This document shows, piece after piece, positions 1-64,000 of a DNA stretch of 64,000 nucleotides. Position 1 is the first letter of the stretch. The number at the start of each line of letters is the position of its first letter. Under the pieces are notes generated by a model. That model saw only the letters and a list, made by a program, of their open reading frames with translations. It did not search any database and was not told where the DNA came from. The translations under genes were made by a program, and so were the position numbers. The DNA is from Azolla caroliniana (Eukaryota; Plantae; Polypodiophyta): NCBI GenBank assembly GCA_043228905.1, contig JBHGNT010000017.1:13144001-13208000 (forward strand), read 5' to 3'.

Positions 1-3000
1 ATTCCGGAAAGAGAAAAAAACCAACACCACCAATTCGAAGAAGAGTTCGAACCGAAACGGTTCGAATCGGAGAGGTTCGGAACGGAAAAGAACGTCGGCG
101 ATTGCGACAAGTGAAAACTTACCGAGGAGAATGAGTTAAATCTTGTCGGTGATGAGACAATGTGGGTTGTCAACTCCGAAGCGTCGTTCCACTTGACACC
201 GGATCGGAAATGCTTCTCATTCTACACAACTGGTGATCATGGCTGTGTTCAGATGGGGAATGAAGGTACATGCCGAATTGTCGGCATAGGAGATGTGTTG
301 TTGACGACACCAACCGGATGCAAGTTGTTGCTGAAGGATGTCCGACATGTTCTAGAGGTTTGACTGAACCTGATATCAGTCGCTCGGCTAGATGATGAAG
401 GTTACACGGGTAGCATCCAGAACGGAGTCATGAAGTTCTACAAAGGGAGCCTAATAGTGGCTCGAGCCTGGAAGGTCAACTCACTGTACCTAATGAATAC
501 CCGGTTATGCCGGGAAGAAGTGAACGTAGCATCCAACACTGCCGGTGAGCTGTGGCACAAAAGACCGTGTCACATGAGTGAGAAGGGGATGAAGAGGCTT
601 GCCGAAGACAATCTTATTTTGGTGAAGGACGTGTAACTTGAGAAGTGCATTGACTGCCTGGCCGGCAAGCGAAACTGAACCTCCTTTCGGTCAAGAACAC
701 CGATGAGACGGAATGCACCACTAGAGTTGGTGCATACCGATGTGTGTCAAGTGGACACGAAGTCACATGCCAGATCGCAGTACTTCGTGATGTTCATAGA
801 AGATCACATCAGGAAGATGTGGGTCGCACAACTGAAGATGAAGGATCAAGTGTTATCCGTCTTCAAGGAACTCCACGCGAGAGTGGAAAGAGAAACCGCC
901 CGGAAGCTGAAGGCGGTTCAAGCGGACAACGGACAAAAATACCCGGGGCAGTTCGAGGAGTACTACCGGTTCATCCATTCAGCATGCTAGCACATGACAA
1001 GTTACCCAAGACGTTTTGGGCTGGGGCGCTGACGACGACGACCTATGTGATAAACAGATCACCCTCAATACCCTTGGATGGAGACTCACCGCAGAAAGTA
1101 TGGACTGGTAAGGACGTGTCTTACCGGCATCTGAAGGTGTTCGGGTGTCTCGCTTACGTGCATGTGGCAAAGGACAAGAGAGCAAAGTTGGATCCGAAGT
1201 CTCAACCATACATATTCCTTGGATACGACGATGATGAGTTCGGAGATCGAGTGTGGGATCTGGTCGACAAGAAGGTGTTCCGGAGTCGGGACATAGTCTT
1301 CATGGAAGACATGACCATTCGCGACTGGGAGTCGGAGAAGAAGGTGATGAACCCCGGATCATCCAATGAAAACTAGCTTGAGGACACAAGGATATACCCG
1401 ATTGAAAACCGGATGTTAGCCGGTAACCAGATGACACTCGACGAACCGACCGAAGAAGAAGAAGACACTAGAACCGGACAAGATCCCGAATCGGATTCGG
1501 ATTCGGAACAAACGGAGGAACCAACAGTCATAAACCAAGGACAAAGATATCCGCTCAGAGAGAGAAGAGCCCCTCGTAGATTTCCGGATGCAGAGCATAT
1601 GTTGCTAACCGATGAGGCGGAGCCGGAAAGCTTCGAAGAAGCAAAGAGAGACACCCACAACTGCAAGTGGTTGAGTGCCATGCAGGACGAGATGGATTCC
1701 CTGCATGAGAACCACATGTATGAACTAACAAAATTGTTGCTCCGAAACAAGTGGGTGTACAAGCTGAAACTGGGAGATGCCGGAAACCCGCCGAGATACA
1801 AAGCCCAAATTGTAGTGAAGGGTTTCCAGCAGAAAAAGGGAGTAGACTTTGATGAGATCTTTGTCCCGATAGTAAAGATGACATCCATCCGGACAATATT
1901 GGGAATAGTGGCAAGCATGGACCTCGAGGTAGAGCAACTAGAAGTCAAGACAACATTCCTCCATGGTGTCCTTGAAGAAGAGATCTACATGCATCAACCG
2001 GAAGGATTTGAGAAGGAGCACCTGGTGTGCCAGATGAAGAAGGGCTTATACGGACTGAAGCAAGCTCCCCGGCAATGGTACTGGAAGTTCGACTCCTTCA
2101 TGACCGACCAAGGGTTCCACAAGACGCAGGCCGATCACTGCGTGTTTGTGAAGAAATTTGACGGAGGAGATTTCCTGATACTTCACCTATATGTGGATGA
2201 TATGTTGATCGTTGGACGAGACGAAGGCAAGATCCGGATGCTGAAGAAGGCTTTGAACCGGACCTTCTCAATGAAGGACTTGGGTCTAGCAAGATAGATA
2301 TTGGGAATGCACATCATCCGGGACCGGTTGAAGAATCTGTTGTGGTTGTCACAAGAGAAGTACGTGACAAAGGTGCTTCAAAGGTTCAACATGTTGGAGG
2401 CGAAACCGGTCGGATCGACACTTCCAAGAAATTGCAAGTTGTCCGGAAAGCAAAGCCCGAAGACAAAGGCAGAGAAGACGGATATGATGAAGATACCATA
2501 TGCCTCTGCTATCAAGAGCTTGACGTATGTGATGGTGTGTACCCAGCTGGACATCAGTTACGGTGTAGGAGTAGTCAGCCAGTTCATGAGCAATCCCGGA
2601 AGAGAGCATTGGAACGTGGTGAAGTGGATACTCCGGTATCTGAAAGGCACCTCGAGTATGTGGCTCGGGTTCGGCTCCGGTAATCCCCAACTTGACGGAT
2701 TCACGGATTCAGATATGTCGGTTGATGTAGATACCATCCGGTCTACATCCGGATATGTCATGACTTATGCAGGGGGAGCTGTTTCGTGGCAGTCGAGGCT
2801 GCAGAAGATGGTTGCGTTGTCAACTACAGAGCCGGAGTACATGGCAGTTGTAGAAGCCGGCAAGGAGATAATCTGGATGAAGGACTTATCGGAGAGCTAG
2901 GAATCCAACAAGTTGAATATCGGCTCTATTGCGACAATCAAAGTGTCACGCACCTTGCAAAGAACGCGACCTACCATTACCGGACGAAACATATTCAGTG

Positions 3001-3176
3001 GAGGTACCACTGGATCACGGAGAGAGTAGAAGATCAATAGTTCGTGTTGACGAAGATCCACACGGAGGAGAATGGGTTGGATATGCTGACCACAATGTTT
3101 ATGACCGACAAGCTGGACGTGTGCCGAAAGCGGATCGGGTTGGCGAGACATCCCATGCCGGAGTGAAGGGGGAGAT
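1..3176 (+). mobile_element. Degenerate Ty1/Copia (Tnt1/Tork-like) internal region: protease-integrase-RT-RNaseH, 5' end outside the window
   Basis: ORF fragments contain WVVNSEAS (protease), LELVHTDVC (integrase), YGLKQAPRQWY and LYVDDMLI (RT), SRSTSGY-like RNaseH. Many stops and frameshifts. PPT GAGTGAAGGGGGAG at ~3161-3174. Confidence 0.93.
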
Positions 3177-3733
3177 TGTTGGGAAATCGGTCCCTCCGGA
3201 TGGGATCCAGTTATGAATGAAGATGGACGCGGTGAGAACCGGATGGACCCGGCATGAACCAGAAGAGATCCGGAAACAAGATCGGATGGACCTGGTGAGA
3301 ACCGGAAGAGAAGACATATTTGTAAATATGTTTTGAGTAAGCCTATTGAGGCTATATTTGTAAATAGCCCTAAGCTCATATAAGTATAAATATGACTTAG
3401 GGCAAACACTTTATAGAGGTTGTTGCCATACTGTTGTTTAGATAAATGTTGTACAGAGAGAGAGTGGAGATACAGAGCGATACTCTATTGTAACTGCCGG
3501 TTAGCGAAGATACAAAGCTCCAGATCATTGCCTTCGAGGCTCTAATTGTATCTTTCTCCTATACTTATAGGTGGAGTTTGTGGGCTCTCATGGTTTTTCC
3601 CATTTAGGGTTTTCCACGTAAACATCCTGTGTACTCTCTTTTGGTGTACGTGTATTCATCTCTATTCCCATTTCTGTGTTTGATTCTCATTGAAGTGTTC
3701 AAGACTCGGTTGTGGCCAAGCTATATTCTACGC
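3177..3733 (+). repeat. 3' LTR of the Copia at 1-3176
   Basis: Starts TGTTGGGAAATCGGTCCCTCCGGATGGG right after the PPT and resembles the LTR of the intact element at 57838-63241. Right end is approximate. Confidence 0.8.
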
Positions 3734-5156
3734 TATTCACTACACTACCAAGTGTGGAAGTCGAAGATAAGGGTCATGCTCGTGGTCAAAGATCTCTGGC
3801 TACCGGTACAGTTCGGGATAAGAAACTGGACAAGATCAATGCCATGACATGGGCGGTGATGCACATGAAGACGACGACATACATCCGGTGCTTCATCGAC
3901 ATGAGCTTGTACAACAACTTCAATGAAGAAAGTAAGCTCATGTGCTTTGGGAGAAAATCGGCACCATGCTGGTGAGTAAAAATGTTGTAAATCGGGTTTC
4001 GGCACCATGCTGGAAGTTAGTGACACTCTGGTACCAGGACGGATCCAGCATGACGGAGCATATGAACACATTTCAGGGGCTCATAAATCAAACAACTTTG
4101 CTTGAAGTGCCTCTAGCCGACGAGGTACTTGCATTACTCCTACTCGGTTGCCTCCCGGATAGTTGGGAGACGCTAGTTGTCACTTTGGGCAATGCTGGGC
4201 TGGAAGGAAAGCAGTAGTCCCTAGCAAAGGTAAAATCAAGCTTGCTAGACGAAGAAGCTTGCCAAAAGGATCAGGAGTCCGGAATCGATCCAAAGGCCTT
4301 GGTCACGGAGGATGACCATTACCGGGGAAGAGGCCGGTATTGGAGTCCCCAAAATCGGGACAAGTTGGGGACAAGGTCAAAGTCAAGGGGGAGGCCTACT
4401 TGCTTCTACTGTGGGAAGCCGAGGCACTTCTAGAAGAACTGTCGGCATTTCTGGAAAGAGAAAGGGACCGACACCACCGATATGAAGAAGAGTTCCAACA
4501 GGAGAGGTTCGGATCGGAAAGAAATGTCGGCGATCGCGACAAATGAAGAAGAATTGATGCTCATTGCCAAGGAGAATGAGTTAAACCTTGTCGGCGATGA
4601 GACAATGTAGGTTGTCGATTTCGGAGCGTCATTCCATTTGACACCAGACCAGAAATGTTTCTCATCCTACATAGCCAGAAATCACGGGTGTGTCCGAATG
4701 GGGAATGAAGGTACATGCCGAATTGTCAGCATAGGAGATGTGTTGTTGACAGCATCAACCGGATGCAAATTGTTGCTGAAAGAAGTCCGACACATTCCAA
4801 AGGTTTGGTTGAACCTGATATTAGCCGATCGGCTAGATGATGAGGGCTACACGGGTAACATCCGGAACAGAGTCATGAAATTCAGCAAAGGAAGCCAGAT
4901 CATGGCTCGAGCCCAGAAGATCAATACATTGTACCTGATGCATGCCCGGATATGCTGGGAAGAAGTGAATGTAGCATCTGACTCTACCGATGAGCTGTGG
5001 CACAAGACACTGTGTCATATCAGCCAGAAGGGGATGACAAGACTTGCCGAAGATAACCTCATTCCGGAGGTGAAAGGCGTGCATCTTGAGAAGTGCACCG
5101 ACTGCCTGGCCGGCAAGCAAAACCGAATCTCCTTCCGGTCAAGACTACTGATGTAG
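3734..5156 (+). mobile_element. Degenerate Copia gag-protease-GAG_pre-integrase fragment (host of the preceding element)
   Basis: VWKSKIRVMLVVKDLW (gag N-terminus), LPDSWETLV, CFYCGKPRH zinc knuckle, ELWHKTLCHIS; interrupted at both ends. Confidence 0.88.
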
Positions 5157-5799
<643 letters not shown>

Positions 5800-5829
5800 A
5801 TACGCAATGGTGTGCACCAGCCGTAATTG

Positions 5830-8036
5830 CTGGAAGGATGTATTGATGTTGCAAATAGAAACATTGCCTCCTTGTGTCCTTCTTCGCGTAGTTGATGGAG
5901 TGAAATGGTCGAAACTCGATGAGTAGATTCTTGGGGTTGTCGATATTGGACTTCTCTTGTTCTCCAATCTATGTTTGGATTATGTAATTCAAACCAAGGT
6001 AATCCCCGAACAATGGGATGCTCTGGACTACTAATTATATTAAATGATACCACACACACAAAACTACCTAGGACAACTTGAATGGGTTCGGAGTCTTCTA
6101 CAATATTCTTGGAAGCAATGGGACGACCATCAATGACTACTACAGATGCGGGGCAAGGAAGTTTTCTTAAGGATATCTGAGAAGCTTGGGCAAAATTTCG
6201 ATCCATAAAACAGGAATTGGCTCTGGAATCTAAAAGTGCTAGGACGTGTATTGGAGGAGTACTTTTAGTACTAACCATGACTTGGGTTAAGAACACATTG
6301 CTAACTTGCTTTGAGGGAATGGAACCACTAATGGGTTGTACAGATCTAGGGTTGTCCAACCAAACAACTCCTATTTTGGCTGGACTTAGTCGTTTAACTC
6401 TTCTTCTATTTGGCTAAGGATTTCAAATTTGTTTGAGATACTTGGGCTATTAGTACTATTAATACTATTAGACACGCCTAAGGGAAGAATTGATTCGGGT
6501 TTAGTACAGGTTACGATTTGATTTACCTGTCTTCTTGGCTTATGGGGACAGTTGATTGCAATATACCCTGGTCCACCGCAATAAAGACATAATCGATTTG
6601 CATGTCGACGTTGCTTTTCTTCTTCTGATAACGGGCCACGTCGACGCATGGTGTCGATCTCCATCGGTGTCAGAGTATTTGCTTGAGATACGCCTCGTGC
6701 AAACGGTTTAGTTGCGACTAAGGCATATGTGGGCTCCGGCCTAGGGCGTGGTATTTGTAATTGACGTTCAGAACGCCGTTCGAAAAGGTGGTTATCGCAT
6801 CGGACCGCTCGACTGATTGCCTCTATAAGAGACTTTGGTTATTCGGGGAAGGTTAGGAGTAAATCTTTGACATCGTTTCGCAGGCCGTAGCGAAACTACT
6901 CCATTAGTGCCTAATCATCCCAAGGGATATCTGAGGCGAGTAGACGAAAATCCGCCACGTAGGTAGAGGATGGACGATCACCTTGACGCAATCGCCGGAT
7001 TTTGTTGATCGTCGTCCTGATGTTGTCTGTATCTCCAAAGCATGCTTTAAACTTGCTAATAAATCCTTCAAAGTTATTAAACAAGGGCGATTGTTTTTCT
7101 AGAAGCGGAGCGAACCATGCCAAGGCTGAGCCGCTAAGCAACGTTCCTATTAGGCCAATTCGGGATGCATTAGTGGGGTATCGGGAAGGATGCATTTGAA
7201 TGACTAAGCGTACCTGATTAAGAAATCCCCTGAATTGCGATAGCGTTCCATCGAATTTCACAGGAAGTCCAATCTTGGGCTCTTTATGAAATCCTTGGGG
7301 ACTTGATCCTTGTTGTTGCAACGTTGTGATGGTTGCTTCGAGTTGTTGTACACGTAACGCTAACCCCCATGTTGTTGCTGCGTTTGTTGTTTTTCTAGAG
7401 CGATTTGTTGAAGGTCCCCTAACAATCGCTGGTTTTCTTGTTCCAAGGCAACAAATTTTTCTTTTAGACCCTGTAGCTCGGAGAAAACGGATTGATATTC
7501 TTGGGCGCTAACAATAGCCATAGTATTGGAAAAAAGGGGTAAGAGGATGAGGGAAACCGAAAAGAAGACTAGAGAAGAATTGGTTCAAACTATCAGGAAT
7601 AGTACTAAAACAGAGAGAGAATTAATACTAGAGAAGGGAAGTACTATTAGTACTAAGAGGACGGGACTACGTAAGACTCCCGAGAGAGAGGAAAGAGAAG
7701 AGGAGAGAGAGAGACATAGCGAGGATGAGAGAGAGACAGATGATAATAACAGATGATATATTATAGGAAGAGTAAGTACAAGATGGCTATGAGGCTTAAG
7801 ACTAGTGTTGAACCAATTTGGTTCAACATAATGCCTTGTGCCTCCATTTATAGTGTTCTCAGGAGGAGTCCTGAAGCTTCTAGAATGTTCCAGAGAAATC
7901 TGGAATATACATTAATTTCCTATAATAAAACTTAAATGAAAATAATATCTTACGTATTACAATAGATGGTATAATGGTCAAGAGCTCGACCCATATAACA
8001 TAAGGTCATGGGTTTGAGTCTTGTCATATCATGACA
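5830..8036 (-). mobile_element. 3'-truncated Ty3/Gypsy chromovirus (Tcn1-like): probable LTR ~7806-8036, gag, protease
   Basis: PKIGLPVKFDG...ALAWFAPLLE retrotrans_gag, MEIDT..RLCLYCGGPGY knuckle, ALLDSRANSCF protease. Minus strand starts TGTCATGA at 8036. Confidence 0.85.
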
Positions 8037-9935
8037 CCCGTAGGTCAAGACGTCAGGTAAATCAAATTCACTATGACAATAAAAATGAGTCCAACATTTT
8101 AGAAGAACTTAGTGATTCTAATATTATGAATAATCCACCCTTGTCCAATAATTTTGAAGTCCTAAACCAATTAGAAGAGGAGTCAAACGAATAAGTCCGG
8201 CCAAAATAGGAGCCATTTGGTTGGACAACCCTAGCTTTGTACAACCTAGTGTAGGTTCCATTTCATCCAAGCATGTTAGTAGAGTCTTCTCAGCCCAAGT
8301 ACAAGTTAGGACACCAAGTTGCCAACTTCACGTCCAAACCCCCTTAGATACCGGAACCAATTCTTGTTTCACGGATAGAGATTTTGCCCAAAAACATCAA
8401 ATATCCTTGCACTCACTTCCTTGCCTAGTTTCCGTAGTAGTGATTGATGGACGTCCCATAGCTTCCAGGAAGATATTCGAAGAGTCAGAGCCAATACACA
8501 TACTCTTAGGTGATTTAGGATGTGTAGTTTCCTTTAATATAATCCGTAGCCCCGAGCATCCAATTGTCCTTCGTTTGCCATGGTTCGAGCTACATAACCC
8601 ACGAATAGATTGGAGGAGGCGAGAAATTTGGTGCCCTTCTGTAGAAAACATCATTGCTAAGGATGAGCTACATAACCCACGAATAGATTGGAGGAGGCGA
8701 GAAATTTGGTGCCCTTCTGTAGAAAACATCATTGCTAAGGATCGAACCCAGGAGTATTTCCTTAAAGAATATAGTTCTACCAGTGCACCATCTCTTTTTC
8801 ACCAAATCTCAACCATCATATTGCAACAATTGTTCCAAGTGGGAGGAAAGGAGAAACTTTTCTTATTTGGAATATCAGTGACACCTTCTAGTGCGACTCA
8901 GGAGAATTCAAACATCCAAATTCCCGAAAAATATCAAGAATATGTTGATGTTTTCGACAAAGTCAAAGCTGGTGTACTTCCAAAGCATCGGCCATACGAT
9001 TGTCCCATTGACCTCCAACCAGGAAAAGAGCCACCGTGGGGTCCGATCTACAATCTATCGCCAATTGAGCTTGAGGTTCTTCGAGAATACATTCAGGAGA
9101 ATCTTGCACATGGGTTTATTCGACATTCAAAATCTCTAGCCGGTGCTCCTATATTTTTTGTGAAGAAAAAGGATGGATCGCTTTGTTTGGTCATGGACTA
9201 TCGGGGATTAAATAAAGTCACCATAAGAAATAGGTATGCTCTTCCTTTAATCTCCAGTCTTTTAGAGCGCATTGGTGGGGCAAAACATTTTACAAAGATT
9301 GATTTAAGGGGTGCATATAATCTTGTTCGCATTTGAGCGGGAGATGAGTGGAAACCGACATTTCGCACTCGGTATGGTCATTTCGAGTATACAATCATGA
9401 CTTTCGGGCTCACAAATGCACCTGTAGTTTTCCAACATATGGCAAATGACATTTTCCGAGATTTTCTGGATATCTTTCTCATAATCTATTTAGATGATCT
9501 GTTGATTTACTCTAAAACATAGGAGGAGCATGATATACATGTCCGGAAAGTACTTGAACACTTAAGAAAGTATGGTATGTATGCCAAACTTGAGAAGTAC
9601 AGTTTTGACAACGAACAAGTTGAATTCTTGGGTTATACTATTTCATCTAAGGGTATCTTCATGGATCCAGCAAAAGTCAAAACAATATTGGAATGGCAAC
9701 CCCCATGTTTTATTCAAGACGTCCAATGTTTCCTCGGATTTGCTAACTTCTATCACAAATTCATACGAAATTATTCAAAGATCGTGTTGCCTCTCACCCA
9801 ACTCACCAAGAAGAATCAAGCGTTTGTTTGGACTATTGAAGCGGACACGACCTTTACTCAGCTCAAAGAGGCATTCACATCAGGTCCTATATTAGCACAT
9901 ATTGATCCCGAAAAACTATTGACCATTGAAACGGA
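8037..9935 (+). mobile_element. Tcn1-like Gypsy fragment: end of gag, protease, RT, start of RNaseH
   Basis: [55 protein letters not shown]. Same family as 5830-8036 but opposite strand. Confidence 0.92.
8587..8742 (+). repeat. In-frame 78-bp tandem duplication in pol
   Basis: ELHNPRIDWRRREIWCPSVENIIAKD occurs twice, identical at the DNA level. Confidence 0.95.
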
Positions 9936-12618
9936 TGTTGTCTGCCGGTGTTGTCCGTCGAACCCAATGCTTAGACGAGTAGAATATATTATTAGAAGCG
10001 TTAAAGAAATGCATGTAACGGTTCACGCTAGAAGCGTAATGGACTAAAATCCTTGTATATATAAAGGAAATCCTCTGTAAAGAGCTAGCGTGTATTTTAG
10101 GGAGCTACCTTTTGTAATAAAATACTATCTTCTCTGATTCTCATGTCTGTGTAAGTCGTCTACTGATTCGGTGTAGTACTCTATTGGGAACTGTGGTCTA
10201 GAAAGCGTAGGTTAAGTGTGTATATGAGATCACGCACTGGTGAGATTCGGTTGTAGCCATCTCCCTTCATGACCAGACGATACGCTTTGCTTTGTAAACC
10301 TATTACACTTCACGTAGCTACGGATCTATTCCTTGCACCACAATCACCTTGAAGTCTACCTCGAAGGACTGAGAGTAGACAATGTTCCTAATCGTTAACA
10401 CTTTTGGCATGTCAGGTGGATTTGTGGTTCAACACAGACGAGTAGCAAGGTATGGATGACTAGCCGTAGACGGGCCAAAGAACCGACTCGACAAGATCAA
10501 CCACTGACGAGGTTTATCACTCACCAAACAGAAGAGCGCGCGAAGCGAAAACCTCGCCTCAGCGACCACGACTACTCCTTTCAGGAGTACACGGAAGACT
10601 CCATGCTCACAGAACAGCGCGACGTCGACCACAAAGCCCTGTCACCACACGACCAAGGTAGTGCGATTAAACGCCACAATAGTCCACATCGCGACAGCTG
10701 GAGTCTTCCCCTATTGATCGTCACCACATTGTCCGGAATGGCTTTCTCATACCCCCGCTTCAATGGAGAAACGGACGCTACTAGCCACACCCAGCTATTC
10801 CTCAATGTTTGGAATGTTAATCATCTAGCGCAGCGGTTTCCAGACGCGGAAGCTCCCGCTTTGAAGATCGCCGAGTTCGGGTTAACTTTGGATGGTCAAG
10901 CTGTGTGCTGACATTCCCAGATGAATTTGGCAATAATCACAACCTTCGACCAGCTACAATCGGCGTTCTTGCGTTTTTTTCATCGGAGGGTGCCACAGTG
11001 TGAAATAATCGGGTAGTTCTATACCATCAAGCAACTTCCCACAGAATCTGTAGTGGATTTCAGTCTACGTTTCTAGAGTCTATGGCGTAACCTTATACAG
11101 GCCCCGACAGAGGAAGAGGCCAAGGAAACGTTCTTGGCAGCTTTAAGACGTCCTCTCTGGACGACGCTGAACACGCACAGTGTGAAAGGGGAGACAACCG
11201 ACATGGTCATCGAGTGAGCATTACAACTCGAATTAGAGGAAGAAGATGAGGGACTATCCATGGCATTGCTATGGCAGGCGTTGCCTCAAGACGAGGAACA
11301 TCAATTTTGCCAGGCCATTCAGTGTACTGTCTGTTTAAACTCTAGACATTCCGTAGTCGAATGTAACATGCGACGACATTGTCCAATTTGCCATTCACGA
11401 GCACACATGGTGGACCAATGCGAGTATAATATGCTCAACAGGCCCACACCCGTAGTATGACGTATGGAGCCACAACAACAATCTCAAAGGAATGATTCAG
11501 GACGGCAAGAAGAACGTCCCCGGTATACAGATCGGAATCAGCGAATGGAGCGCCAATATCGTAAAAATTGTAACACTGATCCGTACTATGATGAAGAAGA
11601 TCAGGAAGAGGAAGAATATCGGAGTACCAACCGTTACAATCGAGGGGGGGGCGTTGTTACGACAATCAACGACCTACAAACAATTGCCGAGGATTCAACG
11701 GGGGGTGTCCAAACAGACACAATCGACAATATAAGGACCACCGCCGTTATGACAAAAGTTCAGAGGATGACCGTCGTCAAGAGCCACGACAAGAATACTG
11801 TCAACAACCCCGGAATAATAGGCGACTCCAGCATAACCGGGACAAACAAGCAGTACCGACGGAAACTAATACACCTCTGGAAATGGAAAGAGGCGAGTCC
11901 ATCATACTCTGTTTCGTGTGTCAACAACCCGGTCATTATGCGACGTAGTGCCCACGTCGAAAAGGAAAGGAGGCAGCCACGAATACCATCACGGTAGAAG
12001 TCCAACAAGTCACAACACGGCAACAGGTGAAGAATGCAGACTAGGCAGAACAAGATAAGATACGCAAGGCAGCCCAGGCCTGGGTAGAAAAAGCAAATGC
12101 CGCAAACACGGAGCGTATGAAGCACGAGTCCGCAAACGACAGTTTGCCAATGAAAGAAAATACATCCTCATTGGATCCCATATGGCAAGCCTTGGGGGAC
12201 TGTGAGATAACAATGACCATGGAAAAGCTTCTTCGACTGGTGCCACGATTCTGGCAGGTTGTGGAAAATCACATAAGGGGCACCGCTAGATTAAATGTCT
12301 CAGCAAATTTTGCGGAGTCTAGTACGTGCCCAACAGTCGTAGATCATCACAATCCAGCCATTAAGTTGGTATTGCAAGAACAGGAAATCTCGGGATGTAT
12401 CATTGATGGGGGATCCAGTGTTAATGTCATTAGTACGAATACATACGCACGATTAGGAATTACAGGTTGGGAAGCATGCCCTTTCTGGCTCCCCAAGGTG
12501 GACACCCACTCTGTCAGATCCCTAGGGTTATTCGGGAAACTAGGCATTGTTGTTGGTGGCCATCGCGTCGACATCTCTGCGGTAGTGCTCGCCCTAGACG
12601 CTCCGGGAGCATACCCAA

Positions 12619-15600
12619 TGTAAATAATCAAGAGATGGATTTGTGTGAAGCGGAAGAGATGTGAGTTGTGTGTGTGTGTAAGAGAGAGAGAGACACACAC
12701 ACACAGAGTATACGCAAGGTTAAGTGTAGAAAGACTCAACATTATACAAGGTGGGAGGAGGGTGCTTTATGTAGTCACCCTCTCTCTTCATTAACTACAA
12801 GCCTCATGGAGCATGGGGAATGTGAAAGCTCATAAGTTATGTGTCATAGAATATGATTCTATGACTCATACTAAATGCTAGAATACAAAGTGGTGACATA
12901 ATGGTGACTCTTGACCGTTGGAGTGTCTCTTCACTCTCAAGGTGAGTTCACACACTAGACCAAGTTGAGCTTGATTCTCAACACGCCCCCTCAAGCTCAA
13001 GTCGGGTCGGTTTCAGACTGTATCTGAAATCCGCTTCAACTCGCGTTCTGGAGTCCGCGTCAACTCGTGTCGACTCGCATGTATGCGGAGTTGCGGAATC
13101 TGTGCTCCAGCTTGCGTTGTGCGTAGTTGCGAAGTCTGTGCTTCGGCTTGCGTCTTTCTTCGCGGCTTTGTTGCGTGGTTGCGGAATCCACGCGTTATTG
13201 CGTAGTGCGAGGTTGCGGAATCTACGCGTTATTGCGTAGTGTCTTCAGTACTCCCCCTCAAGCTTGGCATGTCAGGGATCCTCAATCCGAGATCGGCCAT
13301 GAATTGCCAAAGCTTGTCGGCTCCTAAGGCTTTAGTGAAGATGTCGGCCGTTTGAAGATTGGTGCTAATGTGTTGTAGGTCAACATTACTAGCCAGAACG
13401 CGCTCTCGAATGAAGTCATAGTGCACTTCGATGTGCTTTGTCCGCGCGTGGAACACCGGGTTCCGAGCCAGATAGATACTGCTCATGTTGTCGTAGTAAA
13501 GGGAAGTCAGATCCTTGATGGGTACGCCCAAATCCTTCAAAATCCTCTTGAGCCATACGACTTCACACGCAGCTACGGCTGCGCCCCTGTATTCCGCCTT
13601 CGTACTCGAAAGAGCAACGGTGGGCTGCTTCTTGCCACTCCAAGATATTACTCCGCTGCCGAGGGAGAAAACAAATCCGGAGGTTGATCTTCTATCGGCT
13701 TTGTAGCCGGCCCAATCGGCGTCTGTGTACCCCTTGAGTCGTATTGGCATTGCGGTCTTGTAGAGGATGCCGCAATCCATTGTGCCGCTCACGTATTGTA
13801 GAACTCGCTTAGCGCAATCCAAGTGAGTATCACGCGGTGTTTGCATGAATTGGCTAAGGAGACCGACCGGATAACTCAGATCAAGTTGTGTGATCGTGAG
13901 GTAGATGAGACTCCCGATGAGTTGCCGATACTGAGTCGGCTCACACGCTTTGGTGCCGGAGTTCACATCTAGTTTGAGATTACGATCGAGCGGGGTTGCC
14001 ACAGATTTGCACTCAGCCATCCCGAACTTGTATAATAAGTTGAGGATGTAGTGCCGTTGAGAGATCATGATTCCGGCCGGAGTCCGAATTACCTCGATGC
14101 CAAGGAAGTAGTGGAGCTCCTTCATGTCCGTCATCTCGAACTTGTCGGAAATGAGGGATTTGACTAGGTCATCCACATATAAAATGATGCTCACCTCCAA
14201 TGACTAGGTCATCCACATATAAAATGATGACGATCGGACTTGCGGAATCGCTTCGTATGTAGAGGGAGTTGTCCGATTTTGACATACAGAAGCCGATTTG
14301 ATGAAGATATTGCGTTATCATCGAATGCCAAGCACGCGGTGCTTGCTTGAGGCCGTAGAGAGGCTTCTTGAGTCGGCAAACAGCTTTCGGATGGGTGCTC
14401 GAGTTGAAGCCAGGTGGTTGTATCATGTACACCTCCTCGTCTAATTCTCCTTGTAGAAAGGCGTTCTTGACGTCCATTTGATGGAGGTGCCACCCTTTCG
14501 CCGCGGCAAGCGCAGTTACGGTCCACACTGTTGTCATCTTTGCCACCGGGGCAAAGGTCTCTTCGTAGTCGACGCCATGCGTCTGAGCGTATCCTTTCGC
14601 TACGAGTCGAGATTTGTAGCGGTTTATGGATCCATCTGCATCCAATTGCCTTTTTGTGTGGTGAGGGTGGAACGAGATCCCACGTCTCGTTCTTCCGTAG
14701 TGCCTACATCTCTTCGTTCATTGCTTCGATCCATCGCGGGTCCTTTGCGGCTTCCAAAAAGGTTTCCGGGTCCCGTACTGTCGCTACCTTCATCATAAAG
14801 GCGTAATGGCACGCTATATAATCGTTGTAGCCGAATCGGCTTACGGGGTTCTTTTCACGGGTGGATCCGCGGAGTTTTTCATTTGCAGAGATGAGGGCTT
14901 TCTTAGCTCCGATTGGTACCTCGAAACCGCCGAACTCACTGTCGAGTGAGTGACTCGATTCATCGTCGTCGAAGCGATCGTCTTCATATTCCGCCATTTT
15001 CGCCTTGCCTTTGTCTATCTTCGGGCTAGGCTATGATGTGCTTTGATCGCTCAAAGGCTCTTGTGGTCCGCTCAGTCAGGTCGTGATCGGACTTTCTTCA
15101 AACATGCGCGTAAGGTGATCTTCGTCCTCTATCTCTTGTTCAATGGATTCCGGGTCGAGCAGGGTTGGAGTCGAAGTCAAAGACGACGTCTCGACTTACC
15201 CGAGATTTTTGAGTTGAGGGGTTGTAGCACTTGTACCCCTTTTGCAATCAGTATCCTACGAGGATACATTTCTCCGACTTCGGGTCGAGCTTTTGACGCT
15301 TCTCGTCGGGGATGTGCACGTACACAATGGAGCCGAATATCCGAACATGTGATAGGTTCGGCTTCTTTCTGAAGAATCTTTCGTGCGGAGTGACCTCGTG
15401 CCGCCATCCGATCGAAGGCATTGTACATGTCGGCCCGTGGCTTTCTCGACTTCATTCTTGAAATTCTGGAAGTGTCTGAACACTTCGCTCTTCAGCTGCA
15501 TCGGGTAGATCCAAGTGTGCCTAGGAAAGTCGTCAATGAAGAGCACGTAATATCGGCATCCGCCGAATGTCGCCGTTTGAGCCGGACCCCATACATCGGA

Positions 15601-17788
15601 ATGAATTACGTCGAGTACGCTTTTGCTCACATTCCACTCCTTCGGAATGGGTGTCAGTGTTGCTTGCCGAATTGGCACGCTTCGCATACACCTTCAATCT
15701 CCTTCTCTTTGAATGTCGGGAGTCCAATGACGACTCCTGTCGATTTCATTGCTTTGAGTTAGTTGAGATTGATGTGGCCGATTCGCTTATGCCATAGCTC
15801 TATGTCGGATTCAGCTTTCGTGCTTTTCGCGAACATGGCGTATTTCATCTCGTGCGAATCGAGAATGAACATCCAGCCCTCTCTTCTTCCACGTGCGATG
15901 ATTCGGCCTTCTTTTTCGATGAAGCACCCTTCTTGGTCGAATCGTACTTGCATCCCTTGCTCAACCATTTGGCCGACTAAGACCAAATTTTTTGTGATGG
16001 TGGGAACATGCAAGACATTTTTAATGTATGTTTGCTTACCTCTTTCACCGAACGAAACATTGCCAATGTGCCGAATCGGGTGCGTAGTGTCATCTCCGGT
16101 TTCGACATAAGCGGGTCGCTCCTGTTCTCAAAGTTTGAGAAACCATTCTTTATGGGATGTCATATGGTTTGAGGCTCCGAAGTCTACAAACCATACGTCC
16201 TCCGGATAGAGGGCACTAGTTGAGGTAGAGGCCGACATAGAGTTTGCTCTATGTTTCATCATGAACATTCCGCCACGGTCGGAGTTCCATGCATACATTC
16301 CGCCACGATCTTCGTAGTCGGAGTTGTTCCCGTACATTCCGCTATACTCTTCATAGTCGGAATTGTGTGCATAATTCGTGAGTTGTCGGCTTGTGGAAGC
16401 CGATTCACGCATCTTCTTTCGGCACTCTTCTTCACGGTGGCCGAGCTTTCCGCAGTTTCCGCATTTGGTTGCGTTTTGACGGCTCGGGCCGGATTGGAAG
16501 CTCCCCCTTCTTGTCAAGGTTCCTCGTTGGCCTCCATTTTGCGGCCGAAATTGGGAGTTGTTGTCGTAGGTCAGACCTCGTTTGCCTTGTCCTTGGCCGA
16601 ATCGGCCTCTCGTTCATGCGCATCCTCTTCCTCCATTAGAGTGCGTGTAGAGCATGTGGCCTTCTGACTCATTGCTCCTTGTACGCATGTGGTTTTCTTC
16701 GACCAATAGCATTGATTGGAGCTCGAAGAAGGAGGGAGATTTCTCCCGTGCTAGAACGGCGGTTCGCATCACGCCGAACCGTGGTGCGAGGCCGCCGAGG
16801 CATATTTGCACCATCTCATCATCATCTATACTTACGCTTATTGAGCCGAGCGAGTCGCAAAGCTCCTTGATCTTCAAGGTGTATGTAGTGATGGACATGT
16901 CCCTTTGTTGAATGTTGTTCAACTCTTGGCGGAGTTGAAGCTTCCTCGCGGTCGTGTTGGCGGTGAAAATCTTTCGTAGATTTTCCCACACTTCCTTCGG
17001 CGTCTTGGCTTCTCGTATGTAACGGAGCATGTGGTCGTGAACACATGTCGCTAAACAATACATCACGCGGCTTGCGGCTTGCTCCCATGTCACGTATCCG
17101 GGAGCCGGTTCGGCGGGTCGGTCTTTATGCGCTCCTTTGATGTAGCTCCAATAGCCTTGTCTGACAAGGTATTGGTGCATCTTGTACTCCCAAGATGCGA
17201 AGTTGTTTCGATCCAACTTCTCGGTAGGGAGAGCGCTCCCGATTTGAGTATTCATTATATCGATTCTTCTTCTTCTTCTTCTCTCTTCGAATGCGAGCTA
17301 TGTAGCGAAGCTACGATAGCTATGAGCCGGTTCTTGGTCGTCGGTGTAGAGCACAACACACGATCACGATGAGGCGAATGGGCTAGATCGAGCTACCAAA
17401 TCGCTCTGATACCATGTAAATAATCAAGAGATGGATTCTTGGGAAGCGGAAGAGATGTGAGTTGTGTGTGTGTGTAAGAGAGAGACACACACACACACAG
17501 AGTATACGCAAGGTTAAGTGTATTAGCAAAGGAGAAAGAGTCAACATTATACAAGGTGGGACGAGGGTGTTGTATGTAGTCACCCTCTCTCTTCATTAAC
17601 TACAAGCCTCATGGAGCATGGGGAATGTGAAAGCTAATAAGTTATGTGTCATAGAATATGATTCTATGACTCATACTAAATGCTAGAATACAAAGTGGTG
17701 ACATAATGGTGACTCTTGACCGTTGGAGTGTCTCTTCACTCTCAAGGTGAGTTCACACACTAGACCAAGTTGAGCTTGATTCTCAACA
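12619..17788 (-). mobile_element. Copia element with both LTRs, internally deleted (LTRs 12619-12983 and 17415-17788; TSD CCCAA)
   Basis: Matching LTRs; TSD at 12614-12618 and 17789-17793; iMet PBS ~17402-17414; gag (MNTQIGSALPTEKL), integrase, RT (ILYVDDL) and RNaseH fragments. Confidence 0.95.
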
Positions 17789-18683
17789 CCCAATATTGCT
17801 CGACAGACCTTGGCTATGCTCAGCCAACATCAAATAGAATTGGCAGCATAATTGTATCAGCTTTCGGCGAGGCCGAGCAAAGTTCGCGTGCCCACTCAGA
17901 AAACAGCAACCCCAACCAAGGGCATAATGCCATTATACGCGGAATATATAAATGTGTTGGATGGAGTAGATGATACAAAGCTTGAGGCGTACCTGGAGGA
18001 CCACCCGCGGATCGTTCCATTATTCAAAATTGACGTAATAGAAACCGGTGCGGAATATGCCCCACCTAATACGTTGCGGGAAGCTGAATACGAACCAAAC
18101 CCAGAGTCGCTAATGGAGTTAAGTAGAGCACGCGCAACGTTCGAGAGAGAAATGGAAATCTCGCGGCGAGTCACCGCTTCGGCATTAGAAGAAGTTCATA
18201 TCGGAACCACGGCGGAACCTCAACTACTCTCAATTGCAAAGGACTTGGTCCCAAGTGAGAAGACGACAATGATCAAGATGCTCAAGGAATATAAGGATGT
18301 TTTCGCATGGTCACATGAGGACATGCAAGGGTTGGATCCAAAATTCTATTAGCACAAGATCAACTTGTCCACCGATGCAAAACCGATGCAGCAACGTCGC
18401 TATAAGATGAACCCGAATTACGCAGTTCACGTAAAAGAAGAGATTGACAAACTTCTAAAAGCAGGGTTTATCCGGCCGGTGAAGCAAGCCACGTGGCTAA
18501 GCCCGATAGTCGTGGTACCAAAGAAAAATGGTAAAATTCGCATTTGCGTGGATTATCGTAAGCTTAACATCGTAACGATAACAGATGCGTTCCCCTTACC
18601 CTTCACCGATAACGTACTAGACGCGGTCACGGGCTATAAAGAATCAAGATATGGATTCTTGTGAAGCGGAAAAGATGTGAGTT

Positions 18684-18743
<60 letters not shown>

Positions 18744-19880
18744 CAAAGAGAATACGCAAGGTAAAAGTATATTCACAAAGGAGAAAGACTCAACGTTATA
18801 CAAGGTGGGAGGAGGGTGCTTTATGTAGTCACCCTCTCTCTTCATTAACTACAAGCCTCATGGAGCATGGGGAATGTGAAAGCTAATAAGTTATGTGTCA
18901 TAGAATATGATTCTATGACTCATACTAAATGCTAGAATACAAAGTGGTGACATAATGGTGACTCTTGACCGTTGGAGTGTCTCTTCACTCTCAAGGTGAG
19001 TATACACACTAGACCAAGTTGAGCTTGATTCTCAACACGCCCCCTCAAGCTCAAGTCGGGTCGATTTCATACGGTATCCGAAATCCGCTTCAACTCACTT
19101 TCCGGAGTCCGCGTCGCTTTATGTAGAGTTGCGGAGTTGCGGAGTTGCGGAGTCCGTGCTCCAGCTTGCGTTGTGCGAAGTCTGTGCTTCGGCTTGCGTC
19201 TTTCTTCGCAGCTTTGCGCGGTAGATCGGCTCTTCGCTGCTTCGTTGCGTGGTTGCAGAATCCACGCGTTATTGCGTAATGTCTTTAGTACTCCCCCTCA
19301 ACCTTGGCAGGTCAGGGATCGTCAATCCGAGATTGGTCATGAATTGCCATAGGCCATAGCTTGTCGGCTCCTAAGGCTTTAGTGAAGATGTCGGCCGTTT
19401 GAAGATTGGTGCTAATGTGTTGTAGGTAGACATCGCCAGCTAGAACGCGCTCTCGGATGAAGTGATAGTGCAATTCGATGTGCTTTGTCCGCACGTGGAA
19501 CACCGAGTTCCGAGCCAAATAGATACTGGGTGAAAGCATGCGAGTGGAAACAATTAGCTATGTCCTTGACATAGCTAATTAGCTATGCAAAAAGCTACCA
19601 TTGATATATAGTCATTTTAGTAAAAAGCCATCATTAATAAATTAAGTATGCAAAAAACTACCATTGAAAATACTAGAGTGTTTTAATTACATATGTAAAT
19701 GAGTGCCATAAATGTGCAACATAAATTGATGTGTGCACCATAAATGTGTACCATAAATTATATATCGAATTCCTAGGTCCATTATGCATGATCCTTTGCC
19801 ACATCACGTAGGCCATCTCTAGTTGAGTACTGTGGGTTAGTTGCTACCACTGTTGCTAAACCCTATCGAGTCCACCTGCC

Positions 19881-20800
19881 GCCACTCTACACTGAGGGGC
19901 CGCTTCTGTGCGTTCCAAGCATCATCAAAGAGCTGCTCAATCTAACGGGGTTCTCTTCTCTGTGACACTCTACACTCAGGGGCCACTACTGTGCATTCCA
20001 AGCATCATCAAAGAGCTGTTCAATCTGACGGGGTTCTCTTCTCTGTGCCACTCTACACTCAGGGGCCATTACTGTGCGTTCCAAGCATCATCAAAGAGTT
20101 GTTCAATCTGAGGGGGTTCTCTTCTCTGTGCCACTCTACACTCAGGGGCCATTACTGTGCGTTCCAAGCATCATCAAAGAGTTGTTCAATCTGAGGGGGT
20201 TCTCTTCTCTGTGCCACTCTACACTCAGGGGCCGATGTTGTGCGTTCCAAGCATCATCAAAGAGTTGTTCAATCTGACGGGGTTCTCTTCTCTTTGCCAC
20301 TCTACACTCAGGGGTTGCTACTGTGCGTTCCAAGCATAATCAAAGAGCTATTCAATCTGACGGGGTTCTCTTCTCTTTTCCACTCTCACTCAGGGGCCGC
20401 TACTGTGCGTTTCAAGCATCATTGGTAACTGTTCAATCTGACGGGGTTCTCTTCTCTTTTCCACTCTCACTTAGGGGCCGCTACTGTGTGTTTCAAGCAT
20501 CATTGGTAACTGTTCAATCTGACGGGGTTCTCTTCTCTTTTCCACTCTCACTCAGGGGCCGCTACTGTGCGTTTCAAGCATCATTGGTAACTGTTCAATC
20601 TGACGGGGTTCTCTTCTCTATGCCACTCTATTCTCAAGTGCCTTCTATGTGCGTTTCAAGCATCATCGGTAACTGTTCAATCTGACGGGGTTCTCTCCTC
20701 CATTGCCATCATTCTATACTCAGTTGCCACTACTGTCCAGTCCCGGATTGCTTCCACATTTCGATTTGACGGAGTTCACTCATCCAACGGCAACATTCTA
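19881..20800. repeat. Subterminal minisatellite, about 10-11 units of 83 bp shifting to 80 bp
   Basis: Unit CCACTCTACACTCAGGGGCC...CAAGCATCATCAAAGAGTTGTTCAATCTGACGGGGTTCTCTTCTC repeated head to tail upstream of the transposase ATG. Confidence 0.95.
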
Positions 20801-21031
20801 CACTCAGTTGTTGCCATTGGTCGGTCTTGGATCGCCTCCTCAACTGTTGGATCCAACGGAGTGAAATCCTCTACTGTTCGGTCTTGGATTGCAATAACTT
20901 TTCTGTCTATTGATTATCTTGTGTATTGTTGTGTCTAATCTTGTGTATTGTGTGGAATATTTTTGTGTATTGTTGTTGCCCATAGCCATCTTTAATACTT
21001 GTTTTTTTTTCTGGAAATTTAGGGTTTTAAC

Positions 21032-24000
21032 ATGTCTAGCCAAATGGAAGGGGAAGAAGGGTGTTTAGAATTACCCCTCAATGATCATAAGGATAGGGAT
21101 GATGTTATCAGGACACAACAAGCCATACGAAACTATTGGGCAGAAAAAAAAAGGAAACATCGTCAATTGTTGAAGGATACGAAAGCCACACTCAGTAAAG
21201 GTAAGGATAGTTTAGCTGAGAATGTAAGTAATGCGACTACCATCATAGAGAGAAAGGTTGTAGACTATTTCAATGTTCAAACCAAGCACATCAGCAATGA
21301 AGAAAAGAAGGTAGTACTTTATGGAATATGTAATGATCCATCGATAAAGGACTTAGTTGATTGTGATGGTCTTAATGCAAACATATCATCTATTTTAGTA
21401 AATAATCTTCGTAATAGTTTCGTATCCATGAGCAGGTCAGAAGATGATCTTGTCTTAAAAAGGTCTAGTCTAATGATGTTACTTAATAGTGATGTTGACG
21501 ATATAAACATCAGTGAGCTATCTAAGGTAATTGGTGTTAGTAGAAAAACAGTGTACAATACAATGAACCGTATAATTTCCTCGGGTGAAGGAACTAGTCT
21601 ACTAAAGCTAACTACAAGATGTAAGCCAATGACACCCATAACATTTGAAATCAAGGATGTAATCACAATGTTTTGGACTAATGAGAGTAGGGTTTCACCC
21701 AATAAAAAGGATTTATGCAGGAAACGTGTTGGAAGAAATCAATACGAGGAGCATCCCATTCATCTTGTCAGGTATTTACATTTATCTCAACATTTGTTTT
21801 GACTCTACTCGGAAAGTTAATTAGCTCAGTTAGCAGAAAAGCTAATTAGCTTATCAGTTACATTTACCTCAGTTAGCTACTAGGATCGCTACTACATAGG
21901 TAACTAGCTACTCTCAATAGTTACTACCATGATAGCTAATTAGCTATTCTCAATAGCTAATTTAGGTACTACCAGATAATTAGCTGTATTGCTAGCTAGT
22001 TAGCTATCATGGTAGCTAGTTAGCTATTTCGTTATTACCAGCTAATTAGCTACTAGGAAAGCTAATTAGCTACCATGATAGCTAATTAGCTACTATGATA
22101 GCTACTACATAGGTAACTGGCTACTCTCAATAGCTACTACCATGATAGCTAATTAGCTATTCTCAATAGCTAATTTAGGTACCACCAGATAATTAGTTGT
22201 ACTGGAAGCTAGTTAGCTATCATGGTAGCTAGTTTGTTATTTCGTTATTACCAGCTAATTAGCTACTAGGAAAGCTAATTAGCTACTATGATAGCTAATT
22301 AGCTTACTAGGATAGCTAATTAGCCACCGTGATAGCTAATTAGCTACTAGACCAGCTAATTTGCTACCATGATAGCTAATTAGTTAGGATAGCTAATTAG
22401 CCACCATTATAGCTAATTAGCTACCATGATAGCTAATTAGTTACTAGGACAGCTAATTAGCCACCATGATAGCTAATTAGCTACCATGATAGCTAATTAG
22501 TTAGGATAGCTAATTAGCCACCATTATAGCTAATTAGCTACTAGACCAGCTAATTAGCTACCATGATAGCTAATTAGTTACTAGGACAGCTAATTAGCCA
22601 CCATGATAGCTAATTAGCTACCATGATAGCTAATTAGCTACCATGATAGCTAATTAGCTACTAGACCAGCTAATTAGCGACCATGATAGCTAATTAGTTA
22701 CTAGGAAAGCTAATCAGCCACCATTATAGCTAATTAGCTACTAGACCAGCTAATTAGCTACCATGATAGCTAATTAGCTACTAGACCAGCTAATTAGCTA
22801 CCATGATAGCTAATTAGTTACTAGGAAAGCTAATTAGCCACCATGATAGCTAATTAGCTACTAGACAAGCTAATTAGCTACCATGATAGCTAATTAGTTA
22901 CTAGGAAAGCTAATTAGCCACCATGATAGCTAATTAGCTACTAGAGCAGCTAATTAGCTACCATGATAGCTAATTAGCTACTAGGACAACTAATTAGCTA
23001 CTAGGACAGCTAATTAGCTACCATGATAGCTAATTAGCTACTACGACAGCTAATTAGCTACCATGATAGCTAATTAGCTACTAGAATAGCTAATTAGCTA
23101 CTAGAATAGCTAATTAGCTACCATGATAGCTAATTAGCTACTACGACAGCTAATTAACTACCATGATAGCTAATTAGCTACTAGGACAACTAATTAGCTA
23201 CTAGGACAGCTAATTAGCTACCATGATAGCTAATTAGCTACTAGAATAGCTAACTAGCTACTAGAATAGCTAATTAGCTACTAGGATAGTTAGCTAGTTA
23301 CGAGAATAACTAATTCCCCTTTATTACGCAGGTCGATTTATTTATTAGGTTCAAACGAATGCATCCAACTATCAAAGTTCAACTACGAACATTCGAGTCT
23401 CTCAAGCCACACTTTGTGAGACGCTTAAAGGATCGATACACATGTTGTTGCATTTACCATGTACAGATGGGTTTTCTGAAGGACTCTGTTAATCTACTAC
23501 GTCACCATAGTGCATCCCTAACTAATACAGTTTGCACATGTGGGTGCCCAATCTGTCGATCAAGCCCGCAAGAGGAGTGTAAATCATCTGAGCACGTTAT
23601 CTCTTCCATGAGTTATTTATTAGATTCAATATTGTGTCCGAGAGAAACTGACGCTATCTTCCATATTCATAAATGTGTCATGGGTTTATGTCAAGATTGT
23701 GGCCCTACTAGATTTAGGTGGTGTCCAAATGAATTGAGTAGTGAAATATTGATCTCTGTGAAGTTATTTGAGTCAGTGAACACCAATTTCGAAGGAAAGG
23801 TGTGTAAAAGAAAGGATCTAGTTCGGAAGATGCTTAAACCAAGGGATTTGGTGTCTCTGTTTGTAGTATCTCTAGGAAAGTTCATTAAACACAACTTCAT
23901 TTATTCATGGCAGGCCCATCAGTTTAAGACTTGCATATCTGATTTCCCAAATGATGTAGTAGTCTCAGTAGTAGATTTCGCAGAGAATTATACTTTCAAG

Positions 24001-25173
24001 CAGCAGAATGAAATTCAATCTATGCATTGGTGTTAAGTTCAGGTAACCATTTTTGTGCACATAACATATTTTCGAGTTTCAGGTGATGTTAAAAAAGTAA
24101 TTCATTTCTTTATTTCCGATGATAAGAAGCATGATACCTTGTTCGTCCAACACTGTTTTAAGTTACATTGGCAGTGGTTATTAGCTCAACGTTTGGAGCT
24201 TACTCAACATTGGGTCTGGTCTGACGGAGCTGCGTCACAATTCAAGGCTCGACGTCCATTTTATTTTGTGGGGAGGTATCCTGCTATAACAGGTTTGGAG
24301 ATGAGATGGAATTTTTTTGGGTCTGGCCATGGTAAAGGTGAACATGATGGTGCAGGGGCTGTTATAAAGCGGGCACTTACCCATGAACAACTAAAGACAG
24401 ATGGTGTGCACATGAATTGTGCATCACATGTAGTTGAATTTTTAAGAACAAATATGTCAACGAGTGCCACAGGTGTTTATTCCTCGCAAGTCCGAGATAT
24501 CAAACGTGAATTTTGGGAAGTGAAGATAGATGAAGTAAATAGGGAGAAGACCTGGGAGTGCCAAGGAATTCCCGAATTGCGAACTCTGCATGTTGTTCGC
24601 GGTTATTCCAGGTTGGATGGTCATTGTATTGCGGTTAGAGAATTGACTTGTTTTTGCTTCCATTGTGTGCAGGGAAATTGGAGATATTGTCTAAACAAAG
24701 CATACATTCAGAATTGGGAGTATCACACTCTGAATGATAAGGAAGCAGTTGATGGAGAAACAGGGCAGAATGCTGACTTCACATATGAGGGACTTGGAGA
24801 TACTTTGAGTGATGTCCTGAACGTTGGGGATAACTTCGCTGTAAATGTTGAAGAAGGCAATTCAGAGGGTGCTGATTTCTATATATTAAAGTGCACGGTT
24901 AGTAAACAGTGTGCAAGGCAGAATATTGTAGATGCATGGGGAAATTTTGTATCTGCCGGGACATTCTACATCGAAGGCATTTTTTATGCAAAACTAGATG
25001 ACTACGAATATGTGTACAGGCTGTTAGAAGACAAACCAGCGGCGTATATGTACTCTCATTTGGTCAGATGCATCAACGTCCCAATGTCAGAATACAATAG
25101 CTGCTCCGGTTTATACACTGTTGGTGCTAATGTGTATGAATGTATTTACAATAGTATGCCATGGAATTTGTAG
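21032..25173 (+). pseudogene. Sola2-like DDD transposase, two exons (21032-21771, 23332-25173), disrupted
   Basis: Motifs TCCCIYH, VDFAENY..QNEIQSMHW, FISDDKKHD, WSDGAASQFK, FFGSGHGKGEHDGAGAVIKR. GT..AG intron 21772-23331. In-frame TAA at 24034-24036 and an exon phase mismatch suggest decay. Confidence 0.85.
21820..23313. repeat. Intronic satellite of the palindrome TAGCTAATTAGCTA with 6-nt variable linkers (20-bp period)
   Basis: Dozens of units such as CCATGATAGCTAATTAGCTA and CTAGACCAGCTAATTAGCTA. Confidence 0.97.
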
Positions 25174-25520
25174 CTACAAGTAGCACTTACCATGTTCTCT
25201 TGTAAAACAAACATGTATTTCGCGAAAACAGTTAAATAAATTCGTTTGGAATCAATTTCTTGTATACAGTCTGCTTTTTGTGCTTCTTTCTCAATAAAAT
25301 CATGTCTTTTTTGTTAAGTTTTAAGTTATAAGTTATAGCGAAATAGTCATCAGTAGCTAATTAGCTGTACAAATGCAGCTAATTAGCTGTCAATAGCTAA
25401 ATAGTCATCAATAGAATGAAATCAACAATCTGCAACATATTCCTCAAATTACACAGTAGATAAGTACAGTGGGAACAAGTAATTAAATTCTTCATTGAAT
25501 AATGTCATCTCTTTACATAT

Positions 25521-28500
25521 TTATAAATTACCATTGGAAATGTCTACAAATCTCCTATAAACAACTAAGCTCTTGCTAGTCAGTGGAACGAGTCTACATA
25601 TATTATCCGCATATTGAACTCGGTATGGAGTCCACAACCATGCACCTAGTTGGCAGCTCACTATTTGCACCAGGTACTGTTCAGGCATTTCCTCGGGTAG
25701 AATGAGACAGCATCTCCGAATATTGAAGTAGTGTCGGAAATGTTCTGTATCCAAAATCAATGTATTGTCGACATTATATTCAGGCCAAGTAGCCCAAAAA
25801 TCAGAAAGTCTCTTGAATCTTGCAGCTTCCATTTGCTCACAATTTTCTCGTGCCCATTGACCTTTAAAACGACTTCGCCATTTTGGGAAGAATCTTGCCA
25901 AACACTTCCACACATCTGATTTTGGTTTTTCACTCCAAATAAACAAATCAAAGTATTCCACAGCCCACTCTAGAAATTGATTTGCGTCCCTCCTTGGTTG
26001 CATATATCTCACACTCATCAAGACTTTATCAAGCTCCAAGATCAAGGCTCTTCTTTCGACTTCTAGTGGTTTAGGTTTCCAATCCTGAAACTGAGCCGTT
26101 GTTACACCATTTTCTGGTAGGATACGATCAATCTCAATCAGCTCAGGTTCGGCTGACACAACTGGTGTCCTTTTCCTCTTTAAACCCCTAGTCGACTGTG
26201 TTGGGCCTAGCTTCACATTCTGGTGCTCTTGTTTTGTCGACTTAGTTATCAATCCTTGGATTACCTCAATGCATGTAGCTACTGATCTGCTCGATATCAG
26301 TCCACTGGTATCACATGCTGCATCTACCTGCAACACCAAGTCATCCGTGCTACATGCTGCATCTACCTGCAACACCAAGTCATCCGTGCTACATGCTGCA
26401 TCAACTTGTGTGACCAGATCACTTGTGTCAGTTGCTACATCTACTTTCAAGATGGGGCCCTTTAAACATGCCGCAACATCAACAGTATCCACACTGCCAT
26501 TGGCCTTACGAGCAATAGAATCAAACCCTTTAGACTCTGCAACATCAGAAAACACCAACATATTCACACTCACAAAGTAACTAATAGTCTCACAAAACAA
26601 TATCCTGAACATCAAAGAGTTTCAGTCATAGAGCAACACTCTTCAAATTATCTTGGAAAAACATCATAGAGTTCCATTACATAATGTGGATCAAGCAACA
26701 ACCAATCTGAGGTTTTACTTGTCCAACAGGATAGTAAAACTTCATAAAACCCTAGCAAAATCCCTAAGCTAACAATCATATCCAACTAAACAGTATTTCG
26801 CTCCACTACGTCTGGGCCCCTTGACCGAGTAACTGGTCTTGTTCCCGATCGTGGCCCCTTCTTCAGCCTTTTTCTGGTTGGTTCCCCATTTAGCCTTGCT
26901 TCTAGGACCCAATGCGCAAGTGTGTCCTCCTCCGACAACCTTCCCATTGCCTCAGCAGCTAATTGCACATCAGCCGTTTCTTGAACTAGCTTTTCAAGTA
27001 CAGAGGGATCTGTTTGGACATTTTCAGTAGTTGGGCTCGGTGGGGTGGAATCAAGGTCTTGAGACTCGAAGAAATGTTGCATCAAGTGTTCATAAACACT
27101 GTTGTTGTGAACCTCAGTTTTACATGTTGTTTCCACTATTTCATGGCATTTCACATCGTTGCCTAATTCAGTACACTGTTCCAAAAGAATAGGGTGCAGC
27201 TGATCTGAAGGAGATGTGATAGCAGGACTCTTACTTTCAGCCACATTGGCAGTAGTATCCTCATCTGTTGCAGCATCATCAGCACCAGACACATCATGTG
27301 CCGTCCTTAATCCACAAGATTCTACAATAACATGACAGTTATTTAGGATAGCTAATTAGCTACTTTACTAAACTATGGTAGAAGCTAGGATAGCTAATTA
27401 GCTAGTACGATAGCTAATTAGCTAGTATGATAGCTAATTAGGTACTTTACTCAACTATGGTAGTAGTTAGGATAGCTAATTAGCTACTTTACTCAACTAT
27501 GGTAGTAGCTAGGATAGCTAATTAGCTACTTTACTCAACTATGGTAGTAGCTAGGATAGCTAATTAGCTACTTTACTAACTATGGTAGTAGCTAGGATAG
27601 CTAATTAGCTACTTTACTAACTATGGTAGTAGCTAGGATAGCTAATTAGCTACTTTACTAACTATGGTAGTAGCTAGGATAGCTAATTAGCTACAATGAA
27701 AGCTAATTAGCTACTTTCTCAACTATGTAGTAGCTAGGATAGCTTATTAGCTACTAGGACAGCTAATTAGCTGCCAGTAGCTAATTAGCTACTAGGATAG
27801 CTAATTAGCTACTTTACACAACTATGGCAGTAGCTACTAGGATAGCTAATTCGCTAGGATAGCTAATTCGCTAGTAGGATAGCTAATTAGTTGCCAGCAG
27901 CTAATTAGCTAGTAGGATAGCTAATTAGCTACTAGGATAGCTAATTAGTTGCCAGTAGCTAATTAGCTAGTAGGATAGCTAATTAGGTACTTTACTCAAC
28001 TATGGTAGTAGCTAATTAGCTAGTAGGATAGCTAATTAGCTACTAGGATAGCTAATTAGCTGCTAGTAGCTAATTAGCTACTAGGATAGCTTATTAGCTA
28101 CTTTACACAACTATGGCAGTAGCTAATTAGTTACTAGGATAGCTAATTAGTTGCCAGTGGCTAATTAGCTAGTAGGATACCTAATTAGCTTTTTTACACA
28201 ACTATAGTACTAGCTAATTAGCTAGTACCATAGCTAATTACCTACTAGGATAGCTAATTAGCTAGTAGGATAGCTTATTAGCTACTTTACACAACTATAG
28301 TAGTAGCTAGGATAGCTAATTAGCTACTATGGTAGCTAATTAGCTACTTTACTCAACTATGGTAGTAGCTAGGATAGCTAATTAGCTACTTTACTCAACT
28401 ATGGGAGTAGCTAGGATAGCTAATTAGCTACTTTACTAACTATGGTAGTAGCTAGGATAGCTAATTAGCTACTTTACTAACTATGGTGGTAGCTAGGATA

Positions 28501-31089
28501 GCTAATTAGCTACAATGAAAGCTAATTAGCTACTTTCTCAACTATGTAGTAGCTAGGATAGCTTATTAGCTACTAGGACAGCTAATTAGCTGCCAGTAGC
28601 TAATTACCTTCTAGGATAGCTAATTAGCTGCCAGTAGCTAATTAGCTACTAGGATAGCTTATTAGCTACTTTACACAACTATGTCAGTAGCTAATTAGCT
28701 ACTATGATAGCTAATTAGCTAGTAGGATAGCTAATTAGTTGCCAGTAGCTAATTAGCTACTAGGATAGCTAATTCGCTAGTAGGATAGCTAATTAGTTGC
28801 CAGTAGCTAATTAGCTAGTAGGATAGCTAATTAGCTTTTTTACACAACTATGGTACTAGCTAATTAGCTAGTACCATAGCTAATTAGCTACTAGGATAGC
28901 TTATTAGCTACTTTACACAACTATGGCAGTAGCTAATTGGTTACTAGGATAGCTAATTAGTTGCCAGTGGCTAATTAGCTAGTAGGATAGCTATTTAGCT
29001 TTTTTACACAACTATGGTACTAGCTAATTAGCTAGTACCATAGCTAATTAGCTACTAGGATAGCTAATTAGCTAGTAGCTCATTAGCTGCCAGTAGCTAA
29101 TTAGCTAGTAGGATAGCTAATTAGAAAAGACTAAGCTTATTAGCTACAGTATGGTATACCTGTTAGTTTTCTCCACTCATTTGGTAGAGTTGTACTGCAA
29201 TCTCCCAAACAGAATGCAGCAATTCAACAGGCATGTTGAAAACAAAGCAGATGGTATGTGTGGTTGCATGGTTGTAGGTGAACCAACAAAGACGCAGTTT
29301 TGTCCTCCACACCTAACCCGCAAGCGATGCAACGTGCTTGAACTGTCAATAAATCATTTTCTGGTTCTACTTCATTTGGTAAGGGAGCAAGAATGTTCAG
29401 GTCCAAATCTTGTCTGGTCCTTACCATTCCCTCCACAAAATGTAGCTTCTTCTTAAGGCAGCTAACTACCTGTTCTTAATGAATGTATTGTTCCTTCAAC
29501 GCAACAGAGAAATTTACCGATTAATTATTCTTGTTGTTGAAAGATACACCAACTTTGCTCAGGAATCGTTAACTTACTTGAAGCTTATCCAAATTGTAAT
29601 CTGCAACAGTATTTACACCTAGAAGGTCCAGGTTCATTGAAAGAACCTGGATCTCTATTTGCAGTTCTATTTTACGCTGGGGATCCAGTGGCCCCTCTAA
29701 TTCAAGCTCCTGTTGCGCAACCTATTCCAGATAATGCTTGATTAGCACATTTTACCCGTTATTTATAACACAATCACATACCAGCAAAACAATAGTTACC
29801 TGAATCTTATTTCTAATTGTTGTAACAGCAGAAGTAACTTTGCTCTCCATTGCAGAAGCCATTGTGGCTTTCTCTAAATCAGTCTTAAAAAATGCCAATG
29901 TCTCACAGGCTTCATGGACATTTTTTAGCATATAGCTAACCAATGTCTCACCTGTATCATCGACATTGGCTTTCCTTGGGTGTCGGTGTGGTGTATGCCC
30001 CCGGTCTTGCTGGGAGTCGGCAGTTGCATCAACAGCTGCCATGCTCCAAAATCTGTCTATTTTTTGTGCCAAGGTCCCCATCTTTCGGCATCTTTTTACC
30101 GATGCCTCACCATAGACTGCCCAAGCTACCCTATACATTTTAGGGTCTCTAGATTCCTTCGCTGTTTTGCAGTACTCATATGCAAATGCTCTAGCAAATG
30201 AAACTGACAACTCATTGTTGACTGGGATCTCCTGATGAACTTTCTGGTGCAGTCTCATGCAGTCATCGTACAAGTCGGCTCGTACATGCTTCAGCTTGAC
30301 CTTGCCTTTGACTCTAGGCACTGTATATACTGTCATCCAGTCTATATCACTGATCAATTTATCACTTAGGACAGCAGGGTCAACACCCTCGAGTGACAGA
30401 CCATAGGTGTTGTGGAAGTCCTCCTTTGTCTCGCAAAATTTTGCGAAGTTTAGCACTCTCGTATACGGAGGAACGAGCCATCTAAAATATCATTTCAGAA
30501 ATCAGAAATAGTGCAAAATCAGAATATGTGAGAATCAAAAACCCCAATCAACAACAACAAAAATGGTGCAAAATCTTTAACTTAGCAAATCAGAAACCCT
30601 AATCATAATTTGTATTCAGAAAATTGAAATCAGAAACCCTAATCAAAATCTGTAATCAGAAGTTTGAAATTAGAAACCCTAATCAAAATCTGTAATCAGA
30701 AGTTTGTAACCAGAGACCTTATTCAGAAATTCTAATCAGAAATTTATAATCAAAAACCCTAATCAGAAATTTCAATCAGAAACCCTAATCAAAAATTTCA
30801 ATCACAAACCCTAATCAGAAATCCTAAGCAGAAATTTATAAACAAAAACCCTATTCAGAAATTCTAATCAGAAATTTATAATCAAAAACCCTAATCAGAA
30901 ATTTCAATCACAAACCCTAATCAGAAATTTCAATCACAAACCCTAATCAGAAATTCTAATAAGAAATTTATAAACAAAAACCCTAATCAGAAATTTCAAT
31001 CAGAAACCCCAATCATCACTAAAGACAGGATTAAACACAAAAAAAGTAATATAAACACACCTGTTGCTACTCCCCGATTTGCGAGACAT
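25521..31089 (-). CDS. Transposon accessory gene(s): unknown N-terminal domain, coiled coil, RING-H2 finger, acidic linker, FCP1/NIF-like HAD domain (at least one in-frame stop)
   Basis: Phase-compatible GT-AG exons 31089-31061, 30481-29800, 29721-29578, ~29490-29160 and 27321-~26800, then ORF ~26536-25521 (this last join is unresolved). CIAC..PCNHTYHLLC..CLGDC; LILELDKVLM..FLEWAVEYFDLFIWS..NTLILD. Confidence 0.72.
26312..26420 (-). repeat. 39-bp coding tandem repeat (VDAACSTDDLVLQ)
   Basis: Two exact units plus degenerate flanking units in ORF 25521-26615. Confidence 0.9.
27345..29146. repeat. Second intronic TAGCTAATTAGCTA satellite with longer linkers (e.g. CTTTACTCAACTATGGTAG)
   Basis: Fills the predicted minus-strand intron 27322-29159. 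Confidence 0.97.
30535..31015. repeat. Degenerate AAACCCTAATCAGAAATT tandem array (telo-box-like) in intron 1 of the accessory gene
   Basis: More than 10 AAACCCTA(A) motifs interspersed with ATCAGAAATT. Confidence 0.85.
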
Positions 31090-32124
31090 CCTTGTATGGG
31101 ACTCCAAGGACTTCGCCCTATTCGATTTTGGGGAAATATGAATCGGCACCAAAGTTCAGACAGTAGTCAAAAAGAAAAAACAAATGTTTGGGGTTTCTGT
31201 AACTGAAACATACCTGGACGATGATCGAGCGGGTTCTGTGTTGTAGCTCTCAATCTGCAATGTCGATTTTTTGCTGTTGCGGGAGCTACGTCTGCGTTCG
31301 TGCTCTGAGTACTCCATCTGCGTTCAAAATCAGACTTAGGCTAAACAGGAAATTGATGACATTGAAGTCGACCTTAGATGATGGTGATATTCCCCAAGTT
31401 CCACTACGTCTGAAACAGAAGTTCAAATATTTGAGTTTTTTCATAAATTAGTTTTTCAAATATTTGATTTTCCCACAAAAAAGACTAGCTAAACAAATAG
31501 CTAATTAGCTATGGCCATTTTAGTAGCTAATTAGCTATAATAGTGTTTCCACTCGCATGCTTTTACCCTACTGCTCATGTTGTCGCAGTACAGGGAAGTC
31601 GGATCCTTGATTGGTACGCCCAGATCCTTCAAAATCCTCTTGAGCCATACGGCTTCACACGCAACTACAGCTGCACCCCTGTATTCCGCTTCTGTACTCG
31701 AAACAGCGACGGTGGGCTGCTTCTTGCTACTCCAGGATATTGCTCCGCTGCCGAGGGAGAAAACAAATCCGGAAGTTGATCTTCTATCAGTTTTGTAGCC
31801 GGCCCAATCGGCGTCTGTGTACCCCTCGAGTCGTATTGGCATCGCGGTCTTGTAGAGGATGCCGCAATCCATTGTGCCGCTCACGTAGCGTAGAACTTAC
31901 TTAGCGCAATCCAAGTGAGTATCACGCGGTGTTTGCATGAATTGGCTAAGGAGACCGACCGGATAACTCAGATCGGGTCATGCGATCGTGAGGTAGATGA
32001 GACTCCCGATGAGTTGCCGATACTGAGTCGGCTCACACGCTGTCGTAGTGTAATTTGTACACTACGTGAAAAATTACATTTTTGGTCTCTCCGGATAGGA
32101 CATGGAGTACCCGGTGAGAACCGG

Positions 32125-32844
32125 TGTCGTAGTGTATTTTGTACACTACGTGAAAAACGTATATAGTATTAGATTCAATAAAAAATGAAGAAATAGAAGA
32201 AAATAGCAAAATAAATGGAACATGCATAGGGCAAGATTCGAACCTTGCACCTCCATGTTAATAATGTAATGTCTTACCATTACACTAGCATTTCATTAGT
32301 GTTAAAGCATAGATGTCCCACATAGAAAGGTAAATTCACGCTAGGATAAACATTAGAAAAACGCATAACAAAAGAAAAAGCTACACATACACATCTAACG
32401 TGCATGATAAAAAAACGCACAAGTTAGAAAAAAGCATGATCACTTTAGATAAAGCATATAGTCTATCTATAGGAAAAGCATGGGGTCTATAGTTAGAGAA
32501 AAAGCATGGATTACTAAGACTTCCTCATCACTACATAAGGATGGGGAGCACAATGTAATTGTGTGTGAAAAATATTTGGGAAATTGGATATATTTCCTAA
32601 AACACCAACAATCAATAAAATATACTCGTGGGATTCACGAGTTTAAGATAATCTATCTCTATCAATCTAAATACATATTTTTACATAAATATTAATCAAT
32701 AAAATACATTATACTTGTGGGATTCACAAGTTTCTAATAATCTACTCATAATTATAATAGTCTCAAATTCTTCCTCCTCCTAGTCCAAAACCCCGGTGGT
32801 TCCCACCCGACTCACGCAACGATCCGGAGCCAAAAGGCACGACA
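32125..32844 (+). mobile_element. Solo LTR of a sister subfamily nested in the 5' LTR (TSD CCGG)
   Basis: TGTCGTAGTG...GGCACGACA termini; CCGG at 32121-32124 and 32845-32848. Confidence 0.92.
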
Positions 32845-33660
32845 CCGGAAGAAGGAACCGGTAAGGACCGAAACCGGCAAGGAGACCTGGCAAGAGCCAG
32901 ATGAAGAAGGCCGGTGAGAGTTGGTGAGAAACGGACGAAGAGATCGGTAAGGAGGTCCTGGTAAGAACCGGACAAAGAAAACTATCAAGCACCGGATGAA
33001 GCAAACCCGGAAAGAGCCGGATGAAGAAGGTCGGTGAGAGTCTCTCACCGGATGAAGAGACGTATTTGTAAATAGAAGAAAGTATAAATATATATATATT
33101 ACATGCAGAGGGCAAGATTCAAACCTTGCACCTCCATGTTAATAATGTTAAGCCTTATCATTGTAGTAGGGTATTATGAATTTTAAAGTTATACTAAACT
33201 TTATTCCATGTAAAATTTCTATACATGCATGGTACAAAAGTTATTCATGCATAGACACTCGAGTTAGAAAGAAAAGATGAGATAGAAAGCTAATCATGCA
33301 CATGTAGTGTCCATGAAAACTAAAGATAGAAAAAGCATGATGCTTGCATGTGATAAACTTAGACTCTTCCAACACTATATAAGGAAGAGAGAAAGATGTA
33401 TAGAGGTTGTTGATTATTTTACAAGGGTTGATTAATATAAGATAATCATGGGATTCACGAATTTGCTAACTATTCTCTCTTAATTTGATTACTCACTAGT
33501 ACACTATACTTGTGGGATTCACGAGGTTTTCATATCTTTCTTTCTTACAATAAATTTCATATTCTTAATTGCCTTAGAATTTTCTTTCCTCCTAGTCCAA
33601 AACCCCAGCGGTTCTCACCCGACTCACGCAACGATCCGGAGCCGAAAGGCACGACACAAG

Positions 33661-33677
33661 TGGTGAACCCGACGTGA
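33661..33677 (+). promoter_or_regulatory. Primer-binding site complementary to tRNA-Trp
   Basis: TGGTGAACCCGACGTGA is the reverse complement of the eukaryotic tRNA-Trp 3' end (TCACGTCGGGTTCACCA), recalled from memory. Confidence 0.75.
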
Positions 33678-36600
33678 ACATGGGTGGCAAGGAGATGGAA
33701 AATCAACCGGAGGCTAACAACATGATGATGATGTTCGAGCGGATGCTTCAGGAACAACGTGCGATGTGGGTGATAGCGGCGGTAGTAGAGAGGCTCGTGC
33801 AACGGATCGGGCAATTCAACGGAAAGGACGTATCACGCTATCTTCGGGACTACAAGGCGGAAATGCTACGGTGCGGGATTTCGGAAGGACTACAAGTGGC
33901 ATCCTTCAACCGGGTGGCTACCGATGGGCTTCAAGCAAGTATCCACGGGCTACGACAACAAAATCCGACGTGGGAAGCGTTTGAAGAGGCGCTAAAGACC
34001 ACATTCGCTATCGAGGACTCCTCCAAGGCAACGCGGAGAGGATTCGAGGATTGGGTAGAAATGCCGGACAAGGGGATGAAGGTCCTCGATGTGTTTTCGG
34101 CATTCGAAAGTCAGTTCGGGAGGTTGTCTGCGAGAGATCAAGCTATCCTCGCACCGGACAAAGTTATCATGTTCTTACGAGCTGTAGACGTCCGGGACCG
34201 GAAGGATCTTGGAGTGCTTCTAGAGGACACGACTATCGAGATCAGCCTCACCGAAACATGGGAAAGCGTGCGGGATATCGTCGCGCGATACACAAAAGGG
34301 GGCAATGGCTTGCCAACGAAGAAAAGAGGGTTTCGGAATCGAGATCCGGATTGGAAGACCATCAACCGCGGGCTCAGGAAGCTACGACTGAGAAGGGAAT
34401 CGACACAACTACGGTGGAGCAGTTGCTGAAAGAGATGGAGAATCTAAAAATCGCGATGGTGAAGAAGTCAGATGACCGTCCCACATGTTCCAAGTATATG
34501 GACCGTCAATGCATATGGTGCGATAGCACCGAACATGATCGGAGGGATTGCGACGGGCACAAAGAGGCATTACGACGGGATCTTATCTACTATGAGGGAA
34601 ATCGGATTCATTCGATGGACTCTTGGAAGCCACTCCGACCGAACTTCGGGAAAGGCGGCGTAAAGAAGATCCTAGAGGACGAAATAACGGCGAATAACAA
34701 TTACACGACAACTGCGGGAATACGTGTCGGGGAGTCATTGGGATCAAAGATGTCTTTTTGGCCGGAAGTGCTAGAAAACACCGAGAAAACCGACTCTAAC
34801 GAGATCCGAAGCACCGCGGAAGGCATCCGGGAAGCTACGGGATGGGAGTGCCCCATCGATAAGAATAGTGTGTTTGCTTTATGCCAATTGCATGAAGTGT
34901 ATGTAGATGAGAAGCGACGGCGCACGGATGAGGCGGCCGGTCCATCGAAGACACCGGAAAGCTGGAACTCCGGAGGTAAGGGAAAAGAAAAGATGATTCC
35001 GGCATTCAAGCTCGCCTCGGACATCGAACAACAAACGGACTTGAAAAAGGTGTTCAAGGAGAGAATCCTCGATAGCCGGGTAGATTTTTCGCTTCGAGAA
35101 TTACTCGGAATAGCGAAGAAGGAGTTCCACGATCTTCTTGTGGATCTCGTGAAGAGAAAAAGGCAAAGTACGGAGGAGAACGCTCCAAGGGTGAATGCAA
35201 ATACCGTTCTAATGAATGACACCGAATTGGAGGACGAAATACCGAATTCTCACTACACAAAGCCACACTGGGCACGCGCAACTACGGAGACTCCGGTCCG
35301 AATCGGTAACATCAAAGAGCCCGTGCTAGCATTGATTGATCACAGATCGGAGATCAATTTGATGTCCAAGGAATTCTAACGGAAGGGTAAGTGGCCTATT
35401 AACACGAATCATGGGTGGAAGATCCGGGCGGCCACTAAAGCAACGGAAGATCTATTTGCGGCTTGTCCGGATGTGATGGTGAAGATCGGGGATGTCGAGA
35501 TCGACCAAAATTTCTTCGTACAAGACGAGGTCTCACACTCCGTGATCCTCGGCCAACCTTTTATCACGGCATCACGGATGGAGACAAAGGTGCTCGATAG
35601 CGGTGCGGCTTTTGCGCGAATTCGGAGCCAAAAAGAAGGGAAATCCGTCCAATTCCTAACGGTGCCGGCAAATCATGAAAGGAACAAGAGAGAGCTCTTG
35701 TCCCAAACAAGAATGGATTTTTAGAACGGACTGTTGCGGAGTGGGCAAGTGATAGTCCGAGAAGCCCTGATACCCCACACAGGAAGAAACCTCTCGATGC
35801 AAAACAAGTACGAATCGGTCCGGATGGGGCATCCACGTACACGGCCGTAACCGGAGGAATGAAGAAAGAATACCGAAAAGTGGAGGATAAGTTACGGTCG
35901 GCATCAATAATAAAAGAAGATGAAGAAATCGTGGGAATAGTCGAAGAAGTGTTCTATGGGAGCACACTACAACGGCTTGAAGAGCTCGCGGAAGATACAA
36001 GCCAGGGAAACTAGGTAATTCCGGTGGAGTCAGTTGAGATGTACGAGATCATTGAGAAAATGGGGCCGGATGCGCTCCGCAAAGAAGAAGCAATGGTAAG
36101 TACGAAATATAAGACCGTGGAGAAGAAAGTGAAACCGGCCGCGGGACCGTTACCCGCAGATAGCAAACAAAAGAGGAAAGAAGTCTCGGGGGATCCGACA
36201 CTTCGGAAGTCCATGGATATCGGACATGCCTTCACGGATGAGACCCGGAAGAAACTTCGATACCGAGAGTTGCATCCGACATTCTCACCGACAATCAACT
36301 TCAAATGGATGGTCGACATTGTAGCCATGCCAACCAGGATCGGACAAAAGAAGTACTTGGTGTTAGCTCGGGAAGATCTCACAAATCAAGTAGAAGGTCG
36401 GGCGCTACGGAGGAAAACGTGTTCTATGGTATGCCAATTCCTTTTGGAAGAAGTGTTTTGTAGGTACGGGTGCATAGGACAAGTGATTGCGGATCGGGGA
36501 GAACTTGACTCCGATAAAGCTAGGGGATTCTTCGCCAAACATGGAGTTCGGTTAACACTAACAACGACATACAATCCGGAAGCCAACGGGAAGGTCGAGC

Positions 36601-39600
36601 GAGGACATAGTCCGATCGTCAAAGCACTTGCCAAAGCATGCGACGGAAGGGTGATAAATTGGCCGCAGATGCTCCCATATGCACTATGGGCGGATCGGAC
36701 AACGCATAGCTCCGTAACCAATTATATGCCGACAGAACTCATGACCGGACAAGCACCGGTAATGCCGACGGAAACCGCAATCGCGACATGGACAATGCTA
36801 CCATGGAAGGAAGAGATGAGCTGGGAAGAACTACTAGCGGTCCGGATACGACAACTAGAGGGAAGACCGGAAGACATAGCGGAAGCAATACGCCGACAAC
36901 AAGAAGCGCGATTCCGGAATAAAAGTCGGTTCGACACAAAGCATCGACTACGACCGCGGAAGATTGAAGAAGGAGATTGGGTGATTGTCTACGACAGTAG
37001 TTTGGATCATCAACATACAACGATGCGGAAGTTCACGAAAAGGTGGTTCGGACCATACGAGGTTCGGGAAGTTTTCGACAACGGAACTTACCAACTATGC
37101 GAGTTAGATGGAACAATGCTACGAGTGCCTATAGTCGGGAAACGGGTGAAGATTTTCAAGAAGCGGACTGATGAAGAACCCTATGTGATCCTAGACAAGA
37201 CCGATCAGAAGGAGCAATCAGACGAAGATCGTGATGATGCGGAAAGCGAAGAAAGTGGATTAGAACTCATCGTCGACTTAAGGGGAGAATCGGAGGAAGC
37301 TTCGGATGAAGGTGAATAGCAAGCATCGGGGACTTCGGCACATACCGGAGGATGTGCGGGTTCGGAGGGGGCGAGTGTCGTAGTGTAATTCGTACACTAC
37401 GTGAAAAATTACATTTTTGGTCTCTCCGGATAGGACATGGAGTACCCGGTGAGAACCGGAAGAAGGAACCGGTAAGGACCGAAACCGGCAAGGAGACCCG
37501 GCAAGAGCCGGATGAAGAAGGCCGGTGAGAGTCGGTGAGAAACGGACGAAGAGATCGGTAAGGAGGTCCCGGTAAGAACCGGACAAAGAAAACTATCAAG
37601 CACCAGATGAAGCAAAACCGGAAAGAGCCGGATGAAGAAGGCCGGTGAGAGTCTCTCACCGGATGAAGAGATGTATTTGTAAATAGAAGAAAGTATAAAT
37701 ATATATATATTACATGCATAGGGCAAGATTCAAACCTTGCACCTCCATGTTAATAATGTTAAGCCTTATCATTGTAGTAGGGTATTATGAATTTTAAAGT
37801 TATACTAAACTTTATTCCATGTAAAATTTCTATACATGCATGGTACAAAAGTTATTCATGCATAGACACTCGAGTTAGAAAGAAAAGATGAGATAGAAAG
37901 CTAATCATGCACATGTAGTGTCCATGAAAACTAAAGATAGAAAAAGCATGATGCTTGCATGTGATAAACTTAGACTCTTCCAACACTATATAAGGAAGAG
38001 AGAAAGATGTATAGAGGTTGTTGATTATTTTACAAGGGTTGATTAATATAAGATAATCGTGGGATTCACGAATTTGCTAACTATTCTCTCTTAATTTGAT
38101 TACTCACTAGTACACTATACTCGTGGGATTCACGAGGTTTTCATATCTTTCTTTCTTACAATAAATTTCATATTCTTAATTGCCTTAGAATTTTCTTTCC
38201 TCCTAGTCCAAAACCCCAGCGGTTCTCACCCGACTCACGCAACGATCCGGAGCCAAAAGGCACGACAACGCTTTGGTGCCGGAGTTCGCATCTAGTTTGA
38301 GATTACGATCGAGCGGGGTTGCCACGGATTTGCACTCAGCCATCCCAAACTTGTATAACAAGTTGAGGATGTAGTGACGTTGAGAGATCATGATTCCAGC
38401 CGGAGTCCGAATTACCTCGATGCCGAGGAAGTAGTGGAGCTCCTTCATGTCCGTCATCTCGAACTTGTCGGAAAGGAGGGATTTCACCTTAGTGATTTCG
38501 ACAAGATGCTCACCTCCAATGACTAGGTCATCCACATATAAGATGATGACGATCGGACTTGCGGAATCGCTTCGAATGTAGAGGGTGGTTGGATCATGTA
38601 CACCTCCTCATCTAATTCGCCTTGTAACAAGGCGTTCTTGACGTCCATTTGATGGAGGTGCCACCCTTTCGCCCCGGCAATCGCAATTACGGTCCGCACC
38701 GTCGTCATCTTTGCCACCAGGGCAAAGGTCTCTTCGTAGTCAACGCCATGTGTCTGAGCATATCCTTTTGCTACGAGTCGAGCTTTGTAGCAGTTTACGG
38801 AGCCATCAGCGTTGTACTTCACCTTGTAGACCCATCTGCATCCAATCGCCTTTTTGTGTGGTGAGGTGGGAACGAGATCCCACGTCTCGTTCTTCCGTAG
38901 TGCTTGCATCTCCTCGTTCATTGCTTCGATCCATCGCGGGTCCTTCGCGACTTCCGAAAAGGTTTCCGGCTCCCGTAGTGTCACTACCTTCATCATAAAG
39001 GCGTAATGGTACGCCATATAATCGTTGTAGCCGAATCGGCTTACGAGGTTCTTTTCATGAGTGGATCGGTGGAGCTTTTCATTTGCAGAGATGAGGGCTT
39101 TCTTGGCTCCAATTGGTACCTCGAAACCGCCGAACTTACTGTCAAATGAGTGAGTCGATTCATCGTCGTCGAAGCAATCATCTTCATATTCCGCCATTTT
39201 CGCCTTGCCTTTGTCCATCTTCGGGCTAGGCCATGATGTGCTTTGATCGCTCAAAGGCTCTTGTGGTTCGCTCAGTCGGGTCGTGATCGGACTTTCTTCG
39301 ATCATGCGCGTAGGGCGATCTTCATCCTCGATCTCTTGTTCGGCAGATTCCGGGTCGAGTGGAGTCAGAAGCGAAGTTGTCTCTGGTACGTACCAGGATG
39401 CGGACTCGTCAAAAACGACGTCTTGACTTACTCGAGATTTTTGAGTTGAGGGGTTGTAGCACTTGTACCCCTTTTGTTCGAGTGAGTATCCTACGAGGAT
39501 ACATTTCTCCGACTTCCGGTCAAGCTTTTGACGCTTCTCGTCGGGGATGTGCACGTATGCTATCGCGCCGAATATCCGGATGTGCGATAAGTCCGGTTTC

Positions 39601-41933
39601 TTTCCGAAGTATTTTTCGTGCGGAGTGACCTCGTGCATGCCGGATGTTGTGCACCGGTTCATTAGGTAGACGACCGTATTTGCAGCTTCAGCCCAATATG
39701 ACTTGGGCATATGCTTCTCGTTCATCATGGCCCGCGCTACTTCGAGGATGTGCCGATTTCTGTGCTCGGCTACTCCATTTTGTTGCGGAGTGTGTCGGCA
39801 AGTGAATTCTCGCCGAATTCCTTCCTTTCGGAGATACGCCGTGAAATCTTCCGAGTAGTACTCCTTGCCGCCATCCGATCAAAGACAACGTACATCTCGG
39901 CCCATGGCTTTCTCGACTTCATTCTTGAATTTTTGGAAGTGTCCGAACACTTCGCTCTTTTGCCGCATCGGATAGATCCAAGTGTGCCTAGAAAAGTCGT
40001 CGATGAAGAGCACGTAATATCGGTATCCGCCGAATGTCGTCGTTTGAGCCGGACCCCATACATCAGAATGAATTACGTCGAGTACGCCTTTGCTCACGTT
40101 CCGCTCCTTCGGAAATGGGTGTCGGTGTTGCTTGCCGAATTGGCACGCTTCGCATACACCTTCAATCTCCTTCTCTTTGAATTTTGGGAGTCCGATGACG
40201 ACTCCTTTCGATTTCATTGCTTTGAGTTAGTTGAGATTGATGTGGCCGATTCGCTTATGCCATAGCTCTATGTCGGATTCGGCTTTCGTGCTTTTCGCGA
40301 ACATGGCGGATTTCATCTCGTGCGAATCGAGAATGAACATCTGGCCCTCTCTTCTTCCACGTGCGATGATTTGGCCTTCTTTTTCGATGAAGCACCCTTC
40401 TTGATCGAATCGTACTTGCATCCCTTGCTCAACCATTTGGCCGACCGAGACCAAATTCTTTGTGATGGTAGGAACATGCAAGACATTTTTAATGTATGTT
40501 TGCTTACCTCTTTCGCTGAACGGGACATTGCCGATGTGCCAAATCGGGTGCGTAGTGTCATCTCCGGTTTCGACATAACTAGGTCGCCCCGGCTCTCGAA
40601 GTTCGAGAAACCATTCTTTATGGGATGTCATATGGTTTGAGGCTCCGGAGTCTACAAACCATACGTCCTCCGGATTGGGGGCACTAGTTGAGGTAGAGGC
40701 CAACATAGGCTTTGCTCTATGTTTCATCATGAACATTCCGCTACGGTCGGAGTTGTATGCGTACATTCCACCACGATCCTCGTAGTCGAAGTTGTGCCCG
40801 TACATCCGCTATACTCTTCGTAGTCAGAATTGTGCGCGTAATTCGTGAGTTGTCGGCTTGTGGAAGCCGATCCACGTATCTTCTTTCGGCACTCTTCTTC
40901 GTGGTGGCCGAGCTTTCCGCAATTTCCGCATTTGGTTGCATTTTGACGGCTCGGGCCGGAGTGGAAGCTCCCCCCCTTCTTGCAAAGGCTCCTCGTTGGC
41001 CTCCGTTTTGCGGCCGATATTGGGAGTTGTTGTCGTAGGTCAAACCTCGTTTGCCTTGTCCTTGGCCGAATCGGCCTCTCATTCATGCGCATCCTCTTCC
41101 TCCATTAGAGTGTGTGTAGAGCATGTGGCCTTCCGACTCATTGCTCCTTGTACGCACGTGGTTTTCTTCGACCAATAGCATTGATTGGAGCTCGAAGAAG
41201 GAGGGAGATTTTTCCCGTGCTAGAACGGCGGTTCGCATCGCGCCGAACCGTGGTGCGAGGCCGCCGAGGCATATTTGCACCATCTCATCATCATCTATAC
41301 TTACGCTTATTGAGCCGAGCGAGTCGCAAAGCTCCTTGATCTTCAAGGTGTATGTTGTGATGGACATGTCCCTTTGTGTAATGTTGTTGAACTCTTGGCG
41401 GAGTTGAAGCTTCCTCGCGGTCGTGTTGGTGGCGAAAATCTTTCATAGATTTTCCCACGCTTCCTTCGACGTCTTGGCTTCTCGTATGTAACGGAGCATG
41501 TGGTCGTGAACACATGTCGCCAAACAATACATCACGCGGCTTGCGGCTTGCTCCCATGTCGCGTATCCGGGAGCCGCTTCGGCGGGTCGGTCTTCATGCG
41601 CTCCTTTGATGTAGTTCCAATAGCCTTGTCCGACAAGGTATTGGTGCATCTTGTACTCCCAAGATGCGAAGTTGTTTCGATCCAACTTCTCGGTAGGGAG
41701 AGCGTTCCCCATTTGAGTATTCATTATGTCGATTCTTCTTCTTCTTCTTCTCTCTTCGAATGCGAGCTATGTAGCGAAGCTACGATAGCTATGAGCCAGT
41801 TCTTGGTTGTCGGCGTAGAGCACAACACACGATCACGATGAGGCGAATGGGCTAGATCGAGCTACCAAATCGCTCTGATACCATGTAAAGAATCAAGATA
41901 TGGATTCTTGTGAAGCGGAAAAGATGTGAGTTA

Positions 41934-41976
<43 letters not shown>

Positions 41977-42911
41977 AGCAAAGAGAATACACAAGGTAAA
42001 AGTATATTCACAAAGGAGAAAGACTCAACGTTATACAAGGTGGGAGGAGGGTGCTTTATGTAGTCACCCTCTCTCTTCATTAACTACAAGCCTCATGGAG
42101 CATAGGGAATGTGAAAGCTCATAAGTTATGTGTCATAGAATATGATTCTATGACTCATACTAAATGCTAGAATACAAAGTGGTGACATAATGGTGACTCT
42201 TGACCGTTGGAGTGTCTCTTCACTCTCAAGGTGAGTTCACACACTAGACCAAGTTGAGCTTGATTCTCAACACGGGCCATGACATGTATAGTTTTCTAGA
42301 TGGTTTTAGCGGATACAATCAGGTACACATGCATCTTGACAACCAAGAGAAGATTGTGTTTGTCACGGAGTGGGGTGTTTTCGTCGTTTTGGTCATGATG
42401 TTTGTGCTAAAGACGGTGCCTGCCATGTTCCAGCGAACAATTACAGAGATTTTTGGGGAGTACATACATGCCTTTATGCAAGTCTTTCTCGACGATTTCC
42501 CGGTATATGGAACACAAGGCGAACATTTGGGTCATCTTCGAGTTTGTTTGGAGCTCTGTCGTATGTCATGCCTCAGCCTTAATCCGGCCAAATGTGCATT
42601 CGGCGTCACCAGTGGGGCACTTCTCGGACACATCGTAAGCATATAACTCTGTGTATTTTCTAAACTTTCTATTATTGCTATGATCGTAGGATCGTGACAA
42701 GGAGTGCGAGCGAACTAGCACAACTATTGAGATGATATGGGAAGAGTAAGAAAAGAAATAAAGCAATGATGCAAGTGAAACTAAGGTGAGTAGGATTAGA
42801 GGTGACCAAGAGTAAAAGAGAATGAGAGAATGAGATGAAAGAAGAAGAGAAGAAGAGAAGAGTGAGTGAGAAAAGAGAAAAGAGAAAAGCTTAAGAAATT
42901 TTCATTAGAAA

Positions 42912-42963
42912 GACCTTGTGCAAACTAGTTTCGCTCTAGGTAGAGCTCATCAGTGCCAAGGTC
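42912..42963 (-). ncRNA. Minimal type I hammerhead ribozyme
   Basis: Minus strand reads GACCUUG GCA CUGAUGA GCUCU ACCU AGAGC GAAAC UA GUU UGC A CAAGGUC: complete core, stem II, short palindromic stem III, stem I. Confidence 0.88.
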
Positions 42964-42997
42964 ATTTACAACAAGAGGGTAGGTTTATATAGGGGGA

Positions 42998-43034
<37 letters not shown>

Positions 43035-43184
43035 GGAGTTTAATGATGGGAGAGAGGGAAACGGGGAATTGTGATAGGTAATGGATTGGTTAGTGAAAGT
43101 GGGTTAGAGGGGGGTTATATGTATGTACATGATAAGTGATAGGTGGGGGTGGGTGTGGGGGTGGGATATAAAAGGCATATAGTA

Positions 43185-45047
43185 TTAAGTGGGAGTTTTT
43201 ATGGATTTATATTTAGTTTTGACGAGAAGGGAATGAATGGACTTAGACTTAGTCCAACATATGAAGGGTCGCGGTAGTTCGGATAGTTGGGGATGTGTGG
43301 CTAAATCTGCGTGGAGGTTTTCTAGCATGTCGTGAATTCCTAATCTAGGGGTATCTTTCGTATACCTAAGTTTGAAGATGACAGGTATAAGGGTACTTTT
43401 AGGTTTTCTACTAAATACTAGTGATTTCCTAGCGTTAAATGGCACCTTTTTATAATTCTCTAATATAAAAGAAAGGGGATACCCTCTCTTAACTAATCTA
43501 TTAAAAAATAGTTTTTTCATTCGAAGGAAACCTAAGGGGGTACTTTCTCTAATTAGGTATCGTTTTAGTTCATTAATAATAAAATGACGTTTTAAGTGAA
43601 AGGGGTGAACTAACGAGAATGAGAGATATTGGTAGGCATTTTGGGGCTTTTGGTAGCAATTAAAGGAGAAATGTGAATTCTTTAGGTTAATCCATAAATC
43701 TAAGAACGGTAATCTAAAGGGAGAAGTGGTGATGGTAATTTTGATGCAGTTATTAGTGGAGGTGTTATAGAACTGGAGGTAATTTTCTAATTCGGGTTTA
43801 GTACCTGTCCATATCCCGAATGCATCATCTATATATCTAGTGAAATAAAAAAGATTAGGGTGTGATGGCTGGGAGTTCTCTAAGTGAGCTAAGAATAGGC
43901 ATGCATAAACTACAGAAAAATTACTACCCATGGCTGTACCCTTGACTTGTTGATAGATCATGTCATCAAAGGATAGAAAGTGATATTCTAATGTGAGTGC
44001 GCTAAGTGTATAGATAAGGTTAGTTTTAGAAGATGAAAAATGTGGGGTAATCATTTTTCGTAAAGCTTGGAGTCCTAACCTAGGGGGTATGCTGGGATAT
44101 AGAGATTCAACATCAAAGGTGAAGATAAAGCTATTAGGGGGTGGGTTGAGATGTTCTAAAGTCTGGACAAGGGAATGTGAGTCTTTCAAATATTGCTTTT
44201 GAAGGAGAAGGATAGGCATGAGTTGGTGGTGAAGCCATTTTGATGTTTGTTCAAAAAGGGAGTTATTGTATGAGCAAATAGGTCTAAAACCTATTGGGTT
44301 TTTATGGAGTTTTGGGAGGAAATAGATATTGCATACTTTGTACCCTTTTGAGGGTTTACGTAGTATGTAATTGGCTTCTATGTTGGATAGGGTACCAAGA
44401 TGGTTATTAACAATGTTTTTCAATCTATAGGATAATTCCTCAAGTGGATAGTGGGAGACTTTTTTATATGTATTAGTATCAGAAAGGTGTTCTATAGCTT
44501 TGTTATAGTACGTGTCCTTATCAAGAACACACACTCCAACATTCTTGTCAGCAGGTAGGATTATGATTTTGTTGTTTTTCTTAAGAGATTGTAAGGCTAG
44601 TGATAAGTGAGGTGCAATCCTAGTGGGTTTTAATTTGAGTGTATGAAGTGTGTCCCTAAAGATAGTTTGGTGTTTAGATATAATGTTTTCTAAGGGAGTG
44701 TACTTAGTAGGAGGTTGCCAACTAGGGTTAGGTAGCTTAAAGGGATTTTGGGGCAAATTATCCACATCTTTAAAAAAATGTTTAAGTCGAAGGGTCCTAC
44801 TTAGGCTATCAAATTCTTTAAGTAGGGTAGGGGATGATGGTGGAGAAGATGGGAGGATGTGTTTCAAACCTAGGCTAAGGAGTTGTGTCTCATGTTTAGA
44901 GAGGGAATAATTAGAGTGGTTGTGGATCCTACTAATTCTAGGTTTATTAAGGAGAGGTGTCCAAAATTTATTACGGGGTTTCCTACTATGGGTCTTTTTC
45001 ACATATGGGGAGAAGGGAAAATTAGGTGTATGACGTCCTAACCACAT
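43185..45047 (-). CDS. Penelope-like reverse transcriptase (RT plus thumb), 620 aa open
   Basis: LLSLGLKH, PADKNVG, YFLPKLHK..FRPICS, FDVESLYPSIP, KGTAMGS, RYIDDAFGIW, LPFLDL, YQKP..YL..HP, RGYP; no GIY-YIG before the stop. Confidence 0.92.
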   Translation of the reverse strand: MWLGRHTPNFPFSPYVKKTHSRKPRNKFWTPLLNKPRISRIHNHSNYSLSKHETQLLSLGLKHILPSSPPSSPTLLKEFDSLSRTLRLKHFFKDVDNLPQNPFKLPNPSWQPPTKYTPLENIISKHQTIFRDTLHTLKLKPTRIAPHLSLALQSLKKNNKIIILPADKNVGVCVLDKDTYYNKAIEHLSDTNTYKKVSHYPLEELSYRLKNIVNNHLGTLSNIEANYILRKPSKGYKVCNIYFLPKLHKNPIGFRPICSYNNSLFEQTSKWLHHQLMPILLLQKQYLKDSHSLVQTLEHLNPPPNSFIFTFDVESLYPSIPPRLGLQALRKMITPHFSSSKTNLIYTLSALTLEYHFLSFDDMIYQQVKGTAMGSNFSVVYACLFLAHLENSQPSHPNLFYFTRYIDDAFGIWTGTKPELENYLQFYNTSTNNCIKITITTSPFRLPFLDLWINLKNSHFSFNCYQKPQNAYQYLSFSLVHPFHLKRHFIINELKRYLIRESTPLGFLRMKKLFFNRLVKRGYPLSFILENYKKVPFNARKSLVFSRKPKSTLIPVIFKLRYTKDTPRLGIHDMLENLHADLATHPQLSELPRPFICWTKSKSIHSLLVKTKYKSIKTPT

Positions 45048-47244
45048 GAAAGTATCTAAAGTAGAAGTAGGTCTATCGAGAAGGTAAAAGAGACGTTTCG
45101 CGGGATGTATGGCGTGCCGAAACTGTTTACTATCGCGTTTGGCACGCCTAGCTACACGTTTTTTGTCCTAACATTATTACATGGGAAAGTTTGTAGTTTT
45201 GTGGGAAGGGGCCGATTATTGTGAGTACGGATAGGTTGTTTTCTATGAGGGATTTCATATAAGTGTGGGGGAAATTTTGAGGGTGCGGTAGAATATTGAA
45301 ATCTACTAGAAGTAGAAGGGGAGTTATGAGTAAAGAAGGGGGGGGTATGTGTAGGAAATGCATGAAAAGGGGGAGGGGTATAGTTTGGAAATAGGGAAAC
45401 GTTGTGGGGGTTATTAGGGGGGAAATGCATAGGGGCATGGTTAAAAAATGGGGGAGGGGTATGAGGGGGGTTTATAGAAAATAAAGGGGGGGCATGCATC
45501 AAATTTGTAGGAAGTAAGGAGGGGGGGGGAGGGGCGTGATTAGGGTTAAACGAATATGGGAAGTGAGAGGGTATGTTTGAAATTGTCTGCAGGGATGGGG
45601 TGGGGAGGAGAGGAGGAGGAGGAGGGCCGCGAGGGAAAGACGGAAGGTCGTTCGTGCCATGGCTTGCATGATCTCGTTAGAAAATCCATTGACCGTTTCA
45701 AAATTCATTAGCCTTGGATAGAAATGACAAATGTGGTGTTAGAAACATTGAAGTAGATTTGATGTTGCCGTGATTTGGTATGGCTAACGGTAGAAACATG
45801 GATAAAGAGGGGAAAAAGAAAGTGTATAAAATGTGGGGAAAGGAAAAAGGAAAGCAAAGGGGCCATAGATTGTAGTATGTACACATATTTAAGAAAACAT
45901 AAAAATATGAATAAGATTAGGGGATATGGCCTTCATTTGATTTAAAAGGTGTAGAGTTTGAATATTTTAGCGTGGTGCAAATTAAGGACTATTTATCCTT
46001 TTTTCTATTTCGAAGAAAAATACAGAATAAAAGCATTAAATGTCGAAATTAGGTGGCTCTTTTTATATGAAAGAAAGAGAAGATAGCTTATTTCGTGTCG
46101 CTCATGTTGTGTTTTAAGAGTGCACCATTAGGCTTCGTGAGGATTGTTTTTCCATTCTTCTTCTCCTCAATGTCCTTGAGGTATTCGGGTTTTATTTTCC
46201 TCTTCTTCGTGAGCATTTAGGGTTCTTCTTCTTCTTGTTGTTCTCAAGCATACCTTGAGACTAATTCTTTAGCTAGCACCATTACGTGTTGGTGGCTTCA
46301 AAGAAGGGTTTCGACAAGCTCACATACCGGTCGTTTGAAGGGAGGACAATGTGACCCAAGAACAAACACTACTCCGATTCAAGGCAGTGTAACCATTGGA
46401 GGTGGTCATGGTCTCGGCATCCCACTTAACTCGTCTATATCGAAAGCTTCAATGCTCTCATTTTTGTTTCCGTTTGTATTAGTGGTTAACTCGACATTAG
46501 TACCATTATAATCATTTATCTAGAACCTTTGTAAACCCTATTTCGGCATACAGAGTGGCCCATTTATTTCTTATTATTGTGCAATCAATCCCTTCGTAAT
46601 CTCATATATTTTTGTGCTATTCGCGTGTTTCGATTTTAACCTTGCGCGTTAATATTCATTCGACTCATTACTCTGACGAGCCTTCGACTCTAATGAGATT
46701 TCGAGTCTTGAAGAGCTTTCGACTTTGATGAGCCTTCGAGTCACCTAACATCCACACCCTCCTAGTTCTTGTGACCTCCCCTAATCCAAGACCCTCATGG
46801 TCCCGCTCGAGGAACACACGCACGTGTGCGACAACGTGATGGAGGCGGGTTAGAAATGGGCGCTCGCGTTCTTCGAGATAATGATTGGACGGTCCAGATT
46901 TGCACAAGAAGAAGAAGAAGAAGATGAAAGCCCATTCATCCCTCTCCCTGCACCGTCCGTTCCAGGCACGTGTACATACACAACACGCGTGCGCGCGGGC
47001 ATATATATACATAGATAGATATGTTACAACTTACATGTATGTATGTACATACATGATGATGTGTATATATATATACATTTATTTAATTAATTAATTAATT
47101 ATTTATCTATTTACATTTTTATGGGAAGGAGGGAGGTGCAATCGGATTGTTGGATCGCTGGCGAGCGAGAAGCTCTCTGTTAGCTTGCTGCAAGAGACAG
47201 AGAGAGACAGAGACAGAGACAGAGACAGAGACAGAGAGAGGGCT

Positions 47245-48414
47245 ATGGCTGGAGATGAAGCAGCAGCAGCAGGAAGTCGCAAAGGAGGAGGCTTCGACTC
47301 GGAACCAAGTGGAGTAGAAGTCAAAAAAAAATCAAATGCAGTAGAAGAAAGAAAAACCCAGAAGTCAGGGCTCGGGGTGGGCAAGAACTTCTTGGCAGGA
47401 GCTATGGCAGGAGCAACATCCACAGTTCTCTTCCAACCATTCGATGTCGTAAAGACCCACATTCAAGCATCTCCATCCTCCACAAACCCTGGGATCCGAG
47501 ATGTAGTAAAATATATCATTTCTCGTAAAGGGGCATTGGGGCTATGGGCGGGCACAACTCCTGCATTCGTGCGCGTTGGGATTGGTGCTGGACTTTACTT
47601 CTCTATGCTCGGCCCCATCTTGTCACTGCTTTCCACAGGTAGCTTCACCTCCCCTTCTTCCTCAGGGGGGGCATCGACTGAACAACTCCGCAAGACGCTC
47701 CCGAATTCGGTTATCCTTGGTGCGGGCGCGCTAACTAGATCTGTCGCTGCTTTCCTCGTCTGCCCCATTACTGTCGTCAAGACTCGCATGGAGGTAGAGT
47801 TGCTATTTTGAATTTTCTTTTTCTATTTTGATGTTTGGTAGATGTTATTGCATCATATGGTAGGGCAAACAGTTTAGACCTGGTCATTTGAGGGCTTGAT
47901 TTTGGTTTTACCTATGAATATCTTGCAAGAATATTCAAAGGGGGATGAAAGAGTATGTCTTCTTTGGTTTGTTGTAGCATTTTTCATTTGCTTCATCACG
48001 GTTGTCAAGACTTGAGTGGCAAGTTTTATGCTACTTGATTTTGATTGAATCCTTGATTTGTTTTTCTGCAGCATATAAGTGATGCATTTACTAAGGGCTG
48101 AATGAATATATTTTTTGCATTAGCATATGATCAATGAACATGTCCTTTTTATGTATTTTTCTCATCACACTATACATATTTAATTGTTTTCTCTAGCATA
48201 TTATGCAGGACATGGAGGATTGGTTGAAATTGTTTTATTTGATTTATTCTGCACATCATATGATTATTATATAATTGTTTTTCCTAGCATATGATGCAAG
48301 TGATATGAATGTGTCTTCTTCAATGCATTCCCTCACCACATGAATCCCATTGTTTCTCAAATGATGTTGGATATGTATATAAGACATATTCATTCATCAT
48401 CTCTGCCTCTGTAT

Positions 48415-48445
<31 letters not shown>

Positions 48446-51400
48446 TATATATGTTAATAGCAATAGGTGACAGTTTGGTTTGAGCCAAACATGGTTAAAT
48501 GACTTGAACAATTTGGTTTTGTTTTGCTTGTCGTGGAAGGTTGATTGTTTGATTTGAAAATGTTAAGCTTAACGGTTTACGGTTTATCAAGTTTGAAACT
48601 GTGGTTTAAACACCTTAAGGCTATTTGACATTAAAATGAATATGTTTCTTTAATGTTGATTTTTATTTATTTCCTTACTCTCAACTTTTGAAGATTTTGA
48701 ACTCCAATAAACTTGATGTTTTATTAACTTTATGAACCTCTTATGAATTATGAGTATTTTTTCAATGTTATGAGAACTTTTTTTTCATATTTTTTGAATG
48801 TAGCTTTTCCATATTTTAAAGCTCTTGACTCTCAAATTTATTTTTTATGCAAAGTATTTGTGAAACGCTTTGAATGGTTTATGCCTATGGGTTTAAACAG
48901 TTCAGATCGGGGGGTCTCTCAAATGGTTTGGTTTTAAAGTGTTTAGGTTTGAGGATCTCTTAAATGATATTGGTTTAAACAGTTTCGACTTTAAATTAAA
49001 ACCGTTTTCTGGAAAAAAAAGAACAGTTTGACGGTTTGGTTAAGTTTTGATTATTTTAAATTGTTCCATTTTAAACTAGGTTTGAGTCATCCAATCTGGT
49101 TTGAGCTGAACTGAACCACTACTTTGAGCTGAGATTGCTATGTGTTAAGGGAACTAGTTTGCTAGTTTTGAACTTCATGTTAGCCAGTTAAATCTGATTT
49201 ACAATACAATGCAGGGGATTGCAGTATGAAGCAGCATCAGGTATGCGATACTCTAACATCATAAGTGCACTAACTGTCATTAGCCGCGCAGAAGGGTTGA
49301 AAGGTAATATCTTAAACAAACTAGTGGTTAGTAATTCAGATATTTATAGACATTGTTTAATAGTCTCCCGTTCTTTGTAGGCCTTTACAGTGGTTTGCTT
49401 CCAACAATCCTGAGAGATGCACCTTATTCTGGTCTATATCTTCTCTTCTACAGCAGCATACAAAGGAACCTAACAGGTCTAGCTTTGCCACTCTCTCGGT
49501 ATGTGTGTGAATGTTAGTGTCATTTATGTATTGAGCCATTTCGAGATTAATCTGGATTCTGAAGTATTTATGAACGTTGTGATGATGCTAAAGTAAGGAA
49601 GAATAAATCTGAAAATTTCAAATCATTAGGCACATTGTTCGAAGTATTTCAAGGTTATCATGAAGTTTTTAATCTATTTATATCATGCTGATCCTGTTAT
49701 TGTTATTTATTTGATGTTTTAGAGTGGCAAGGTCAAGAGAAAAATTCACAGTTGCATTTAAATTTTCTGGCTGGTAAAGCTTTCACTTGATTATGGGATA
49801 TATAATTATTTATCAAAGTTTGTTTTAAATTATGGACATTGTGCGTTTGACCACTAATTTTGCGCTCTGTTTCCTCCTTGTTCAGGAGCTGTAGCGGGAG
49901 CAACTGCAACTGTTATGACTCATCCACCTGATGTGGTAAGGGTCTATTCTCGTTGTGCTTCTCACAGTTAATATTTTTCTAGAAGGAATAATGGCACATG
50001 TCTGGAACTGAGTTTTCTAAAATGGGATAGTTATGCATAGCTATGTCTTTCTTATAAACAAATATATATAAATACTGTGCTCTTACAGTTAATATTCTTC
50101 TAGAAGGAATGATGGCATAATTGTGTCTTATAATCAAATATATATCCTATATTTGATATTGATGCAGTCCTAAGTAGTTTTGAAAGAGTGCAGAAACTAC
50201 ACAAATGTGAATGAATCAGTGGGTAGAGGTAGTTAAAATAGGCTATATGTTGTATAGAGTTAAGTTCCTAAATCATTAAGCTGAGCAACTAATGGGGGTA
50301 AATTGGATTTTCGCTTATGAATGTGTGATATGTGTCTGTTCCAGTTCCCTCTGTATCCCTGAACTATTGCTTACGTGCTCAAGGTTTAATATTTAACACT
50401 CATGTTCATCCAAACAAGTTGTTCTTGTTCACATGGATCTATGCTATAATAATTTTGTGAAGAGCAAAACTTGTGGGTGTTATGGTATCAAAACCATTGA
50501 ATTCGAAGGGCTTTCCTGGGAATCTCCATGGTGGGTTGAATTTGGAGCTCCTAAAAGGGAAATAACTTCGTGGAATGATGATAGCTATGTGCAAAAGGCA
50601 AGGTACCAACTACATGGAACTCTATATATACCTGCATAAACCATTGGTCTGCAGTTAGAAGTCATTATTTGGAAGTATGCAATATATGAGAGGAGCACAG
50701 AGCACGTCTCTTGTCCACGGCAAATTCATTTATCTCATTATCTATTTTCCAATATGAACAATTCTATGCCCCAATCTTCCCTGGTAAAATGACATTTCTA
50801 CTCATCCTCAAAATCCCATCGTGTGAATCATAGGTAGAGAGGCGTAAAGCTAAAATACCTGAAAAACATGGAATTTTTGTTATTTTAGAAAGTATTTTCA
50901 ATTTAACCTAAATGGGTAAAAGAAGGTTATCATCATGAGAAATAAATGAAAAACGCCATTTTTAATAGAGAGGGAGGATTACATGTACAGATCCTCATTG
51001 TTTATGAGGTTGGGATTAAAAAACTAATAATGGTTTTGCTCTGCAAGTTTTTTATTTTGGTCCAGAAAATAGTTCCTACAAAATGTTCATATTTCTTGGA
51101 TTTCTTTTGAACATAGGTAAGGACGAGGATGCAGTTGCATAATACAGGCCACGTCAGTATATTTTCAGCGGCACGTACTATATTCAAGGTAACCAAATAT
51201 ATATATATATATATATATATCTACCATTATATTTATTGCTAGTTGTCCAGTAGTTTCTTTGGATTAATTTTTTTCTGTAAGGCTTAATTTTGGTAATGAT
51301 TCAGGTGCATGGAATTAGTGGTTTCTTTGCTGGAGTCCTTCCTCGAGCTGGGAGGAGGGCTGTTCATCAAGCATTTTCCTGGTATGTGAAATCTATCCTT

Positions 51401-51545
51401 AAAACAGCTAAAAACTGGAGGGATGTTATACAATATGCATATGGATCTAATATATTTCAGCTTCTAAGATGGAAAAAACAAATATGGCAGGACCATCTAT
51501 GAAGAGATTATACGCATGACAAGCCAAGTAAAGCCCGCTGACTAG
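47245..51545 (+). CDS. Mitochondrial carrier protein, SLC25A38/Hem25-like; 8 exons: 47245-47793, 49225-49303, 49381-49476, 49723-49773, 49886-49935, 51117-51188, 51305-51381, 51491-51545
   Basis: Three carrier repeats (QPFDVVKT, CPITVVKTRME, HPPDVVRTRMQ) and RDAPYSGLY, typical of SLC25A38/Hem25. All introns GT-AG and in phase, no internal stops. Confidence 0.88.
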
Positions 51546-52358
51546 GTTTCTCTTTGCTGCTGTGTATATTTAACAAAGGAAAATATCAGCTTTTGAGTAA
51601 AGGAAATTTTTACTCATGTATATATACAAAAGAATCAGCCGCCTTTAGAAAAAAAACAGTATCATTTCATTTTGCCATTGAACCACATACTGCAAATAAT
51701 TTATTTGTGGCTTGCTCTCACCAATAAAAGAAAGTTCATAATCTAATGCCGTTCTTTTGGTTGATTCTTCAATTCGTTTTAATAGTATATTGTGCTGCAC
51801 ATACGCGCCACACACTCACACAACATACTCACACCCATCCACACCCACACCTATGGACACAATATAGGAGATAGCATACTCTCTATTTCATCTTATTCAT
51901 ACTAACGATCCATAGTGACCTCTTCATCAGTGTTTATGTTTGGAATCTTCTCTTGAATATACTTATGATGGTGCCAGAATGGTGCATGGAGGGTGCCAAA
52001 GTCATCATGTTGCAATTCAACATCATCCTCTGCACATTGTCCCAAGTACATTTGAAATCACATGCCAATATCAAAACTCACAATCATGGGGATAACGATC
52101 GAAACAAACACATGTGAAAAGATGCATAATCGGAGTCTCCAAAGGTGCATGGGATAATGCTAAAGTCTTTATGATGTTCTTACCTATCCTCTCTAGCTTC
52201 ACAAATCATCTATATCTAAAAACACATAAGACTGTATTAATCTTAATCACGGGTTAATGGCTAAAACAAAACTTATATATATGAGAATATGCATGACCCA
52301 TCCCTTCTATATCCTTGCACTTCTTCCCTTTTTCATACAATTTTTGTGGTGTATAAGC

Positions 52359-52452
52359 TGCTTCTTGTTGACATATTTAATAGTCTAAAATATCTTTAGT
52401 AGACGTGCTTCTTGTTGACATATTTAATAGTCTAAAATATCTTTAGTAGACG
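52359..52452. repeat. 47-bp direct tandem duplication
   Basis: TGCTTCTTGTTGACATATTTAATAGTCTAAAATATCTTTAGTAGACG occurs twice. Confidence 0.9.
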
Positions 52453-52799
52453 TACACAGAATAATAAAATGAAGTATGAACAATCATTATACCTTGGAGA
52501 TTGACGCATCTAATTGTAGGGCCAACCTTAGAGATTAGATGCTCAACATATCCAAGAGCCCTTCGATGTGTAAGGTTGGTTCTATGCCCGTACTTGGTGT
52601 TTTGTTGTTAGATATTACAACATTCACTCAAACAATTCTAACGTGAGTGATTTTAAATACAAAATTATACCTCTACAAAAAATGAGTCAATACTAATTAA
52701 CCCTAATATACATGTACAAAATCAATTTAGTATTGAACAAATTGTGTGCCTCTACGTTAGGTTGTAATAGTGCTACATTAGTACTAAACCAACATCATA

Positions 52800-55528
52800 T
52801 CCCAATCGGAGGTCAATGTGGCTCAAAATCTCGACAAAGGAAGAAGCAAGTAGAGAAGTCTACATAAGAGAGACAAATCTCATGTTAGGTCCAAATCCAA
52901 AGGAAAGCTCACATGCATCTATTGTGGAAAACCTAGACACTTCTAGAAAGACTATTGACACCTTAAGAAAGACAAAGGTGCTCCAAACAATGTCGAACCC
53001 AAAAAGATTTCTGAGGAGAAGGGCACTTCAGCTATGGCTACGAGTGAAGAAGAATTTCTATTCATTTGTGAGCAGGCAATTGCAAACCTTGCAAGTGAAG
53101 AGTGTGCTTGGGTGATCGACTTCAGTGCATGATTCCATATAACTCCCTCGAGAGAGTGTTTCTCGTCTTACACAACTAGTGACTATAGCTATGTAAAGAT
53201 GGGAGACAATGGAGAATGCAAGATAGCTGACATTGGAAGTGTATGCTTGAAAATGTTGACCGGTTGTTGGTTGACCTTGAGGGATGCTCGACATGTGCTA
53301 GATATTAGGCTGAATCTGATATCGAATGGATGAATGGATGATGAAGGCGACAATGGTAATTTTCGAAACGACAAATGGAAGTTCTATCAGGGAAATCTCA
53401 TAGTGGCCCGAGCATAGAAACGTGGCACTTTGTATATGATGCATGCCAAGCTGTGCAAGGACGAAGCAAACGTGGCAACCAACTCGAGTGGAGAGATATG
53501 GCACAAGAGGCTTGGCCACATAAGCGAGAGAGGCATGCATATCCCAGTCGACTAGAAACTTCTTCCAGAAGTCAAAGGAGTGCACTTGGAGAGATGTGTT
53601 GACGGCATGGCCAGAAAGCAAAATAGAGCTGTGTTCCACTCGAGACCACCAAAGAGAAGAGAAATTGCACTGGAACTGGTACACACAGACGTGTGCTACG
53701 TGGATGCTCCATCACACTTGGCGAACAGTACTTCGTAACGTTCATTAACGAGTACCGTCAAAAGTTGTGGGCTTTCGTACTAAAGTAAAAGGATCAAGTA
53801 TTGTCGTTCTTCAAAGAGTTTCAGGCTAGAGCTAAAAGAGAGTTGGGTCAAAAGCTGAAGGCTGTTTGAACCAACAATTGTGACGAGTACAAAGGACAGT
53901 TCGAAGAGTATTGCAAGTCCCAAGGTATTTGACTCGAATATATAGTGCCTAAGACCCCTGAGCTGAATGGGCTTGTAGAGAGGATGAATCGAACTATCAT
54001 GGAAAGAGTGAGGAGGATGTTGTCGCATGCAAAGCTGTCAAAATCGTATTGGGATGAGGCAATGTACACGTTTGTTTATCAGTGCACGATCAACAGGTAT
54101 CCCTCAGTGCCCCTGAAAGGTGATGTCCCACAGAGGGCATGTACAGGTAAAGATGTCTCCTATCAACACTTGAAGGTGTTCAGATGTCTGACATATATGC
54201 ATGTTGCAAAAGACCAGAGGTCGAAGCTCGACAACAAGTTGAAACCATGCATATTCTTGGGGTACTCAGAGGATGAATTCGGCTACAGGTTGTGGTATTT
54301 ACTCGACAAGAAAGTGGTGAGAAGTCGGAACATCGTGTTCTTGGAAGACAAGAAAATCGAGGATTGGAAACAATAGAAGTCGGAATTGGCTTCCTAGTCG
54401 ACTCCCACTTCTATGATCACATGTCTAGTTGATTAGACACAATTGACTGTTAGAAGATAGCTAGTCGACTTAGCCAAATCGGAATTAGTCGACTCAGAGC
54501 AACCGACTGATACATATGAGTCTGAGTCGTTCTACCTTCAGAGATCGATTAAGGCATATGAGTTGGAGTCAGTCGATCTTCAGCAACTGATCGACATGCA
54601 TGAACTCGAGCCGAATGAAGAGTCAACAAATACATCCGAACCTGAGCTGACTATGGGAGGTGTGATATCCACTCAGACAAAGGAGAGCACCCACTCGATA
54701 CTCCAGTCAATATGTTCTATCTGTTGACTAATGAAGGTGAGCTAGAATGCTATGAAAAAGCCATGGCTGATGAGCACAAAGAGGAATGACAAAGTGCAAT
54801 GCAAGGCGAAATAGACTCCATACATGAAAGTTACACTTACGACTTGGTGGAGCTATCGAAAGGCAAGAGAGCCTTGAGGAACAAATGGGTATTCAAATTG
54901 AAAAATGGGGAAGATGGTATCACACCTAGATACAAGGCCCAAATTGTAGTAAAGGGATTTCAACAGAAGAAAGGGGTCGATTTTGATGAGATCTTCGCAC
55001 CAGTTGTAAAGATGACATCCATTCGAACAATGTTAAGTATTGATGCCAGTATGATCTAGAAATAGAACAATTGGATGTCAAGACAACATTCTTGCATGGC
55101 GAATTAGATGAAGGGATCTATATGCAACAAGCCGAAGGCTTTGTGGAGAAAGGAAAAGACAATCGGGTGTGTTGACTAAGGAAAAGCTTGTATGGTCGGA
55201 AGCAAGCTCCATGCCAATGGTACAAGAAGTTCGAATCCTTCATGCTGGAACATGGGTTCCATAAAACACAAGTTGATCATTGTGTGTTTTTCAAAAGGTA
55301 AGATGAAGGCAACTTCTTGATTCTCTTGCTTTATGTTGACAACATGTTAGTGGTTGGATAAGACACCAAGAAGATAGTGAGCTTGAAGAAAGCACTAGGC
55401 AAGTCGTTTGCCATGAAAGATGTTGGACCGGCAAAGCAAATATCAAGGATGCACATAGTTCGTGACAGAACTAAGAACATGTTATGGTTATCATAACAGA
55501 AGTATGTGACAAAGATCTTGGAAAGATT
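52800..55528 (+). mobile_element. Old degenerate Tnt1/Tork-like Copia (gag end to RT)
   Basis: PKTPELNGLVERMNRTI, RALRNKWVFK, FDEIFAPVVK; many stops; cut by the LTR at 55529. Confidence 0.88.
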
Positions 55529-57837
55529 TGTTAAGAATTAGGTAATTAAGCAAGGGTTAATTAGTACCTAATTATGCGATAAAGTTAAGCGGAAGATTAA
55601 GTGATATGTGTGTGTATGTGTGTGAGAGGAAGAGAGAGAGGAAGTTACACTTATGAACAACACAAGATGGGGGATGGTTAACTCTATATTTATATTAGAT
55701 TAGCATCATCATCATCAAAATACAAAAATACCCACAATGGGGTATATATAGATCTCATGTGTAAGGGTGCACATGTGTGAGGAGAATATGGGTACAAGGG
55801 TGTAAGTCCTATATTAAATGTACTTGGGAGTGGAGGATCTAGAATATCCCACTTAAGTACAAGGTCCTATTTAAGGCGTTATAGTCAACACTTCTAACTA
55901 GATTCTATCTAGGTAACTAAGAAGTTACATGGTTGACTAACTAACTAAACTAAGTTGAGCTTGATCTCTCAACACGCCCCCTCAAGCTCAAGTGTGAGGC
56001 CTCTAACATCTAGTTCTGCTTTCGGCATTGTCCGACTTTCGATGTCGGCTTCTGTGCGGTTTCTGTGTGGCTTCCGTCTGGCCTTCGACTTTCTTCAACG
56101 TGGCAATGTTGGGTCCTCCCCCTCAAGCCGGTGATGAAGGCTTGTAGTGTGTGGGCGAAGGCCGACTACTTCCACCCATTGTGGGATACGAGCCACTTCG
56201 GTGGAGCTCTTTTGCTCTTGTTTGGCCGGCACTTTCATTGCGAAGGCATAGTGATGGGCCATGTACTCGTTGTAGCCGTGCCAAGTGACGGGGTTCTTAG
56301 TTCTAAATGAGAGTCGAAGTTTTTTGCTCGCTGATGTGAGCGCCTTCTTTACTCCGGGTGTCCGCATGATGGGTACACCACACCTTTGCCTTTGTCCAAG
56401 GTCGTACTTAGTCGCGATGTGCTTGGGTCGCACGGGGGCTCTTGTGGCCCACTAAGCCTTGTCGTAATCGGACTTTCTTCGAACATGTGTTCGAAGCGAT
56501 CTCCATCTTCTACCTCTTGTTTGGCGGATTCCGGGTCGAGCGGAATCGGAATCAAAGTTGTCTCTGGTGCGTACCAGGATGCGGACTCGTCAAAGACTAC
56601 GTCTCGACTTACCCAAACTGATTGGGTAGAATGGCTGTAGCACTTGTATGCATTTTTCTCAGACGAGTATCCTATGAGAATACATTCCTCCGACTTCGCG
56701 TCGGGCTTCTGTCGTTGTTCGTTTGGGATGCGTACATTCGCAATGCTTCTGAACACCTTGAGGTGAGACAGGATCAACTTCCTTCTGACGAGCTTGTACG
56801 GAGTTAGCTCATGCACTCCATTAGTGGTGCATCGATTAATGAGATAGACAGTCGTGGATGCCGCGTTGGCCCAATAGAAGTTTGGCATGTGCTTCTCATG
56901 TAACATGGCCCGTACTACCTCGAGTATTTGCCGATTCTTCCTTTCGGCGACTCCATTTTGTTGGGGTGTGTGTCGACATGAGAATTCTCTCCGAATGCCT
57001 TCACTTTGGAGGTAGGAGGTGAATTCATCGGAGAAGTACTCCTTGCCTCCATCCAATCATAGGCATCGAATGTGCCGACCGGTTTTTTTTTCGACTTGGC
57101 CCTTGAGCTTTTGGAAGTGGGAGAACACTTCACCCTTCTTCTTCATTGGGAAGATCCACGTGTAGCGAGAGTAGTCGTCAATGAAGGGGACATAGAATCG
57201 GCATCCGCCAATCGTCGGCGTTTGAGCCGGTCCCCATACATCTGAGTGTATAATGTCGAGGAGGCCTTTGCTTGCGTAGCTCTCCTTCGAGAATGTGAGT
57301 CGATGTTGTTTGTTGAGTTGGCATGCTTCGCATACTCGGTCGACTTGTTTCGACTCGAATGTCGGAAGTCCGATGATGACTCCCTTTGATTGCATTGCTC
57401 GAAGCCGTTGGAGGTTTATGTGGCTGATTCTTTTGTGCCACAACTCGATGCTTGTCTCGGTTTTGAGACCTTTGGCATACATGGACGATTTCACCTCGTT
57501 CAAATCAAGGATGAACATTCGACCGTTTCTCCGTCCCTTGGCTATGACTCAGCCATCTTTCTCGATGAAACAACCTTTGTTGTTGAAGCGGACTTGCGTG
57601 CCTTGCTCCACGATTTGGCTAACGGAGACCAAATTCTTCATTATTGTGGGCACGTGTAAAATATTCTTGATGCAAGTTTGCTTGCCTTCTTTCCCGAATG
57701 GGACATTGCCGATGTGCCGAATGGGATGTGTGGTGTCGTCTCCCGTCTCTACGAAGCCGGGTCGATCCGGTATACGCAAGACATTAAACCACTCTTTGTG
57801 GGATGTCATGTGATATGAGGCACCGGAATCAACGAAC

Positions 57838-60800
57838 TGTCGGAATTCCGTGCTCGGCCACAACCGAGGAACAGGATCGATTCACAGAAAACAGGAAATA
57901 CAACAATGCACGAAAACAATAGAGAGAAGGGCACACTGGATGTTTTACGTGGAAAACCCTAAATGGGAAAAAAACCACGGGAGTGCAAGACTCCAACTAT
58001 CACTATACGCGGGAATGTACAATGGCGAGCTGCAAGGCGACGACCTTGAACTCGCTGTCCTCGCCACAGGCGGCGGTATTACACAGAGGCGTCGACCTCT
58101 TCCTTCCTCCTTCTCTCTCACTCTCTCTCGGCTGCTCTCACTTCGCTCCCTCTTAGTGGAAAACAGAAAAAAAAGAGCAACAACTAAAACTGTTTGCCCT
58201 AAGTCATATTTATACACATATGACTTTCGGGCTATTTACAAATATAGCCTCAAGGGCCCTTGGCAAACATATTCACAGATATGTCCCCGCATCCGGATCT
58301 CTCTCCGGGTACATACGTCAACCGACTCCGTAACCGGGGTCTTCAGCATCCGGCTCCGTAACCGGGTACTCTTCATCCTGCTTCATGCCGGGTACTCTTC
58401 ATCATACGGTTCCGTAACAGCCTCCGGGCTTGCCGTCATTCATCTCCGGACATCCCATCCGGAGGGACCGAAATCCCAACAAACTCCCCCTTCACTTCGG
58501 CATGGGATGTCTCTCCAACCCGATCCTCTTCCGGCATGCTTCCAGCTTGTCGGGTGTGAGCACCTTGGTCAGCATATCCGACCCATTCTCGTCCGTGTGG
58601 ATCTTCGTCAGCACGAACTCCTTGTCTTCTATTCTTTCCCGGATCCAGTGGTATCTACGCTGGATGTGTTTCGTCCGGGAATGGTAGGCCGCGTTCTTCG
58701 CAAGGTGGATGGCACTCAGACTATCGCAGTAGAGTCGGTACTCCTCCTGTCGGATACCGAGCTCTCTAATGAAGTCCTTCATCCATATTATTTCCTTGCC
58801 GGCTTCAACAGCCGCCATGTACTCCGCCTCCGTGGTTGACAGCGCAACCGTCTTCTGCAGCCTCGACTGCCACGAAACAGCTCCACCTGCATACGTCATC
58901 ACATACCCTGATGTGGACCGGCTGGTATCTGCATCAGCCGACATATCCGAATCGGTAAAGCCGTCGAATTCGGGCTTACCGGAGCCGAATCGGAGGCACA
59001 CGTTTGCCGTGCCCTTCAGGTATCGGAGTATCCACTTGACCGCGTTCCAGTGCTCTTTGCCGGGATTGCTCATGTACCGGCTCACCACTCCAACTGCATA
59101 TCCTATGTCCGGTCTTGTACACACCATTGCGTACATCAAGCTTCCGACGGCAGAGGCATATGGTACTTTCATCATGTCCTCCTTCTCAGCCTTTGTCTTG
59201 GGGCTTTGCTTGCTGGACAACTTGCAGTTTGCCGGGAGAGTTGACCCGACCGGTCTTGCTTCCGACATGTTGAACTGGTGAAGCACCTTTGTCACGTACT
59301 TCTCCTGTGACAGCCACAACTGCTTCTTCTTCCGGTCCCGGATGATGTGCATCCCTAGTATTTGCCTCGCCGGACCCAGGTCCTTCATTGAGAAGGTTCG
59401 GTGAAGCGCTTTCTTCAGCGCCCGTATCTTGACCTGGTCCCGTCCGACGATCAACATGTCGTCCACGTACAGGAGGAGTATTAGAGAGTCTCCTCCTTCG
59501 AACTTCTTCACAAACACGCAGTGATCAGACTGCGTTTTGTGGTACCCTTCGTCGGTCATGAAGGAGTCGAACTTCCGGTACCATTGCCGGGGAGCCTGCT
59601 TCAGTCCGTAAAGGCTCTTCTTCAACCGGCATACCAGGTGCTCCTTCCCTTTCTTCTCGAATCCTTCCGGTTGCTGCATGTAGATCTCTTCTTCGAGGTC
59701 ACCGTGAAGGAATGCCGTCTTCACGTCCATCTGTTCTACCTCGAGGTCCATGCTTGCCGCTATGCTCAGCACCGTCCGGATGGAGGTCATCTTCACTACA
59801 GGGGCAAATATCTCGTCGAAGTCGACGCCCTTCTTCTGCTGAAACCCCTTCACCACGATCCGGGCTTTGTATCTCGGGGGGTTTCCGGCATCTCCCGATT
59901 TCAGCTTGAACACCCACTTGTTTCGAAGTGCCCGCTTTCCTTTCGGCAACTCCACAAGTTCATATGTGTGGTTCTCATGCAGGGAATCCATCTCGTCCTG
60001 CATGGCACTCAACCACCTGCGGCTCTGGGTGTCATGCTTTGCTTCTTCAAAGCTCTCCGGCTCCCCTTCATCGGTTAGCAGCACGTGCTCTGGTTCCGGA
60101 AATCTCCGGGGGGCCCTTCTCTCTCTTAGAGGATATCTCCGTTCCGGAGCTTCGGTAACCGGTTCTTCCGATTTTTCTTCATCCGAATCCATTTCGGGAT
60201 CGGGGCCGGTTCCGGTATCATTTTCATCTTCTTCGGCCGGTTCTGTTTCTTCACCGTCTTCGGCCGGATCCTCGAGTGCTAACCGGTCTCTTGCCGGTCG
60301 GGACTGCTCCTCGTAGAGTTGATCCTCACCGGTCGACTTGGAGCTCTTCACCTTCTTCTCCGACTCCCAGTCGGCAAGTGTCTTGTTCTCCATGAAGATG
60401 ATATCACGACTCCGGAATATCTTCTTGTCGACCGGGTCCCATACTCGGTAGCCGAACTCGTCATCGCCGTAACCGAGGAATATGCATGGCCGGGTCTTTG
60501 GATCTAGCTTTCCTCTCCGGTCCTTAGCCACATGCACATATGCGAGGCACCCGAACACCTTCAGATGCCGGTAGGATACTTCCCTACCGGTCCACACTCT
60601 CTACGGCGTGTCTCCGTCCAAAGGTACTGAGGGTGATCTATTTATCACGTATGTCGCCGTCGACATCGCCTCAGCCCAAAACCCCTTGGGTAATTTCGCA
60701 TGCGCTAGCATACTCCGGACCCTCTCCATTATGGTCCGGTTCATCCTCTCGGCCAGCCCGTTCAGTTCCGGCGTCTTCGGCACAGTAAACTCGAGCCGGA

Positions 60801-63241
60801 TTCCCTTCGAGCGACAGTACTCCGCGAACTGCCCCCGGTATTCTCCTCCGTTATCCACTCGTATCGCTTTCAGCTTCTTGCCGGATTCTCTTTCCACTCT
60901 CGCGTGGAGTTCTTTGAAGACGGACAACACTTGGTCCTTTGTCTTCAACGGTGCCGTCCACAGCTTCCGGCTGTGATCATCAATGAAAGTCACGAAGTAC
61001 TGGGCTCCGCCATGTGACTTCGTTTCTACCTGACACACATCAGTGTGCACCAACTCCAATGGTGTGCTACGTCTCGTCGGTGGCCTTGAGTGGAAGGAGG
61101 TTCGGTTCTGCTTACCGGCCAGGCAATCGGTGCACTTCTCCAGGTGCACATGCTTTACTGGAATAAGGTTGTCTTCTGCAAGCCTCTTCATCCCCTTCTC
61201 ACTCATGTGGCACAGTCTTTTGTGCCACAGCTCACCGGCAGTGTCGGCTGCCACATTTAGCTCTTCCGGACACAACCAGGCATTCATAAGGTACAGTGTG
61301 TTGACTTTCTGGGCCCGAGCCACTATCAGGCTTCCCTTGCTGAACTTCATTACGCCGTTCCGGATGCTACATGTGTAGCCTTCATCGTCTAGCCTCCCGG
61401 CCGAAATCAGGTTCAATCGAACCTCCGGAACGTGTCGGACATCCTTCAGCAGCATTTTGCATCCGGTCGGGGTTGTCAACCATACGTCTCCTATGCCGGC
61501 AATCCGGCACGTACCTTCATTTCCCATCCGAACACAGCCATGTTCACCGGTTGTGTAGGATGAGAAGTATCTGCTTTCCGGGGTCAGGTGGAACGACGCT
61601 CCGGAATCGACCACCCAGGTAGTCTCATCGCCGGCAATGTTTAGTTCACCTTCTTCGGTGATGAGCATGATCTCCTCTTCACTTGCCGCGAGTGCCGTCG
61701 TTCCTTTCCGGTCCTGCCCTCGCCGATCCGGACCTCTCCAGTCCGTGGCTCCCCGGTATGCACCATTTCTCTCCGGTGACTTCTTCGAATCGGTGTCGTC
61801 GGCTCCGTTGTCTTTTCGGTAATGCCGACAATTCTTCCGGAAGTGCCCCGGCTTCCCACAGTGGAAGCATGTGGGTCTTCCTCTTGACTGCGACCGGGTC
61901 CCCGACTTCTCCCGTCTTTGCGGACTCCGGTTCCATTGTCTTCCCCGTTCCGATTCGGTAAGCAGCGCCTTCGAGTCGGAGACCGGTTCTTTATCTCTCC
62001 GACGCGCTTCTTCGTTCAAAATACTTGTCTTTACCGTTTGTAGGGACAAGTTATCTTCGGCGCAGGAGGTGCTGAGAGTCACCACCAAGTTCTCCCAACT
62101 GTCCGGCAATGTACACATCAGGATGATGGCTTGCATTGCATCCTCCAACGGGAACTTGATCGCCGCAAGCTGGTTCACGAATCCCATGAACGTGCTTACG
62201 TGTTCCACCATACTCTCGCCGTCCCGGTACTTGAGGTTCACTATCTTTCTCATCAGGGAGGTCCGGTTCAACGCATTCTTCCTCTCGTAGAGGCCCGACA
62301 GCTTCCTCCACATCTCATATGCGTTGGTGTCGTTCGCCACGTGTTGTAGAACGCTCACGTCGACGTATTGCCGAATGGTTGCAACGGCTTTCCGGTTCAG
62401 AAGCCTCCACTCCGTCTCAAGTACCCCCTTGGGTATTTCCGACCTGTCGATCGGTTCATACAGGTCCCAAACAATGAGCAGATCCTCCATCTTTATCTTC
62501 CAGTCGGCGTAGTTCTGCGCATTCAGCACCATCATCCCCGGCTGCCCGCTGCTGCCGCCTTCCATTTTCTGTGTTACCGTCGCTCTGATACCACTTTGTC
62601 GGAATTCCGTGCTCGGCCACAACCGAGGAACAGGATCGATTCACAGAAAACGGGAAATACAACAATGCACGAAAACAATAGAGAGAAGGGCACACTGGAT
62701 GTTTTACGTGGAAAACCCTAAATGGGAAAAAAAACCACGGGAGTGCAAGACTCCAACTATCACTATACGCGGGAATGTACAATGGCGAGCTGCAAGGCGA
62801 CGACCTTGAACTCGCTGTCCTCGCCACAGGCGGCGGTATTACACAGAGGCGTCGACCTCTTCCTTCCTCCTTCTCTCTCACTCTCTCTCGGCTGCTCTCA
62901 CTTCGCTCCCTCTTAGTGGAAAACAGAAAAAAAAGAGCAACAACTAAAACTGTTTGCCCTAAGTCATATTTATACACATATGACTTTCGGGCTATTTACA
63001 AATATAGCCTCAAGGGCCCTTGGCAAACATATTCACAGATATGTCCCCGCATCCGGATCTCTCTCCGGGTACATACGTCAACCGGCTCCGTAACCGGGGT
63101 CTTCAGCATCCGGCTCCGTAACCGGGTACTCTTCATCCTGCTTCATGCCGGGTACTCTTCATCATACGGTTCCGTAACAGCCTCCGGGCTTGCCGTCATT
63201 CATCTCCGGACATCCCATCCGGAGGGACCGAAATCCCAACA
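57838..63241 (-). mobile_element. Young, nearly intact Tnt1/Tork-like Copia (LTRs 57838-58481 and 62597-63241; TSD CGAAC)
   Basis: LTRs differ by about 2 substitutions and 1 indel; iMet PBS at 62581-62593; PPT at ~58484-58497; TSD at 57833-57837 and 63242-63246. Confidence 0.97.
58492..62565 (-). CDS. Copia gag-pol polyprotein interrupted by one TAG (60601-60603)
   Basis: The 673-aa and 701-aa ORFs are in the same frame; all domains present (gag, CCHC, VDSGAS, integrase, YVDD, RNaseH). Confidence 0.93.
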
Positions 63242-64000
63242 CGAACCACACGTCTTCCGAATTGGAGGTGCTTGCAGAGTCGAAGGCCGATATAGAGTTC
63301 GCTCTATGCCTCATTATGAATAGTCCGCCATAGTCGTCGTATTCGAAGTTGGTGGCGTAATTCGTGAGTTGTCGACGCCGACTCACTTCTTCTTTTTCGG
63401 CACTCCTCGCGGTGGCCGATTTTTCCGCAATAGTTGCAAGTTGTGGGCCTCATTTGCCGACCTTGTTCAGCATGGAAGCTCCCCCTTCTTCCAAAGGTTC
63501 CTTGATGGCTTCTGTGAAGTTTTGAGTTCCCTTCGTGTGATGGGTCAAGTCGACCTCTTCTACCGCCTTGACCTCGACCTCGTCCTCGGCCACCATCCGA
63601 ATTCAAGAAGAACATTTATCCTTCCGATGTCTTGGTTTTGGTTTGGACGTGGTTCTCTTCAACCATTAGCATTGATTGAAGGTTGAAGAACGAAGGAGGA
63701 TTTTCCCTCGCCAAGATTGCCGTCCTCAACGAGTCGAATTGTTGTGCGAGGCCGCCCAAGCATACTTGAACCATCTCGTCTTCGTCGACGATTATGTTGA
63801 TGGAGCCAAGCGAATCACAAATGCTCTTGATCTTGGTGGTGTAGTCCGACACAAACATATCTTTTTGCCAAATTTTGTTCAACTCTTGTCGGAGTTGAAG
63901 CTTTCGGGCGGTCATGTTGGCGGCGAAATTTTTCTTTAAGTTTGCCCACACTTCTTTAGGCGTCTTGGCCTCTCGAATGTGGCTAAGCATGTGGTCGTGG

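Follow-up and report, generated by a model that had tools for sequence, protein, structure and literature searches.

Multi-gene DNA transposons and the Sola2 group

Several plant DNA transposons carry more than a transposase, among them MuDR, with its convergent mudrA/mudrB pair, En/Spm (TnpA/TnpD), VANDAL21 (VANC) and PIF/Harbinger (a Myb-like ORF1); to our knowledge, a RING finger and a phosphatase-like domain occur together in none of these. The element described here resembles all four in having an element-specific accessory protein beside the transposase and subterminal repeat motifs, and resembles MuDR in the convergence of its two genes, but its superfamily and accessory protein are unrelated to theirs and the function of the latter is putative. 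Its own affinities lie with Sola2. The Sola superfamily was reportedly set out in Repbase by Bao, Jurka and Kapitonov in 2009, and Sola2 termini have the form GRG, which the GGG ends of the present element fit.

The target site duplication (TSD) of Sola2 is 4 bp (PMC3627910), and the supplement of the same paper provides transposase sequences for Sola2_DFa-2 and PPa-1. An earlier note on this DNA described Sola2 as normally transposase-only and as reported mainly from animals and protists. Sola2 is not always transposase-only, dictyostelid Sola2 elements carrying a Fanzor1 gene (PMC3627910), and it is tabulated among the abundant classes of DNA transposon in the conifers Cupressus (preprint 10.64898/2026.07.23.736688) and Cryptomeria (PMC11539532), in repeat tables that come from standard annotation tools. 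Like the element described here, the dictyostelid elements join a transposase to a second large gene within 12-15 kb and have 4-bp TSDs; their second gene is TnpB-like and varies among families sharing one transposase end (PMC3627910), whereas that of the present element is of RING/NIF type and diverges together with its transposase. Sola2 in plants is already known, from conifers; it is the accessory module that appears undescribed, no account of a RING/NIF accessory gene of Sola2 having been found in the literature searched.

A defective copy within a copia retrotransposon

Positions 19528-31568 of the window (the whole 64,000-nucleotide stretch of Azolla caroliniana DNA analysed) are a single mobile element of about 12 kb, a full-length, defective copy inside a copia retrotransposon. 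Its limits are as follows:

19524..19527, unstranded: left TSD, TACT, supported by empty-site reconstruction
19528..19552, plus strand: left terminal inverted repeat (TIR), GGGTGAAAGCATGCGAGTGGAAACA; similarity to the related copy L001 stops at the same base
31544..31568, minus strand: right TIR, GGGTAAAAGCATGCGAGTGGAAACA on the minus strand; the ends of L003, L004, L007 and L008 agree
31569..31572, unstranded: right TSD, TACT, supported by empty-site reconstruction

The 25-bp TIRs start with GGGT and pair at 24 of 25 positions (one mismatch), and they account for both TIR matches in the 64-kb window, where none is expected by chance. Deleting the element and one TACT rebuilds an empty site with an unbroken copia pol reading frame and, because excision in silico restores this frame, the insertion and its 4-bp TSD can be accepted as real. 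In five independent insertions on public contigs (L001, L003, L004, L007, L008) similarity is lost exactly at the element ends and the flanks are all different. The earlier note's observation of one element with 25-bp GGG..CCC TIRs, a TACT duplication and the parts it described is confirmed. The family is high-copy, with many diverged copies among DNA sequencing runs.

The window copy is dead, with one nonsense mutation per gene. At 24034-24036, where other copies have TCA (nearly all have C at 24035), the transposase frame is interrupted by a TAA, and a CGA>TGA change at 29224-29226 truncates the RING exon. Both stop codons are private to this copy and are new observations, absent from the earlier note. 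Such a copy would be mobile only with both proteins supplied in trans by intact copies.

The transposase gene

The transposase, of about 850 residues, consists of a helix-turn-helix (HTH) exon and a zinc-rich DDE exon:

21019..21027, plus strand: telo-box-like motif TTAGGGTTT, 4 bp upstream of the transposase ATG
21032..21771, plus strand: exon 1, N-terminal region with HTH; proposed donor CAG/GTATTT
21772..23348, plus strand: predicted intron, containing the palindrome array 21873-23315
23349..25173, plus strand: exon 2, Cys-rich region and DDE core, interrupted by TAA

The acceptor TTATTAG/G at 23348/23349 preserves the frame. The HTH of exon 1 matches Pfam HTH_11 and HTH_29, both below threshold, and the exon has homologues in L001, L017, L019 and L022; exon 2 is intact in L001 as a 585-aa ORF. 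The catalytic residues are placed at 23974-23976 (D), 24223-24225 (D) and 24340-24348 (E/D), and the three motifs reported in the earlier note (DFAENY, WSDG..QFK and GHGK..DG) are all found, as DFAENY, WSDGAASQFK and GHGKGEHDG.

That this is a Sola2-type cut-and-paste DNA element of a land plant, as first proposed in that note, is supported by three kinds of comparison, of motifs, of TSD and of termini. The motifs R.(D/Y)TC..C, DF.EN, F.SD...H, WSDG...FK and HGK..D share their order with the published Sola2_DFa-2/PPa-1 transposases, with a D-D spacing of 83 residues in the window against 87 and a D-E/D spacing of about 40 in both. The likeness to Sola2 extends to a DDE transposase of about 850-890 aa, a 4-bp TSD, short inverted ends with a G-rich GGG start and overall size, some Sola2 families reaching 10-15 kb. 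The element departs from Sola2 in its plant host and conserved convergent RING/NIF module, in introns that hold large arrays of its subterminal palindrome and in a telo-box-like motif at the 5' end of each gene; in both genes of the related element L023, TTAGGGTTT is likewise found close to the 5' end.

Repeat arrays

Repeats lie near both ends of the element as well as in its introns:

19572..19585, unstranded: subterminal palindrome TAGCTAATTAGCTA, exact copy at the left end
19881..20700, plus strand: 83-bp tandem array of 10 units, upstream of the transposase start
30588-31015, in a predicted minus-strand intron: 13/26-bp array, 10 x AAACCCTAA (= TTAGGGTTT in gene sense)
31498..31537, unstranded: two subterminal copies of TAGCTAATTAGCTA at the right end

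All 61 exact copies of TAGCTAATTAGCTA in the window fall within the element, three of them subterminal; the palindrome thus adjoins both ends, and it fills one predicted intron per gene (21873-23315 and 27344-29124). Shorter palindrome arrays occupy the same transposase-intron site in L001 and the same accessory-intron site in L003. The 83-bp array is expanded in the window copy (L001 has about two units), the 13/26-bp array recurs in L003-L006, and L017 has its own repeat motif with the core GTAGCTAC. Folded as RNA, the transposase-intron array gives long hairpins (z = -21). The 83-bp, palindrome and 13/26-bp arrays are all internal to the TIRs, in keeping with the element-specific arrays of the earlier note.

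The accessory module

Convergent to the transposase, on the minus strand, lies a module comprising an N-domain, a coiled-coil-like segment, a RING-like finger, an acidic/NLS exon and a NIF (FCP1/SCP)-like ORF. Its parts, in gene order, are:

31061..31089, minus strand: proposed first coding exon, purely predicted; ATG at 31089, donor CAG/GT
30482..31060, minus strand: predicted first intron, containing the 13/26-bp array
29800..30481, minus strand: N-domain exon, signature W.PP.Y ... YGLS..G..P ... FARAF ... VAWA
29578..29721, minus strand: short exon, heptad-like (coiled-coil-like), judged by eye
29160..29469, minus strand: RING-like finger exon, CIAC...PCNHTYHLLC...C-x3-C, TGA-truncated
27322..29159, minus strand: predicted accessory intron, filled by the second palindrome array
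26834..27321, minus strand: acidic exon, ending in the basic NLS-like stretch TRKRLKKGPRSGTRP
25521..26534, minus strand: NIF-like ORF or last exon, open to 26615; in-frame ATG at 26610-26612; KRKR basic cluster

This splicing pattern is predicted: the GT/AG sites are compatible in phase, and the relative L017 has a single homologous ORF of 551 aa, without interruption, in which the coiled-coil-like segment is continuous with N-domain and RING. The RING exon has homologues in the RING-coding stretch of the L017 and L022 ORFs. It ends in phase 1, and the following exon contributes 2 nt. The acidic exon, which has an analogue in L019, continues to a stop at 26786 when read as an ORF; its junction to the NIF exon depends on a donor that is weak and, at a tandem acceptor, on the second AG, and the NIF exon acceptor is kept in three copies (window, L001, L002). 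In candidate RNA runs the DDE and NIF ORFs were covered only by unspliced pieces, which may be DNA.

The NIF domain matches Pfam PF03031 at 30.8 bits (cut-off 21.8), and its ORF has copies at 97, 88, 82 and 67% identity. Like the FCP1/SCP phosphatases it keeps the Ser of motif II, the Lys of motif III and the Asp of motif IV; unlike them it has ELDKV (window), DLQGV or DMNGV/DLNGV as motif I instead of DxDx(T/V), the catalytic motif being canonical in no element examined, and in the window family the stretch from motif I to motif II is shorter by about 25 residues. A PDB profile search returned no significant match, the sequence being too diverged for it to reach any solved NIF structure, and AlphaFold models of it (pLDDT 50) and of the N-domain (41) were too poor for use. 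The N-domain belongs to no Pfam family, and the RING of the window family, with a last Cys pair of C-x3-C, lies below every Pfam cut-off (best E 0.03). Of the RING/FCP1-like gene of the earlier note, the convergent minus-strand ORFs and the NIF domain stand, the RING only as a sub-threshold pattern.

Conservation across related elements

The accessory parts have dN/dS values of 0.18-0.57 (p from 2e-3 to 6e-9): 0.18-0.41 for the N-domain at dS up to 0.9, 0.39-0.46 for the NIF ORF (p<0.002) and about 0.5 for the acidic exon. The N-domain occurs in 20 diverged copies. This comparison among copies, proposed in the earlier note, places them significantly below 1. L001 has a convergent layout identical to that of the window, and the module is present in L017, L022 and L023 though their transposases are only 39-52% identical; the N-domain shares 33% identity with L017 (3e-16) and 45% with L022 (1e-34). 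L017 measures 12.4 kb, has perfect ends of 22 bp and matches the NIF family over its full length (38 bits). L022 has every part of the module, its NIF ORF bridging the window and L017 NIF groups, and L023 has 32-bp perfect ends, a perfect TSD (TGTG) and an N-domain and RING gene. All four subfamilies begin GGGT.

Further afield, a liverwort locus (L020), whose element limits were not found, carries an N-domain ORF in convergent orientation and a RING ORF whose Cys/His spacing is canonical; it probably shares the accessory gene, at a weak similarity (pairwise E about 1e-3). The NIF ORF was not found in L019 (59% transposase identity), nor an accessory gene within 10 kb at the Cryptomeria locus L021; L019, L020 and L023 all have a RING gene without a NIF ORF. 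In the transposase tree a streptophyte clade (100/100), within which conifer proteins fall, contains a subclade (97/96) that holds every NIF-bearing element. N-domain and RING form the widespread core, and the NIF-like part is seen only in the window element's transposase subclade. The conservation supports the accessory gene as a lineage component under purifying selection. The earlier note's dedicated module in a Sola2 lineage is borne out, with the qualification that NIF lies outside the core.

Alternative readings

Two alternatives concern the origin of the element and of its second gene. Capture of host fragments, recent or one-off and in the style of Pack-MULEs or CACTA elements, would give a gene with no role in the element; NIF and RING folds are common in hosts, and the NIF part is missing from three of the related loci. 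One-off capture is nevertheless rejected: the module keeps its position and strand in copies diverged to a dS of 0.9 and in relatives with 39-52% identical transposases, and its dN/dS is significantly below 1. Moreover, searches with the NIF ORF and N-domain among 5.8 billion proteins brought up no named host gene: all matches were unnamed proteins of ENA metagenome assemblies, and every contig fetched for them was another copy of the element family. Host-fragment capture is largely refuted and highly improbable. The element might instead represent a separate, unnamed DDE lineage (DUF7869-type), Sola2-like only in motifs and TSD length: its transposase has no match above threshold in the Pfam copy searched, a protein-atlas search points only to DUF7869, and identity to animal relatives is only 23-33% (2844 transposase homologues were found). 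Against this, the five ordered motifs and their spacing fit Sola2_DFa-2/PPa-1, the GGG start fits GRG ends, and Sola2 is abundant in the conifer tables, with conifer proteins in the same clade. The 4-bp TSD, too, is that given for Sola2 (PMC3627910), and a separate lineage seems improbable.

The remaining two concern what the accessory region encodes. It could comprise two co-oriented genes, a RING gene whose stop follows the acidic exon and a NIF-like gene independent of it, making a three-gene element. The acidic-exon stop falls within 0-8 codons of a conserved TRSRGP in 3/3 copies, the NIF ORF has its own ATG in the window, L022 and a stray L023 copy (in the latter two directly before the domain), the sole in-frame splice has a weak donor, and the RING gene occurs by itself in L019, L020 and L023. 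Conversely, the in-frame donor/acceptor pair is kept in the window, L001 and L002, no promoter evidence points to a separate transcript, and the opening 25 residues of the NIF ORF do not vary even in the copy at 67% identity, which fits a splice-acceptor region. Three genes are a possibility to be taken seriously, though short of even. A TnpA-like DNA-binding cofactor that binds the palindromes and joins ends or blocks methylation, with no enzymatic or ubiquitin-ligase role, would suit the finding that every subfamily combines a repeat motif of its own (TAGCTAATTAGCTA in the window, the GTAGCTAC core in L017) and a diverged N-domain of its own, the N-domain belonging to no known family. Pfam detects no DNA-binding domain in the accessory protein, however, the HTH being in the transposase, and across lineages conservation is highest in the RING signature C.H.YH..C; such a cofactor is rather unlikely.

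A proposed mechanism

The account that we consider probable overall is a defective Sola2-type copy with a conserved accessory module, for which the following mechanism is proposed. The HTH region of the transposase would bind the inverted ends and the adjoining TAGCTAATTAGCTA palindromes, and the enzyme would excise and reinsert the element through 4-bp staggered cuts. The intron arrays may be amplified copies of the transposase binding motif, serving as extra binding sites (a sink or an aid to synapsis), and once transcribed could form long hairpin RNA. The regulatory or anti-silencing system with cognate repeat targets put forward in the earlier note is hypothetical. For the accessory protein we tentatively suggest, as something still on the doubtful side, a nuclear RING-type adaptor, possibly an E3 ligase, whose altered phosphatase-like domain would bind a phosphoprotein instead of hydrolysing it. 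In this way the protein would support transposition or expression of the element.

Element limits and insertion site

The element is delimited by 25-base inverted repeats that match the window at two places only, where none would be expected by chance, and TACT stands directly outside each end as a 4-bp duplication. In-silico removal of the element together with one TACT leaves a copia-type pol/RNase H frame that reads unbroken in minus-strand translation. From this restored frame it follows that the element inserted into a copia retrotransposon, duplicating 4 bp; with the two end matches, it bears out the termini and target duplication that an earlier note had proposed.

Ends of the element and its insertion site (window coordinates)
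19528 onward, plus strand: left end of the element, 25-base inverted repeat GGGTGAAAGCATGCGAGTGGAAACA
up to 31568, minus strand: right end, inverted copy of the 25 bases with 1 mismatch
19312-19527 and 31573-31884, minus strand: host copia-type retrotransposon, frame continuous in the reconstructed empty site
Inverted-end sequence: GGGTRAAAGCATGCGAGTGGAAACA

Close relatives of the element occur in public metagenome contigs (L001-L008), where similarity stops exactly at the terminal bases, with unrelated flanks beyond, at the left end in L001 and at the right end in L003, L004, L007 and L008. Such loss of similarity precisely at the ends indicates both that the termini are correctly placed and that the family is mobile. 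Within one DNA run, 2,274 contig pieces of 88-100% identity cover all of 23300-27340, and at least half of the transposase words are present in twelve runs from several studies, so the family has many diverged copies. These runs bear leaf or plant metagenome labels, which point to a land plant as host. The sequence at L008 211-3157 stems from a diverged subfamily and has lost its interior: the right end and the N-domain exon of the accessory module are fused to mid-transposase sequence (window 29485 to 24309), giving a natural non-autonomous form.

Gene content of the window copy

A plus-strand transposase and a convergent minus-strand accessory module make up the coding content of the element.

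Gene models (window coordinates)
21032-21771, plus strand: transposase exon 1, N-terminal region with sub-threshold helix-turn-helix (HTH) matches (Pfam)
21771/21772 and 23348/23349, plus strand: transposase intron splice sites, donor CAG|GTATTT and acceptor TTATTAG|G, joining exon 1 in frame to the long ORF
23349-25173, plus strand: transposase exon 2, Cys-rich part and motifs DFAENY, WSDGAASQFK and GHGKGEHDG
31089-31061, minus strand: proposed start exon of the accessory module (predicted)
30588-31015, minus strand: 13/26-bp array in the putative first accessory intron
30481-29800, minus strand: N-domain exon, 227 codons
29721-29578, minus strand: short heptad-like exon
29469-29160, minus strand: RING-like exon
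between the RING-like and acidic exons, minus strand: intron filled by the second palindrome array
27321-26834, minus strand: acidic exon, with a basic stretch at its end
26534-25521, minus strand: NIF-like ORF (NIF being the FCP1/SCP-type phosphatase-like domain, Pfam PF03031)

For the transposase intron, an acceptor at 23331 was rejected as out of frame. An in-frame TAA at 24034-24036 splits exon 2; L001 reads TCA at this site and keeps an intact 585-aa ORF, and C is found at 24035 in almost all reads and contigs from other copies, so the stop is private to the window copy. The RING-like exon carries a CGA>TGA change at 29224-29226, likewise private, with CGA in four other copies. Examined for autonomy, the window copy therefore has an intact frame in neither gene: both are broken, and the copy is dead and not self-mobilising.

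All accessory junctions have GT/AG borders and compatible phases. Over 23300-27340, three runs guessed to be RNA yielded no splice joints, only short unspliced pieces which support neither expression nor splicing, and the accessory gene model is accordingly a prediction. The weakest junction of the model is that from the acidic exon to the NIF-like ORF, owing to a poor donor and the use of the second AG of a tandem acceptor. Of the convergent, spliced second gene claimed previously, the minus-strand exons and their phases stand, with splicing at the level of prediction and the choice between two and three genes in the element less settled. These same features of the acidic-to-NIF splice, and the possession by the NIF-like ORF of its own ATG, speak for a three-gene layout in which this ORF is a gene separate from the RING gene, a layout that is doubtful but retains real weight. 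Support for the joins upstream, and so for this part of the accessory gene, comes from a more distant related element, L017, in which the N-domain, coiled-coil-like segment and RING lie uninterrupted in one 551-aa ORF. A perfect 39-bp x 2.3 repeat at 26313-26402, in the N-terminal part of the NIF-like ORF, encodes repeated ...TDDLVLQVDAAC... units, whose number varies between copies (a 13-aa indel in the alignment).

Membership of Sola2

The transposases Sola2_DFa-2 and Sola2_PPa-1 are printed in the supplement of PMC3627910, and the comparison with them consists of motifs read side by side rather than a formal alignment. Five motifs follow in the same order in the published and window sequences, respectively: NRTDTCPYC/DRYTCCC, MDFKEN/VDFAEN, FSDVLNH/ISDDKKH, WSDGAKHFKS/WSDGAASQFKA and YHGKSDVD/GHGKGEHD, with the common patterns R.(D/Y)TC..C, DF.EN, F.SD...H, WSDG...FK and HGK..D. 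The D-to-D distance is 87 residues in published Sola2 against 83 in the window, and the third acidic residue follows the second D by ~40 in both. Sola2 target duplications are 4 bp (PMC3627910), as are TACT in the window and a perfect TGTG in L023; the flanks of the putative duplications agree at 3/4 bases in L017 and at 2/4 in L022, two further distant relatives.

All four delimited subfamilies (window, L017, L022 and L023) have ends that begin GGGT, with GCAYG a few bases further in. Sola2 inverted ends start 5'-GRG, which these GGGT starts match. Motifs, duplication length and termini together make it very probable that the window element is a Sola2 member. The earlier note had said as much from the DFAENY, WSDG..QFK and GHGK..DG motifs, GGG termini and 4-bp duplication; the motifs are indeed present in exon 2, and the Sola2-type identity holds up as an assignment by motif order and spacing, duplication and termini.

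A full HMMER search returned 2,844 transposase relatives, the named ones coming from a nemertean, the alga Klebsormidium, conifers (Cryptomeria, Taxus), ferns, liverworts and a sea cucumber. In a transposase tree of streptophyte sequences and unnamed animal homologues, in which the window transposase was read through its stop codon with X, the streptophyte sequences form one clade (100/100), and all NIF-bearing elements fall within one subclade (97/96). The DDE core matched no family in the Pfam copy searched, and the protein atlas led to DUF7869, which is absent from that copy. In Cryptomeria japonica, the locus L021 (BSEH01000004.1, LOC131074642) is an NCBI model for an "uncharacterised protein" 33% identical to the window transposase; as it adjoins a gypsy element, the model probably represents a transposon gene mistaken for one of the host.

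RING-like and NIF-like domains

Accessory exons were searched and folded singly rather than as a joined protein. The first six ligands of the RING-like exon fit C3H2C3 (C-x2-C ... C-x-H-x2-H-x2-C), but the exon closes with a C-x3-C pair. In Pfam, the best RING match of the window family reaches E 0.03, with 14 bits against a cut-off of 27. The RING of L020, a locus of the liverwort Calypogeia fissa, ends canonically in ...C-x2-C, and its E of 0.002 likewise falls short of the Pfam cut-off. Neighbours of the exon in the protein atlas all belong to RING families (scores 0.83-0.86), as leads only.

The NIF-like domain exceeds the PF03031 cut-off of 21.8 in the window ORF (30.8 bits), L001 (31.7) and L017 (38.2), where the match spans profile positions 1-152 of 160. 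Four lineages keep the motif II Ser, motif III Lys and motif IV Asp. In place of the canonical DxDx(T/V), motif I is ELDKV in the window family and DLQGV, DMNGV and DLNGV in L022, L017 and L023, respectively; the stretch from motif I to motif II is, moreover, ~25 residues shorter in the window family. As HAD phosphatases need both motif I aspartates for turnover, the domain is not to be filed as an active FCP1/SCP phosphatase and is predicted instead to be a binding or trapping module. AlphaFold2 models were of low confidence for the NIF domain (five-sequence alignment, pLDDT 49.9, unusable) and for the N-domain exon (22 sequences, pLDDT 41), and when the NIF domain was run as a profile against the PDB, no NIF chain matched, the sole hit being a chance interferon (E 0.046).

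Conservation of the accessory module

L001 has the same convergent layout as the window element, L002 has acidic and NIF exons that are 67% identical, and L003-L008 contain 5' exons of the module. Pairwise dN/dS is 0.39-0.44 for the NIF domain, 0.18-0.22 (at dS ~0.85) for the N-domain exon, ~0.5 for the acidic exon and 0.21-0.31 for the DDE core, all significantly below 1 (p 2e-3 to 6e-9); the HTH exon gives 1.06, on only 23 changes.

More distant elements repeat the arrangement. L017, a 12.4-kb element with 22-bp perfect GGGT... ends and a transposase 52% identical, has a convergent full-length NIF ORF beside its 551-aa ORF. L022 (transposase 48% identical) has all accessory parts, and its NIF ORF matches those of both the window (1e-14) and L017 (8e-9), linking two domains between which tblastn gave no direct match. 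L023 (39% identical) has 32-bp perfect ends and an N-domain and RING gene, with no NIF inside the delimited element. Outside this 9.7-kb element, L023 2017-6301 holds a stand-alone NIF ORF (DLNGV, own ATG) and a DUF7869 transposase fragment, probably left over from another, NIF-bearing relative in that genome. In L020, the transposase is 37% identical and convergent ORFs carry the N-domain signature ...FGLPNEGLNP...VNWAAYA and a RING with canonical spacing, CPIC...CGHTYHASC...CYAC, at a pairwise E of only ~1e-3. L019, inside the NIF-bearing subclade, has no NIF ORF in its one contig, an absence that is a loss or deletion; L021 has no accessory gene within 10 kb; and element ends were not found for L019, L020 or L021. 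Where other subfamilies have palindrome arrays, L019 5977-7100 has three tandem copies of a 70-100-aa minus-strand ORF (...LFLFQGPSTLG.ANESS..VENAGDNVD...).

Database searches with the NIF ORF and N-domain exon matched only unnamed proteins encoded in ENA metagenome assemblies, with no named host gene among the matches; each contig fetched for these matches is another copy of the window element family, and a metagenome scan with the NIF alignment gave eight short loci from the same study and no new lineages. One-off capture of a host gene is rejected on the recurrence of the module in copies and distant elements, dN/dS below 1 and the lack of a named host gene among these matches. On the evidence of family copies, selection, distant elements and database searches, the module is dedicated to the element, and the accessory gene is the lineage component it had been suggested to be.

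Repeat arrays and promoter-like motifs

The element holds all 61 exact window copies of the palindrome TAGCTAATTAGCTA, of which one adjoins the left end, two adjoin the right end and the others lie in two introns. Shorter palindrome arrays occupy the same positions in L001 and L003, and the arrays of L017, in the corresponding part of its accessory module between the RING ORF and NIF ORF, have a core that is related yet distinct, GTAGCTAC. As RNA, the palindrome array folds at -384 kcal/mol (z = -21). Expansion of the 83-bp array is confined to the window copy. A short degenerate array of ~4 units, ATAGCTAAATAGTCATCA, holding a TAGCTA half-site, lies between the convergent 3' ends at 25335-25414.

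Ten of the 12 window copies of AAACCCTAA come from the third array, in the first accessory intron, in sense orientation (30594-30978), and TTAGGGTTT lies 4 bp before the transposase ATG, also in sense orientation (21019-21027). In L023, too, such motifs stand near the 5' ends of both genes (7671, 7743, 7956 and 16013). Both motifs appear to resemble plant telo-box promoter elements, and may have been taken over from host genes in that role.

Possible function of the accessory protein

The HTH region of the transposase would recognise the element ends and adjacent palindromes, and the intron arrays would be amplified putative binding sites, presumably tolerated because of their location in introns; such arrays may titrate or assemble transposase, and can form hairpin RNA. 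With two basic clusters, the accessory protein is judged to be nuclear. It may oligomerise through its coiled-coil-like segment and serve as a RING adaptor, to which one subclade would add a phosphoprotein-binding domain; its effect may be to aid expression, to counteract silencing or to direct integration. This reading as a RING adaptor that manipulates the host is tentative, somewhat short of an even chance, whilst a DNA-binding cofactor of the TnpA kind seems unlikely.

A broader and rather improbable proposal is that a streptophyte Sola2 clade, probably reaching from liverworts to the plant of the window, encodes an ancient RING ubiquitin-ligase-like protein and, in one subclade, a catalytically altered CTD-phosphatase-like module joined to it. 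The protein would manipulate a host phosphoprotein, for instance a silencing factor or the tail of RNA polymerase II, so that the element stays expressed or its integration is guided, and the self-specific palindrome arrays would be its cis partner. If true, such elements would represent a new class of host-manipulation system encoded by transposons, with a role akin to that of VANC or viral silencing suppressors.

Significance

Sola2 is among the least studied eukaryotic cut-and-paste superfamilies, and to our knowledge no Sola2 element has been shown experimentally to transpose. The searchable papers mentioning Sola2 contain no RING/NIF accessory gene and no plant Sola2 anatomy, plant Sola2 appearing there only as lines in repeat tables. 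The sole second gene known in Sola2 from these papers is the Fanzor1 of dictyostelids (PMC3627910), whereas that of the window element is a RING/NIF module. Among DNA-transposon classes, Sola2 is already listed as the most abundant in Cupressus sempervirens (10.64898/2026.07.23.736688), and in Cryptomeria japonica at 0.6% of the assembly (PMC11539532), so a plant Sola2 lineage as such is not new. Penelope elements, too, figure in these conifer tables.

What the window element adds is a conserved accessory gene, subject to purifying selection and diverging in step with the transposase, which pairs a RING finger with a phosphatase-like domain that in none of the lineages has the canonical catalytic motif. 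For such elements to transpose or persist in plants, the transposase alone is probably insufficient. In large conifer-type genomes, such 10-12 kb elements and their ORFs may pass as host genes, LOC131074642 of Cryptomeria being an example. Concrete proteins and a DNA motif, TAGCTAATTAGCTA, can now be put to the test, with a bearing on how DNA transposons contend with plant silencing.
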